A DNA stretch of 64,000 nt, from assembly GCA_024137785.1 (NCBI GenBank), contig JAHRHZ010000009.1, positions 21,018,239 through 21,082,238 of the forward strand, written 5' to 3'. The position numbers and the translations under genes were made by a program. Of the stretch, positions 1-64,000 are shown piece after piece. How positions within the stretch are numbered: the stretch's first letter is position 1; each line of letters starts with the position of its first letter. This stretch comes from Ginglymostoma cirratum. Its lineage: Eukaryota. The notes below the pieces were generated by a model. That model ran no database searches. It had not been told where the DNA came from and saw only the letters and a program-made list of their open reading frames with translations.

Positions 1-522
1 AAACAGAAGTTGCTGTCTCAGGCTTGCTGCAGTGTTCCAATGAAGCTCAGCGCAAGCTGGAAGAACAACACTTCATTTTCCACTTGGGGACCGTGCAGCC
101 CTCTGGACTCAATATCGAGTTCAATAATTTTAGGGCCCGAATGTCCCCCATGTCCCAGCCCCCTACCCCATACAACAGGCCTTTTATTACATAGCCTGCC
201 ATTACACAGTACCTACTGTTAGCCACTAACAATCTCCATTAACAGCTATTCACTCTCTTAGCCAGATCGTTATCCACTCCTTTGTCTATCCAACTGTTCT
301 TCTCTATCCCCACCTATCATTTACTCCTCAGCTGTTCCCCGCACCCTATCTTTTACATATAAACCAACATTTTCCTAGCTACCATCAGTTCTGACGAAGG
401 GTCACCAGACCCAAAATGTTAACTCTGATTTTTCTTCACAGATGCTGCCAGACCTGTTGAGTTTTTCCAGCAACTTCTATTTTTGTTCCTGATTTACAGC
501 ATCTGCAGTTCTTTGGGTTCTT
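1..522 (+). mobile_element. Penelope-like element 3' end (GIY-YIG C-terminus plus pLTR with decayed hammerhead)
   Basis: Frame 3 from position 15 reads VSGLLQCSNEAQRKLEEQHFIFHLGTVQPSGLNIEFNNFR, the PLE endonuclease tail. pLTR has CTGACGA-AGGGTC-acca-GACCC-aaaat-GTT at 391-420. Bases 1-15 are an inverted copy of the pLTR tail. Confidence 0.8.
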
Positions 523-524
523 AG

Positions 525-1172
525 AAACTGAACAGGATCAGTCCATATAAATACTAAGTCTACAAGAGTAGGTCAGAGCCTAGGAATTCTGTGGTGAGTA
601 ACTCATCTCCTGACAATGCAGAATCTGTCCACCATCTACAAGGCAAAGTCAGGAGGGTGACGAAATATTCTCCACTAGCATAGAAGAGTGTAATTCCAAC
701 AACTCAACAGGCTTTACAATGTATAGGATAAAGCAGCCCATATGAATTGCACACCATCTAACACCTTCACCATTCACTCCCTCTACCACCAACACACAAT
801 GACATCAACGAGTACTGTCTACAAGATACAGTGCAACAACTGACCAAGGCTCCTACCAATTACTTCTGACCATCCCACAAGCTATCCCACATAGAAGAAC
901 AAGGGCAGCAAAATTATGGAACACCACTACCTGTAAGTTTTTCTCCAAACCGCACACCATCCTGACTGGGAAATATACCATCATTCCTTCACTGTTGCTG
1001 GGTCAAAAATCTAAAACTCCATCCCTAGCAGTAATGTGGGTGTCCCTACACCACATGGACTGCATTAGTTTAGAAAGACAGTTCTACCACTAAATTCTCA
1101 AGGTCAATTAAAGAACAGCAGTAATTGCCAGCCTAGTCTGTAACGCCCACATCCCATGAATGAATTAAAAAC
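525..1172 (+). mobile_element. Decayed CR1/L2-group LINE 3' end
   Basis: Relic translation GQSLGILW*VTHLLTMQNLSTIYKA-VRRVTKYSPLA (post-RT region); ends in tgaatgaattaaaa; homologous to 5655-5958 and 28720-29155. Confidence 0.7.
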
Positions 1173-1724
1173 AAACTTGCAATTAAACCAAAAGGCTATT
1201 GCTAATTAGCAGATGATATAAATACAGCAGTACAAAGAGGACGGAGATAGATTTAAGTATTGACTGGCTGCTCAAAAGTTCATTGCTGTCTAAATTATTA
1301 CTGCAAAACCAATGAAGTGAAGCAAAATTTCCTGTGAAAAGTGGAAATGTTATTTTGAAAATGATTATGTTGCAAGCAATTTGCAGTTAAATGGCAACAT
1401 TAACACAGAGTCCATCCCATGGATATTTGGTAAGAGCACAAATCATAAGAGCAGAGTAGAAGAGACAATACTGAGGGAATTTCAATGCTTGCGGCCTTGA
1501 CAACTGAGGCAGCAATGATAGAACGAAGGAATTTACAAATGGACAGAAGTCCAGAATTCTTAAAAGTCTGAAGCACTGATGAAGACTATGGTGACATGTG
1601 GGAGTGAGGCCATGATCTGGTACAGAATTTTTGATTATTTACTATAAAAGATAACCATCTCCATGCCACATAGGCAAAGAAAAAACAATTTATGGTCCCT
1701 TTGGTTTTCATAGATCTCATTGAT

Positions 1725-1868
1725 TATCTTGATTATCAAAGGAATCAAGGGTTATGGGGAGAAAGTGGGAGAATGGGGCTGAGGACCTTATCAGCCATGA
1801 TTGAAGGGCGGAGCAGACTCGATGGGCCGAATAGCCTTATTTCTGCTCCTATGTCTTATGGTCTTATT
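1725..1868 (+). mobile_element. CR1 LINE 3' terminus
   Basis: Ends ...gactcgatgggccgaatagcct...ctcctatgtcttatggtcttat, a typical fish CR1 3' UTR and tail. Confidence 0.75.
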
Positions 1869-1995
1869 GTTTAGCTAATTACATACATGAAGTGACTATG
1901 GAGCTCTGTGACCAAAGCCAGAGCTAACTTGACTGAAAGAGTCAATAAGATACTGGAACAACATAGAACTTCAAATGACCGGGCTACATGCTGTC

Positions 1996-2353
1996 CAATA
2001 AAACAAGAAATTAAGGATTCTGGAGATGTGAAACAAAAATAGAAATTGCTGGAGAAACTCAGCAGGTCTGGCAGCATCTGTGGAGAGAAAACAGAGTTTT
2101 GTGACCCTTCTTCAGAAGGGACGGCCGTGGCTTACGATCCTACAATCCTTTGCCTGCCCAAGTTGATTTTTCTCTCTCTATGCTCCGTATCCACTTATCA
2201 CCTCACTTCTTCTGTTCCCTATCCAGTCATTTAATACCGTCTTTTCCAAGCTGCTATCAGTTCTGAGGAAGGATCACTGACTTGAAACGTTAGCTGTTTT
2301 CTCTCTGCAGATGCTGCCAGACCTGCTGAGTTACTCCAGCAGTTTCTGTTTCA
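1996..2353. mobile_element. Penelope-derived inverted pLTR pair
   Basis: About 2030-2117 is the reverse complement of about 2260-2352; hammerhead-like CTGAGGA...GAAACGTT at 2263-2291; degenerate TSD gctacatgctgt (1983-1994) / gcaacattctgt (2354-2365). Confidence 0.75.
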
Positions 2354-4065
2354 GCAACATTCTGTGTAAGGTCGACACTAAATTGCTCCTGAACCATAAT
2401 TTTTTAGGTCAAACAAGAACTTCTTTTCTTGTATTTCACACAGTACCACCCCAACTCCAATATTGATATCTTGAGTTCAATGTTACATGTGGGAGAGTTT
2501 GTGCTTAGGTTGTAGAAAACTTAATTCAGGAGTAAAGGAGAAGAATGATGTGATACTGTTTGGGTTTATTAGTGTTCCAGACAGGAGCACACTCTGTCTA
2601 AGTGCTCAGCCATGAACAAAGGTTTTATTGCTGAATGCAAATATGTAATTATCTAACAATTCATTGGAAATTGAGCACTGACCATTGAGCATAACACTCT
2701 CTGCAATTACCTTTGATCACTGTTGTGTCATTTCTTTCATGTTGCATTTTTCTTTTAAAATCCAGACTAATCATTTTCATATTTATTTGCTGGTTTATTC
2801 ATTTAATTGGAGACTTCTTGACTGCACAGTCACTAGGGATGCACCCTTTTCAACCTTGTTAGTAAATGATCATTTTCTAAAGAAATCTAACAATGAACTG
2901 ACATTCAAATCAGTTTTTATCAGATTAGGGGTATAGCGAGATATGCCGATGGTTTAGCAAAGACCAAACATGGATCAACTATGTGTTTTTTTCAGTGTTA
3001 CCAAGTCACACTCAACCATTTAGGAATGAACTGAATATAAACATCCTTGACCCTCAAAGCCTGCTTAAACACAAAATTCACTTCAAACCTACTGGTTCAT
3101 ATGTTAACTTTGCCCTGGAGCAAAGTACATGCTACAAAATTAGAGACTGCTCTGAGCATGTGGAGAGCACATAAATCATCAAGGTTTTAGTCCATCTGTT
3201 TACAGGATTACGCACAATGGAGATAGTTCAGTCCATCTTAGCTTATCCATCTAGATTTGTATTTTTAATCACTATCCCTCCGCTCTATTATACCATAATT
3301 TAAATAAATTAGTTTGGTTTCAAATTCCATCTAAATTACCCAGAGGACCAGTCCAAATATTGATAACTTCTTCACACAGAAACAATTTCCTGATATTTGT
3401 CTTATACTTTAACCATTTTTAGTCTACACCCTCTTGTTGAAGTAATGTTCCATTTACAACTTTTGTCTTTCATATTTTGTACTCTTCCATCAAGATCCAC
3501 ATTCAGCTGCTTACTTTCGAAGTCAGAGAACTCCAACCTCTTCAATCCTGGAATTCAATCTACAGAAACCAGCACTGTGGTTTTCTTTAATGTCACTGAG
3601 TCTCAACACAAGTGGCATGAAGTCAGTTTAGGGAACTGTACAGAATTAGCTTGATATCTTTTTTCTTCTAAGATAATAACTTATCCATTTTGTTTATTGC
3701 TGCTACATAAATTATTTCAGCCAGAATGGAAATGTATTTCATGCATGCTGTACTGGTGCCCAATTGCATTAGATTACAGTGCTTTTAATTTTTCCCATTA
3801 ATTGAAAATGTTTTCTTTTTCATTTTACCACCTACCCATTCATGTCCAAGCTACTTCTCTTTTGGTCAGATAATTTATACCCCCATGACTGCATTATACC
3901 AAATTCTCTTTTGTGTTTGAGAGAGAGTATTCTTGCTACGAACTGGTGCATTATTCAACAGTCTAGATGAAAATCTAGAAACATTTGCAGATTGAGGGTA
4001 GCAGAGATGAATCAAACATTGGAGTTGTAATTTAACTTGGGGTTTAGTCAGAGTCCAGAGAAGTG

Positions 4066-4553
4066 TTATAGAGTCCTAGAGTTATTGAGGTGTACAGCAC
4101 AGAAACACACCCTTCAGTGCAATTTCTCCACGACGACCAGAAACCCCTAATTAATCTAGTCCCATTTGCCAGAATTTGGCCCATACCTCTCTAAACCCTT
4201 CCTATTCATATATCTTCCAGATGCCTTTAAATTGTAACTGTTCCAGCTTCCATCATATCCTCTTGTTCCATACAAGCACCACCCTCGGTATGAAAAAGTT
4301 GCCCCTGAGGTCCCTTTTACATCTTTCTCCATCACCTCAAACCTATGCATTATAGTCTTGGACTCCTTACCCTGGGGAAAAGACTTTGGCTACTGATCTT
4401 ATCCATGGCCCTTACAATTTTATAAACTTCTATAAGGTCACCCCTCAGCCACTGATGCTCCAGAAAAATAACCCCAGCCTATTCAGCCTCTCCCTGTAGC
4501 TCAAACCGTCCAACCCTGGCAACAATTTGTAAAGCCTGTCTGAACCCTGCCAA
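4066..4553 (-). mobile_element. CR1 LINE 3' fragment
   Basis: Reverse complement of the element at 59838-60263; the ORF-track piece YMNRKGLERYGPNSGKWD is the CR1 ORF2 end. Confidence 0.8.
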
Positions 4554-5569
4554 CAGCGTATACATCAGCTTCTTTAAAAACTAGAATGCACCAACTGCTG
4601 AGTCAGAATGTAACCTACTCCCCACCCTGACCTGGCTCCAACACATCTGGCAGGATAAAACAATGAATCATTTGAATTTCTGAATCATTGTAGTGATGAT
4701 TTTATCAGAAATGCGGGGAAAAATAAACACTAAAACTTATGTGGAACTATTGACAATACTGACTGACATTCACGGTCCTCAACCAAAGAGGCAATTCCTC
4801 TTTCACTTTCAAACCTCAAGTTTGAACATCTCTACTTCTTCCAAACCTTACTCTGTTTGACCACCTTTTACCTAAATTCTCACTGCTCTGGAACCAGGGC
4901 TGTTCCTTAATCCTCTTCGATTCCAACTCCTTTCTCACAACAGCAAATCTATGAGATGTCACTGCTGCCATAGTCTTCACGTCCACTTTCAATCTATAAG
5001 CTGCTAAAACAATTAGTTAAATACTATGTTCTCCTTTCTCTCAAAATTTCATTGTTGTTTTTTTCAATGAAAGATAATACACCAATGCTACATTGTTCAA
5101 CTTATCCACAATGCTAATGAGTTCTCATTTGAGGACAAGCAGTCTGTGAGTGCACTGTCCACATCACTCATACAATGGTCATGCTATTAGTCAGAGCAAT
5201 TTCTGATCTGGTGGCATTTATAGATTTGAGAACGGTAATGGGCAGAAGATCAGCTCCAAAACACTTGCATTCTTGTAGCAATTTTCACAACCTCAGGGTG
5301 TTCCAAAGACCTTGACAACAAAGTAACTTTGAACTGTAGTCATGAGGCCACAATCATTCTATTTCTTTTCGGTAGTGGAACGCAAAATGTTCAGAAGGAA
5401 AAGGGAAAAAAGAACTTGCATTTATACTGCGACTTTCGTGACCTCAGGCTGAACCAAATCAGTTCACAGCGATAGAAGTACTTTTGATGAATAGACACTG
5501 GTATAACATAGGAACACATGGGAGTCAGTCTGGAAGTCTGATACTTTAGATTTGAAGAGTGAGTATCAA

Positions 5570-6302
5570 CTGTGGCTCAACTGGCAGCACTCTCACCGGG
5601 TGTTAAATTCCCAGGCCAGGTTACAGAACACTATATTTGGGTTGATATTCAACCAGCAAACAGCCACTTACATCTAGAAAGACAAGGGTAACAGATAGAT
5701 TGAAACACCACCACTTACAAATTCCCCTCAAAGCCACTCACTACCCTAACTTGGAAAAAATATCACTGTTCCTTCACTGTTGTTAGGTCAAAATCCTGAA
5801 ATTCTCTCCCTTATGGCATTTTGAACCTACCTACAGTACGTGGACTGCAGTAACTCAAGAAGACATCTCACAACCATCTTCACAAGTGCAATGAGAGACA
5901 GGCAATAAATGCTGACCTAGTCAGCAACATCCGTGTCCCACAAGTGAAATTTTAAAAAATCAAATACAATACCAAGGGAGTGTTTCACCTTCAGAGGTGA
6001 AACTTTTGGATGAGATGTTAAACTGAGATGCTAATCCTAACCCTTTCCATTTGATGTGAAACATTCCTTGATGTTGTTTGACGAAGAGCTAAGGAAGTCT
6101 CCTGGTGTCCTGGCCAATATTTATCTCTCAAATTACATCACTAGTATAGATTTAACTGATCATAATTACATTGTTGCTTGTGGGAGTTTGCAGTGTACCA
6201 ATTGGCTGCTACATTTCCAAGATTACAACTATGACGACACTTCAAAAATATTGAATTAGCAGTAAAGCACTTTGGGAAGTTCCAAAGTCATGAAAGATGC
6301 TC
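5570..6302 (+). mobile_element. Deu-domain SINE (SacSINE1-like), interrupted by a LINE fragment
   Basis: tRNA-like head gtggctcaactggcagcac; Deu core ttttggatgagatgttaaactgag...cctggtgtcctggccaatatttatc. Confidence 0.7.
5655..5958 (+). mobile_element. LINE 3' fragment nested in the SINE
   Basis: Homologous to 880-1170 (acaccaccacttacaaattcccctc...ccttcactgttgttaggtcaaaatcctg). Confidence 0.7.
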
Positions 6303-6639
6303 AGTCATTACCAAATGTAATTTAGAAAGGAGAACAGATGAACGTGAAGGAAACATGATCAAAATTACAAACCAAAAACTGGAGACATACTGACAGGAAA
6401 AGGGAAAAAGAGGCAAAGGCACTTTTGACATTGTTTTTCAAGGAGGTGAACTCAATGGGAACTTCCATGCCCTTCAGCCACAATTTGCATGGAAGGAGCA
6501 ATGGAATAATGAGAAGAATGAAGAGAAACTCAGGAGAAATTGACCTAAATGCCTAGTTTTGCATTGTAAGGTCAAGATTACAGTAATAAATTTTCTGGCA
6601 GGAATATTAAAATGTTCATATTTATTTCAGCAGCATTTG

Positions 6640-7440
6640 ATTCAGAATCACACAATTATTACAATGCAGAAGGAGACCATTTGGTCCATTGTGCCTGCAG
6701 CAGCTCTTCAAACGAGTATCATTAGCTAGTGCCAATTTCCTGCATTTCCTTCATACCCTTGCACACTATTTCTATCAAAACAATCATCCAATGCCCTCTT
6801 TAACATCTCAATTACATTTGCCTCCACCACATTCCCAGGCAGTGCATTCCGTATCATACCTACTCACTGAGTGAAAATATTTTTTTCTCACATCACCCCG
6901 ACTCTTCTTGCACATCATTTTAAATCTATGCCCTCTCATTCTTTTTCTTTCTATTAGCGGGAACAATGTCTCCCTGTCTATGCTATCCAGTCCACTCGTG
7001 ATTTTGAAAACCTCAATCTAATCTCCTCTCAGCCTTGTCTCCAAGGCGAACAGTCCCAACTTCTTCAATCTATCTCATAATTGAAGTTTCTCACACCTGG
7101 AAGTATTTTTTGTAAATTGCTCTGCACACTCTCCAATGTATTTCCATCTTTCCTATAATGTGGCGTGCACAACTGTTCACAATACTATAGCTAAGGTCTA
7201 ACAGGTGTCTTATACAAATTCATCGTTATCTCCTTGCTCTTGTACTCTGTGATAAAGCTGAGGATGCCCTTTGCTCTATTAACTGCCTTCCTTACATGTG
7301 CTGTCACTTTCAACGATATGTGCACATATGTACCCAGGTCCTCTGCTCCTGTACTCTCTTTAGAATCACACCCCTATTTTATACTGTCTTTCAATGTTGT
7401 TCCCACAAAGTGCTTCCCTCACATTTCTCTGCATTGAGCC
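6640..7440 (-). mobile_element. CR1 LINE fragment
   Basis: Begins with a reverse CR1 tail (agaatcacac...gaaggagaccatttggtccattgtgc) followed by the decayed ORF2 end. Confidence 0.7.
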
Positions 7441-7654
7441 TCATAATGCCTATTTGCATTAGTTTTCCTTACTCTGGATTGTTGCATGTCATTCTCCACC
7501 ACCATCCTGAAATTTATGATACAATGATCTCCTAAATATCGCCCCACTGACATTTGATCCACTTGGCCTATCTCATTTCCAAGCATTAGGTGCAGCAGTA
7601 CATTGTATCTCGTTGGACTGCACACATATTGCCGTAGGAAATTCTCCTCAATGT

Positions 7655-7905
7655 AGGAACACTTCCAATTTTAAAATTGTCATTCCTGTGTTCAAATCGC
7701 TCAACAGACCTCATTCTACCCTATCATAGAGTCTTCCTCCATCTATGCAACCTACCAAATTGTATGTAGTCCTCCAATTCTGACCTATCATTCATTCCTG
7801 ATTTGCTTCCATTAGCAGTAATGCCTTTAGCTGTCTTTACACTAAGCTCAAGAATTTCATCCCTAAACCTGCCTGTCCTCTTTTAAAACATGCTTTGATC
7901 ATGGC
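7655..7905 (+). mobile_element. L2-like LINE 3' fragment
   Basis: ttttaaaattgtcattcctgtgttcaaatcgctc...gcctttagctgtc; inverse homology to 30940-31170. Confidence 0.5.
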
Positions 7906-8115
7906 TAACAGTTCAATGCAGTCCTGAGGGCCCACTGTACTGTTACAGGTATTGACTTCTGAATGAGGTGTTAAAATGAAGCTACATCTGCTATTTTGGG
8001 CGGACATAAAAGTTACACAATACAACATTTCAAAAACAGCAGGGAAATTAGTCCTGGCGTCCTAGCAAATATTTGTCCTTCATTCACCATTACAAAAGAA
8101 GATTATCTGGACATT

Positions 8116-8329
8116 AGAGATAACAAGGTGTACTGGATGAACACAAGCAGGCCAAGCAGCATCAGAGGAGCAAGAAAGCTGACGTTTCGGGTCGATTTTT
8201 TTCTGAAGAAGGGAATCGACCCGAAACGTCAGCTTTCTTGCTCCTCTGATGCTGCTTGGCCTGTTGTGTTCATCCAGCTGTACACCTTGTTATCTCAAAT
8301 TCTCCAGCATCGGCAGTTCCTACAATCTC
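8116..8329. mobile_element. Penelope-derived palindromic element with 14-bp TSD
   Basis: TSD attatctggacatt at 8102-8115 and 8330-8343; arms at about 8117-8196 and 8214-8296 are near-perfect inverted repeats. Confidence 0.85.
8199..8234 (+). ncRNA. Minimal hammerhead ribozyme motif (PLE type)
   Basis: CTGAAGA-A-GGG-aatcga-CCC-GAAAC-GTC at 8203-8230; stem I is weak. Confidence 0.6.
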
Positions 8330-8640
8330 ATTATCTGGACATTGTTAGTTTACTGTTTGTGGGAGCTTGCCAAGTGCAAATTAGCTGCTGAATTTTTGAC
8401 ATTATAAAACAGTGGTTTTAAAAAATCATTGGCTCTAATGAACTCCAGTGGTCCTGAAAAGCATTATCAGAATGTAAGCCTTCCTATCTTTAAAATCTAC
8501 CCTTTTAATCAAGTATTGCCTCAATAACCCATGAAGTGATATCAAATGTTCAGTAATGATAATGTTCCTGTGGAGTTTCATAGGACATTTTACTGGAGTA
8601 AAAGACACTATATTAATGCAACCTGTTGTTGATATTTACC

Positions 8641-8915
8641 CAAATTCATTGCATAGGACTTTAATGTGGTGTGTTTTAATTCAATACACGTGATTTACAC
8701 TGCATATCATTCATTGCATGCAGTTTACAGGATGCATTTTAATTCAACGCACATGGTTTTCACCATGTGTTTTAATTCACTACATGTAGTTACAATACGT
8801 ATGTTAATTAAGGGCACTCCATTTACAACAGGCATTTTAATTCACTACACGCAGTTTTACACCGTGCGTTCAATTTACAACACACGGTTTACACTGTCGT
8901 TTAATGCAGCACAGT
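8641..8915. repeat. Degenerate minisatellite of about 32-bp units (about 8 copies) with an internal hairpin
   Basis: Recurring ttaattca...CAYRYRGT-ttac-ACCRTGYG, e.g. cacatggt-tttc-accatgtg at about 8749-8768. Confidence 0.7.
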
Positions 8916-10268
8916 TGAAAATCTGGCAATAAAGCAAATTAGCAGCTGTCATACAAACGGGCTATCAGAGACACCCAAATGGTAAATTCTGTCAGGGTTA
9001 CATGTACGTCTGGAACCAGTCAAGTGAACTGAAGTGGTGTTAACAAATTCCCGGACTTAAAAGAGGGCAGACTGTGACATATTGCTTGTGCTGGTTGGTT
9101 AATAAAAGGATACTAAAACTGACTAGTGAGAGACGCTCAGCTGCAAGTTAAGCTAATGAATGAAGAGGTGTTGCATAGGAGACGTGATAAGCTGTTACTG
9201 TCTGTGTGATACAAAACTCCCATCACCCTCACACTGGGCCAAACGTCTGGTCAGTCATATCTGTGCTTTGCTATTCATCTCAGGAGAGGTAGATTAGCTG
9301 CTGGACCTTGACATAATTGAACTCCAATGTACACGCTCCAACTGAGCACCAAATTACTACAAGGTGGACAAAGGTCTGCAGGCATCTTTGAGCCAAGATG
9401 TTAAGCCCCACTTTCAGTTATATCTTTTCCTTTGTAATCACTGTTCCTTCACCATCTATCAATGGCCAAGTGGACCTCTGAAAGTAGGGCCAGCTTTGCC
9501 TTGTGCTTCTGTCATATTCCCAAATGTACCATCTGAAGGGCTTGTGTAGATTATGTTGTTTATACTTTCCACATAAAAGTTAAATAAGACACATCCTCTT
9601 ATAATCTCATCTCTTCAACCAATTCTTTGCAATATGATAAAAATCAGAAATGAAACAGTTTTCTATTAATGTAATCTAATTAATGAAAATAGATTTTACA
9701 TTCTGTCTTCCAGGAAACAGAGAAAAAAGTATTTAGAATGATTCAGACAAGAGACTACACAATATAAGCTCACATTGTAATGAGATACTGATCTATTTTT
9801 AACAATGACAACGGTGTAGGCTGTCCATCGAGTGGCGATGGAACCACTTAGTCTCAGATCAAGTATCCCGTTCAGTTTTCAGTTTCCCCAAAGAATTGTA
9901 TACCTCGGTTATTCCTGTTTTGGGTCAAGGAGGCAGATAAACATGGTCGTATCGTTAAACCATAAAGACAGATGAATTACAAAATAATAGCTTGTTGAAG
10001 CTGGATTTACCAAGGATCAAAAATATCTAATCTGTAACTAAAGTAGCTGGAATGAAACAGCTGTCCAGCTCTGCATTTCCCTTCATAAGCCTACCTCTCT
10101 GCCACCTTTATCATAAAGCTGAGTTGAAGCAGTAGATTTTAAGGAACATCTTAAAAATGAACTGCCATCTAATATTTCCTGATCATTGTCAAATTTTGAT
10201 TGATAATGTGTCAGTGAAGCACCTTGGTATTATCTGACAAGGTGCTATTTAATATGTTGTTGCTGTAA

Positions 10269-10610
10269 AGAATCATAGAATCCCTACAGTGCGGAAGCAG
10301 GCCATTCAGCCCATCGAGTCTACACCAACACTTTGAAGAGTATCCCGCCCAAACCCATCCCCCTCCTCTATCCCTGTGACCCTGTATTTCCCATGACTGA
10401 CCTATCTAACCTACACATCCCTGGACACAATGGCAAATTTAGCATGGCTAATCCTGCACATCTTTTGCCTGTGAGAGGAAACCAGAGCATCCGGATGAAA
10501 CCTACACAGACACAGACAGAATGTGCAAACTCCCCACAGTCACCTGAGGATGGAATCAAACCCGGGTTCCTGGCACTGTTAAGCAGCAGTGGTAACTACT
10601 GAGTCGCCAC
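10269..10610 (-). mobile_element. HE1-type V-SINE
   Basis: The reverse complement carries a tRNA head, the V-domain ctgtgkggagtttgcacattct and a CR1-derived tail; homologous to 30596-30936 and 53690-53998. Confidence 0.85.
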
Positions 10611-12269
10611 TGGCTAATGAAAAGTCTAATATTGGTTTTAGAATGGTACCAGGACGCCGTGCTGCTTTGAGAGGCCAGGTCTGAAAACTAATCTGAAGCC
10701 AGAAGGAACAGCAGCATGTCTTCCATCTCTAGGTCATCTCCAGTAACTGCAATCACACTCACTATTATCCACTTTCCACCTCCATCAATTCCATTGTCCA
10801 CCCTCTCTGCCACCCAAAAAAGATGGAAAACATACTACAGATTAGATTAAGAATTATTTTCCTATAGTGTATTGATGTATTATACCAAACAAGCCTATTG
10901 ACAATACTGATGTATATGTTTCGAGCAATTACAGCTCGCAATTCCCACAGTTACTGCTTTGTCAAACATTTAGGTTCTTTTTCATTTGGCTGCAAGGGTG
11001 ACAATGTACAACATTAATGGGATAGCTGGCATTCAGTTAATGCTCAAAGATGAATAATTATTTTGTCAATATTTTGTTTTAATCAGGGTTATCCTTAGAA
11101 AGCAATCAAAAATAGTCAATTTGCATAATGTTGTAATAAATCCCAGTTCATTCAGCAAATCAACCTAACCAAGGACAGCAAAAATCATAATAAAACGATT
11201 GAGTTTGCATTAATATCAGAGACGCAAATGATCAGCCCTTAAGTCTCCAGCTGTCCGCAAGTTAAATGTGTTGAATGTTTTTAAAAATTTGATTTGCAAA
11301 ACCTCTGCACTACTTGTTCAATATTGTAAGTAGCAAACTGCCTTACTCCAATTAGCACATGATTAGATGCGACATTAGCTTGGTAAGAGAAAAGAACCTG
11401 GGGATTAATTGGATAGCTCTCCCAAAGAGCCAGTGCAGACACAATGGGCCAAACAGCATACTCCTGTGCTGTATTACTTCGTGAGTCAACATGTCTTGCT
11501 TGGATTGGAAACTCTAAATAGAAACAAAATGTAGGTTGGCAGCTTTGAATTCAGTGCTTCTGTGGGGGTAGCAACACTTGAGATGTGGTTAAAATCACTT
11601 CTAATTTGCTAATTTTATGGCCAGCAATAAAAATGGAGAGAAAAGAAATCATTTGTGGGCCCTCAGCAGACCAACGTGCTCCATCTTTCTTTACTGTACT
11701 GCGAAAATCAGCTACACTCCATACCCATTAAGTTTTATTACTAGTATTCAGCAATTCCCGCATGCCATTGGCATGACAGATGCAGTTCCATAAAATTAGA
11801 TCCCAATGATCCCAAATGAATATAATTTCCATTGTGTTTATACAACTCCTTCAACAGCAGTTGGCTCTGATATTGGATCTTCTAACATGACAGAAAGTGC
11901 ATTGCACTCAAATCAGGTCAGTCTTTGTTCATTTTTGCTTAGACAAAAAGGTAATGTCACCCTTTTTAGGGAATATTAAAGCTTGTGATATGTGTCTGTA
12001 ATCTACTAAAGTGACCGGATCAAAATGCAAAGCAATGGTGTGGGACGGAATGGACCAAAGAATATGACATTCTTGAATTTCGTCATCAACTGAACATCTT
12101 AAGGACTAGCAGGACTCAACACAAAGACGTAGAGGGTCTCAGCAACTATGACAAGACAGGCAAGAATGTGTACTGCATGAAAATGTACAGAAAAAAAATG
12201 TCACTGATAAACAATAATTAGAAATGAACAGAAAGAAAAGTTTAGGGTGTTTTAACAGGATAAAATGAA

Positions 12270-12354
12270 TAAACAGCAACAAAAACACAAAATACACAAA
12301 CTGTAATTTAAACAATGGCATAAAATGAATTTAATGATCAGGCTATACTTTATT
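12270..12354 (-). terminator. Candidate intronic polyadenylation site in PCDH9 sense
   Basis: Minus strand AATAAA (12354-12349), preceded by AU-rich/TGTA sequence and followed by a GU-rich tract tttgtgtattttgtgtttttgttgctgttt. Confidence 0.45.
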
Positions 12355-15300
12355 TAGTACAGAAATCTGCAACCACAATATGTGCATACAGTTTTAAATA
12401 TAATAAGGGTAAAAACAGCAATAAAATAAATACAAATGTATAATAATCAGATATATTTAAATATACATTGTGATTCAAGCCAAAGTCTGTGAATACTGCA
12501 TAATAATATTTATAGATTCGCCCTTTCCAACACTGACATGACTATCTGACCCTTCTCAGTGAGTCCCAAAAGACCAGTGTCTTCAGATGCTGTAAAATGC
12601 GTGGTGCCTGGTTACTGATAAGCACGCCGTAAAATCTTCCCAGCCAGTCAGTGTGACACAGCTTAAGAGAGAAAAACTGGCTTAGAATACCCAAGCGCCA
12701 GGATTGGCAGCGAGTTTCAGTTTTCCCTGCTCAAGCAGGACTGAGAAGAAGCTGCTTAGATCGTCTCCTTAGGTACGTTCCTGCTGAGTTCCACGAATCC
12801 TTTCAACCCTCCCACAATCCTAGGGTTCTCTTATGGACAGAATCACTGATTAATATGATCTAGAGGACTCCCTAGCTCTACGAAGAGCAGATTTTAAAAA
12901 GGATGTTCACTCTTCCTTGTCTTTATTTTTACAAGAACAGTGGTTGAACACTCGCCCATAACATTTCAGCAAAAGCTGCATTTGCAAATAAAATATTTGG
13001 CAAAATCATTGGGTAATTTTACACCAGCATATTCATAAACACATCCAACTGCATAATGGAGTTGTATATTTCAACTATTCATCGAGCAAGTTACTATATT
13101 CACCAAGGCCATTGCAATATTGATGCAGTTCTGCATTGATGCGAGAGGTGCTGCATTTTCAGGAGAAACATCTTGGCAGAAGAATGAAGTGATTTCAGTT
13201 CCCACATCATTTTTCCTGACAGAGGACCAGGGGTATTGATTTAAACAGAGTAGGCATCAATTCATTGTCTCAAGGACGTCCCCTATAATGACATGTCCCA
13301 ATTAACCATGTCCCATAATCTTAAATGTGAGCAGCTGTTCCCTTTACCACATTCACTGGATAAATCTCTGTTTAGAGAGGCAGCATTCCAATTGCAGATG
13401 AAGCCAAGGCATGTACACTATGTTTACAGATATCTTTTCAACATACTGGTCATGAATTTCTCCGACAATTTAACTGTGTACTTGGTGAATTTCAAGTTGG
13501 GCAAGCGTCGGATGAGAGCCATCTTAACCCCTTTCAGAACAGACTTTTGCTCAGTTTTAACCATAATAAGTTTCCATCTCATACTTTTGGGAATACTGTG
13601 CGGAATTCTGCAAAAGAATAGAGCCCAATATTACTCTAATTATAGATTACTTAGAAATAACTTGTCATTACACAAAAAAGCAGCCCTCACCTGATTTTGA
13701 CATTTGCCTTAATTTTAAGTTAAAAGAAGCAGCAATTCAGATCTCGTCTACTGGATCATTCCCTGCCTGTTGTATGTGCCCGATTTAACTGATGTATGAA
13801 TGCTACCCATCCCAAATGAGGACTACAATGTTAATGCTTTGCAAATACAAAATCTTAATTCCTTACTTACATCACAAAGCTGTACTACCACAAGTGGCAC
13901 ATTAATGCAGCTGCCTTACCAAGAAAGAATGGCTGAAGGTAATTCTGTCACGACTATGTAAAATTCCCTTGAAATCACAGTGAAACTGGTTATTGCAGCA
14001 TTGCTAAAAGCTTTATTCAGCCCACCCTCTTACTCCTACAGATATATTCTTGCTGTTTCACCTCTGATCGTAACCATCAGTGGTGTCGCATTCTCTCACT
14101 CCGTTTTGGTAATTTGGCACCCAAAGATATCGGAAAATGTTGCTTAGCTGATGGAACATAAGTCCACCTCAGCATGCATTCCATGCAGATGAAATGATCT
14201 GAAAGGAGAACATCACTACTCCTAATGCAGATGAAGCAGATGTAATTTTCCCAATTAAGCCAACTTAAAATTGATGACATTTCACATTTAAATGAATTTA
14301 CTTCATACGTGCCTCTTAATTCGTTGAAGACCACTGACTCATAACGTATCTCAGTCTATGGTTTTGTTGGCCAAAATAAACTGCTCATATGGGTAATCCT
14401 AGCAAAGATCAGCCTGCGACTGTAAAAAGCACTCTAGGTTGGTTTGTGTTTCATTTGCTCAGTTTGTGGCAATAATCCGTGTTGCTTTTTTTGTACATTC
14501 ACTGGCCAAGCTGAGAGCTTTGACAGTCACATTCGCAAAACTGATCCTTTAAATGTGCAGAACTGTCAAATTTAACATTCACCTTTAAGTACTCTTAAAC
14601 TGTAGAAATCAAAACTGAATGGCATTTTGAAAGATTCCAATGTATAATCTACCATTTTAAAATTACATTATTCAAATGATCTAATAATTCTATTTTCTTT
14701 AAATACAGATGCTACACTGATACAATGTTTAGTTCAAATACATCAATAATTTGATCTTTAAAACAGCCATAATTATCTGAATCATCAGACGAGGGCTGCC
14801 TTATCTGCCCAAAAATGTAACATGCCCTAAAAAGGAGTTATAACTTCCAAGAAATTGTAGGAAATACAAGTCCTGATATCTGGACTATGCTACTAACAAT
14901 GCCACAAACCTCAAAATAGTCAAACAGCCTTAGTTGTGGCTGTAATAACATAGGTACATTTCACCCATCTCCCAATATGTCCAATGTAGATAACAATATG
15001 TGTATTATTAACATGCATCTCTTTGGAAATAGACATATTGGCCAAAGATTCTAAAAAAAGTTACAGTTTAGGGCTATGAAGGGAATCCAGTTTTCTGTTT
15101 AAGTTTTCTTTGCAACTAATATAGAAGGCAGTTAATAATATAACTAATGCCTGTTTTCTGGAAACTTGCATCCTGCTCGGCTTCATCTGCCACTGTGCAT
15201 CACATCTTTGAAAACAAGTCTCATTTTGTAAAGCATATCTTTCGTCAAATCATTATTTCTATTTTTGATTGAGAGTTTGACATACGTCTCATTTCAAAGT

Positions 15301-16913
15301 ATTGCTCACCATGCGCTGAGTCAGTGAGCAGGCAGCACTGCAAATGTCCAAACACACAGTAGTATGGGGATAAATATTTCACAGACCATAAAATATCTTC
15401 AAAACCCAAGCACATTACAATTTCTTTTTGGTTCTGTTGTACAAATTAGCTTCTCCTGTAACAAATCTTCCAACTACCTACATTTATCATTGTAAAATGC
15501 TTCAGAAACATGCGCTAACTATTCAGAAATCTTCTGACAATTGAAATGCTTCACCTCAATAGCTGAACTGAAAAACATCTGTACTGACTTTCACTTTGCA
15601 GTTCAAACACCTATCTTTTGTGAATTCAAACTCTGAGTTTCCACCAAGGGAAGAAAAGTAAACGGTTCAATGAAATTTTTTGCTTCACGGCTATGTTGTT
15701 GGAGAAAAGACTCTGATATGTATAGATGCATTTTGTACATGAATACAGACTCTCACTCACTCTCCTTGCCTGTTCACAACCTAGCTATTTTCTATTAAAT
15801 GTTATGTCTATGGACTGTACACTACACAACAGAAACTGAACACTTAATATAAATGTTTTGGTTTAATATAAATGTAGACAATAAAGATATTCAGTATGAC
15901 TGGGCCAAATTGTATCAATATTTACAACTTAAAGATGATCATTGACATAAGTTAATAGCATTATATTGGACCACAATCAGACCTTGAACATATCGTGCAT
16001 TCTTGCATTTTCAATCGATTTTGAAAATCAATTGTTAATTTTTTCCCAATCTTGCTTACTGCACATAACGTGGCTGTAGATGAAATAACACATAGCAAGG
16101 CACAAAGAAACAGCAGCGCAAGGGGTTCCTTATGTGACCAAAGCATCTCTATAACTACAAATAAACTAACTGTGCTGGTAAACTCTATGCTTGATAGTAC
16201 AGCCTGTTAATAACCAATCATGAAGCATGGTACAGTGCCACAAACGCTGATATGAAATAATTCAGAAAAGATTCAAAAGTACTCCTAAAGAGTAGTTTAA
16301 CCATTTTTTTTCACTCAACTTACAGTAACTGACAAAACAATTAGATGTGGTTCTCTAATTGAGAAGCATGTATCTGCAATGCTTCACTTGCACTCGGTTA
16401 TTGTTTTTTCTGTGTTAGTACATATGTTTCAAAGTTCATCACTAAACAAAACTACAGGTGTACTAATGTTCATCTGCAGATAATCATCAAACTACAACTA
16501 TCCGGTGCTTTCCAGTATAATCATTACTAAGCAACAGCTTTTCTTTCTTGCACCTTCCCCCACCATCTAGACTGCAGTTGGCATCTTGCCACTTGCGAGC
16601 AGAAAGTGTTCCAGTGCCATCTACAGGCCATGCCTTGTTTTCCTAATTTTAGACGCAATCAAGTAATTTGAAATCGGCTTAATTTAAATCTTCATTAGTG
16701 ATAAATTAATAGGCCTACACAAACAAATATTTGGCACGATAAAATAATAACTTTGTTGGTTTTCTAACCACTTCGTACTTTGGGTACTTGTGATAATTCT
16801 TTTCAGGGAAGTTTAATTTGCAATAGAATCATTTCTACAGATTTCTGCAGGTCACTGCTGTGCTTTGCCTTGTTTGTACTGCGAAAAATACAATTAGAGG
16901 CGGTACTGATAGA

Positions 16914-16934
16914 CTAGTAAAAGCTTTCAGTTAC
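16914..16934 (-). CDS. PCDH9: Intron read-through tail (VTESFY*) of a putative short PCDH9 isoform
   Basis: The frame continues past the donor as GTA ACT GAA AGC TTT TAC TAG, resembling the recalled human short-isoform tail VNEHFYW... Confidence 0.6.
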
Positions 16935-16937
16935 CTG
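16929..16937 (-). other. 5' splice donor of the PCDH9 large exon
   Basis: Minus strand CAG|GTAACT; the exon ends at 16935, at the same residue (HTRQ) as the recalled mammalian junction. Confidence 0.88.
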
Positions 16938-19900
16938 TCGGGTGTGCAATGGGCCCTTTGTCTTGAAGCCTCCTTGGGAGCTACACTCTGAGGCACTGAA
17001 GTGGTCTGAACTAGTGGAAGAGCGCTTCGACAGGGTGTCACAACCCCCAACGAAGGTGTTGTCCAAAGGGAGCTCCTGAATCACGTGATGCTTTTTTGCA
17101 GAAATAGGGGTGTCTGGCTTCAGATGAAAAGAGGGCTGTGGAGAGCCAGATTTGTAATGCCTCGCTAGGTCTGGGCTGTTGGGCTTAAATGTAGTTGGTG
17201 GTGTGCTGCCCCAGTCAAATCGCCCTATTGTTTGCTCCTCCAGCTCAGCTGGAAGGGTAATGGTTCCATTGATGGGTTCATGGGCAGGGTCATCAGGTTT
17301 GGATTCCTCAATGGTGACAAAGTTTAGAAGGGAACTCTTTGGAGATTTTCTTTTCTTCCTTTTCTTCTTTTTGTTCTGCTTGCACTCCTGATTGGGAGAC
17401 ATCCATTCAGCACCCTGCTTGTTCCTTTGCGTAGCCTTGAACCTTGAGGACTGCCGGCACCGCACCAATATTGTAACAAAGATGACCACAATCACTACCA
17501 TGGCTCCCGCCACTATGGCGATCATTATGGTAAGGTAATCCTCATTTTGCCAAGGCTGGGTGCCATCTCCAATGTTCTTATCTAGTGGAGTCTCCATTGT
17601 CCTCCGTATTAACTCATAGACATAGCTAGCATTGTTTACCGTATCATTTACATACAAGTAGACAAGCACAAGTGTGTGCAAGGGTTTTGGATAACCTAAA
17701 TCGCTGATGTTCACGACCAGACGGTGCAAGCCCTGGTCTACGGCAGTCGGTTTCTCCTCCAAGGTAATATTACCAGTCACAGGATCAATTCGAAACAAAC
17801 CCTTGTTATTTCCGCTGACAATGCTGTATTTGAGCTCTGCATTCATACCTGTATCAACGTCCACAGCAAACACTTCTGCCACCACAGAACCAGGTATGGC
17901 AGACAGGGGTACTAGTTTGAATGAAGAGTTGGAGGGTGGGTAGATTACAACGGGACTGTTATCGTTGACATCTATGACATTGATTGTGACTTTAGCAATG
18001 GAAGTGCGGACTGGTCTCCCCCTGTCTACAGCTTTAACTTCGAATGTGTAGGAGCTTTGCTGTTCTCTGTCGAATGATACGTTGGACCTTATCACACCAC
18101 TCAGTGGGTCCAGAATAAAATTGGCGTTGTCACCCACAACAGAAGCCATCACCTCTGCATTGGCCCCTGCATCCAGGTCGGTGACAGTAATCACTCCCAC
18201 AGTGCTGTACTTTGGCAGGTTCTCGGACACAAAGAACTGGAAGTGGTTGTGGGTGAATTTGGGGTTATTGTCGTTCTCGTCCAGCACGGTGACGATCACG
18301 GCCGCTTGACTCTGCAGCGGAGGGTTACCGCTGTCCCTGGCAGTCACGGTGAAAATGTAACGCTCCTGCTCCTCCCGGTCGAAAACCCGGGAGGCGGTCA
18401 GGACGCCCGTCTTGCGGTCCAGGTCGAAAAACGAGGCGTTGGGCCCCAGCTGGTAGACAATCTCTGCGTTCTTGCCGCTGTCGTCGTCCGTGGCACTGAC
18501 GGTGGTCAGGTAGAGGCCGCGGTGGTTGTTCTCGGGCACTGCCAGCTCGATTACGGGCTGGCTGAAGACCGGGGGGTTGTCATTCTCGTCCTCCAGCTTC
18601 ACCCTCACCAGGGCGCTCTGGTTGAGGCTGGGTTTGCCTGCATCTGATGCCACTATCCTGAAGGAGTACTGGTTGGTGCTCTCGTAGTCCAGGAAGGAGG
18701 AGGTTTCCAGCAGGTACTGGTTGTCATACACGGCTTTGAGGTGGAAAGGCACCTCCTTCTCAATGTAGCACACCACCTTGCCATTGACATCTGTGTCCCT
18801 GTCGGAGACGGTGATCAGGGCGATTTTGGTGTTGACCGGGTCTTTCTCCGAGAGGTGCACAGAGCCATTGACCGGGCTGATGATATAGCGGATGTCAATC
18901 CCGGGCGGGTTGTCGTTCACATCGGTGACATTGACGGTGACGGTGGCTCGGGCGGGGCTGGAGCTTCCGTCGGTCGCCAGCACGGTCATCTTGTGCAGCG
19001 AGACGTCCTCCCGGTCGAGCGGCCGCTGCACGGTGATGAGCCCGAGGCTCGGGTCCAGGGCGAAGTAGCGGCGGACGGCGGCGGGGGTCTGCGGGCTGAA
19101 CAGGTAGCGGAGCTCGGCGTTGGAGCCCACGTCGGCGTCGGTGGCGTGGAGCTGGATGACCGAGGTACCGAGGGGCGAGTCCTCGGGCAACTGCACCTCG
19201 AGCTGGCTCTCCCGGAACACCGGGCGGTTGTCGTTCACGTCGCTGACGGTGACCTGCAGGATAGCGGTGCTGGACTTAGGGGGCTCCCCGCCGTCTTGCA
19301 CCTTGATCTTCATCACGTAGGTATCCTTCTGCTCCCGGTCCAAGCCCCGTTGGACGATCAGCTGCGGCCACTTCTCACCCTCGGGGCTCTCCACCACGTC
19401 CAAGCCCAGGACGCTCTGCCCGTCTAACAGCTGATAGCGCTGCACGCCGTTGGCCCCGGTGTCCGGGTCGCTGGCCGACGGGATGGGGAAGCGGCTGTTG
19501 GGCAGTGTGTTCTCCGGGATGGAGATGTTGATGACCGGCGACGGGAACATGGGCGCGTTGTCGTTCACGTCCCGCACCACCAGCTTCACCTTGACCAGCC
19601 TGAAGTAGTCGTTGGGCAGGATCACCACCTCGATCTCGAACGAGCACTCGCTCGACCCCGACTCCCCGGCGCACAGCCTCTCCCGGTCGACCCGCTGCGA
19701 GCCCGTGTAGATGTCCCCGGTGCCGCTGGAGACCCGCAGCAGCGGCACCTCGCCCGCCTTGGACACCAGGCGGTAGATGAGGTCGGCGCCGCTGGCCGAG
19801 ATGTTCAGGTCCCGCGGGATGCTGCCGATCAGGATGTTCTCCGGCAGCTCCTCCTGGATGGTGTAGACCAGCTCCTGCGCCAGGGTACAGTCCACCGTCA

Positions 19901-19946
19901 GGCAGGCGACCAGAGCAAAGAGTAGGTAGAAATCCCGCACGTCCAT
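16935..19946 (-). CDS. PCDH9: Protocadherin-9 (delta-1 protocadherin), large first coding exon: signal peptide, EC1-EC7, transmembrane helix, proximal cytoplasmic region; spliced at ...HTRQ to exons outside the window
   Basis: ORF 16914..19967. The true start is ATG GAC at 19946 (MDVRDFYLL..., compare recalled human MDLRDFYLL). Seven cadherin repeats with PE, DRE, DxD and DxNDN motifs; [26 protein letters not shown]; polybasic KKKKRKKRK; tail ...[16 protein letters not shown] matches recalled PCDH9. A phase-0 donor CAG|GTAACT follows HTRQ. Confidence 0.97.
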
Positions 19947-20090
19947 CACTGCACCAGCAACAAACAAGGGACACCACTTCCCAAGCTTTGGTCACACAAT
20001 CCAGACTTCAACCTGCACTACTCTCCTCAATAACAATTTTTAAAAAAAACCCTTTATCTCTCTAGCGTTGCTGGAAAACCAACACAAAAT
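19947..20090 (-). other. Splice acceptor and 5' UTR part of the PCDH9 large exon (exon starts at about 20070)
   Basis: Minus strand attttgtgttggttttccAG|caacgc, a U-rich tract plus AG, 124 nt upstream of the ATG, with no ATG in between. Confidence 0.65.
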
Positions 20091-20765
20091 TGCACTCTAT
20101 TTGGAGCAAACAATCCATCGATGCTGCAAGTTTCTTGGCTTTTTTTTCTTGTATTTCTGCAGAGAGAGGGAAGAGCAGGCAGCGAAGATTGGTTTTTTCT
20201 TTGATTCTTCTTCTTTCCCACACCTCCCCCCCCACAACCCCACCACCTTGTTCCCTCTATCTCTCTGCCCTTCGCCCGCTCGGTGCAATATTTACAATGC
20301 ACGGTGCACAAAACTGCCGGAGGATGCATTCAGTTCCCGGCCAGGCAAAGCAGCCTGCAGCTTCTCCTTGGTACGGTTCAACCGCGTGAAAATCATCATC
20401 ATTTTATACATGGGGAAGGGGGGGGGCTGTCGGTGGTGGTGGGAGAAGCGTATTCTCAGCAACCGAGCCGACTGTAGTTTGCAATTATCCCACTATTGCG
20501 ACAGTTTGCACGGCGAGAGAAGTTGCGAGGATACAGCAGACCGTGGACGGAATTGCAGGAGCTCCGCATTTTTTTTTTTGTTTTCCCACTCCCCCACCCC
20601 CCTTTCTCCGCTTTAAATCCAGTTTTCTTTAAATGCTGGTCCTTCCTCTGCACCAAGTGCCATTCCACGTTTTTTTTGGGGGGGGAGAAAGATGCAACGA
20701 ACTTAAAACAAAAAAAAACGACGGAGCTGTAACGAGATGCAGCAGGCAACACGAGTTTGAATCAC

Positions 20766-20850
20766 CTGTTCTGTCCTCCGTTCCCTAAATCCTCCGTTCC
20801 TGTTCTCACACACATGCATACACACACATCCACGTCTCTCTACTGAATCT
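20766..20850 (-). other. Putative non-coding exon 1 of PCDH9
   Basis: Donor-like CAG|GTGATT at 20766/20765 lies just downstream of the promoter motif cluster; Inr-like TCAGT at 20846-20842. The TSS is uncertain. Confidence 0.45.
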
Positions 20851-20877
20851 TCTTCCTAACTCTCGATCAGCCCAAGT

Positions 20878-21047
20878 GAGTATAGTCCTCCAGGTCCCGC
20901 CCCCGGCTCCTGCGCCCATTCGCTGTCCGCTGCCTGCCGCTTGGAGGGGGGCCGGGGTGCCAGCCCATTGGCTCCGGGAGCCGTCCATCATCCCCCTTAG
21001 CCTTGAAAGTTGTGCAGAATTCCTGATCAGCTGCAAGGCTGACGTCA
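20878..21047 (-). promoter_or_regulatory. PCDH9 proximal promoter: full CRE, NF-Y CCAAT box, Sp/KLF GC box
   Basis: TGACGTCA at 21040-21047; GAGCCAATGGG (CCAAT 20971-20967, minus); GGGGCGGGA at about 20903-20895 (minus). These are in canonical order toward the gene and inside a CpG island. Confidence 0.7.
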
Positions 21048-24000
21048 CCCACCGACAGCAAGTGACTGGTGAGGGGCAGGATTTTATCCCAGGCTCAGAC
21101 AGACACACACACACACTCAACATTGACTAACCCATTCCCAGTCTCTCCCCCTGTCCTACTGCTGAGCCCCCTTATTGAATGTGGATTAAGTGCACACCAA
21201 TCAATTCACCAGAATACATGCCCCTCAACACACACAACGACCCACAAAACATGTAGCAGAGACGTGAAGCGATGTAAGAAACCGGTAGCAACTCTCTTCT
21301 AACCCACGCGGTTTGCAGGTTGCACAGCACGGGTGTGCATCTGAGCAGGGACTAGATACACGAGGGAGGTGTACAGTGAGCTCCGGAGGGAATGCCTCGC
21401 GTAGGAAGCATCAACTCCGGCAGAGTTGCGTTGAAAAATCTATTTCTGTGCTGCAAATTGGATGCATTCGATTGCCACGTTGCACCATTTTAAATATATA
21501 CCCAATTAACAAGTGCCACGAGTGACAAGCGACATTTGAATATCAAACTGCAATGACTGAGGCTTTCAACTGACAGCGGACTCATGCTAACACTAATTAA
21601 AGGCTGATCCCACCCCTTCCCTTTCAGGAAAGAATTCAGAGGTGTTTTGTATTTTTTCCCTTAATTAAGTGCGCAAAATGAAAATACTGTTCGAATTAAA
21701 TTGCAATCATTTCATCCCTTGCAACAGCTCAAGGAAACAACCAGCGATCGGCTACCTGGAGGAGTATAGATCAGACAGTGGTAATGATTGCACTGACCGG
21801 GAAAGAACTTCTATTTATTAACTGAATCATTCTCATTCAATCCTTTCGGGCGCCCAGACTTTAGTGGTTACCTCCTTAAAGCGCACGGAGAGTCGTGGCC
21901 CAAGTCTCCTCGACTTCCAATAAGCAGTATTTACGCATCACATTCTCTCTTCCTTCTACACTAGCTGTAAAAAACAAGCCAAACTGGGATTGAACAGGCA
22001 GGAGTGTTGGAGAGGGAGAGAGCAGAGCTTGGAATCTGTTGCTTCAAAGAGATTAAGGGTTAGTCATGTTCAAATCGAGTATAAACAATAACCCCGATCT
22101 GAATGACCCGGTGTCATTGTATTTATCTAGCGCCGGAATTACAAGCAGGGCCCTCAAAGCGCGGGTCCGCAACTTGCAGCGATTTGCATCTCCCGAGAAA
22201 ATTTGATTTCAGGCAGCGGATGAACACACTTTCACTAACGTGAAAAAAAATTGAGTTACAACTTAAAACGCGCAACTGCGAATTATATAGCTCACTTATT
22301 CTCCACAAAACTATTTGTTATTCGGTCAGGCGGGATGTTGTTTTCATTTTATGTACAAGTTAAGCCCAAGTACATTCAGTAAGATACAAACTCTGCCGAA
22401 AAAGTTTTGCACATTTAGTGGGGAGTTTTGTTTTTTGTTCCAAAAGATAACTTGTTTCAGGAGATTTTTGAAGTTGAAATGCATGATCTACTAGGGATTG
22501 GGTTTAGTCCACAGGATGCCGAGAACTCTATGCTGTAAATTACACTAAGGCCATTTTGTAAAAGACTGTAGTGTAGGGGACAGTTCATTCATTATCCGTT
22601 TGCTCAGACCCTGCATCTCAGCAAGGAAACAGCGATGCCAAGCTGAAATACCTGAAGCTGGGGGATAGATCACTAGCAGCCACTGTCTAACAGGAGACAA
22701 AATAAACAAGGGGCTCAGGGAAAACTAAAAGGGAGCTCACCGCAGAAACAAAACAGACACATTATTCCTCGAAACTTGCGTGAGGTTTTGTTTTCTAATA
22801 TTTAAGTCGGAAATATTCGCCTTTAAACAAAGCAATTCTGTGAAAAAAGTGCCCCACAGTAATTTGTTATTCTGTTGTTGGTTGTTTTTCATCCTTTAAA
22901 ATTACGTGGACGTTCACATTTACGCGGGATGGACAGTTAAAGTCAGATAAATCAGCAGAACTTAAGTTTGTTTCACTGGTCTCCTTAAATGAATAAAGGA
23001 GGGCCCCAAAACAAGTCTGTCTCTCAATTAATTTCTTCACGTTTCCAGCTAAAACGTTAATATCTTTTCCATCAACCCCTTATATACCCTTTCAAGAGTA
23101 ATGGGGACATGTAATCCGACATTTTATCCCTTTAAAGAAGCCCAGAGGAATTTGCGAAAACTTCAATACATTATGATGACTTTGTGCTGGGAAATGGTGA
23201 ATGTAATCGTCTCTGGAGATCCTTCTCAAGAAATGAAACTGATGTTACTGCATTAGTCAAGGCTGCCATCTAGAGGAGCTTTTGTTTAATAGCAGCCTGT
23301 CTAATCGCAGACTTCGCCTTTCCGCTGTCCACTCGGACTGCGCGCATCGAGACGGCCATGCACTTGAAGCTAAGGATATACTTTTTTTTGAAAAAAGGAA
23401 CCGTGTACTATTTGCGCTTTGCCGCATTCCACTGCAATGTCCTTTGAAATCAACATTGCCGATACCTTCATGTACGTTTCTAATTAACCAAGGACAGTGC
23501 ACAAACTTGTTCAAGTGTACCTTTTATTTAACAAATGTATTTATCCGCATGAGCTTTTCTTGTCCATATTACGAAGACAGACTATTCTAACGTTCAATAA
23601 CGTTATGGTTAATCTTTGGCATCGAAACGATTTTCAAACCTGCGCCCTACATCCTTCCATTCACCAAATTCAAAAGTTTGTCAATCTTAGCTCTGAACAT
23701 GATCGGGGACTGAATATTCACAGACTAGGGAGAAAATTCCAAAGATTCAAGATGGTCTGATATTCTACATTATCCCGAAGTTCCAGACTCTCCAGCTAGA
23801 GGAGACATTCTCTCAGCGCCTAGAATTATAACATTTACGGAAAGTGGATACCTAATAGCCAGAAATAATACATACTGCAAGTATAACAATAGTCTAGAAC
23901 AATAGTTCTGTGTCTACAAACCAATGCAACAGCAACACAGAATTAAAAAGAAAACGTTGTTAAAGTGAAGAAAAAAGATATAGAAGCTAATGTTTCAAGA

Positions 24001-24249
24001 CGATGACATTTCGTAAGAACTGGTTTTGGCCCACACGTGTTAAACATGAGAAGAGAAACTTAAAACAATGAAGATAACGCAAAAAGGACAAAGGGAAATC
24101 CTATTGGAGAGTAAAGCAAGATGGGCATTCTGAAATAGAAGTGAATTAAACAAGAACAAACAACATGCTCCCGCTTTTCAACAGCCTGAGTATGTAGCTT
24201 TTCTTGTGAACACAAATTCAGTTTTTCCAAATATATTTCAAATTATTAC

Positions 24250-24545
24250 AACAAAATCAATTTGTATAGCATCCTTAATATGGTAAAACCCAAGACTGCT
24301 GACAACAGCACTAGCAAACAAAACTTGACAGCTAGTCACAAATGGGAGTGTTAGAAGGGGTGACCAGATGCTTGGTCAAACTGATATGTGCCTTAAATAA
24401 GGAAGGAGCTGGAAAGAGGTGAAAGGGCATAAGTTTGGGATTATAGGAAGAAGACCTGAGGGTTGAGGCTTAACCGCCAGAAGGGAAGTGATTAAAATCA
24501 AGGATGTGCAAGAAGATATAATTAGCCACAATCCCCGAGGGGTAT
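24250..24545 (-). mobile_element. L2-like LINE 3' fragment
   Basis: Similar to 30468-30590 and 30940-31100 (caaaacttgacagctagtc...gtgaccagatgcttggtcaaa). Confidence 0.5.
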
Positions 24546-26567
24546 TGGCTGGACTAGTTCTAGGCAACAGGAAAGATTGGCTGGGAAGGGTTACTGTGTT
24601 GGATTTATAGCAGGCTACATGCTTATGGGCAGAAACCTATATTTTATGTTGGTATGATTGTTTCCCTGAGATGGGTTCTGGTAAAGTACCTTGCTCTCAA
24701 TAACTGATCATGTAACCAACCTGCCTCAGAGTGGAATAGCAACTTTTCAAGCAGGAATAAATTATAGGGGTGCATAGATTTTTGGGTACTTTTCTGTTCG
24801 AAAAATTCCCAAATGAATCTTTGAAACAGTACTCAAATCAGATACTGACCAGAAATTTTCTGAGTTATTCAAGTTGTGAGTCAAATAAGTGTAGAATTTG
24901 TGTTGAGAAATTCAGTATAGATTACATTTATTGCAATTTTAGTACCTTTAATTTAACTATTTAAATGAGGGTAGTTATTCATATTCAAGTCCTTTGCATT
25001 TGGTGCAGTATAAAACTTTTTGTTTAAACTGTGAACATTGCAACCTCATTCTTTTAGTAAGTGCATTGGTTTTTGGATTCATAAACAAAAACATATTGCA
25101 TTCACATAAATTATTTCATCGAGCAGGTTCAAGGAATGAAACACAATGTTGCATAGCAGAGGTGGCTGGAGCATTGGTCTTTGGTTGCCAGCATCTCAGT
25201 TTAAAGTTCTTTCTTCCTGCTGAAGTAATAACAGTGCAAAATAAATGATTTTGCTGTGGTTTAAACTAATATTGAGCTCATTCCCGACACTGTTGCTTGC
25301 TTTGAAAACAAGACATACATCAGTGCTCTCATTTGAGAAAACTATAAAACAAATCGGAGGCTAGGGTGGAACATTTCTGAGTACAGTAGAAGTGAGGATG
25401 CTCTTTATAGATTGAGCTCATTGCTTAATGAAAAATACTGCATCAGACACAAGGCCGCTTGATACGAGCACTGGGAGATACAAAGTCCCTTGCTCCATTA
25501 TTCAGTTCATACGAAGGCCTTTAAAATTTGGCACCTTCCAAAAAACATAAAGGAAGCCGATACAGAGGATGTAGTACAAGTGGATCTCCAGTACTTTCTT
25601 TCAATGGTTGTCTTTTTTTAAGCAGATGACTTTCAGGCATGGATGTTATAATTATTAGCTCTTTATTGGTTTTTGTTTTGTTTGATGTTGGTTCACTCTA
25701 GACTTTGGACATATGAACCAATATGAGCAAATATGGCCACTGGCATTGTGTACAGATGCCAGCAAGGTGACTTTGGTATCAACTGACAGTACTGCTTAGA
25801 AGCTCTATTGCAAACAGTTGCCAATTTCAAACTAACACACCAAAGCCCAGTGACTTTTCTGTGACTTATGAATAATAACGGAATATATTGTATGAAGGAC
25901 ATCGTGATTTTTTTCACATAACTCACCAAGTTGTAGATATACCTGATAATCTTTACAGGAGTTATCTTACACAATATGTACATCAGTGTCAAAGCTATTC
26001 CCCTTGAAAATGCATTACATTCCATGTGGTGGTACTAGACTGTTTAGATGAGGAAGATACCTGATTCACTGTTCAAAATCCCTGTCAAATTCACTAATGA
26101 TATCCCCTGAGATTGTGACCTCACACCCCACAGCCTTTTACCTTTCTGCTGCTCTTGACATGGCTGACTACTTTTGCAATTCCTTTTCTTACTTGTCCAT
26201 TTGAGTAGGTTTGTCCTTGTTTATTTTCATTTCTACTATCTGATTGTACAGCAGTGACATCGCTTCCTGCCCATATGCTGCAACTTAGAAATTTCCCAAA
26301 ATATCCTGGTCTTTGCCCTCTTTACATTGCTAGAGAGCTGCCTCTTTAAGTAATCATCTATAGATATGGATTTCTTTTTGCGTGTGTATTAGCATTCAAT
26401 GCCTCCATTACCACTCTTGATACTTCCACTGCATTTGTGTTGTTAGACGTATTCATCCAAGTTGTGGATCAGCTGCAAAGTTTTTCACTTACACATTGAG
26501 ATTACTTAGCCTGTTTTCAAAAGCTCCTTTCCTTGAAATAAGTATCTCTTCTGTGCATTTCTAAACA

Positions 26568-26692
26568 CAGTTCTGAAAAAGGGTCACTGGAGCCCAAATG
26601 TTAACTCTGATTTCTCTCCACAAACCTACTGAGATTTTCCAGTGATTTTTGTTTTGTTTCAGATTTCCAGGATCCACAGTTCTTTTGGTTTT
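26568..26692 (+). mobile_element. Penelope pLTR fragment, decayed hammerhead
   Basis: cagttctgaaaaagggtcactggagcccaaatgttaactctgatttctctccaca, homologous to 387-520. Confidence 0.7.
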
Positions 26693-27719
26693 CTGCCATG
26701 CTCAAGTCTGTTTCTTGTGTCTTAATCTTGATGAGTGTAAAATAAAAGGCTTTGACTTCTTGACTCCTTTAAATCTAGAACATAAATTTAGTCTCAGTTA
26801 TGGTAGCAACAATGCCTATGACCCGGTAAAGTACAGTGACTATCCTTTAAATGTACTTGATTTCCCATAAAATATCTTGAAGTGCGCTATATAAATGCAA
26901 GTCTGTAGTTTCTTTTATTAATTAATTCCATTTCACAAGTGACAATTGAATACTGTTCTAGATATCAAGTCACAGACAGAATTAAAGGCATCACCATCAC
27001 TCCCCTTCCCCATAATTACAAATATTGACGTCAATTTATACCAGGATAAAAGGGACTTTTCTGAGTTATTATAGGAAAAGTTTCTCCACTGCGAATTCTG
27101 TTGGAAGAAAAAAAAAACCACAAAGTGGCGATCTGTGCTGTGGGATCACCCACACTATCTGTTCATTGAGAGTTCCTTCTCTGCATTTCACCAAGTTCTA
27201 TACACAGAAGAAATGTGTGCAGTGAGGCAGGAGTCACAAAACATCTCCAGCACGAAGGCTTCACTATGTTCCGGCCTTACACAAAAGGGAGTTGCGAACA
27301 ATATGCCCATAGAGGAACTCCCTTGAGACACTCAGTTATTCTCAATTATTCCTTTCCCATCTCCAGACTCAGCTATTTCATCGCCCTCTAGACTGCTTTC
27401 CCAACTTCCACACTAATAAGCGTCACATCATCCAAAAGTGTACTCGCCTGTACTCTGTCCTACATTATATTCCATTTGCTGATTACCCCAGTACTACATT
27501 GCTTATTAGACTGCTAACTAAAGTTCTAACCTCATATTTAAATCCATTCTTGAACTTGACCTTCCCTCTTTTCCTCTGGATTTACAAACTGTCCATTTTC
27601 GCAGTTCAAGTCTGGAGCACAAAATGCGTCTCAGTGTGCTTAAATGCCAGTTGCTGTTATTGTTCTACATGCTATCGACCTTGTTTACTCAATTATGCGT
27701 TCACCTCTTCCATTTCCCT

Positions 27720-28175
27720 GAGCTGCGCAGGCTGTGACTCAGTCTCTTCTGAGACAGAAGCAAGGGTGTGTGGGCTCAAGTCCCACTCCAGTGCTTCAGT
27801 GCAAAAATCAAGGCTGAGATTCCATTGTGGTACTGAGGGAGCAATGCATTATTAACTGTGTTGTTTTAGAGACATTAAACTGAAGACCCATTTATCCTCT
27901 CAGGTGGATATAAAAGATCTCGTGTTTAGTTTTGAAGTGGAGCAGGGGAACTATCTCTGGTGTCCTGACCAATATTTATCCCCCAATCAATATCATTAAA
28001 AAGCAAGGTTATTTAGTTATTAATACTTTGCTTTTTGTGGGAGCTTGCTGCGCAGAAATTGGCGACCGCCATTTCCTATATCACAGCAGTGAATGCACTG
28101 CAAAAATATTTCATTGGCTGTGAAGTACTAGGGCACGACATGAGATGATGAAAGATAAAATTTAAATATGTCTTT
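27720..28175 (+). mobile_element. Deu-domain SINE
   Basis: tRNA-like head (gggctcaagtcccactcca); Deu core ctcaggtggatataaaagatc...tggtgtcctgaccaatatttatccc. Confidence 0.75.
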
Positions 28176-28719
28176 TTATCCTGTGCTGACACTTCTATCA
28201 TTGCCTCTACCATCACATGAATTTATCTAGCACCTACTGAAATGTCCCAAGATACTTTGCAGAGCATGAACAGCCATTCAAAACCATTCTATTTGCAGTC
28301 CCAGACTTTGCAGTTCTTTAGCAGTAACTGCCAAAAATATGATAGCAGCTGGGATTAGTGTCAGCTTGTTGGCATTGTTCCTGAATAAAATAAGCTGTAA
28401 CACATGCCTGTATCAGAACTTTTAAATGGATCTGCTTAAATTGATGCAGCTCTATAACCGACGGGTTACCACTTCAATCCACTTCTTGGACCAAGCTCAA
28501 TTCAGCCTTCAACACAGTGGACCAAATGGCAAGTTCTTATATTGTGGTTGGAGTCACTGTAGTCAGGTTTAAGCAACAATGATTTTGTCAACAGTATGTT
28601 TATTGCCCTTGAATAGTACAGAGGAGCATCAAATATTACCAATAACTAAAACAAAACAGCCATATCCATTTGTCCTTTAAAAACAATGCACTCATTTTCA
28701 GAGTGATTGTCAGGACTCC

Positions 28720-29155
28720 ATCCAAGACAGCCTGCTTGACCTGACACCCCATCTACCACATTCAACTTTCACTCCCTTCATCACTGTAGCATTGGATAGC
28801 AATGTGCACACCCAACAAAATGCACTGGAGCAACTCACGAAGGCTTCTTCGATAGCACCTTCCAAACGATTGATCTCTACCAGCTAGAAGGAAAGGACAG
28901 CAGATACATGGAAACACCACCACTTGTTTGTTTCCCTCCAGGCTACACAACACCTTGACTATTGCTGTTATTTCACTGTCACCGGTTCAAAATCCAGGAA
29001 CGTCCTTCCTCACAGCGCTGTGGTTGGATCTGCAATAAATGGATCGCAGCGGTTCAAGAGGGCAGTTCATTACCTCCTACTCAAGGGCAAAGACAGGTGG
29101 GCCATAAATGCCAACCTAGCCAGCAATGTTCACGTCCCATTAATGAATAAATCAA
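28720..29155 (+). mobile_element. CR1/L2-group LINE 3' end
   Basis: Homologous to 720-1170; ends in aatgaataaa. Confidence 0.7.
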
Positions 29156-29609
29156 GAAATAGGAAGTGGTGAACAAGCGACTGTGAATATAGTAGCAGAT
29201 GCATTCTTATCCCCGTCTGTCACTCTGGGTGAATTTGCAGATGTGTGAAGTGAGACGCAGAAGAGATATAAAAAAAGAATTGCTGACTGGCGCTATGTAC
29301 ATCATAAACAGTTTTAAAGATATGAGTCTCTTCAATCAGCAAACAGAGACAGCAAGCAAGAGAGTATCAGAAAGAGAAAATGGTATTGACAATGAGTGGA
29401 GTAAATTAGACTTCATACAAGTACATCTGTGCCAACATTTTCACCTTTTTGTATCAGGTTATGAAAAAACTAGATTTTTTTTCTCACCAGAGAATAAATT
29501 ACTATTTGGCTGACAAACAAGAGGACAATTCTAAGTTTGTAGAACTAGCAGTGACAGTAAGTACTCATACTTTCAAAATTTTTTCTCTGAACTCTTGTTG
29601 TCCGTGCGA

Positions 29610-29766
29610 TAGTGATCTATCTTAAATTACACAATGCTTGTCTGTCAGGGGAGGTTATTAAGGACTACGGAACAAAGGCAGGTAGCTTAAATTAAGATAC
29701 AGATTAGCTTGGTCTGATTAATAATCTGGCTTCAGGGGTTCTTCCTGCTCTACTATTGTTCTTATG
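29610..29766 (+). mobile_element. CR1 3' terminus (decayed)
   Basis: ggcttcaggggttcttcctgctctactattgttcttatg tail. Confidence 0.5.
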
Positions 29767-30029
29767 ACCCAAAGTGTTTTTTTTTAATTTCAAATGTGTA
29801 CTTTATTCATAAAAATATCTTTATATACATTCATAGTCTCTAAAGCAGTACAGTAACATATGAAGAAACAAACATTGGAGTTTGACTCCATCCATCAAAC
29901 AAACTAAAGGCATTTCTCACTTGAAAACTGAACGGACCACCACCTCCCGCTCCCCCCCCGCAACCGTTTAACTTTGGCAGAAAGACCTTAGTCTTTCCCC
30001 ACTGCGCCTTGATAAGTAAGAAGAGAAAA

Positions 30030-30410
30030 GGACCTTTCACATTTTCGGGAAATGCTGTAGTGTTCCATGCATCAGTAAATTACTTTTGAAATACAGTACC
30101 CAATTTGTGCTGAGCAGGATTCCTTACAACACTATGAAATAAATTATCAATTCATCTGTTGACTGATATTGATTGAGCTGATTAAAACACTAGGATAACT
30201 ATTTATTCTTCTTTAAATCAATATTAATAGGTTCTGTTCGTTGACCTAAACACGGAATTATTTTAAACAGGTTTAATATTTCATCCAAATATCAACATCT
30301 TTGACCATGCAACACTCCCTCAATATTGCACTGAAATGTCAACCTAGCTAATGTGCTCAGATCCCAAGTGAAGCTTGATCCCATAACCTTCTGAGTTAGA
30401 GTCAAATCCA
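30030..30410 (-). mobile_element. Deu-domain SINE (decayed)
   Basis: Reverse Deu core: ggtttaatatttcatccaaa...cactccctcaatattgcactg...ataaccttctgagttagag. Confidence 0.6.
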
Positions 30411-30467
30411 CGATGTGGAAGGAATTGAACAAATAGCTTTGTAAACAAAAGCTAACACATTTGATTA

Positions 30468-32010
30468 CAACAATGACTTGTGTTTATACAACAAAATGTC
30501 TTTTACACAACAAAATGTCCCAATGTGTCTAATGCCTGCCTTATTAAACAACATTTGACGTGGAGCCAAATAAGGAGAAAGCAGGTCTATCAATAGAGCG
30601 GCATGGTGGGTCAGTGGTTCGTACTGCTGCCTCACAGCACCAGCGACGTGACTTTGATTGCAGCCTCGGGTGACTGTGCGGAGTTTGCACATTCTCCCTG
30701 TGTCTGCATAGGTTTCCTGCAGGTGGTCCGGTTTCCTCCCACTGTCCAAAGATGTGCAAATTAAGTGAATTGGCCATGCTTAATTTCCCATAATTTCCGG
30801 GGATGTGTGGGTTAGCCATGGGAAATGAAGGGTTACAGGGATAGGGGAGGGGGTTAGGTCCGGGTGGAATGCTGTTCGGAGGGTTGGTATGGACTCAATA
30901 CGCTAAATAGCCTGTTTCCACGTTGCAAGGATTCTAAAGAAAGTTTCAAGGTGCATCTTAAAGGAAAAAAAAGGTGGAGAGTTTAGGGGGAGGTTTCTCA
31001 AATTTAGTATCCTTGATACTAAGGCACAGTGGCCAATTGTGGAGATATCAAAATTGGGGACCTTCAAGAAGTCAGAATCAGATGAGCACTGATACAAGGA
31101 GAAGATTTCAGAGAAAGGGAGGGCAAACCAGTGGAGAGATTTGAAAACATGTACAAAATTTTAAAAACTGAACACATGCTTAATCAGAAGTCAGTACAGG
31201 TTAACAAGCACAAAGGTAATGAGCAAAAATGATTTGATATGAGTTAGGCAGAGTTTTGAATTATCTCAAATTTATAGAGAGGAGAACAGTATCAGCCATC
31301 CAGAAGTGGAATGGAAATAACCAAGATCCAGAGGTAAACAGAAGCAGGGGCAAGATTTTAAGCAGTGAGTGGGATGAGTCTAACAATGTTTCAGAGTGGA
31401 AACAGTCTCCATGATGATGTGGGTGTGTGTTGAAGCACATCCTAGGCTCAAATAGCAAGGCTGCTTCAGTCTCAGACAGCTTCCAAATAAAGTGTCGGGG
31501 TGTATGGCAGGGAGGTTTTGGTCTGTAATAATTATTGGAGGCCATTTCTTCTCAGTCAGAACTGGGTTAAAAAATAGTTTAACAATTTTTATAGTGGTCT
31601 TTGGATGATAGGATAGAGAGGGGTAGTGGTGAAGCAGAGGTGCCATTGACATTCATGGGGAAACCGATGTAGTTTTCACTGAAGTGACAAAAGGGCAGCA
31701 ATTAGTCAAGCATTAGAAAGGTTCAAGGATAGATCTCTGGAGGACACCAATGATTAGAGAGAAGTCATTCCAGAAGATTTTTTGGCTATAATTAGGTGGA
31801 TAAGAGTAGCACCAGTTGAGAATAGTGTCTAGTTAGATGAAAGTGAAAAGGTAATAGAAGAGGATGCGGCACATAGACTTTAATGGGTGAAGGATGATGC
31901 CACCAGTTCTCCTTCTTTTGCCTGGATAGAATGGCCTATTTGGGTTGCAGTGGTGGAGAATCAAGAACTTGAGCTGATATATAAAGCAAGAAATTATACA
32001 CAACAGAAAA
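30468..32010 (-). mobile_element. L2-like LINE fragment interrupted by an HE1 SINE
   Basis: 3' tail at 30468-30590, continuing after 30936 with purine-rich reverse ORF2 sequence typical of L2. Confidence 0.55.
30596..30936 (+). mobile_element. HE1-type V-SINE
   Basis: ggcatggtgggtcagtggttcgtactgctgcctcacagc...ctgtgcggagtttgcacattctccc... Confidence 0.85.
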
Positions 32011-32156
32011 TGTTTTCTCATTTTCATTATAACAAAAGGTTGAGTGTGTACATATTTGAGATTTAGAAAATTGTGGTTTTTAGAAACAATCTTTAATCTA
32101 GAATAAAAATGAAGGGATCTTGTGACCTTTTCCATCATCTGCTTAACAACAGGCCT

Positions 32157-33021
32157 TGTGACATGGTTGCTAAAGATTAAAAGAGGCCCACATTCTTTTG
32201 TTGAGAAGCACGTGTAAGATGTTCACAATTGGAAATGATAGCAGCAACTTTTATATTTACAGTAGTTGGACTGCTAGTGTCCAAAGTCCCAGGAAGGTGT
32301 TGAGATTGTGTTGCAAATAATCATGCTTTTAAACGGTCAATGTAATTCCAAGATAAAAAAGGAAGTTGAGGTCTCAATGATACTCAATCAGCATTTCCTT
32401 TTTGGATGCCAATGTCATGGACAGGGGAAGCATTTCCAAAATATCCTGAAACTCTCACACACAATTAGTATGCAAAGACCTTGAGAGGGGGAGGCAAGTA
32501 AAAGTCCAAGGCCAATGGATCCCTGCAAAGGAATTGGGTGGAAGCTCATGCTCAGATTGAAAAGACCAAATTTCTGTGGATTTGAAATGAAACTAGAAGA
32601 CTTGTTGATCTTTCACTTATGAGAGAATCTTCAGGCAAGGAAAAAAAAACCTTCAATCTGAATTACGGTTCTGGGTTAAAAGTTACCAGCTGGGAGAAGA
32701 AATGCACAGCAGTGAAGTCTCAAGAGCTAAGATTAACTTTTGATATATTTTGGGAGAATTGAATATCTACCTGCAGGATAGTGTATTCTATGCCTGTGAG
32801 GTAGGTTTATTGTTTGGTTGAATTAAAAGTCAAATGGGGAAGTTCTATTCTCTCTTTTAAAGTATAAATGGACTACAATAAGTATTTAGTAAATAGTGTT
32901 TTTAGTCCATTTCTTACAATAAGTTTTAAATTGTAAAATGATCTATGTCACCTTTCTAGCATCAATTGGAAGTCTGAATCTCTCTTATTGAAAAACAAAC
33001 AGTCCCTACAGGGATCCTAAC
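32157..33021 (+). mobile_element. Possible old solo LTR
   Basis: Starts TGTGACA and ends gggatcctAACA (Gypsy-like termini), about 865 bp; no TSD seen. Confidence 0.3.
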
Positions 33022-33529
33022 AAATACAATATAGGCAGCTGTATATCTTCTCATAACCTGCTGGATTGCATACATAATTGGAGTCTTGAAACACATTAAC
33101 AAATTAGATGATGCCATGTAATTTTGCGCTGTATATGTGAAGAAGGATGTAACGTGAGCAGAGCAATGTTGAATTCATAAGACATCAGGGAAGTAACTTT
33201 TGCTGCACTATTCGAATTTGAGGTTTATGCAATTTTTTATCAATGATAGAGAATGTGCCGAGGGTTCGAAAACATTCCCCATTGGGAACATGCTATCATA
33301 AAATGATCTCTTTTTAAAGTCCTCGAGGGTGAGTGCAGATAGACGGTGGATTGGGATTTTCATTTTCAATGCAATTATTGTGTATTCACTTAAGCAGGAC
33401 TGACCAAATCTCTTATTACCATTACAAACATTTTATGAATTATGTAGCCATTATTAATAAATTATAAACTTTTTAAAAAAAGCATTATAAATGCAATTAA
33501 GGATTGCTTCAGAATGCTTTCCATGTCTG

Positions 33530-33895
33530 CCTTATTCATTCGCTACGCCATTCCCAATGGGCCACACTCCCTCCCTGTCACAGATTGAATTTTTGAAGCA
33601 GAACCTGCCATGCTGAGCGTCAATGTGACTGGGTTGAATGCATTTTGTGAATTTGAGGGGTCGATTGTGGCTTGCAGCAACATGAACTTCTGTGCAGCTG
33701 GGTTTCAAATATGGTGCCAGAGACATGGGAGCTGGAAGGCGCCTGAAGTGGGAAGCACTTCCGTCTCGCCTAGCACATGGTATTCCCAGGAAATGCATCC
33801 AACATCTCATAATCAATGAGCTGCAAAGTGAAAGATCATGTGAGAAAACTCCCTTGGGCAATGTTTGTGTAGACGCAATGGAACTCACTTGGGTT
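33530..33895 (-). mobile_element. Harbinger-related element end (inverted homolog of 34538-34755)
   Basis: The reverse complement of 33654-33891 aligns to 34538-34755 (ctcacatgatctttcacttt; ccatgtctctggcaccatatttgaa; gctgcaagccaca). Confidence 0.5.
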
Positions 33896-33979
33896 CTGTC
33901 TTTTGTAACCTTTCTTTGTTCCTTCAAATGTAATTCCTGATCGACAGGCATCACCATCGTTCATATATTCGGAATCAAA

Positions 33980-34430
33980 ACACATGGAATCATTCAGCTC
34001 AAAAAGGAGACCATTTAGCCCATTACAATTACAAATGTACAAATAAATGAATTGGCAGCTGGAGAAAGCTATTCAGTCACTTGAGCCAGCTCTATTTGAC
34101 ATAACTGATCCCATGTGGCCTCTACTTTACAGTCAATTCCCTGTACCCATTGAGTCTCTTGTCAATCGAGAACTATCTACCTCTGCCTTAAAACATATTC
34201 AATGAGCTTGCCTCAACTGTTCTGGTGTATAGAATTTCACAAATTAGTGACATTCAGAGAGAAAAGTTCTCCAACTCTTGGTCTGAAATTTGAGATACCT
34301 TATTCTTAATCTCTGCTCCTTTTTTCTAGTCTTTTCCATAAAGGGAAAAGTACTTTCAGCAGGCTCTCTGTCAAATTCCATCAGAGATTTTTTTTTACAT
34401 TTCAAGAACATTTCCTCTCATCCTCCCAAT
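33980..34430 (-). mobile_element. CR1 LINE fragment(s)
   Basis: Reverse CR1 tails (ggagaccatttagcccat; ctattcagtcacttgagcc) and decayed ORF2 end. Confidence 0.6.
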
Positions 34431-34529
34431 GAATTATGTTTCCTCTGCAGGAATAAGAAAACAAATTAAACAAATAGCTAAGCTTGTTGTCCATGCAGTA
34501 TGTAACAAAGAGTTCGGTCTGGTTTTGTT

Positions 34530-35500
34530 GGTGGTGGCAAGTGGTGTCCATTGTGTCTACTCGATCATGGCACAGGAAAGTTTCCTCACATGGTCTTTCA
34601 CTTTACACCTTATTGATTTCCCGGGAATATCACGCAATGGATGAGATAGAGGAGCTTGCGACTTCAGGTCCCTTCTGGTTTCCATGTCTCTGACACCATA
34701 TTTGAAGCTTTGCAACAAGGCTCTTCAAATGCTGCAAGCCACAGTTGACTCCTCATGATGTGGTGAACAAGCCTAATCACCATCTGATAAGAGAGTGAAG
34801 CTAACTGCCCACTTCCAAGACAGGGGTCTGGAGGTGATAGTGATAGATAGAGAAGGTCCAATCTCCCCCTCAATGCAAGCTGTCACAGAAGTCCACATCA
34901 CCAGACACAACCAGCCTGGACAGAAGTTGCAGCATGGATTAGTGTAGTGTTCTGTACGAAGGGAGAACACCTAGCAATGCTGCATGAAGATCAATGTTTA
35001 TCTGTGCCCCACAAGCATAAGTGCCACTATCTTCCCTCTGTTACCTCACACCCAAAGAACCAGCATTCAAACTCCACCTATGCATATGCATCTTGTTAAA
35101 TCTCAAGGAGTACAATCCTCAATATTGCATCTATCTTGTGCATTCAAGCGCTCTCGCCACCTCATCTTCCCAAATGACTAACCGTTGCCACTGCTCTGGG
35201 CTTTCTGTTCATGCACTATCCCAGCTGCTCATGCATGACCACTAACCACTCTTACATTCACTTCCATCATTCTCAATCTCTTCATTGCAGGAAAATTCTA
35301 TCCCACAAAAAAGCCCAACACTGCTGAGGGTTTCCAGGGATCAGGCTCCTGAGGAGGAAATAGTTAAGCTGGCTGGAGAAGAGCAGGATTGCTTATGGGA
35401 GGATGAAGAAATACCAATGGGCAGCCAAGCTGCATTGTGCTGTGCTGCTCTCTCATTGTCACTGGTACTAACTCATTCTTCTGCACAAGTTTTTATCTGT
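34530..35500 (+). mobile_element. PIF/Harbinger transposon relic with Myb/SANT-like (NAIF1-type) gene remnant
   Basis: Relic translation TAHFQDRGLEVIV...PAWTEVAAWISVV...RTP.QCCMKINVYL (about 34805-35005); after ttgcAG a second exon reads ...EEEIVKLAGEE. Confidence 0.6.
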
Positions 35501-35809
35501 CTTTGACAAATAATTTCCTCTCCTTCATACACGTACCAGCAGCACCCAATGAACCTTCACCAGGAAGAGAATATCATTGCTGACTCTCATCATCACCTCC
35601 AACTCTGAGGAGGAATCCACTGAACCCTCATAGGATGCACTGACAAGATGTTCACCTGCATCCTCCTATCAGCGCCGAGCATACACACTGAGTTGAAAGA
35701 TTACAACCAGTAAGAAGGAGACTGAGACCTTTGTACTGTCATGTCACGTGATACTATACAGTGAAGATATCATGAGCATGTCCCTTAAAGGTCTATTGCT
35801 GTGAGACAT

Positions 35810-36090
35810 AACATTGTAATGTTTCAATTAGGGTTCTGTCTGCCCCCTCAGATGGATGTAAGGGATTGCTTGGCACTACTTTGTAGAAATGTGGGGGAAT
35901 TATCCTGTGTGCTAGCAAATATTTATCCCTCACTCAACATCACAAAAGCTGATCTGTGGGAACTTATTATGTGCAAATGTTTGGCCGTGTTTCCTGGGAT
36001 ATAACAGGGATTACACTTCTGAAATTATTACATTGTCTGTTTGAATTTTGGAAGCCAGTATTTGCAAAAGGTGCTATAAAAATTCCAGTC
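35810..36090 (+). mobile_element. Deu-domain SINE fragment
   Basis: ctgtctgccccctcagatggatgtaagggat...gtgctagcaaatatttatccctcactcaacatcac. Confidence 0.7.
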
Positions 36091-38944
36091 TGTTTTATTT
36101 TATTAAGCATATATCTTAAAAGTGAAATTTTATCATAAAACAATTTAAACAAATTGTTTACATTGTTGGTAGATGTATAGTGTGCCAGGATCCAAACCAT
36201 TTTGCAATTTTTTTTTCACAGGTTGTGGGAATCTTTTGCTGAACCTTCATTCATTGTTCTTCCCTAATTGCCATTGAAAATATGATGGTGAGCCACCTTC
36301 TTGAATTGCTGCAGTCCGTGTGCTGCAGGTACACACACAGTGCTGTTAAGAAGGCCACATATCTTGCCTGTGATGAGTTATTTGATCATGGCCACACGAC
36401 AGCAGCACTGTTTAATTGGTGACACTATATATGAGCTAGGGAGAGAAAAACAAGTTTTATTTTCCCCCTTCTGATTGTTAAACTCCTTTTGGAAACATGC
36501 ATGTATATATGCTAGCTGAGTTTAGAAATGGTCTTCGTTGCTGCTCCATAGTTGATTAGCTTAAAAACACTCCATTTCTAGGTTTACAAATGGAGAACAG
36601 ATGCTCAAATGAGGCATCAACTTCTTTCATCAGTCATGGAAAGATGAAGCAATGCCTTCAGGAGAGAAAGTGCAAAGTATAAAGAAGCATGAATTCTTGC
36701 CTACTAAATCCTTATCAAAGGAACAACGCAAGTCCTATGTGAGGTCTAATCGCCAGTGAATTCCATGTTTCTTTATCTTCTTTAAAGCCAATGTGTTGTG
36801 ACAGTGCAACAGTAATAAATGGAAAATGCTTATTACATCCTCTTTCTTTGCTTCTAGCCCTCTGTCAGTTTCAGTCTAAACATTCACATAGAATAGCCTG
36901 TGTTGAGTCATTCTCTGACTCTCTCACTTCCTGCAGGGTAATGCTTTGTCTTCACTTGGCACTTTCACCTAACAGTAGAAGCACAGACTGCAAATTTCCT
37001 AAGATGCAATCATGGATCAAACTGTTGCACATCACAATGTATTAGTACTCCAGTGTGCTACACCACTATATTGTCTTGAGGTCGACTTCTTTTTACACTT
37101 CACATGCTTTTCCACTTGTTATTAGTTTGCATAACAAAGTTGTGAAATAGTTCAAATATTATTGACTTTCTTCTACAGTTGCAAACCCAATACGTTTGTG
37201 AAATGCAATATTACCATTTATTAATTAAACTGAAAGACACTTTTTAACATGGACTGTTGCAAAGCAAATGCTTTATCTGTAGCCATTGATTGGACAAAAT
37301 GTAGAATATGCATTCTCTAAGTAGCAACTTAAACTGAACCAATTTAGCAATTCTGAGACTTTAATATCTGCAAAACAAATTTAATGAATTCACAGTTTGT
37401 TTAAGATTTTGATGTTATGATATGCTCTGTTGAATCTTACATTAATAAAATTGCCATTTGTGGAAAAAGGCAGTTTTATTAATATTGACTGTAATCTTTC
37501 TAAATCCTGAGAGACTTTTTCTTTAATTTAATTAATCAAACAAAAATACCATGCATTTTTCCTGTGAAATTTAATATAAACAATAGGACTTTTGATTTGG
37601 CTAAGAAATAAATAGAAATCAATCCAAACTAATGTTAAATCAAGTGAATTAGAAGGCAAAATGCATTCTTATTATATGATACATTCCCAACAACTTAATC
37701 CAGAAACAATCTGGAACAAGACAGCATGGATGTTTCAAATAGATTTATTTTAGGTTATTATCCAGGTCATTTTGTGCATCAAAACTGGGATCTGACCCAA
37801 AAATAAGCTGCAGTGTTCAATGCAACTCAAATGATAGGCCAACTTGTACATCAGACCCACTTCAAATGTGTGCCACGATGCCCATATTAGGGTTATCATC
37901 ACCAAGATTCATTGAGATTTGCCAAACATAGCCATCAGTCTTAATATAACAAAAATGAGAATACACCAAAAATGGGAATACCCAAAAATAATTTGAACTT
38001 TGCGTCACTGTGTAAAATGGCAACTGTGATATTTGCCATTTTGCCCAATGCTCCATTGAAATGAATGGAAATCAAAACTGAGAGAGTTCTATAGCAAGCA
38101 ATCTATTCAAGACATCTCGCTTCACAATTTAGCAAAATGATCCACAGTGAGTTACGATTATAGCCTTAGAAATCATAACTCCATTTCCAGCCTACGTAAG
38201 AGATTTTGTTCATGTCGATCGTTTGGATGCTGATTGAAAGGATGGTCATTCAGATCATTCTACTTTTCAAGATAAAACTATTAGTTTAATCTGCCAGTTC
38301 TCCTTTGCATTTCAGAAAATTGAAGCAGAATTCACACGAAAAGATACAAGTATTTTGTTTTGAACAACCCAGCTGCTAATTGCTTGTCTTGTTCTATTTT
38401 CTACCAATGTCTGTAGTCTGTCTGAAACAGAATACTTTGGTTGACACATGGTTATCGAAGCACAATATTTAATCAGCTGGATTGTTAATTAACTTTTATG
38501 GGTTCCATTGAACATCAGAAAGTAAGATCCAATTTATTTTGTGAACCAACAGAGATGTTCAAATACTGTATTATGATACCATACATATATAGGTATACTT
38601 TGTCCTCTGTTCCGTGCCAATGCATAACATTCCACACTCTAATTCATAGTGATATGAAACAAATGATGTATCAACACACATTTGCTATTTGTGATATTTC
38701 ACTTTCTGTTGTGACATTTCATCATACATTTAGTGTCAACCACTTCCCGTATAAATTCCAATGGAAACATCAATATAGTCGGATTGGGTACTTTTCCACC
38801 ATGTTTTCATAATTCTCTAAAAATATTTTGAACTTGTCTTAAACTGGCATTTTTTTCCTCTCAGAAGCTTGAAACACAAACTTAGGCTTACAGGATTCAC
38901 TCAAGTCAGATGAAGCGCACGCTTTGCAAAAGTCAGTATATTGC

Positions 38945-39240
38945 CAATCCTGAAAATCTGAAATCAAACCAAACAATAGAGGTAAAAGAAATTTAGGTCA
39001 GACAGCATCTGTGCAGAGAGAGAAGCAGAAATGAAATTCCATCAGAACTGGGAACGGTTAGAGATGTAATAGGTTTTGAGAAAGGAGTAAATTGGTCCAA
39101 GACAGGACAAAATGTCTGTAATAGGGTGGAAAACTGAAGAGCCTGAGTGACAGAAAAAATAGTACACTGAGTCAAAGAAAATGGAGATGGGGAAAGAAAG
39201 GCAATAAAGAAATAAAAGATGCATCTGACCTGATTTTGCT
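38945..39240 (-). mobile_element. Penelope pLTR fragment (old)
   Basis: aggtcagacagcatctgtgcagagagagaagcaga...catcagaactgg is the reverse of the pLTR; the core is deleted. Confidence 0.55.
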
Positions 39241-39317
39241 TGCATTAGGGTATTTTACTTGATGTGGCGATGCTTATACAATTTCCCATAACATCAGAAA
39301 CTGGACATGGATAGCAG

Positions 39318-39572
39318 AGAGATCATAGATTTTTACACCTTGGAAAGAACTCCTTCAGTCCATCATGTCTGCACTGGCTATTAAGCATTGTATGGCACTT
39401 CAAGTGATTATCCAATTACTTCTTAAACATTGTGATGGTTCTGCCTCTGCAGCCTTTCAGGCAGTGAGTTCCAAATACCCACCAATATCTGCATGAAAAG
39501 AATTCTAATGTAATTCCTTTGAAACCTCCTGTCCTTTATTTTAAGTCTATGCCTCCAGGTTACTGAACCCTC
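39318..39572 (-). mobile_element. CR1 3' fragment
   Basis: Reverse tail gatcatagattttt...; ttcaggcagtgagttccaaatacccacc. Confidence 0.65.
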
Positions 39573-39870
39573 TATGGTTGGCACAACGAGCTGGTTCATT
39601 GTTCCGCAGATGTTTCATTACCCTGCTGGGTAACATCATCAGTGCAGCCTCCAATGAAGCGCTGTTGTGTTTTCCCACCTGGTATTTAAACTCTGGTGTC
39701 CGTTGAGCTGGGTTACCTCACGTCTGGTTTTCCTTTGCGGTGGAATATATATAGGGTCTAGCTATATGTGTTTGTTGATGGCCTTCTTAGTGGAGAGCCA
39801 GGCCTCTAGGAATTCCCATACTTGTCTCTGCTTGGTCTGACCCAGGATCCTGGTGTTGTCCCAGTCAAGC
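39573..39870 (-). mobile_element. Second Penelope family (Poseidon-like) 3' end with hammerhead
   Basis: Minus strand translates DWDNTRILGQTKQRQVWEFLEAWLSTKKAINKHI*LDPIY (GIY-YIG C-terminus), followed by a pLTR. Confidence 0.75.
39606..39645 (-). ncRNA. Minimal hammerhead ribozyme motif
   Basis: GCA-CTGATGA-T-GTTACCC-agca-GGGTAAT-GAAAC-ATC-TGC: stem I GCA/TGC, 7-bp stem II including a G-U pair; departures from consensus fit CpG decay. Confidence 0.65.
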
Positions 39871-41122
39871 TTACCTGTTGCTATTAAGCATATTAGAAGG
39901 ATTTGCAGGTTGATTATGTACATTTTTCACTGTGTGATGAATGCATCTTCAATGGTCATCAGCCCTGGGTTGGGTTCGATCCTGGAACTTCTGACTCAGA
40001 AGTACAAATGCTATATGCACCACAAGACCTCTCATTCAAAGGCAGGGTTTAATCAAATATTCAAAAAGTATCTGGTACAAAATAGAATGATTAAATTTAC
40101 TGATTGATTTGTCTTAGAGCTTTTGAACATGTTTGTTAAAGATTTTACTTGAATGTTCACGTCTCAGGTTGGAGTTGCTATGTTTACACTCTAACACTGG
40201 CAGCTGAATTTGAGTTGTGTGGTCTAAAACAAATGCAGGGGTATGTAATTATCCAGATGTATCTGGCTGGCCGTCCAAACAGAACAATACTTTTGTTGAA
40301 GAATGGACAATTTATCCTCTGGCGTTTCTTAATTATTTGAAGCAAACAGAGTGTGAAACTCATGGGCTATATGGAAGGAAATTTCATTTTGAAAAATGTG
40401 AATGAATCCTAGGAAAGAGTTATGCACCCTATTCTGATGATGCAGATGGCGGTCTGTCGTTGTATGCAAACTGGCCTGGTAGCCATGTTGCAATGTGAAG
40501 CATTGGTGACCTCCAAAGTGCCGAACTGTAGTATAAGTGACAGAAGGTGCAGTTGGTCATGAAAAGAATTCTAATGTAATTCCTTTGAAACCTCCTGTCC
40601 TTTATTTTAAGTCTATGCCTCCAGGTTACTGAACCCTCATGGTGTGTGCTGTGAAATATTGGGCAATTCTGCAGAAGGTGGCAGCCCGGGAACAATACCA
40701 GCACATTGTAGTCACCAGGTAACTGGTTGCCCTTTCATGTCAGAGATTTTACTTTTTCTTTTCTCTCCAGGAAAATAGCAATCTATACATAATTCTGGCT
40801 CAAACAATGATGGGAATGAGTACAGTTGGAGACAACATTGGTTAGACTTACAGGAGGCTGGATTTCTCTGCAGTCCCATTCAAATGCTGATGATTTATAC
40901 TTTCCAATGTATGCTTCACAAAAATGAAGCTCACCTTATGCCTTTCCATTATTTTTAATGACATGCCTTATTTGAACAATATTTGTCCTTAAACCCCATC
41001 ACAGAAATTTTAGCCTTGCAATTGTAACTGAAGTAACATTTTAAGTGCAGAATGATGGTTAGTACTGTGCTAATCTCTCCTGCCAAGAAAGGGAAAGAAT
41101 GACTTAAGGTCACCCCTGCTTA

Positions 41123-41375
41123 AAAGCAAACTGCTGCAGGTGTTGAAAATACGAAACAATACAGAAAAGGCTAGAGAAATTCAACAGATCTGTGGAGTGA
41201 GAAACAGAGTTGACATTTTGAGCACCCTATGTCTCTTCACAGTGAACTCTTCTGAAGAGAAAATCATTGTACTCAAAATGTTAACTATATTGTTCTCTGC
41301 ACAGATGTTGCTAGACCTGCTCCAAACAGAATGCGTATTTCTTTTCTCATGTAGTGAATTGTTGTTTGCGTTTTT
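41123..41375. mobile_element. Old Penelope-derived inverted pLTR pair
   Basis: atctgtggagtgagaaacagagttgacattttgag is mirrored by ctcaaaatgttaactatattgttctctgcacagat around a ctgaaga core. Confidence 0.6.
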
Positions 41376-41924
41376 TTTAAGAAACACCGTAAATCCACTG
41401 TCTCTTCCCCATCTCTTTATTTAACTTTCTGTACCTGATTCTACCCATTTACTCTCCTGCTTTATCAATCTTGTTTCCTTCTCAATCATTAAATTAAATG
41501 GGTTGAGGAAATAGCCAGTACTGCCTTATATTAGGATCCAAGATGTTCCGTTGCCCTTGGTATCTTGTTATCAGCTTGTATTTCCAGCAAGTTACAAAGT
41601 AATGGACATCTAGTCCAATGATTGCTGCTCAATGTGAGATGGCCCACTGCAGCAAGATCCGGCCCAAAGAAAATTACTAATGTAAATTCATCAGACTGCA
41701 ATTATTCCTTCCATTATTAGAAGCACTGCTGTACCACGACCAAGATGATTAGTTTACATAAGCAGTCTCCATTATCAATGAGGATATAATAACTTCAAAT
41801 GGAAATTATGTTAGGGTGCATGTTATTAAAATAAGGATTTGATTTGTGTCTGCATGCCTTGGTTCAATTAGGCCCCACCACCTGACGCTGCTTCAACTCA
41901 AGACATAGCTTGGTCTTGACCCAC

Positions 41925-42362
41925 AAGATACTGGTGATAATTCTGTATGTTTCAATTATGGATACAGAGCAGAGACGATGATTTGATATCCTTAGAAAAA
42001 TGCCAAGGGATGATTTAATACAGGTGTTTCAAATTAGGAGAAGTTTTGATTGAATCCGCAGCCAGAATATTCCCATTGACTGGAGAGTGCAGAACCAGAG
42101 GACACAGGTTCAAGATAATTGACAAGAAAAGCTATGGGGGACATGAGGTGATTATCTTTTTATGGAGTGGTGATTTTGAATGCATTGCTGGCAGAGGAAA
42201 TTGATTCAACATTACTGTTCAAAGAAATTTGAATATCTACTTTGAAACGAAAAATTTGCAGGGTTACTGTAGAATGGAGTAAACAAGTCGGGTGGCTATT
42301 TCAGGGAATTAACGCAGAAATGATACAATGAATGGGTGCCTCCTGTGCTATTTGAGTCCATG
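41925..42362 (+). mobile_element. CR1 LINE 3' fragment
   Basis: ccagaggacacaggttcaagataattgacaag...tcctgtgcta tail. Confidence 0.6.
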
Positions 42363-42798
42363 TGTTACACAATGTGTGATGGAACATTTAATAGTTGCTG
42401 GTATTGAACAAGTGCTTAATGCACCCATGATACTTCTATTTTAGCAAGGCAGTCAACTGAACACTACCATTTAAATAGTTATCGATGATTATGAAGAAAA
42501 AGGTTCATTGGCTAATACAAGCAATGTAGTATTTAGGTTGTGTTGTTTGATGCACTAGATTTTGATTTTAGCAGCAAAACAATGATGCTTACCACTAACT
42601 TTAAAACAAACATTTCCCACAAAGATTCAGAGATCAAAATGTTGTGGATTTCCCTCTTCCTAATCTGAGTTTAAATTTGGTCCCAAATCAAGGGGATCCT
42701 TTGAGGTTCAGCAATTGTGATTACATCATACATAGTAAGCAGCCAAACACATTGAAGTAAATCTCAACAGCAGCAAACCAGGAAGTTAAGAAAGAAAT

Positions 42799-43295
42799 AG
42801 TATCAGAGATAAAAGGTACTGCAGATGCTGGAGAATCCGAGATAACAAGCATGGGGCTGGATGAACACAGCAGGTCAAGCAGCATCATAGGAGCAGGAAA
42901 ACTTGATGTTTCAGGCCTAAACCCTTCATCAGAAATGGGGGAGGGGAAGAGGGTTCTGAAATAAATAGGGAGAGAGGGGGAGGCCCCCATCTCCTATCTA
43001 CTAACATCATCCCGCCCCCTTTACCTGTCCGTCCTCCCTGGACTGACCTATCTCCTCCCTACCCCCCTACCTACACTCACCTTTACTGGCTCCATCCCCG
43101 CCTCTTCGACTTGTCTGCCTCCTCGCCACCTATCCTCTCCTCTATCCATCCTCTATCCGCCTCCCCCTCTCTCTCTATTTATTTCAGAACCCTCTTCCCC
43201 TCCCCCATTTCTGATGAAGGGTTTAGGCCCGAAACGTCAAGTTTTCCTGCTCCTCTGATGCTGCTTGACCTGCTGTGTTCATCCAGCCCCATGCT
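42799..43295. mobile_element. Young Penelope-derived inverted element with 15-bp TSD
   Basis: TSD agttaagaaagaaat at 42784-42798 and 43296-43310; 137-bp inverted arms 42848-42984 and 43159-43295. Confidence 0.9.
43207..43242 (+). ncRNA. Intact minimal hammerhead ribozyme motif
   Basis: ATTT-CTGATGA-A-GGGT-ttag-GCCC-GAAAC-GTC-AAGT: full core, stem II, GUC triplet at 43236-43238 and a 4-bp stem I. Confidence 0.72.
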
Positions 43296-45899
43296 AGTTA
43301 AGAAAGAAATTTAGGTTTTCAATTTTAATTAAAATCATATAGAAATCAATTTAAAGATTGAAATATGTACATATGGGATTGGGGTTGGAGCTGAAATATT
43401 ATCAACAAACTTTAAAAAGTATTATTCTTAAAATGTGAACTTTTTGTCGTAATAGAGAAACTTGACATTCCATAAATATAAAAGCAGCTTCTCATGGGCA
43501 GTAAGGCCGTTCAACCATTATTTCACACTTAGTATGGGATGAAGAAATTCAGTTACACCTCATTCAACAAGGTGCAAATGTGTTAAGTATTTTTACCTCG
43601 AGATGAAGAGATCAAGTTCTCATCAGTTCAGCGATTTCTGCAATCTGGATAGATCTCAACAGCACCCCCTATGGAAAATCTTAGATCCACTGACAGCAAA
43701 TTCTGGATTTCTGCATTCAACCTTGCACATTAAAACTCCAAAAGTTGCCTTCAGTTTTAGAATGATAACAGTTTGTTACTTGTCATTCATTGAAAACCTT
43801 GGCCATTGTGTTTAGATTTTGCTTGCAGGCAGAGATTTCAGTTTAATAATGGGTGCTGGCAGCATAGTAACAATGTGGTTTTTACTCCAGAGGCCCTGGC
43901 TCATGCTTTGGGATCACAGGTTCAAAGCTCACCATGGCACATAGGCTGGCCTACACATGATCCTGATCCACAGCAATGTGGTTGATCCCTAACTGCCCTC
44001 TGAAATAGTTCAGCAAGCCACTCATTTTAAGGCTTTCTGGGGTTGAATAACAAACGCCAATCTTGATAGCAGTGCTCACAAAGTACGAAGAAATAAGAAA
44101 CTTTACCACTGATATATTAGTGTAGATATTAGTTTTTCCTGTTATTCTCTCCCTAACCAGTAGTGTCAAGAAATGTGCATTAACATCCAATTTACAACAC
44201 TGAGGCAAAACATGTACATACATAGTTTCTCTGTTATTAAGGCCTATGAAGTTTTCAAGTGTACTTGCTGGATTAGCCTGCCACTAGGCAAGGACTCTTA
44301 AAAGACTTCAACAGAGGAAGATTGGTTTTGACATAAACCAAAGCATAATTTTATTATTGTCTAACATTAGTGCAATACAAAGTGCTTTGCACAGAGAGAA
44401 ACTCAATCACCCAAAATTTAACCCAACAGAAATACATTATATAAGATTGAGCAAGACAAGGTTCTGTTTGAGAATGCTGTCACAAGGTATTTCAACGTGG
44501 TTGTCAAATCAAGCCATTGTACTCAGATCTTATTATAAGATATTGTCGACCAGCACCAATTTGTTACATTAAAGATTACCATGTTACAGTTATAGGTTCC
44601 GTCCATTATCATCATTACATCAACAGCACTCACAGTAACTTCACTATTATGTGATTTTATATTTTCTAACTTTAATGAGAATAATGGAGTTTTGGTTACA
44701 TTAGTCTGGTAAAGAAATGCTTCTAATGGACCAGACAATGTCAGCAATTAAAAAACTGCCCAACTATATGTACTAAACATGATTGATGCCACTGAACAAA
44801 TTGCCTTTAACAATTAACGTTATAATGTCTCCTATTCATGTTGTTATGTGAAAAGCCCATGTTGCATCACTGTAACAAATCATATTAATCAAATGCTCAT
44901 GTCACAAAGGAACTAGTTTGCTGTTTTATTTTAACCTTACCACTTTTTAGCCAAGGTAAAAAGGGGGAAAGTCAAATAATCCCTGTGTGTCAACTGTAGT
45001 GAAATTATAATCTTAAACCTTTCAAGCTAAATAGCTGAACAGAATAAACATTTGAATAAACAATAAAAATTTGATTCTTAAATTTCAATCAGGCACAGCC
45101 TATTCCTGTTGAATCTAAATTCTCATGCATAACCACTTCCAGAAAGCTTTTGGGGTTGTTTCAATCAAAGGTTTTCTTTTCTCACCTTCTTTACCTTTAA
45201 GTTGAATTTGCAACATCCGGACTTGCAAGCACAATGCAGGAAATCAATGGAGCAAACCTAGATATCCTCAGTTTGTTGATCAGTACAACAGTACATCAAC
45301 ACATACTAAAGCTGAGTTCTCTGGTTCTATTTTCATTCATTCAGCCAAGATGCAAGTCAAAATTACATTTAAAGAAATGAAAATAAGTTTCACAATAATT
45401 TACAAATTAGCTAAAGTGAATAAAATCATGGAAAAAAAACATGCACCATAATTTTTTATAAGAGGGCAGCTAAAATGTTTACTGTTAGTTAGACTTGCTG
45501 CTGCATGTTTTAGATCTTAAAATGTTTTGAGGTTGTTTGAATTGTGATCTGATAATTGCACAGAGTGGAGAAAACAGGCAGCTGTGACCTGAGTAGTCAC
45601 AGCAATCAACAAAGCATCTTCTCAAACAATCAGATTTTAGGATTGTGAAATTAATAGCCAAGAAAGTATAAATTAGAATGCATAAAATAGAAGGGAACAA
45701 TATTAGTGTTTTTCACTGTCAGATTAAAGTATTGACACATTTCATCATTGAAATGATGTCAGACTGGAATGAATGGGACTTAACTTACTGTGGCGAGTTT
45801 AGATCTAGCATACAAATACAGCAGCTTCAATCAAGATGCTATTTGCATAAAGCTAACAATGGAGCAATGCAAGCTTTGACAGAAACATTTCAATTTAAC

Positions 45900-46190
45900 A
45901 GAATTTTGGGGTAGGAGAAAACCATTTGGGCCTTTCAGTCTGCTCTACATTCAAAAAATTAGTGGTTGATTGCAGTGACTGGTTGGGGTCTCGTCTCCAC
46001 TCTCCAGTCCAAAGCCATAATACTGAATTCTCTGTCTCTCAAAAAAGTTATCAAACTCAAAGCTGAATAAATTTAAATAGCTATTTTGTGAGGAAGTGAA
46101 TTCTGTACACTAATGACCCTCTGAAAGAAAATGTTTCTCCTCATTTCAGTCTTAAAAAGGAGACCTTTTATTCCTAAACGATGGCCCTTA
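45900..46190 (-). mobile_element. CR1 3' fragment (decayed)
   Basis: accatttgggcctttcagtctgctctacattcaa...tctcctcatttcagtcttaaa. Confidence 0.55.
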
Positions 46191-47665
46191 AAATTAATCA
46201 TGCATCCCCGTTTGTAGTTGTTGTATTAGTTATGCATAAAAAAGTAAGCACCATTAGTCTTATCAACATTTTGACAGAAAAGTATGGTTCAACGCGTGGT
46301 AATGGACTGCTTTACATATGTCTTAAAATTAAAACAACCGCAAAATAGGTTGTTCAAGGTGGCATTTAAAGATTCTTCTCGCATTGACCAAGGTAAAGTT
46401 TAAATACTCAGCACTGTAATAAGATGCTGCGACTATTAATCCTAGATTGTTGCACTAAGAAAGAAGAATGTGGTGCACAAGATAACATTTGTACGGAATC
46501 TTTAAAATGCTGTGTGTATGTAATTGGACTTTACAAAGCACGAGTTCAGCAATGTTGCTGTCTTTGGAGTTTGTAGTAGATAATAGATGTCAGGCAGTGT
46601 ACAGCAATATAGTTCCCAGAAAGGTTAGCCAAGCAGTTTAAGAACCCATAGGTTTTCATACTATGAGGCTGCAAGTTATCTGCGCTGGTTGTACTTAGCA
46701 GGGATGGCAAAATGAAGAGTCAGTTTTCAAGCCAAATAGAAGCACATCGCCGGTAAAACATAACTGGAAAATGATGCTGCTCAGGGTCAATTTTAGACTC
46801 ACCCATTTCATCGATAAAGTGACATTAAGTTCTCCAAAAACTACAATAAGTGGAATTTCTGACTCACAAGGCCAGGTCAAGAAGATGCAAAATAATTTGC
46901 CGAGCTGTGTTTACGTGAGAACAGATACAGCACCCAAATTTTTATGATACATTTTCTCTTGGTTTGTTCCTATAAACTGGGCTCTTCAAACATTAACTCT
47001 CAACCGTGTATTACATTATTTAAATGTGTTTCTCGAATGAAAATGCTAATGCAGGTTTTTCATTTTAAAGGCAAAAAACAACTGTTGTTAGCTAAGGCAG
47101 CCCTGATCAGTGTCATCATTTGGTCTATAATGGTGATGAAATATGTTACAAGATATATTCAGGGAGAATATTCCCCTGAAGTATATTGTGTAAGAAATCC
47201 ATAGCTGACATTTCAGATTGTCTCCTTGTTGGATTTATTCTTCTGTGTTGAGCAAAATAACATTACATTTAAAGAAGAAGTACATTATTTGCTATCCATG
47301 AACTAGTCTTATGAGTCAGCAATTCCACTCATTGTAGGCTTTGAGTTTTTGAGTGAGGTTCAATCCTATAAAGCTGACTTTCATTGAGTATCATTCAAAT
47401 GTGTTCCTTTAAGTATTGTAATTGCATTCAGATATATATCGGGTAGAGTCAAATACTTGTGAATTAATATTACATTAATTCATGTTGCCCATTTATACAA
47501 TACACAACCCACTAGACTGTATGGCAGGTCCATCATATATTGATCTGCAAGAGGTCAGAATTCATAATTTTTCCATTTAGTCCATCACTAAATCCTAACC
47601 TGGGAGATATAATATTTATTTATCTATGACAGGAAGCATGAAAAACAGTTTGGTGACGGAAAATT

Positions 47666-47842
47666 ACTTGACTTTTCAGGTTGATGTCCTTTCATCATTT
47701 ATTCGTTCTGATGAAAGGACATCGACCTGAAATGTCAACCCTGTTTTTCTCTGTCTACAGGAGCTAACTGACGTGCTATGCATTCCCAGCTTTCTGTTTT
47801 CCTTTCATATTCCCAACATTGGCAGTATTTTCCTCTTGTTTT
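47666..47842. mobile_element. Penelope pLTR with short inverted arm
   Basis: 47668-47697 is inverted relative to 47709-47738; core ctgatgaaaggacatcgacctgaaatgtc. Confidence 0.65.
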
Positions 47843-48069
47843 CAGGCAAATAATGTGTTTATCTTGCAGGAAACTATGATAAAGCACTTGTTCAACAAAT
47901 CTGCTAAATATATGTGGAAAGAATGCTATATTCAGCAGGGTCCAGTAGATAAAAAAGTCCTAATGAACTCGAATTTTGCAGCAGGCAAACACACATGCCT
48001 ACACCACTATATTGCAGCACATCACTCACAGACATAATTTCTAAATAAGCATGAAGTAATGCATCTTGG

Positions 48070-48460
48070 TCAGAATATAGCTCCTTTGGAAATCCCAAAG
48101 CAATGTAGCATTTTCAACATGTAGCCACTGTTTTAATCTAGGGAACATGGCAGCCAAAACTAGAGCACAACAAATTCCCACAAACAGCACCATGATTGTG
48201 ACCAGGTAATCATTTTTTGTGAAATTGAGTGAGGGAATGTTATTGGCCAGAACCCCAAGGATAACTTCCCTGTGCTTTAAAATAGTGTCATGTTATCTTT
48301 TATGTTCACCTTAGTGTGGTTTGGGATGTTTGTAATATGTCTCATCTGAAAGATTCTGCCTCCACTATTTGCTTAGTGATGAGTACCAAGAAATGTTTTT
48401 GACTATACTGTGGAGTAAGACTTGAATACAAAACCAACGGACACAGAAGCAAGAGTGTGA
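48070..48460 (-). mobile_element. Deu-domain SINE
   Basis: Reverse core tattggccagaaccccaaggataacttccc...tctcatctgaaaga. Confidence 0.6.
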
Positions 48461-49609
48461 GAAGAAATAATGAGGCCATCTACTCTTTGAAAAGGAGTTA
48501 AGCCATGGATCTAATTGAATGACAGGGCAGGGTGAATGGCTTTTTCCTGTCCATAACTAGGAGCTTTTAATATAAGCTAGTCAGGAAGAAATTCTCTAAG
48601 AAATTAAAGAGAAACTTTACAAACGGCTTTTACAAAGCATAGTATACCATGTGGTCTCGTTGAAATGACTACTACAGATGTAATTGAGGGGGATCTAGGC
48701 AAGTGCATGAGAGAGAAGGGAATACAAGGGTAGGATAGGATGAAGTGACCGTAGACAGAGCAAGAGGAGGTGCATGTATAAATATGAACATAATTAGGTC
48801 ACTTGGCTTGTATTTATGCTGTAGATTCTGTTCAAATGTTTGAGGGGCCATGAATACCTTATGCCCCATGTACATCCTCTGATGTAATGTTATTCTCAGC
48901 CTAAACTAAACCAATGGTAAACCATGCCAATGAAATGATTTTTGCATGCCACACTTTAGGATTCAACTTATACCACTTGAAAATGATGCTTTTAACTTTA
49001 TTTTAAAAAATCACTTGCAATTCAGCAACAAGATATTGCTAGATAAATAGTGAATGTTTCATTCAAATGGGAATATAAGAAAACTGTCCACTTTATAGAT
49101 ATGGATAGCAATGCTGAATGGACGCTCATTTGCCCATTCCTATCGTTCGGCTGATTCATCCCCTGCTCCTAACTTCAGAGTAATCAAAATTAAATATGAA
49201 TATACATCCAGATTAACACTCCACTGGCAAAATCCTTTTCTGATTCAACATGGCCTTAAAGGTAAGCCTCAACCACTAATTATTACCTAGAAGAAGCTAC
49301 TCTTTCATATGGCAGGAAGTTTTCCACAAATCTGTTTCCCATTAATTTCAAAGACGGTGAAGAATTACTCTCCATAACCTGCCCCATTATCAAGTTCTAC
49401 AGAACAATCACCTTCTTAAGAAAAGTAAATGTTCTACATCATCCAACGTTATCAATGATTCCTGTTTTAGCGTGTCATTTTTCCTCCAGGCTCCATCATC
49501 CCAAATAATTTACTGACTTGTAATGATGGCTCATTACAACAGAGTGAACAGGCTGGGCCATGAAATAAGTGTTAATGTAAATGCTATGTAGTGTTTTTTG
49601 GGTCAGTTA

Positions 49610-49900
49610 TAATGCTTTCTCAACTGAGACTTTAAACCAAGGCCCTGTCTGTGCTTTAAAGTAGATTTGAAAGATCCAATGATAATATTTTGAAGAAGAG
49701 CATGGTGACCTGACCATTTATATCCTTCAATCAACATCACAGACAAGGACAGCAGATGATTATTATTTGGCTGTCGGTGAGATTTTTGTATCTGGATGTC
49801 TTGCTAAATTGCTTACATTATGACAGTGACTGCACATCAAAAAGTACTTTGTTGATTGTGGATTGTTTTGTCATGTGAGGTGCTATATTAATGCAGTCCC
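49610..49900 (+). mobile_element. Deu-domain SINE fragment
   Basis: tgagactttaaaccaaggccctgtctg...gaagaagagca...tcaatcaacatcac. Confidence 0.65.
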
Positions 49901-50344
49901 CATTTCTTTCACTACACATAATGTTACAGAGTCATCCAGCAATAGATGTTAGTTCCCCAATGAACCAATTCAATATGAGCATGAAATGTTCCCTTATTGA
50001 CCTATTTCCTGTTTACCACCTCTCTACATCTCTATCTTTTCTTAGTCAACACTGACTGCTTCTTCCATTTTTATCCATTTTATTAACCTTTAAGGAAGCA
50101 CTTCTTTTATGCTAATAATTGAAGTTGCTCACCACTTAGCTATTATTTACCCACTTCATCAATTACTTCCTTCCCTTTTGTAAGGGTACAAAGCTTCTTT
50201 TGGCACCTTACTGTAGATGTTACATTCGATATGGGGGGGATGTACTAATATGCACTTACTTTCATGCATTTTAAAATAAAATCAAGTCTTTTTTTTTGCC
50301 CATTTCTCATTGAGGTTTATTTGAAAATACAGCACCATTGTAAC

Positions 50345-50840
50345 AGAGAAACGAGATAGAAACAAGAATAGGCAATTCGACCCCTTGAGTCTACTTCACC
50401 ATTCAGTATGATCATGGCTTATTATCAAGCTCAGTACCCTAATCCTACCCTCTCTGTATATCCCTTGATCCCTTTAGCAACAAGAGCTATATTTACCTCC
50501 TTCTCGAAATCATGTAATATTGTGGCCTCAACTACTTTCTGCAGTAATGAATTCCACAGGCTCGCCAACGTCTGGGTGAAGAAATTTCTTCTCATCTCAG
50601 TCATAAAAAGTTCATTTCCTATCTTTAAACAGTGAATCCCAGTTCTGAACTCCCCACCGTCAGGAGCATCCTTCCTGCATCTAACCTGTCTGGTCCTATG
50701 AGAATTTCATAGCTTTCTGTGAGGTCACCCTCCATTCTTCTAAACTCTAGTGAATGCAATATAATCTCTCCTCATATGACAGTGCTGCCATACCAGGAAT
50801 CAATCTGGTAAACCTTTGCTGCATTCCCTCTGCAGCAAGA
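50345..50840 (-). mobile_element. CR1 3' fragment
   Basis: Reverse tail aataggcaattcgaccccttgagtc; tgaattccacaggctcgccaacgtctgggtgaagaaatttcttctcatctc. Confidence 0.8.
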
Positions 50841-50859
50841 GCAGAACATCATTACTATT

Positions 50860-51940
50860 GAGGGAAAATTAATGACATGGCTGGGAATTTGATTGAGTGA
50901 CAGGTGACAGAAAGAAGGGATAATGGGTAGGTACTCAAATTGGCAGCATGTGACCAGTGGTATTCCACAAGAATCTTTGTTAGGCCTCAATTATTCATTA
51001 TTTATTAATGACTTGGATAATGGCATAGAAATTCATGTCTACATTTGCTGATGACACAAAGCTAGGCAACGTTGTAGCATTTATGGTAGCAGAAAATTAC
51101 AAAGGGATATTGATAAACTGAATGAATGGACAAAACTGTGGTAGATGGAATTCAATGTAAGCAAGTGTCAGGTTATCCATTTTCAATCAATAAAGGATAG
51201 ATAAGAGTACTTTTTAGATGGTATGAAGTTAAATACAAAGAATGTCCAAAGAGATTTAAGGTTTCAGGTGCATAGATCTTTAAGATGTCATAACCACTTG
51301 CATAAGATAATCAAGAAACTTAAAGAATGCTGGCCATTTTGTATCCAGAGGACTGGAGTACATGTTTTCAGAAGTTATGCTGCAATTATACAAAGTCTTG
51401 TTTATACCCCGCTTAGAATGCTGTGAGCTACATCACACATTAGAAAGGACATATTGGCCTTGGAGGGAGTACAAGTAAGTTTAGAAGAATGATACCTGGA
51501 CTTCATGGGTTATAGGCAGTTCTGAGGAAAGTTCCTTCGACCTGAGATATTAACTCTGATTTGTCTCCACAGACGCTGCTAGACCTGCTGAGCTTTTCCA
51601 GCAATTTCTATTTTTGTCTGTTTTACAAATTCAACCCGTTTTTTTCCATAATTCAGAACGTTAAGGGGTGATTTGATTGAACTCTTCAAGGTATTAGTGG
51701 GAAAATACAGGATGGATAAAGGTAAACTATTTCCACTGGTTGGGGATCCTGGAACTAGGGTGTATAGCCTGAGAATTAGGGCCAGTCTGTTCAAGAGTGA
51801 TATGTTATAAGGCACTTCTACACACAAAGGGCAGGAAATGTTTGGAACTTTCTTCCACAAATGGCAGTGAAATGCAAGAGATTGACTATTTCAAAATTAG
51901 CTTCAAAGGGCTGAATGGCCTACTCCTGCTCCTATGTTCT
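50860..51940 (+). mobile_element. CR1 LINE RT fragment to 3' end, interrupted by a Penelope pLTR at about 51516-51625
   Basis: Relic translation WQHVTSGIPQ...FINDLD...FADDTKLG (FADD at about 51044); tail gggctgaatggcctactcctgctcctatgttc. Confidence 0.85.
51516..51625 (+). mobile_element. Penelope pLTR fragment nested in CR1
   Basis: cagttctgaggaaag...ttaactctgatttgtctccacagacgctgctagacctgctgagcttttccagcaatttc. Confidence 0.7.
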
Positions 51941-53689
51941 TAAACTTGCTACAGCCCCCAATTTCATTAGAGGAGTCTAAATTTATAATAAGCTCCGCAC
52001 TAGGGATCTTATGGCCAACTGTGGTTCATTACTTAGACACCAAGTCCAATAAATTATCCGCTGTACATGTTCCACTGTTTTCAACCAAGGAATAATCATT
52101 TGATCATAGCAATAAATGCCTGGAATGACCTCCCATCTCCAGTGCCTACCCTTGTTTGTCCATTTTGCAAGTGAGTAATTGAAATCTGCCATCATTATTA
52201 CCTTCCCTTCATTAACTATCTAATTGATATAACCGCACAGTTGTAGATATTCATTTATTTAGCTTGGTAGGGTGCCCTGTAATACAAATTCATTATCACT
52301 TTGATACTTATCTTGAACTTGACTGAGAGTGACACTTCCTTTGCATTTATTTGGCCCTACAAGTCTGAAGACTTGATTTACATGACTAACATAGTATTTG
52401 TTATTTATAAAGCTTGCTAGTCTTGCTGTGTGTATATTTTTCATCCTCTTTACTGCTCTGTTTATTAATGGAAAAATACTGCAGAAGCAAACACTATTTG
52501 CACGTGTTTGTATGTAGGACCAAACCAAGGTGGAGCATGAAATGGAATTTCTTCTGCAATAGCTTTGAAACTAATTTTGAAATAGTCAATCTCTTGCAAA
52601 AACAGTCAGTAAGGGATAAATCATGTAGAGCTAAGGGGAAATGCATTGAGTGTAAACAACACTGCATTTTTATAACATGCAATATATTTCAATAAGTTAC
52701 AGGAGCTTCCATGAACTGACAGGGTTCAATCACCACTTGGTACAGTGGGAAGGATTTTCCCTTTTTGATGTTCAATATTGTCTTTACTCTGAATGAGAGA
52801 CTCTGAATTTGCATTTAAATAAGAATTCACAAAAGACCCCAGTAAGTGAAGGTAACAACAGTAGTAACTCACATAGTTTTCAGAAGGTGGAACGGAACTC
52901 CATGTATCTTCCCTTTGAGGATATGTGTTGTGTTTTATGTTGTGGAGCTGTGCAGAGATGTCACACTCCAGGTTATAGGTCTGAACAGGAGTTTTATTCA
53001 CTGCTTTAAAATGTCTGCTGTCGCCCTTTAAGCTGCTTGCCAGCTGTTTAGTTTCTGCTTCTTTTCCAGTCACCACACCTACGTTCAACTAATTACACAG
53101 AGAACATAAACCAGACACAAATTCAAACACTGAAGAACTGAATGTTACATATTGTAATTAGTCTCAAGTCAGCAACTGAAATTTTGCAAAACAGGTTTAC
53201 ACTTTTTGTGTGTATTGTTGTGTAATCTCTGATTTAGAATAAATCTTACAATAATTATTCACTAATTCATGATGCTTACACATGCCAGTTATAAATGTAA
53301 GTTTTTTCTTGGTAAATGGTGACTAAAGTCAAAAAGTAAAGTATTTTGGATGGGAACTGAAAGCATTTAAGAAGGAAAAACTAGATGAAGATTAGCCAAT
53401 AAAATAGCTTCCTTCCAATCCTGGTGATCTTACAGGGAATCCATCTATTATTGTTAACCAAGATTGTTTGGGTACACAGTTTACATTCTTCAATGGTGCA
53501 CACCCTCAAAAAGGTGATGAGAGGCTCAGACAAGAGTGACAGGAAAGAAGCAAGTTGTTTGAGAAGTATCAAAGATAAAAAAAATAGCAAAAGCTAAAAG
53601 AAAACATTTGCACAGTGGTAGAAGAACAAAAAGCTTGAAGGAAGCAGATTGCAATGGTAAGAGCAATGGGCGGGAGAGCTAAACTATTT

Positions 53690-53998
53690 GGGTGGCATGG
53701 TGGCTCAGTGTTTAGCACTGCTCCCTCACAGTGCTAGGGATCTGGGTTCAGTTCCAGCCATGTGGAGTTTGCATGTTCTCCCTGTTTCTGCCGGATTCTC
53801 TGGTTTCCTTTCACAGTCCAAAGATGTGTAGATTAGATAGTTTGGCTATGCAAAATTGCTCTGTAGTGTCCAGGCTAAGTGGATTAGCTAGGGCCAATGT
53901 GGGTACAGGCAGGGGCCGAGGTTTGGGTAGGATGCTTTTTGGAGGGTTGGTGCAGACTCAGTGGGCTGAATAGCATCTTTCTGCACTGAAGGGTTTCA
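53690..53998 (+). mobile_element. HE1-type V-SINE
   Basis: ggtggcatggtggctcagtgtttagcactgc...tgtggagtttgcatgttctccc. Confidence 0.85.
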
Positions 53999-54639
53999 AT
54001 TTTGATTTGATATCTTTCTATTGTGTACATGAATGTGAACAAACAGCAAGGTTAATTTCTCTTCATACCGTGTTTGTACTTGCTTGAACAAAAAGTAGTT
54101 TGTCGAGAAAATAGTCGTTCGATGAAGCCAGACTTCATATATATCTTTTCCCCAGGCTCTTTTTTCTCCATGGAAATATCCACCAATCATGACAACTTTT
54201 GCAGTTTTCCACAAGCTTTTAGGGTTTCAAAGGGCATGTAACAAAGAAAGGCAGTTTTACTTGAAACGGTGGTATGGCTGATTATAAGATGACTATGCTT
54301 CCTCATGAACTGTGCGTTTTTGAAGATTTTCTTTTCTTACCATTCAGATTTTTCGCTTGTCTCCCACAGACAGAGGGTGTGCAACTGCCACTTTCACATG
54401 TGAAATCATTCATCTTTTGCAACTTTGAGCAGGGTGATTTGCCAGACCATCTGGTCTTGTGGGATATGCTGTCCTATTTTCGACAGTCTACATACAAGCT
54501 CATTCTCAGCGATTATCACTGGACAATGACTTCAGTGGGAAAACTTGTAATCATTGTTCAGCTAACAGCACGTGAAAGCTTTTGAGTCACAACGTTCTTG
54601 GTTCTCGTCATTCTTCATGTTTTTCAGTACAAATCTTAC

Positions 54640-55005
54640 ACAAAATAGTGGAAAATCCTGTGGGGAGTACCCCATGAGGGTGTTTCTCTGCTGGTGGTGT
54701 GGATTTCATGTGGGACATTAAATTAATGTTCAGTCTGCCCTCTCGGCTGCAAGTAAAAGATCCTATGGCATTATTTTATAATAAGAAGGGGAGTTGTCCC
54801 TGGTGTCTTGCTCAATAGTTATCATTCAATCAACCTGTCATTTGTAATATTTTCTGGTCCTTATCACATTGCAGTCTTTGGGACCCTGCTTTGAATGAAT
54901 CGGTTGTGGTGTTTCCTTCAGTACGTCAATGACTGTACTTAAAAAGTTTTACTGCATTGAGGGGTAAAGTCCTTTGGAACATCCTGCTATCATGAAAATG
55001 TCTTT
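54640..55005 (+). mobile_element. Deu-domain SINE
   Basis: gtctgccctctcggctgcaagtaaaagatcctatggca...cctggtgtcttgctcaatag. Confidence 0.65.
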
Positions 55006-55024
55006 GTAATTACACAATCAAGGT

Positions 55025-55112
55025 CAATACAGTGTGGACCTGGAGGAGCACAGCAGGTCAGGCTGCATGAAAGGAGCAGGAAAGTCAACGTTTTGGGTGT
55101 ACACCCTTCATC
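55025..55112 (-). mobile_element. Penelope pLTR fragment
   Basis: ggagcacagcaggtcaggctgcat...gtcaacgttttgggtgtacacccttcatc is the reverse of the 43210-43290 family. Confidence 0.7.
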
Positions 55113-55249
55113 GATTATACATCTGTCTTTCTTCCTACTACAGGAGAACTTGGACCATATTTAGCAGCTATGCAACTCCTTGCCTGAGAGCTTGACACTC
55201 AAAAACAAGATATTTGTTGTGATCACTTGTGAAGAGATGATTATGCCCT

Positions 55250-55462
55250 AGCAGGTTGTCTGATATTAGTTGGTTAGTTTGTGAAGCATTGTGAAGCCAT
55301 CAGTGTGGGTTCGATTTCTATCACTGGCTGAGGTTATCATGAAGGATTCTCCTTCTTGACCTCTCCCCTCACTTGTGGTACGGTGACCCTCAGGTTAAAT
55401 CACAACCAGTTGTGTCTCTCTAATGAAAGAGCAGCCCTGTGGTCTAGTAAGACTATGACAAC
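55250..55462 (+). mobile_element. Unclassified tRNA-derived SINE
   Basis: A/B-box-like ttagttggttag...gggttcgatt head with a distinct body (gtgaccctcaggttaaatcac). Confidence 0.45.
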
Positions 55463-55799
55463 ACAATGGCTGATAATAAAATAATGGTGGTGTGGGAGCA
55501 AAACTCAGACTGCATTGTTTCGGGAGTAATCTTTCCAATATTACTTTTTACACAATAAGGAATTTGGGCATGTAAAGCCATTATGCACACTGCACAAATT
55601 TCCTATCATTAAATTAAATGCACATAAAGTTGTCTGGACTTCTATTGGATGTAGTCATGAAATTCTTTACTTAAGCTCCCAGTGTGTAAACTGTTGTTGT
55701 TGCTGGAATTGCTAAACCTTTATTTTATCTTCATTTTGAACGTTCAAACGATGAACAAGTAAATTCAGGGAACAAGATTCACTAATTAGAACAGAGAGT

Positions 55800-56960
55800 C
55801 ATAATGTTATAACCTCAATGCAAACTTAGCTCCAACAAAGGAGGGCTTAATCATACTCATCTATCAGACATTTTGCAGTGTTGATGAAGGGAAAAAGTGA
55901 ATACAATTAATTAAGAATATGTATAGTTGTACAACTGGATAGGAAAGACTTATTCAAGGAGAAAAGGGTGAATTGCTGTGCTTTTGGAAGTTTAATTTGG
56001 AAAAAGAATATTATAAATGTCACAACTTTGAAAAGTGCAGGTGAGCGGAATGAACTTCAGATCTATTTGCACAAACTATTAAAGATGGCAGGACAAGTCA
56101 ATAACGTTGTTCCAAAAAAATACCAGTCACTCTAAAGAGAGGAAAGGTATAGAAAATCAAAACAATCATGTTACACTTTCAAACAATGAAAAGAAAATCG
56201 CTGATCGGTCTTTAGTTGGATAATTATGATGATCCTGAACTTCCAACTTCAACAAAGCTGCACAAGCCTTTAAAAGTTAACAAACAGGTTTACCAGGATG
56301 TTGCTAGGCATGGGGCACTTCATTTATGATGCAATGACGTGAAAGTTAGGACTGTTTGACTTGGAACAGAGAAAATGTTAAAGGTAACCTAATAGAGGTT
56401 TCAGGTTGATTAGTTTTGATAAAAGTAGGTAGAAAAAATGATTCCCTTTTATGGTATGTTTCATATCTCAGAGATCAATGCAGAGATAACATCAGTTTCT
56501 AAATATGTTGCAGGTTTATTTACAAAGGTTTTAAGGTATCTCTGCAATCACAAAATTTCTGTTCTGACAGCTCAGCTCCCAATAGCTTCTGTAACGTCTG
56601 TTTGCTCTGAGTTCATATCTAGGTTTTATCAATCAAGTGTAGTGAACATAGATTGGTTACCAGACTCACATAATCAACAGAGGACAATAGAAATACTACA
56701 TTTCTGGTAAGTGACTCGACAAAAGAAAGTAACAGATAAAAAAAGCAGTCGACAAAAGACTGAGAGGGGGAAAAGAGGGGAATAAATAACTAATCACTGT
56801 TGTAAGGATCTTGAACACTATCCAAAAAAGTAATGGCAGTTGATTTTAGAAATAATTCAAAGTGAGAAGGCTAGGTACTTGAGTGTGAGGAATGTACAGA
56901 AATGGAGAAGAAGATGTGAGACTAAGCAGGACTGCTCTTTCAAAGAACCAGAACACATGC
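55800..56960 (+). mobile_element. Highly decayed CR1 LINE with an internal insertion
   Basis: ggtttaccaggatgttgctagg...ttaggactgtttgacttggaacagag...ctctttcaaagaaccag. Confidence 0.5.
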
Positions 56961-57000
56961 AATAGAACATCTCTCCTTATTAATAAACAAGCTTCCATGA

Positions 57001-57102
57001 GCTCTGAGGAAGGGTCACCGGATCCGAAACATTAACTCTGTTTTTGCCTTCACAGATGCTGCCAGACCTGCTGAGCTTTTCCAGCAACTTTGTTTTTGTT
57101 CC
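57001..57102 (+). mobile_element. Penelope pLTR fragment with near-intact hammerhead
   Basis: CTGAGGA-AGGGTC-accg-GATCC-GAAAC-ATT-AACTC followed by cagatgctgccagacctgctgagc. Confidence 0.75.
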
Positions 57103-59837
57103 ATCTTAAAACTCGTCAAACAAATTAGATTTTTGAAAGACACAGCGAGGAAACCAGAGCAAACTCCTGGCAGATTCAACTTGATGTTCTGAATGATCTA
57201 TATGTTCGAAATCGGGCATTTCAGGGCACATTTTATGAGCACCAGCCAGCCACACTCATTGTCCATGGACAGTTACATCTGACTTGTGCCACTCTCTCAA
57301 AAGCCTCATGGCAAATCAGTGATTCACCTACAGGTCACTTCTGCACATCAATGCTGTATCATGAGCTGCACCAGCAACTATCATTGTAATGCTGTAGCAA
57401 GGACCCTGCCCTTGTGGACTGTATCCAGCTCATGGGAGTGGATTTGGCTGCATCTGCAAGCTTTCAGCCAGAGATACCAGGTTCATATTACTGCTCTCTT
57501 GTCTTGCCGTTAAATGCAAACACAAAGCAGGAAACTTGTCATAGTTGTCAACAGGCCTCAGTCAATTGAAGGGAGATAGCCTTCATAGTAAGATTGGCCA
57601 GAGGCTGGACAGAAGAGCTGCTACAAGCCCCGCTACAAGGCAAACTTGGTAAGAAACGACAAGATAATTTGCTAGGCCTAGTGACGACAAATCCTCCAAA
57701 TTACTTTAACGTAACTTAGACTTAGCTAAAAAATGCAAGATTGAACCCTATGATTATACTAGTGTAAAAGAACTTTTAAAGTCTCACTTTTGATGGAATG
57801 CCAGAGTTTGGTGTAACCCTTGGTTTCCATTTATCTTTCTGTGGTAATCCATCCATTTCGTCTGTTAGTTTGTTATTAAATTTACCATTTTTGCTAACTG
57901 ATTAATCTGAATGCTTTTCAAAAAGACGAGAGCACCTCCAAGTTTAGATTAGGGTCAAAGTACAAAGCTTCTAAAAAGATTGGCATTATTTTGGGGGGGG
58001 AGAAAAGATCAATGAAATACTTCTCTTCGGCACCCCCATCACTTATCACCCACCCCCACCCCCACCACCCATCACCCACCACCTTCCAAAGCATCAGTAT
58101 CTCCGAAGGATTTGCTGAAAGTAAATAATTTTAGTGTTATTTTCTGCAGCAACTTACACCTCTATTTGACATTGACTAAGCCTTTATTCACCCACAATGA
58201 ACAGTCAGATGCAAGCTTAACAGTGACATGTCACCCAATAAACATCAGCTATGAAATGATTTGGTCTACTTTCCTTTTGAAATTTGTAAATAAATGACTT
58301 GAACCCTCTGTGTAATCACCTCAGCCAGTTATATGCTTGTTGCCAGCTAACAATTAACTTGGTGTTAATGAATGTGTCAACTAGGCATCATATTTGTGTA
58401 TTTGTAGCTGATGTTTATGATGTTAACAGTCTTGATCAGCTACACAGCTACTTAACACTTAGCCTGAGAATCTTGGCTGTTGTGTGGAGGAGCTGAGTAT
58501 ATTTATATAGTCAGTGCATGGAGTATATAAATCTTAAAATTTATGGATATTACTTTTTTTCAAGCCAACACTAATGTATGAATTTTATCCCTTCTGTAAT
58601 CAAAATATATCTGAAGTCTATGAAACATTGGTGCTTTTCACAATTCAGGTTGCCCATTTGTCTACTTCCTTCAACCAGATGTAAATATAAATGCACATGA
58701 TTTCATACCTGAAATTGACATACAATATATTGGTTTTACATGGATGGTTTCAAAATATCAGGGCGTTTCAGAATAATTGTACAGTTGCAGTTGTGGCTAA
58801 AATGCCAAGAAAGGACTATTTGTCTTCCATTTAATCGAATGATGTTTTGGGGGGACCAGTGAGTTATGTCCAGAACTTTGACAATTTTAAAAGAAAATGT
58901 TTGTAACATCTGTATGCCATTTCTCTATTTCTTAACTCTAGTTGAACCACAATGATCCAAATACAGGGCAATAAATGTCCTATGTTGACAGCTTGTAAAA
59001 TGGAACAAAATAGTGTCCTTTGTTTGTGTTAGTTTTCTGGATAAAAATAAACTTAGTGCATAATCATTAGAGTAGATAACACATCTGTCTTTTCAGCAAC
59101 CCATCTATTCTCCAGCTGCAGGAATTTAACAGGAGTTCAATTTGATTTGAGATTTTTTATCATTAAGTTTGACCAAAGTATTGCGAAAAGGGTGAGGATA
59201 GAAGGCATTGAATGATTATTTGGATAGAAATGGTGTGCAAAGATATGGGGTAAAAACAGGAGATTGGCAGTAGATCATAGAACTGGTACAGACACAAATG
59301 ATCTCCTTCTCCAATAATACAGATCTGATTCTGAGATACTGAGATATTTTTCTTATAGCGTGCACGTTTGGACACTACCTTCTGCCAGATCTAACTATAT
59401 TTACAACAGACTTTATGTTGTAGATTTGAGCTGTTAATTTAGGCCTTGAATACCAACACAATACAGTTTCAGACAGTTAGACAACAGGTACAGGCTCATT
59501 GGTAAGGAACCCAATTTCCATGGGGCTGGCTTGTCCCCTCTCCACAGGTTAATTTCTAAAACCAGCCTATATTTCTGGATAACCTGACACTGGATAACTA
59601 TAGGGAATGGCTGTTACTCAAGATGCCATTGAGTTGCTTGTTTTCATGATAGTGGGTGCCCACACCTCTGGAGATAGATTTCCATTGCTTGCCTTTTGCT
59701 ACCAACAAATTTGGGGCCAGCCACCTAAGAAGATACCTTGTTATCCAGAGCTCCATTTTAAAAGAAAACGCAAACCAACTGCCCATTGTTCCTGTGTGCA
59801 TGGGATGCATTTAAATTTCATTCATTGCCACAGGTGG

Positions 59838-60263
59838 AGGGTTTGAGAGGCTGAATAGGCTGGGGCTATTTTCGCTGGAGCGTCGGAGGCTGAGAAGTGA
59901 TCTTATAAAATCATGAGGGGCATGGACACGGTAAACAGTCAATGTCTTTTCCCCAGGGTAGCAGAGTCCAAAACTAGAGGGCAGAGGCTTAGGTGAGAGG
60001 AGAAAGGTTTAAAAGGGACCTAAGAGGCAACTTTTTCACACAGATGGTGGTGCACATATGGAATGAGCTTCCAGGTGAAGTTGTGGAGGCTGGTACAATT
60101 ACAACATTTAAAAGCCATCTGGATGAGTATATGAATAGGAAGGGTATGGCGGGATATGGGCTAAATGCTGGCAAATGGGACTACATTAATTTAGGACATC
60201 TGGTCGGCATGGACAAATTGGACTGCAGGATTTATTTCTGTGTTGTACAGCTCTATGAATCTA
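59838..60263 (+). mobile_element. CR1 LINE 3' end (relatively young)
   Basis: ORF-track RGERFKRDLRGNFFTQMVVHIWNELPGEVVEAGTITTFKSHLDEYM is the CR1 ORF2 C-terminus. Confidence 0.88.
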
Positions 60264-61140
60264 AGAAACACACTTAGGTAGCTTGACTGGTTTAAATTTC
60301 CACAGTATACTGCTATCATCCCATGTGCCATTAATCCCAGATGTACCCACCTAGAAACACACATAACTACAATGCCCAGACCCCATGTGAGTTTTCCTAA
60401 TGTGTTAGAGTTACAATGGGATATCCCAAAGTATTAAAATTCCAGAGGAGGGATGAATTGGCTCCCCTTTATTCACTCTGTCTCTTTTCCCCTTCCTCCT
60501 TGATTGGTCACAATAAGGTTAACTTAAGAGCTGATCCTTTCCCTTCTGTACACTTTTCTCCCAGACTCAAATGACTTATTCTTCAAAAGGAGCCAATTTA
60601 ATCAGGTTTTGAGTAATAAAAAGATCGAGTTCATTTATTATGCAATGTCTCAATTAGTAATTCAACACACATGAATTAGAAAAAGAGAGAAGCTCACAAA
60701 GGGCAAGGGGAAAATATCAGTCTTTGAATTGATCGAGAAAGTGGATGTTTGAATGTTATTGTGGGAATGGACTTTATCAATAATGTTGATATCAGCAGTT
60801 GAACGTAAGATATAAGTTTCATAATTCTTATCTTGCAGACTGGTCAAGATTCTATTGCACTGATTCCTTACATCTCTGACTGATCCAATATTTAAGCTAC
60901 GAGAAAGTCCTTTTGTCATCTGGTTTCCTTTTGTCTGATTGCTAGCTAGCTGATATCTAATATTCAGAATGAAAAAAAAATCTTAGTGATGAATATGGAA
61001 TAGATTTTTGACTGTGACCTTCACAGTGCACTAACCCTTGAACAAAGGTTGGCATATGGGAACATCCAGTCTCACTAGCAGACTCTGGTAGAGTTTAAAC
61101 TGCCTTTTTAACCCATGCTTGTGCTCAAAGGAAAATACAA

Positions 61141-62600
61141 TGGGCTGAATCTTAGCTCACAAAAAAGTGAATCAAGTTTCATGATGGATCTTGCATCTCA
61201 AGACTTAAGAAGTTGTCTTGCCCTACTTACCAAACTTACCTCATTACCTACCATGCACCCAGCCATCTCTCATGTCTGATTTTCACTCCATTTTATCACA
61301 CACAATTCCCACCAATAACTTGCCACTGAACGGATGTCTGCAGAAATACCAGCATCCCTTTTGATTATACTCTTGAAAAGTCACTTGTGCGCATGGACAG
61401 GCAGGGTGCTGAATTCTCCATGTGTCTGGAGCTACCCTGCATAATTCCAAACAGTTGGCCTGAAAATGGCAACGGTGGGGAAGTGGGGATGAATTCAGTG
61501 CCGCACTTTGCAGGCAGGGTCCTGGAGGTCTTACTGGATTAGACGGTCCTGATATAAGACCTCTTCTTTCCCCAGGACCAGTGATGGAGAGACCACACCA
61601 GCCTGGTTAGAGGTTGCCATCAGGTTAAAGCAGTGTCAGCTGTCTGGAGGTATGGTCCAGAAGGTAAATGGTATTCTCCATACTCTCTGGGTAAGTTCAC
61701 CATTTTCTCTCCTATCTAACCCAATTTCTGCTACTGTACCCACACCCCAACCAAGGCTTATGCTCCATCACTCACAGTATTGTCTGTAACATCTTCCTTC
61801 ACTCGCTTCAACCCCTGACAGCACTAACCTGGCAAGCCCTCTGTGCTGCCTACTCACTCGTTCGGGACACTTCCCCATCTGCACCAAAAGTAGCAGCTAT
61901 GCCACTTTAATCCCCCATAATTCCTGCTGTCTCATATTCCAGGAGGAGAAACAGCTCACAATAGGGCATAAAGTGTCAACATGGGTGGTATGTTGGCCAT
62001 CATTTGCCTTCTGACCTGTTATATGGGAAGGCTCCTTCTTCTGACTGCCCTGAGCAGGCCCTGGACTGGTATCAAACATTCCCCTTGACTTACTAATCTG
62101 CACCATCTGAGCAAAGGATATCCTCCATGGATTGACTGAGGCCTGCTAGCAATGACAAGCTTCCTGGCTTTGCGTCTATGCTAAACAGAAATTAAGACAA
62201 CTGTCCTGACAATTGTATCTCTAGTTGATGGGGAACGTTAAAAAAAAAATGAGGCAAGGCTATGAGTATCTAGATAAGCTCAAAATGAGTGAGTGCAGTG
62301 ACAGTGAGTGAAGAGTCCAGCGATATGCCCATGTCCATGAGCTGGGTACATGTCTCTGAGGGCATAGTGTCCTTGCTGCAATGAGGTACAGCTTTGAAGT
62401 AGAGAAGGTCCCTATAGGTAGATTGTAGATGATGGTTCTTCGAGGGTGACACATATTTGATGCCAATGTCCATGCCTTTGGAGTGACTGGTCAATGCCCG
62501 TGGAACATGCTAAAATATTGGGGCCCAATTTCCAGTATGGAGGCTGTTGAGAGCCAGCATTGAGCTCGATCCGCTCTGGTTTCCTTGTTTACTTTTTATA
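61141..62600 (+). mobile_element. PIF/Harbinger relic with Myb/SANT-like gene remnant
   Basis: TIR-like gggctgaat at 61142. From 61498: VPHFAGRVLEVLLD*...FFPQD...TTPAWLEVA...KVNGILH, then donor GTAAGT (61691), acceptor at 61942 and an exon reading ..TAHNRA*SVNMGG. Right boundary uncertain. Confidence 0.6.
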
Positions 62601-62769
62601 CCGAAGTACTTTGCTGGGCTTGGTACAATGGAAGTCTGAGTATTAATCATTTGAGTGTGGTAATAACAAGATATTTAAGACGCATTAATCCAGGGAATTG
62701 GTATCTCTATATTGCCAAGCAAGAATCTTGCCATGCCACCTATGAAAAGTATGGAAGATGGAGCGAATC

Positions 62770-63070
62770 TGGTGTTCTTATGGTGCAGTGATAATGTCCC
62801 TACCTTTGAGCCAGGAGGCATGTGTTCAATTCTCAACTTTTATAGACATGTATCTTAACAGCTCTCAACAGATTGATTAGAAAATATTAAAATAGTAGCT
62901 GTGCTCTCAAAAAGTGCTGAATAAAAATTAGAAGATCAAATCTTAAGAAGGACTCTTGTGGTGCAGTGGTAGTATCCTTACCATTGAGCCAGGAGTCCTG
63001 GGCTTCATAAGTCCCACTTGCTCCAGAGGTGTGTCATAACATGTTTGAAGAATTTGATAATAAAAATCTA
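62770..63070 (+). mobile_element. Two tandem short tRNA-derived SINEs
   Basis: tggtgcagtg..aatgtccctacctttgagccaggaggc (about 62770-62888) and tggtgcagtggtagtatccttaccattgagccaggagtc (about 62950-63070). Confidence 0.6.
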
Positions 63071-63807
63071 AAACACAGTGCAATATTGAGATAATCTTGG
63101 TTGTACTTATTTCTCAACTTTACCTCACACCTTGCTGTGACCCATTGCTCAAACCCTGAAAAGATTCCACCCAATATATTTGGAATTTGGGATATAATCC
63201 ACAGTGGGTGTCTTACTGTTGTGCAGGGTTTTGTAAGGCCCTCTTTAGCTGCAGTCACAAGAGATCACAGTCCAGTCTGTTTGACTAGCCTTTTCTTTCT
63301 CCTACCCAACTCCTTTTGAAGCGCTGTTGGAAATTCCCATGCATCCATAGGTGTAACATTCCATGGTCTCGCTCTTTCTCTCTCTCTCTCTCTAGATATA
63401 CACTTAATTCACATCCACAGGCCATTGTTGGTTGTATCAGCCCTCTCTAAAAAACACATTTTGGAATTACATGTTAAAAATGACGGCAGCACTTTGGGGT
63501 TCTGATCTATTGTCAAAACACTGTTGACTTGAGGGTACTTCTGAACCAAGGAAATAAGAACTATAGATTCACCACTCACTTGGTTACACTATCCTTTAAG
63601 AGATAGACTGAGATTACCCTTAAATTCCTAGTATCATTTAGAAGTCAGTGGAACTTCCTCCCTGCATCATTCCAGGAGAATTCAGGGAAATTCACACCCT
63701 GTGCTTCTTGTTCCCTCGAAGATGGTCTGTCTCTATTGCTTGGGAGTATTTTAAAATCTTTAAACATTGAAGCTGTTGCCTTAATAAAAATGTAAAACTA
63801 ATATTCA

Positions 63808-63926
63808 GTCTAGGCCCGAAATGTCAAGCTTTCCTGCTCCTATGATGCTGCTTGGCCTGCTGTGTTCCTCCAGCTCCACACCTTGTTATCTCGGATTCTC
63901 CAGCATCTGCAGTACCTATTATCTCT
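63808..63926 (+). mobile_element. 5'-truncated Penelope pLTR
   Basis: gtctaggcccgaaatgtcaagc...ttatctcggattctccagcatctgcagtacctattatctc; same family as 42799-43295. Confidence 0.8.
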
Positions 63927-64000
63927 AAGCATACTCCTGAACCGCTTTTGTTGAAACTTTATATCAATGGTCTCCCAACTTTAAGAGTAAGGTCACTTTG

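Follow-up and report, generated by a model that had tools for sequence, protein, structure and literature searches.

We consider it probable that the sequence just past the donor of the large PCDH9 exon in this shark is a decaying relic of an ancestral intron-encoded PCDH9 tail, and that the short isoform likely comes from a last exon 3.3 kb further downstream. The frame past the donor retains recognizable homology to the read-through tail of bony vertebrates on both sides of an in-frame TAG, but carries two separate lesions, and in a relative the codons after the stop have changed as neutral decay predicts. Coordinates below are those of the window, the whole 64,000-nucleotide stretch of DNA that was analysed.

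Results

The PCDH9 locus and its splice donor

The window contains the large coding exon of PCDH9, which encodes the signal peptide, the cadherin repeats, the membrane segment and the first cytoplasmic part of the protein.

16935..19946, minus strand: PCDH9 large coding exon, from ATG 19946 to the donor, 1004 codons
16929..16934 (junction 16935/16934), minus strand: 5' splice site, CAG/GTAACT, after ...HTRQ

Comparison of the encoded protein with annotated relatives revealed identity at 957/960 residues to each of the Stegostoma and Rhincodon PCDH9 proteins, 97% identity to those of bamboo and epaulette sharks, 85% to chimaera and about 80% to bony vertebrates; the cadherin repeats and a Protocadherin domain (PF08374) are present in P0204, which is 957/960 identical to the window protein. 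Since the window protein is closer by identity to PCDH9 (80-99.7% to 11 proteins) than to PCDH11 (60-61% to 2 proteins), we identify it as carpet-shark PCDH9. The locus is single-copy in the genome, and a PCDH11-like paralogue is located on another contig (C267 of genome G000). The downstream exon encoding RRVTF (CM3) lies on the same contig as the window, about 396 kb past the donor (G000:C9:20638688-20638888), in agreement with a preliminary description of this DNA, in which a form ending within the intron was expected to lack the motif.

The donor is spliced: two contigs from run X1 depart from the window precisely at 16935, and every annotated shark isoform changes exon at this position. 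An internal acceptor before PQDEF in the RRVTF exon (L003), which bypasses the PP1-binding motif, is used in run X1 as well as in many shark and bony models. In the PCDH11-like paralogue (L002:1490-1520), the donor is at the same position and the intron starts with VIQRF, TAA and then CTGG, which faintly resembles F-Y-W with one base extra; this alignment is weak, being equalled by 225 and 229 of 5000 random pieces (about 4.5%), and is not used as support. Teleost PCDH11 short forms finish in a conserved tail of their own (ETALKPP...).

Homology of the frame past the donor to a read-through tail

On the minus strand, the frame past the donor reads VTESFY, TAG, SISTASNCIFRSTNKAKHSSDLQKSVEMILLQIKLP (36 codons) and TGA, with TAG at 16916-16914 and the next stop at 16805-16803, exactly as first described.

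16917..16934, minus strand: first six read-through codons, VTESFY (chimaera VTENFY, bony VKEHFY)
16914..16916, minus strand: TAG at the ancestral TGG (Trp) position, as aligned to the teleost-type contig L005
16890..16913, minus strand: post-stop relic codons SISTASNC (bony SISTAYNC; the relative in run X16 would read STTRSSNC)
16881..16889, minus strand: 1-nt gap against the bony frame, located to within this interval
16873..16881, minus strand: QYK in a shifted frame, as at the end of the chimaera tail (RIPQYK) and in the bony QY-stop
16803..16805, minus strand: TGA that closes the entry frame after TAG, with no homology to the bony stop

Read across the stop, VTESFY-stop-SISTASNC is homologous to the bony-vertebrate tail VKEHFYWSISTAYNCPIHQY. 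The alignment of SISTAxxC after the stop, with TAG at the TGG position, had been proposed in the preliminary description and is now seen directly against L005, a teleost-type contig that was the sole match of a metagenome pattern scan, from which no shark DNA was recovered. The BLOSUM62 score of 34 between SISTASNC and SISTAYNC was matched by 0/119,303 background 8-mers from the non-coding window. Likewise, none of 5000 random intron pieces was as good as intron bases 22-63 against L005, nor was any as good as bases 7-63 (0/5000), and the similarity is gone past the bony stop, where bases 64-100 were equalled by 4683/5000 random pieces. A likeness that goes no further than the bony stop codon is what a former reading frame would leave, and the old frame is therefore the unit that has been conserved. 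Codons 8-15 of the window and L005 differ by four synonymous changes and one non-synonymous change, a synonymous excess that is biased, since most amino acids were fixed in the search pattern by which L005 was found.

Distribution of the tail among vertebrates

For the survey of tails, 383 proteins were gathered from hand-chosen clusters, with up to 15 members of each listed; 41 without a junction match were dropped, and the rest were sorted by source name or sequence. Among the matches listed, 29/167 bony PCDH9 proteins contained a V..FY(W/C) read-through tail, mostly as gene models or frame calls rather than demonstrated proteins, and four of these 29 were hybrid models running on. Trp was present in 28 of the 29 tails among the matches listed, the moray having W>C. 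The tail, which reads VKEHFYWSISTAYNCPIHQY in bichir and paddlefish and also occurs in lungfish, caecilian, Xenopus and teleosts, is nearly invariant from bichir to amniotes. Two proteins clustering with amniote PCDH9 (P0082, P0371) end in VNEHFYWSISTAYKCPVNQY; the human tail given in the preliminary description thus agrees letter for letter with amniote-type proteins, although neither of the two is labelled human.

The chimaera model P0200 ends in VTENFYWSTSPSFKYRIPQYK, with the Trp kept. The presence of Trp in the chimaera and bony tails indicates that Trp is ancestral and the shark TAG derived, which, together with an unchanged TAG in a relative, supports the lineage-specific nonsense change suggested at the outset. 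The read-through tail was found in 0/97 elasmobranch proteins (22 species) among the matches listed. Note that the elasmobranch, chimaera and bony counts are counts of annotations, in which an unannotated isoform is not the same as an absent one.

Two further features of these tails were observed. YxxPhi is a sorting motif, and Y-W-S-I fits it in 25/26 complete read-through tails, namely all 25 from bony vertebrates (P0004, P0145, P0160, P0245 and others), a fit that withstands both W>C (moray) and I>M. The motif is missing from the chimaera tail and from the NSAQ-type last exon described below (3 checked), and is cut by the shark stop; as a weak motif read from sequence, it is a lead only. 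Four ranoid frogs (P0353-P0355, P0363) have in common a different V-starting tail, VRFNECPDVLQHVSGWS, which may reflect a further turnover or come from an exon of its own, and Xenopus and Ranitomeya keep the FYW tail.

A second lesion and probable drift after the stop

A functional read-through isoform needs an open, conserved frame past the donor, and here the frame is interrupted by a stop at codon 7 and again by a 1-nt gap. The gap (16889-16881), which like the spliced last exon at 13607 was missed by the preliminary description, lies ~30 nt past TAG and puts the QY(K) end of the tail out of frame. Past codon 15, the window and L005 match at 11/18 positions with the 1-nt gap and at 5/18 without it, and the shifted frame scored better than the entry frame against 5/5 reference tails (14, 8, 10, 9 and -2 versus -7, -5, -5, -6 and -7, respectively). 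Reading through TAG would therefore not rebuild the ancestral tail end.

Alignment of four runs over 16300-16975 yielded contigs from X1 and X16 and none from X4 or X19. The relative in run X16 is represented by one contig of 239 letters (16712-16948, depth 2.5, kind guessed as RNA) with 4 gaps and 28 differing letters, 23 of which are listed, the rest being probably near the ends. No difference is listed at TAG 16914-16916, which is located 33-35 letters from the contig end, and a difference 32 letters from an end does get listed; there is also no indel in 16881-16889, where the length is the same.

In the 11 codons after the stop, X16 contained nine changes, seven non-synonymous and two synonymous, including the amino-acid changes I>T, S>T, T>R, A>S, I>L and R>P. 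Since 23% of the possible changes are synonymous, seven non-synonymous changes among nine are what neutral decay predicts (P 0.66). The post-stop bases differed between X16 and the window at 9/33 positions, compared with 13/137 elsewhere in the intron (Fisher P 0.017); six X16 changes fall within 11 bases and, in one shallow contig, may hide compensating indels or errors. X16 also differs at 16804 and 16805, so the next stop TGA is not kept. The window retains 7/8 post-stop residues, whereas the chimaera, with its frame open, has 2/8, which is odd though within neutral expectation: with half of the distance to X16 assigned to the window branch, 1.2 amino-acid changes would be expected there, and the single change seen fits neutral drift.

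A spliced last exon downstream of the donor

An alternative last exon is located 3.3 kb downstream of the donor, at 13607.

13557..13607, minus strand: alternative last exon, coding part, NSAQYSQKYEMETYYG then TAA, preceded by a pyrimidine-rich CAG acceptor
12323..13556, minus strand: probable 3' untranslated region of this exon, with AATAAA at 12354-12349, then CA and a G/U-rich stretch

The acceptor, a short in-frame reading frame with its stop and a poly(A) signal are all present here as motifs, and the peptide is 16/16 identical to NSAQYSQKYEMETYYG. Among the matches listed, NSAQYSQKYEMETYYG or a close variant ends 14/97 elasmobranch proteins (14 species), from carpet, cat, hound, mackerel and horn sharks, skates and a devil ray, and the same search, again among the matches listed, found this NSAQ-type exon in 0/9 chimaera, 0/167 bony PCDH9 and 0/69 PCDH11 proteins. 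No second copy of the exon was found in the genome.

Transcripts from run X1, which is at least 99% like the window, support the junction from the donor to 13607 in this one run. The mixed loose end of the two X1 contigs at 16935 is explained by the NSAQ exon and the PQDEF acceptor at 30/30 letters, compared with 24 and 23/30 for other exon pairs. The spliced contigs had depths of 21 and 31, contig depth being a poor measure of level, and intronic cover consisted of four isolated pieces of 151 letters each (depth 3-4), which leave TAG uncovered. The loose letters of X1 contig 5 (1285), if they represent the last exon, would place its end at 12323, 26 bases past AATAAA and before the G/U-rich stretch.

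Other exon-like matches were also found in the window. The segment 12827-12759 on the minus strand shows a 74% match to the tail of Hemiscyllium isoform X4, marking a further acceptor within the 3' untranslated region of the last exon. An exon of the ab initio whale-shark model P0214, ENKAWPVDGTGTLSA..., matches intron positions 16700-16560 on the minus strand by eye and is probably a prediction artefact. The segment 51097-51183 on the plus strand encodes a retrotransposon-like peptide with a stop that is 52% identical to an insert in Stegostoma isoforms X8/X9, which suggests an exonised repeat in those models.

Discussion

Alternative explanations

A read-through isoform ending at VTESFY might still be made and matter, leaving only the sequence after the stop as a relic, though we consider this improbable. 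VTE.FY is common to the window and the chimaera, but the first two of the VTESFY codons are constrained by the splice site anyway. Unspliced sequence crosses the donor in X16 and single intronic reads occur in X1, but at depths of 2.5-4, beside spliced X1 contigs at 21 and 31, these pieces may be pre-mRNA or DNA. A motif scan revealed three poly(A) hexamers in 13700-16913, and the nearest, ATTAAA at 16817, is a candidate signal for the VTESFY form; however, X16 carries a change in this hexamer (16814), and no G/U-rich stretch follows it. Among the matches listed, the isoform was found in 0/97 elasmobranch proteins, and the exact protein was absent from the collection.

It is also unlikely that the post-donor bases owe their conservation to a splicing role, such as a hairpin hiding the 5' splice site, with the protein likeness as a by-product.

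16902..16935, minus strand: predicted bulged 12-pair hairpin over the donor, not conserved

The predicted hairpin joins G/GUAACUGA to 16909-16902 at -10.8 kcal/mol (z -2.3, 4/200 shuffles; z -1.87 on 101 bases). However, it is lacking in the teleost contig (z +0.18, 105/200 shuffles), and introducing the X16 changes brings this structure to a score of 0.0 and leaves a best fold of -6.8. The nucleotide-level constraint considered in the preliminary description finds no support, given the excess of differences in the post-stop bases over the remaining intron, the mostly synonymous teleost differences and the end of teleost similarity at the bony stop, and we regard a splicing element as largely refuted already.

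Recoding of UAG to an extended tail, whether A-to-I editing turns it into UIG (Trp) or ribosomes read through it, had likewise been proposed, and we now judge it very unlikely. The stop differs from TGG by exactly A/G, appears to be common to the relative, and has its A closing the loop of the hairpin, where it is predicted to be paired (0.96); a precedent exists in hepatitis delta virus, discussed below. Nevertheless, owing to the 1-nt gap, recoding would give 36 further residues rather than the ancestral end, X16 has lost the stop that closes them, and the post-stop codons are not conserved there but show neutral-like changes. The hairpin is short, bulged and unconserved, no long duplex was found, and the X16 contig shows no A>G at the site, contigs being prone to drop rare variants. 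The best distal duplex (-34.7 kcal/mol) was matched by only 1/25 control sites, and so falls in the upper tail of a scan of 136 tiles confined to the window, but it contains large loops and, as modelled, provides no clear partner strand for editing. The stop context is UAG UCU AUC; to our knowledge UAG-UCU is not among the leaky stop contexts, which counts against ribosomal read-through. An elaboration in which UAG is a kept switch, with ADAR editing brain pre-mRNA within the donor-hiding hairpin so as to couple splice choice with the stop-to-Trp change and produce a new 37-residue shark tail, as a cellular parallel to the amber/W site of hepatitis delta virus, strikes us as very improbable too.

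That TAG is an assembly error or private variant is highly implausible: own-species reads give no cover at the site (X1 contigs leave 16865-16934 uncovered) and the locus has a single copy in the assembly, but the X16 contig, which is independent, has no difference listed at 16914-16916 and keeps the same length across the gap, and two separate errors would be needed.

Probable turnover of the short isoform

The reading of this stretch as a decaying relic would be explained as follows. The jawed-vertebrate ancestor may have made a short PCDH9 without CM1-3 by leaving the donor unspliced and terminating inside the intron, as a hybrid internal-last exon. A new last exon in elasmobranchs, supplying a short form likewise without CM1-CM3, would have relaxed selection on the old tail, which in this shark lineage would have been broken by TGG to TAG and the 1-nt loss and would now drift. 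That the relic can still be made out would be due solely to a comparatively recent loss and to the slow change of shark introns. We infer in this way that the tail is expressed in bony vertebrates, that its shark relic drifts neutrally and that the last exon replaced it in this order; the replacement itself is a correlation across lineages.

If this is true, PCDH9 presents a clean isoform turnover, with an old intron-encoded tail caught mid-decay. Both halves of the jawed vertebrates would appear to keep a short PCDH9 free of the PP1 site and to build it in two ways. The short form as such would then seem to count for more than the 20 residues at its end, and the little-studied read-through tail of bony vertebrates would be marked as worth testing. 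This is a modest comparative result that involves mostly ordinary decay and no new mechanism, and in which recoding is unlikely.

Comparison with known systems

No account of shark isoforms differing in the PCDH9 tail emerged from the literature searched; the short form of PCDH9 may be described in Vanhalst 2005, Redies 2005 and Liu 2009. NSAQ-type last exons are already annotated in the short RefSeq models of shark and ray PCDH9 (XP_048388778.1, Stegostoma; XP_055492669.1, Leucoraja), which draw no relation between this exon and a lost read-through tail.

Hepatitis delta virus recodes UAG to UIG at its amber/W site, as outlined in the available part of PMC12925331, and there, as in shark PCDH9, UAG is one A-to-G step from UGG. 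The virus has a rod-like duplex and needs its extension, whereas the shark sequence has a short, unconserved duplex and an extension that is frameshifted and drifting. Hybrid internal-last exons, described as common in long genes in the accessible text of PMC8769537, provide another parallel: the bony tail likewise lies past the donor of a long gene, at the start of a very long intron, and meets its stop 20-21 codons in. The shark sequence departs from this arrangement through its two frame breaks, and its intron yielded no conserved poly(A) site.

The delta-1 protocadherins (PCDH1, 7, 9 and 11) are a further related system. According to the available sections of PMC7339444 and PMC4081120, their isoforms have the same extracellular part and different cytoplasmic tails, the short forms lacking CM1-CM3, of which CM3 is the PP1-alpha site; these sections name tail-length isoforms for Pcdh1, 7 and 11X and not the case of PCDH9. 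PCDH9 resembles the other members in having short and long tails, and the route to its short form appears to vary by lineage, through intron read-through in bony vertebrates and chimaera and through a spliced last exon in sharks and rays.

Follow-up and report, generated by a model that had tools for sequence, protein, structure and literature searches.

The insert and its parent family

The window analysed here, a 64,000 nt stretch of the nurse shark genome, contains a 497 bp insert (42799-43295) flanked by identical 15-mers (42784-42798 and 43296-43310). Given the local base composition, the chance of finding an exact 15 bp repeat within ±20 nt of both insert ends is ~1e-5, and the repeats were taken as the two copies of a target site duplication (TSD). 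Two inverted arms of 137 bp (42848-42984 and 43159-43295), differing at four positions, enclose an unpaired, asymmetric spacer of 174 nt (42985-43158). Followed on into the TSD, the arms measure 142 bp with five differences. These values recover, with exact coordinates, the 497 bp insertion, the perfect 15 bp TSD and the 137 bp inverted arms described in the initial annotation. The CpG-type changes it had noticed in the antisense copy on the left arm were also found, at 42913 and 42907. The other two differences (43174 and 43255) lie on the right arm, as judged against family reads and copies.

BLAST comparison with 30 loci and alignment to one copy, L237, showed that the whole insert, spacer included, is Penelope-like element (PLE) sequence and represents the 3′ end of one repeat family; base 42799 differs from the template in the alignment to L237. 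Family positions are numbered from the A four bases before the hammerhead core (+1, window position 43207), and 0 is counted. On this scale the left arm (42799-42984, minus strand) extends from -47 to +137, and the right arm (42984-43295, plus strand), which consists of 3′ UTR/pLTR sequence with ~98% identity to the 3′ end of L237, extends from -222 to +89. The left arm runs 48 bases beyond the paired part (42800-42847) and reaches the tail end of the family; the optional PLE tail of ~40 nt (42800-42840, minus strand, +97 to +137) is present in this arm only. The two 5′-truncated ends meet head to head at 42983-42984, with an overlap of 1-2 nt, at a junction unique in the genome. There is no ORF for a PLE enzyme in the insert. 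The first five bases of the right TSD match the next bases of the element (+90 to +94) at four of five positions, and this match is likely to be a trace of priming microhomology at the short 3′ end of the family.

The enzymes of the family were found in sister copies. L071 and L237 encode a reverse transcriptase (RT; PF00078, E 1.4e-7) followed by a C-terminal GIY-YIG endonuclease (EN). The match of the latter to PF01541 (E 1.1e-3) is below the curated cut-off; GIY-YIG-like motifs and two internal cysteines are readable in both translations. L237 is a near-complete pLTR-ORF-pLTR unit, in which two hammerhead cores 3,546 bp apart surround the ORF, and L200 has a 5′ pLTR similar to that of L237. 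The translations of L071 and L237 contain a CX4CxxC linker between RT and EN. A CX2-5CxxC linker at this place is described in the main text of PMC8557442 as a feature of Neptune, shared with Nematis. Since Neptune is the linker-bearing clade reported in vertebrates, we prefer it to Nematis, and on the translated sequences the parent element appears to be a Neptune-type EN+ PLE. The family is abundant: the 28-mer of the hammerhead core has 32,669 exact genomic copies, and a 33-mer of a downstream motif has 54,251 genomic matches. L071 shares the layout of the window insert: its sense arm is 2.6 kb long, its inverted arm is short and its TSD measures 16 bp, which indicates that arm length forms a continuum.

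The left TSD copy lies inside an old, 68-74% diverged, low-copy repeat (42570-42790; L278, L279), for which 17 matches with 68-86% identity were found. The paralogue of this repeat gave short matches, weakly collinear across the insertion site, and an empty allele was not seen in four read runs from other samples, whose reads fell outside the flanks. The gene feature nearest to the insert is a protocadherin coding exon ~23 kb away, and the insert is upstream of it. An open frame of 1,025 codons (16914-19991, minus strand), within a GC-rich and CpG-rich stretch, encodes six cadherin repeats and a Protocadherin domain, and we take it to resemble PCDH9. The window also contains a second hairpin insertion (8102-8343), which is older and diverged, belongs to a related PLE subfamily and has a 14 bp TSD (8102-8115 and 8330-8343). 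It has one tailed arm, and its junction is at the front edge of the hammerhead with a T run; it is thus an in-window example of the 5′-end hot spot described below. PLE-end fragments of related subfamilies were found at 63808-63926, at 55040-55112 and, as an inverted pair, at 2048-2340.

The hammerhead motif and its predicted folding

The right arm carries a minimal type I hammerhead motif of intact sequence (43207-43242, plus strand). Its core (43211-43238), which the initial annotation had called complete, consists of CUGAUGA, an extra A, stem II GGGU/UUAG/GCCC (43219-43230) and GAAAC-GUC. In place of stem III there is an ACGU palindrome (43234-43237), and stem I is only 4 bp long (43207-43210 with 43239-43242), with one G-U pair. 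The predicted cut site is after 43238. The sequence features of the minimal type I class are present: the core, the extra base after A9, G10.1-C11.1, the palindromic 15.1-16.1 and a short stem I. The second motif, in the left arm (42901-42936, minus strand), was damaged by the two CpG-type changes, which turned the closing G-C pair of stem II into G-U and the palindrome ACGU into ACAU; this arm therefore lacks the palindrome of the class.

A search with hammerhead models, suggested in the initial annotation, gave no support: Rfam detected no hammerhead in the window at the gathering threshold and none over 42700-43400 at E≤10, where it returned 16 weak unrelated matches. Because Rfam does not detect the motif, the hammerhead call relies on the pattern seen in the sequence and on the way PLE minimal hammerheads have been described (main text of PMC4209133); that paper also mentions pairs of motifs on opposite strands, separated by 100-700 bp. 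The facts cited in the initial annotation (palindromic ACGU, proposed action as dimers, extra base after A9) agree with that description. Like the published examples, the window motif has an intact core, an unpaired base before stem II, G10.1-C11.1, a palindromic ACGU and a 4 bp stem I. The same source gives 7-8 bp for stem II in Schistosoma, whereas stem II of the window motif is predicted to have 4 bp, and the number of exact cores in the nurse shark is well above the 4,000-9,000 copies given there for coelacanth and Xenopus. Across the fetched subfamily loci the hammerhead varies too little for an informative covariation test.

Folding was compared by secondary-structure energies only. In the read-through RNA (-300.8 kcal/mol) the predicted pairing probability of stem II was 0.000, whereas in an RNA starting at 43207 (+1), without the antisense arm, it was 0.89. 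The predicted active fold of the monomer was weaker than the inactive one (-3.4 and -9.3 kcal/mol, respectively), and the active-type dimer was far weaker than the inactive dimer (-9.2 and -28.8 kcal/mol). Each strand of the locus has one sense motif, which precludes a dimer in cis. Because the arms are joined head to head, transcription of either strand passes through the antisense arm and the spacer before it reaches the sense arm, and the masking sequence is made ahead of the ribozyme. The mirror-image arm is thus predicted to hide the ribozyme in any read-through RNA.

Transcripts were sought in the polyA RNA run X22, of which ~24% was read. Depth was zero in the unique flanks of the insert (41800-42723 and 43312-43899). 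The library has reads on both strands. Of the reads mapping to the insert 93% continue into other sequence, and as far as copies can be distinguished, they derive from other copies. X23 yielded 15 reads. X22 showed no pile-up of read ends at the start or at the cut site, in a polyA library that is insensitive to cleavage. No sign of a function of the insert was found.

These results bear on the conformational switch proposed in the initial annotation, in which the antisense arm would conditionally mask an active hammerhead. The intact right-arm motif and the stem II predicted for the RNA starting at 43207 would suit such a switch, as would the cleavage of the Anolis PLE hammerhead once PLE protein is added (main text of PMC11167929). 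However, the masking is predicted to be total, with the antisense arm first on either strand and no alternative state left; the active monomer and dimer folds are predicted to be the weaker ones; no second sense copy is present on the strand; and the unique flanks had no reads in the ~24% of X22 that was read. Nor was there a sign of selection: the arms have four differences, and the motif is one among the 32,669 exact core copies. We consider a ribozyme switch at this locus extremely improbable.

Junction, paired ends and integration

The initial annotation had offered two origins for the hairpin: a non-autonomous ribozyme-bearing mobile unit (retrozyme- or MITE-like) or an inversion product of PLE integration. 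MITEs and other replicating hairpin units are found at numerous sites, each time as a whole and nearly identical unit. A 31-mer spanning the window junction had one match, at ≤1 mismatch, in the 4.36 Gb genome, so the recurrence by which the initial annotation proposed to recognize a replicating hairpin was not seen. In BLAST across the junction only the locus itself spanned it, among the 40 of 567 candidates scored, and the junction spacings of sister pairs without N were all different. It was the second origin that stood: all bases of the insert come from the 3′ end of an element with RT and GIY-YIG domains, the junction is unique, sister junctions differ and the TSDs are 14-16 bp long. A replicating retrozyme- or MITE-like unit was not borne out for this junction.

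That the whole hairpin was copied as a unit by PLE proteins is, in our judgement, very unlikely. It does have terminal inverted repeats and a TSD, and pLTR ends can be used in trans by PLE proteins, as the main text of PMC3846280 describes for Pen3a. Animal non-LTR retrozymes (PMC7229834; bioRxiv 10.64898/2026.07.22.740005) are, like the insert, non-coding, carry a type I hammerhead and derive from PLE pLTRs. They are, however, defined by head-to-tail tandem units, each with a hammerhead, and by abundant linear and circular RNA. The insert has no tandem units: its two parts meet in one head-to-head join, and either strand carries one motif. Another, complex junction of the family does recur, with five matches at four loci with different flanks; but one of the four carries its tail on the other arm and differs in its subfamily variants, which implies at least two independent origins. 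The three other loci could share one source. Secondary mobilisation of hairpin units may thus occur rarely at the level of the family.

An identical 16 nt junction insert was observed in short hairpin copies at four loci with differing flanks (L272-L276; G000 C1, C77 and C218). It is made up of an A run, re-copied first bases of the element and a T run. The joining reaction may be stereotyped, or hairpins may on rare occasions be copied as a unit.

The ends of the family were surveyed in the first 100 genomic matches of the downstream motif, a non-random sample of consecutive matches on two contigs. The 3′ ends were bimodal: 48 fell at +93-101, 48 at +126-140 and four elsewhere. An inverted partner was visible for 25 of these arms and 49 had none, while 26 abutted runs of N and were unclassifiable. 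In addition, 49 neighbouring minus/plus pairs, likewise from consecutive matches and not drawn at random, were collected. For 25 of them the ends could be read and a flanking repeat was present, one of these repeats apparently stemming from the junction; the other 24 were left out for want of a flanking repeat or because of a noisy end call. Exactly one arm was tailed in 22 of the 25 TSD-bounded head-to-head pairs, the window insert included. Two pairs had no tail, one was unclassified and none had two. Assuming independence, the excess of one-tailed pairs over 50% has a binomial P of ~1e-4. The flanking repeats were 14-16 bp long in 22 of the 25 pairs. Taken together with the arms that start near the front edge of the ribozyme, the one-tailed pairs suggest that each event involves two primings and that the RNA has its 5′ end at that edge.

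With high probability, the insert derives from a high-copy Neptune-type PLE, two of whose 3′ ends, both 5′-truncated, meet head to head at a genome-unique junction; they were likely joined in one integration event, with RNA copied onto both strands of a 15 nt staggered cut. In the proposed sequence of steps the GIY-YIG endonuclease would cut both strands 15 nt apart. One 3′-OH would prime reverse transcription at the distal start (+137) and so produce the tail, and the other would prime at the proximal start (~+94), aided by the 4 nt target match. Both cDNAs would stop early, at -47 and -222, and the two truncated cDNAs would be joined over the 1-2 nt overlap, after which fill-in would generate the TSD. 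The hammerhead would be a passenger from the pLTR, and the four arm differences would have been gained since insertion. Rather than a novel mobile unit or an RNA switch, the insert is thus most likely common debris of PLE insertion.

The main text of PMC11167929 reports a biochemical parallel. In vitro, the PLE protein of Anolis, a predicted dimer, cleaves both strands and extends them, with reverse transcription beginning at two neighbouring internal positions that define the tail. Genomic sequence does not distinguish one RNA from two, or dual priming from the fold-back self-priming discussed in the main text of PMC3846280. In that paper self-priming from palindromes was proposed for inverted PLE junctions, and several junctions of the present family are palindromic. 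An inversion from a single priming, through fold-back or through a template switch onto the new strand, nevertheless seems improbable at the window locus. Its junction has no palindrome beyond the 1-2 nt overlap, and the 174 nt spacer is asymmetric. Moreover, beyond the point where the right arm ends, the left arm continues for 48 nt into tail sequence absent from the right arm; the left arm therefore cannot be a copy of the right arm, and fold-back would be tenable if the fold-back copy had then switched back to the RNA. The presence of one tail in 22 of 25 pairs also fits two starts better.

Dual priming at one cut has a precedent in another class of elements. In LINE-1 twin priming, two primings at one staggered cut produce an inverted 5′ segment inside a TSD. 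The insert has the bounding TSD and would share the two primings. In LINE-1, however, the second priming takes place at an internal, upstream position and leaves two parts without overlap, whereas here both would start near the same 3′ end, which would make the arms long inverted repeats.

Closely comparable to the insert are the insertion units of EN+ PLEs, which consist of an inverted 5′-truncated copy beside the 5′ end, a one-sided tail of 30-40 bp and a TSD (main texts of Craig et al. 2021, PMC8557442, and, for Pen2a_Av, Arkhipova et al. 2013, PMC3846280); the tail is described in these papers and in PMC11167929. The same elements are found at the window locus: 5′ truncation, an adjacent, inverted, 5′-truncated copy in head-to-head orientation, a tail at one end and a TSD around the whole. 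It differs in that both arms are too short to keep any ORF, and the TSDs of the nurse shark family are 14-16 bp long, compared with 8-10 bp in the rotifer examples of these papers.

The Poseidon element PAc of Anolis carolinensis (Frangieh et al. 2024, PMC11167929) has, like the family, a pLTR hammerhead and no RNA reads ending at the cut site. Its neighbouring internal RT starts, which set the tail, and its cutting and extension of both strands correspond to the steps proposed for the family. The CX4CxxC linker of the family is absent from Poseidon, and the in-frame ORF begins downstream of the tail in the family but inside the hammerhead in PAc. We found no description of a 5′-end hot spot with an extra G, as present in the nurse shark family, in the text on PAc.

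Family 5′ ends at the front edge of the ribozyme

Extending the core by its eight upstream bases reduced the exact matches to 17,476 copies (53.5%), of which 15,853 (90.7%) also had the next eight. About 41% of core-bearing arms accordingly begin ≤8 nt from the front edge of the core. Mutation was rejected as the cause of this drop, as the loss was 46.5% over the first 8 nt and 9.3% over the next eight. In the survey of 100 matches, which was anchored downstream of the core so that ends downstream of it were also visible, 26 of the 5′ ends fell at -1 to +4. The ribozyme cut was considered as the 5′ end of the family and rejected: none of the 100 ends was at +33, and three were within +30 to +36. 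One inverted arm in the sample ends at +33.

A non-template base precedes +1 in 2,455 copies; among the first 100 listed it was G in 65, A in 27 and T in 8 (hand count). For comparison, 9 of 58 bases preceding 5′ ends elsewhere were G. In 30 loci inspected there were 18 cases of G, five of them clearly extra, six possibly from the target or the opposite arm, five in short re-copied motifs and two unclear. T runs and short re-copies of the first bases of the element are common at front-edge 5′ ends. Among the 15 RNA-read joints shown, eight involve positions 0 to +2, and one of these, on the sense strand, has an extra G.

In copies L061, L060 and L088, and in run X22 at L200:2541-2952, the 5′ part of the ORF was seen joined before +1 or before the 3′ UTR, as expected if cDNA jumps from the RNA 5′ end to another template. 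One such joint, covered by 50 reads, carries an extra G.

In other systems an untemplated G arises from copying of the RNA cap. The sequence context of +1 is, we assume, initiator-like. Position +1 is most likely the 5′ end of the PLE RNA; alternatively, the front-edge ends arose from RT stalling at the ribozyme fold. Both arms of the window insert read through +1, so this locus is not itself a product of the hot spot. We found no published description of the front-edge pattern in the main texts searched.

These ends may reflect an undescribed PLE copying cycle, which we put forward tentatively, at somewhat below even odds: a capped RNA starts before the hammerhead core, two cDNAs start from a double cut, each makes a strong stop and then jumps, and the hammerhead cut is not used for the template. 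In such a cycle the capped RNA would begin at the A just before the core, and a protein dimer would cut both strands ~15 nt apart. Two cDNAs would start at +96 and +133 of the capped RNA, and each would reach the cap, like a retroviral 'strong-stop', where it would add a C opposite the cap or stutter and re-align like telomerase. For further extension the cDNA would have to jump to the 3′ pLTR. Short stubs would be failed jumps, and hairpins like the window insert would be two cDNAs joined together, the window locus being a double-jump or 3′-pLTR-primed product. The hammerhead cut would have no part in making the template.

The insertion type and the hammerhead motif are already known, and the architecture has been published for PLEs. 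PLE end fragments number in the tens of thousands, and the locus carries little weight alone; its value is that of one data point on PLE integration. The reading proposed for the family is based on the one-tail rule, on 5′ ends that coincide with the presumed RNA start and bear a cap-type G, and on the absence of ends at the ribozyme cut. If it holds, natural reaction products are available in this genome by the thousand, from which the result of the in vitro assay already established for the Anolis element can be predicted, and it would speak against the hammerhead as the feature that defines the template.
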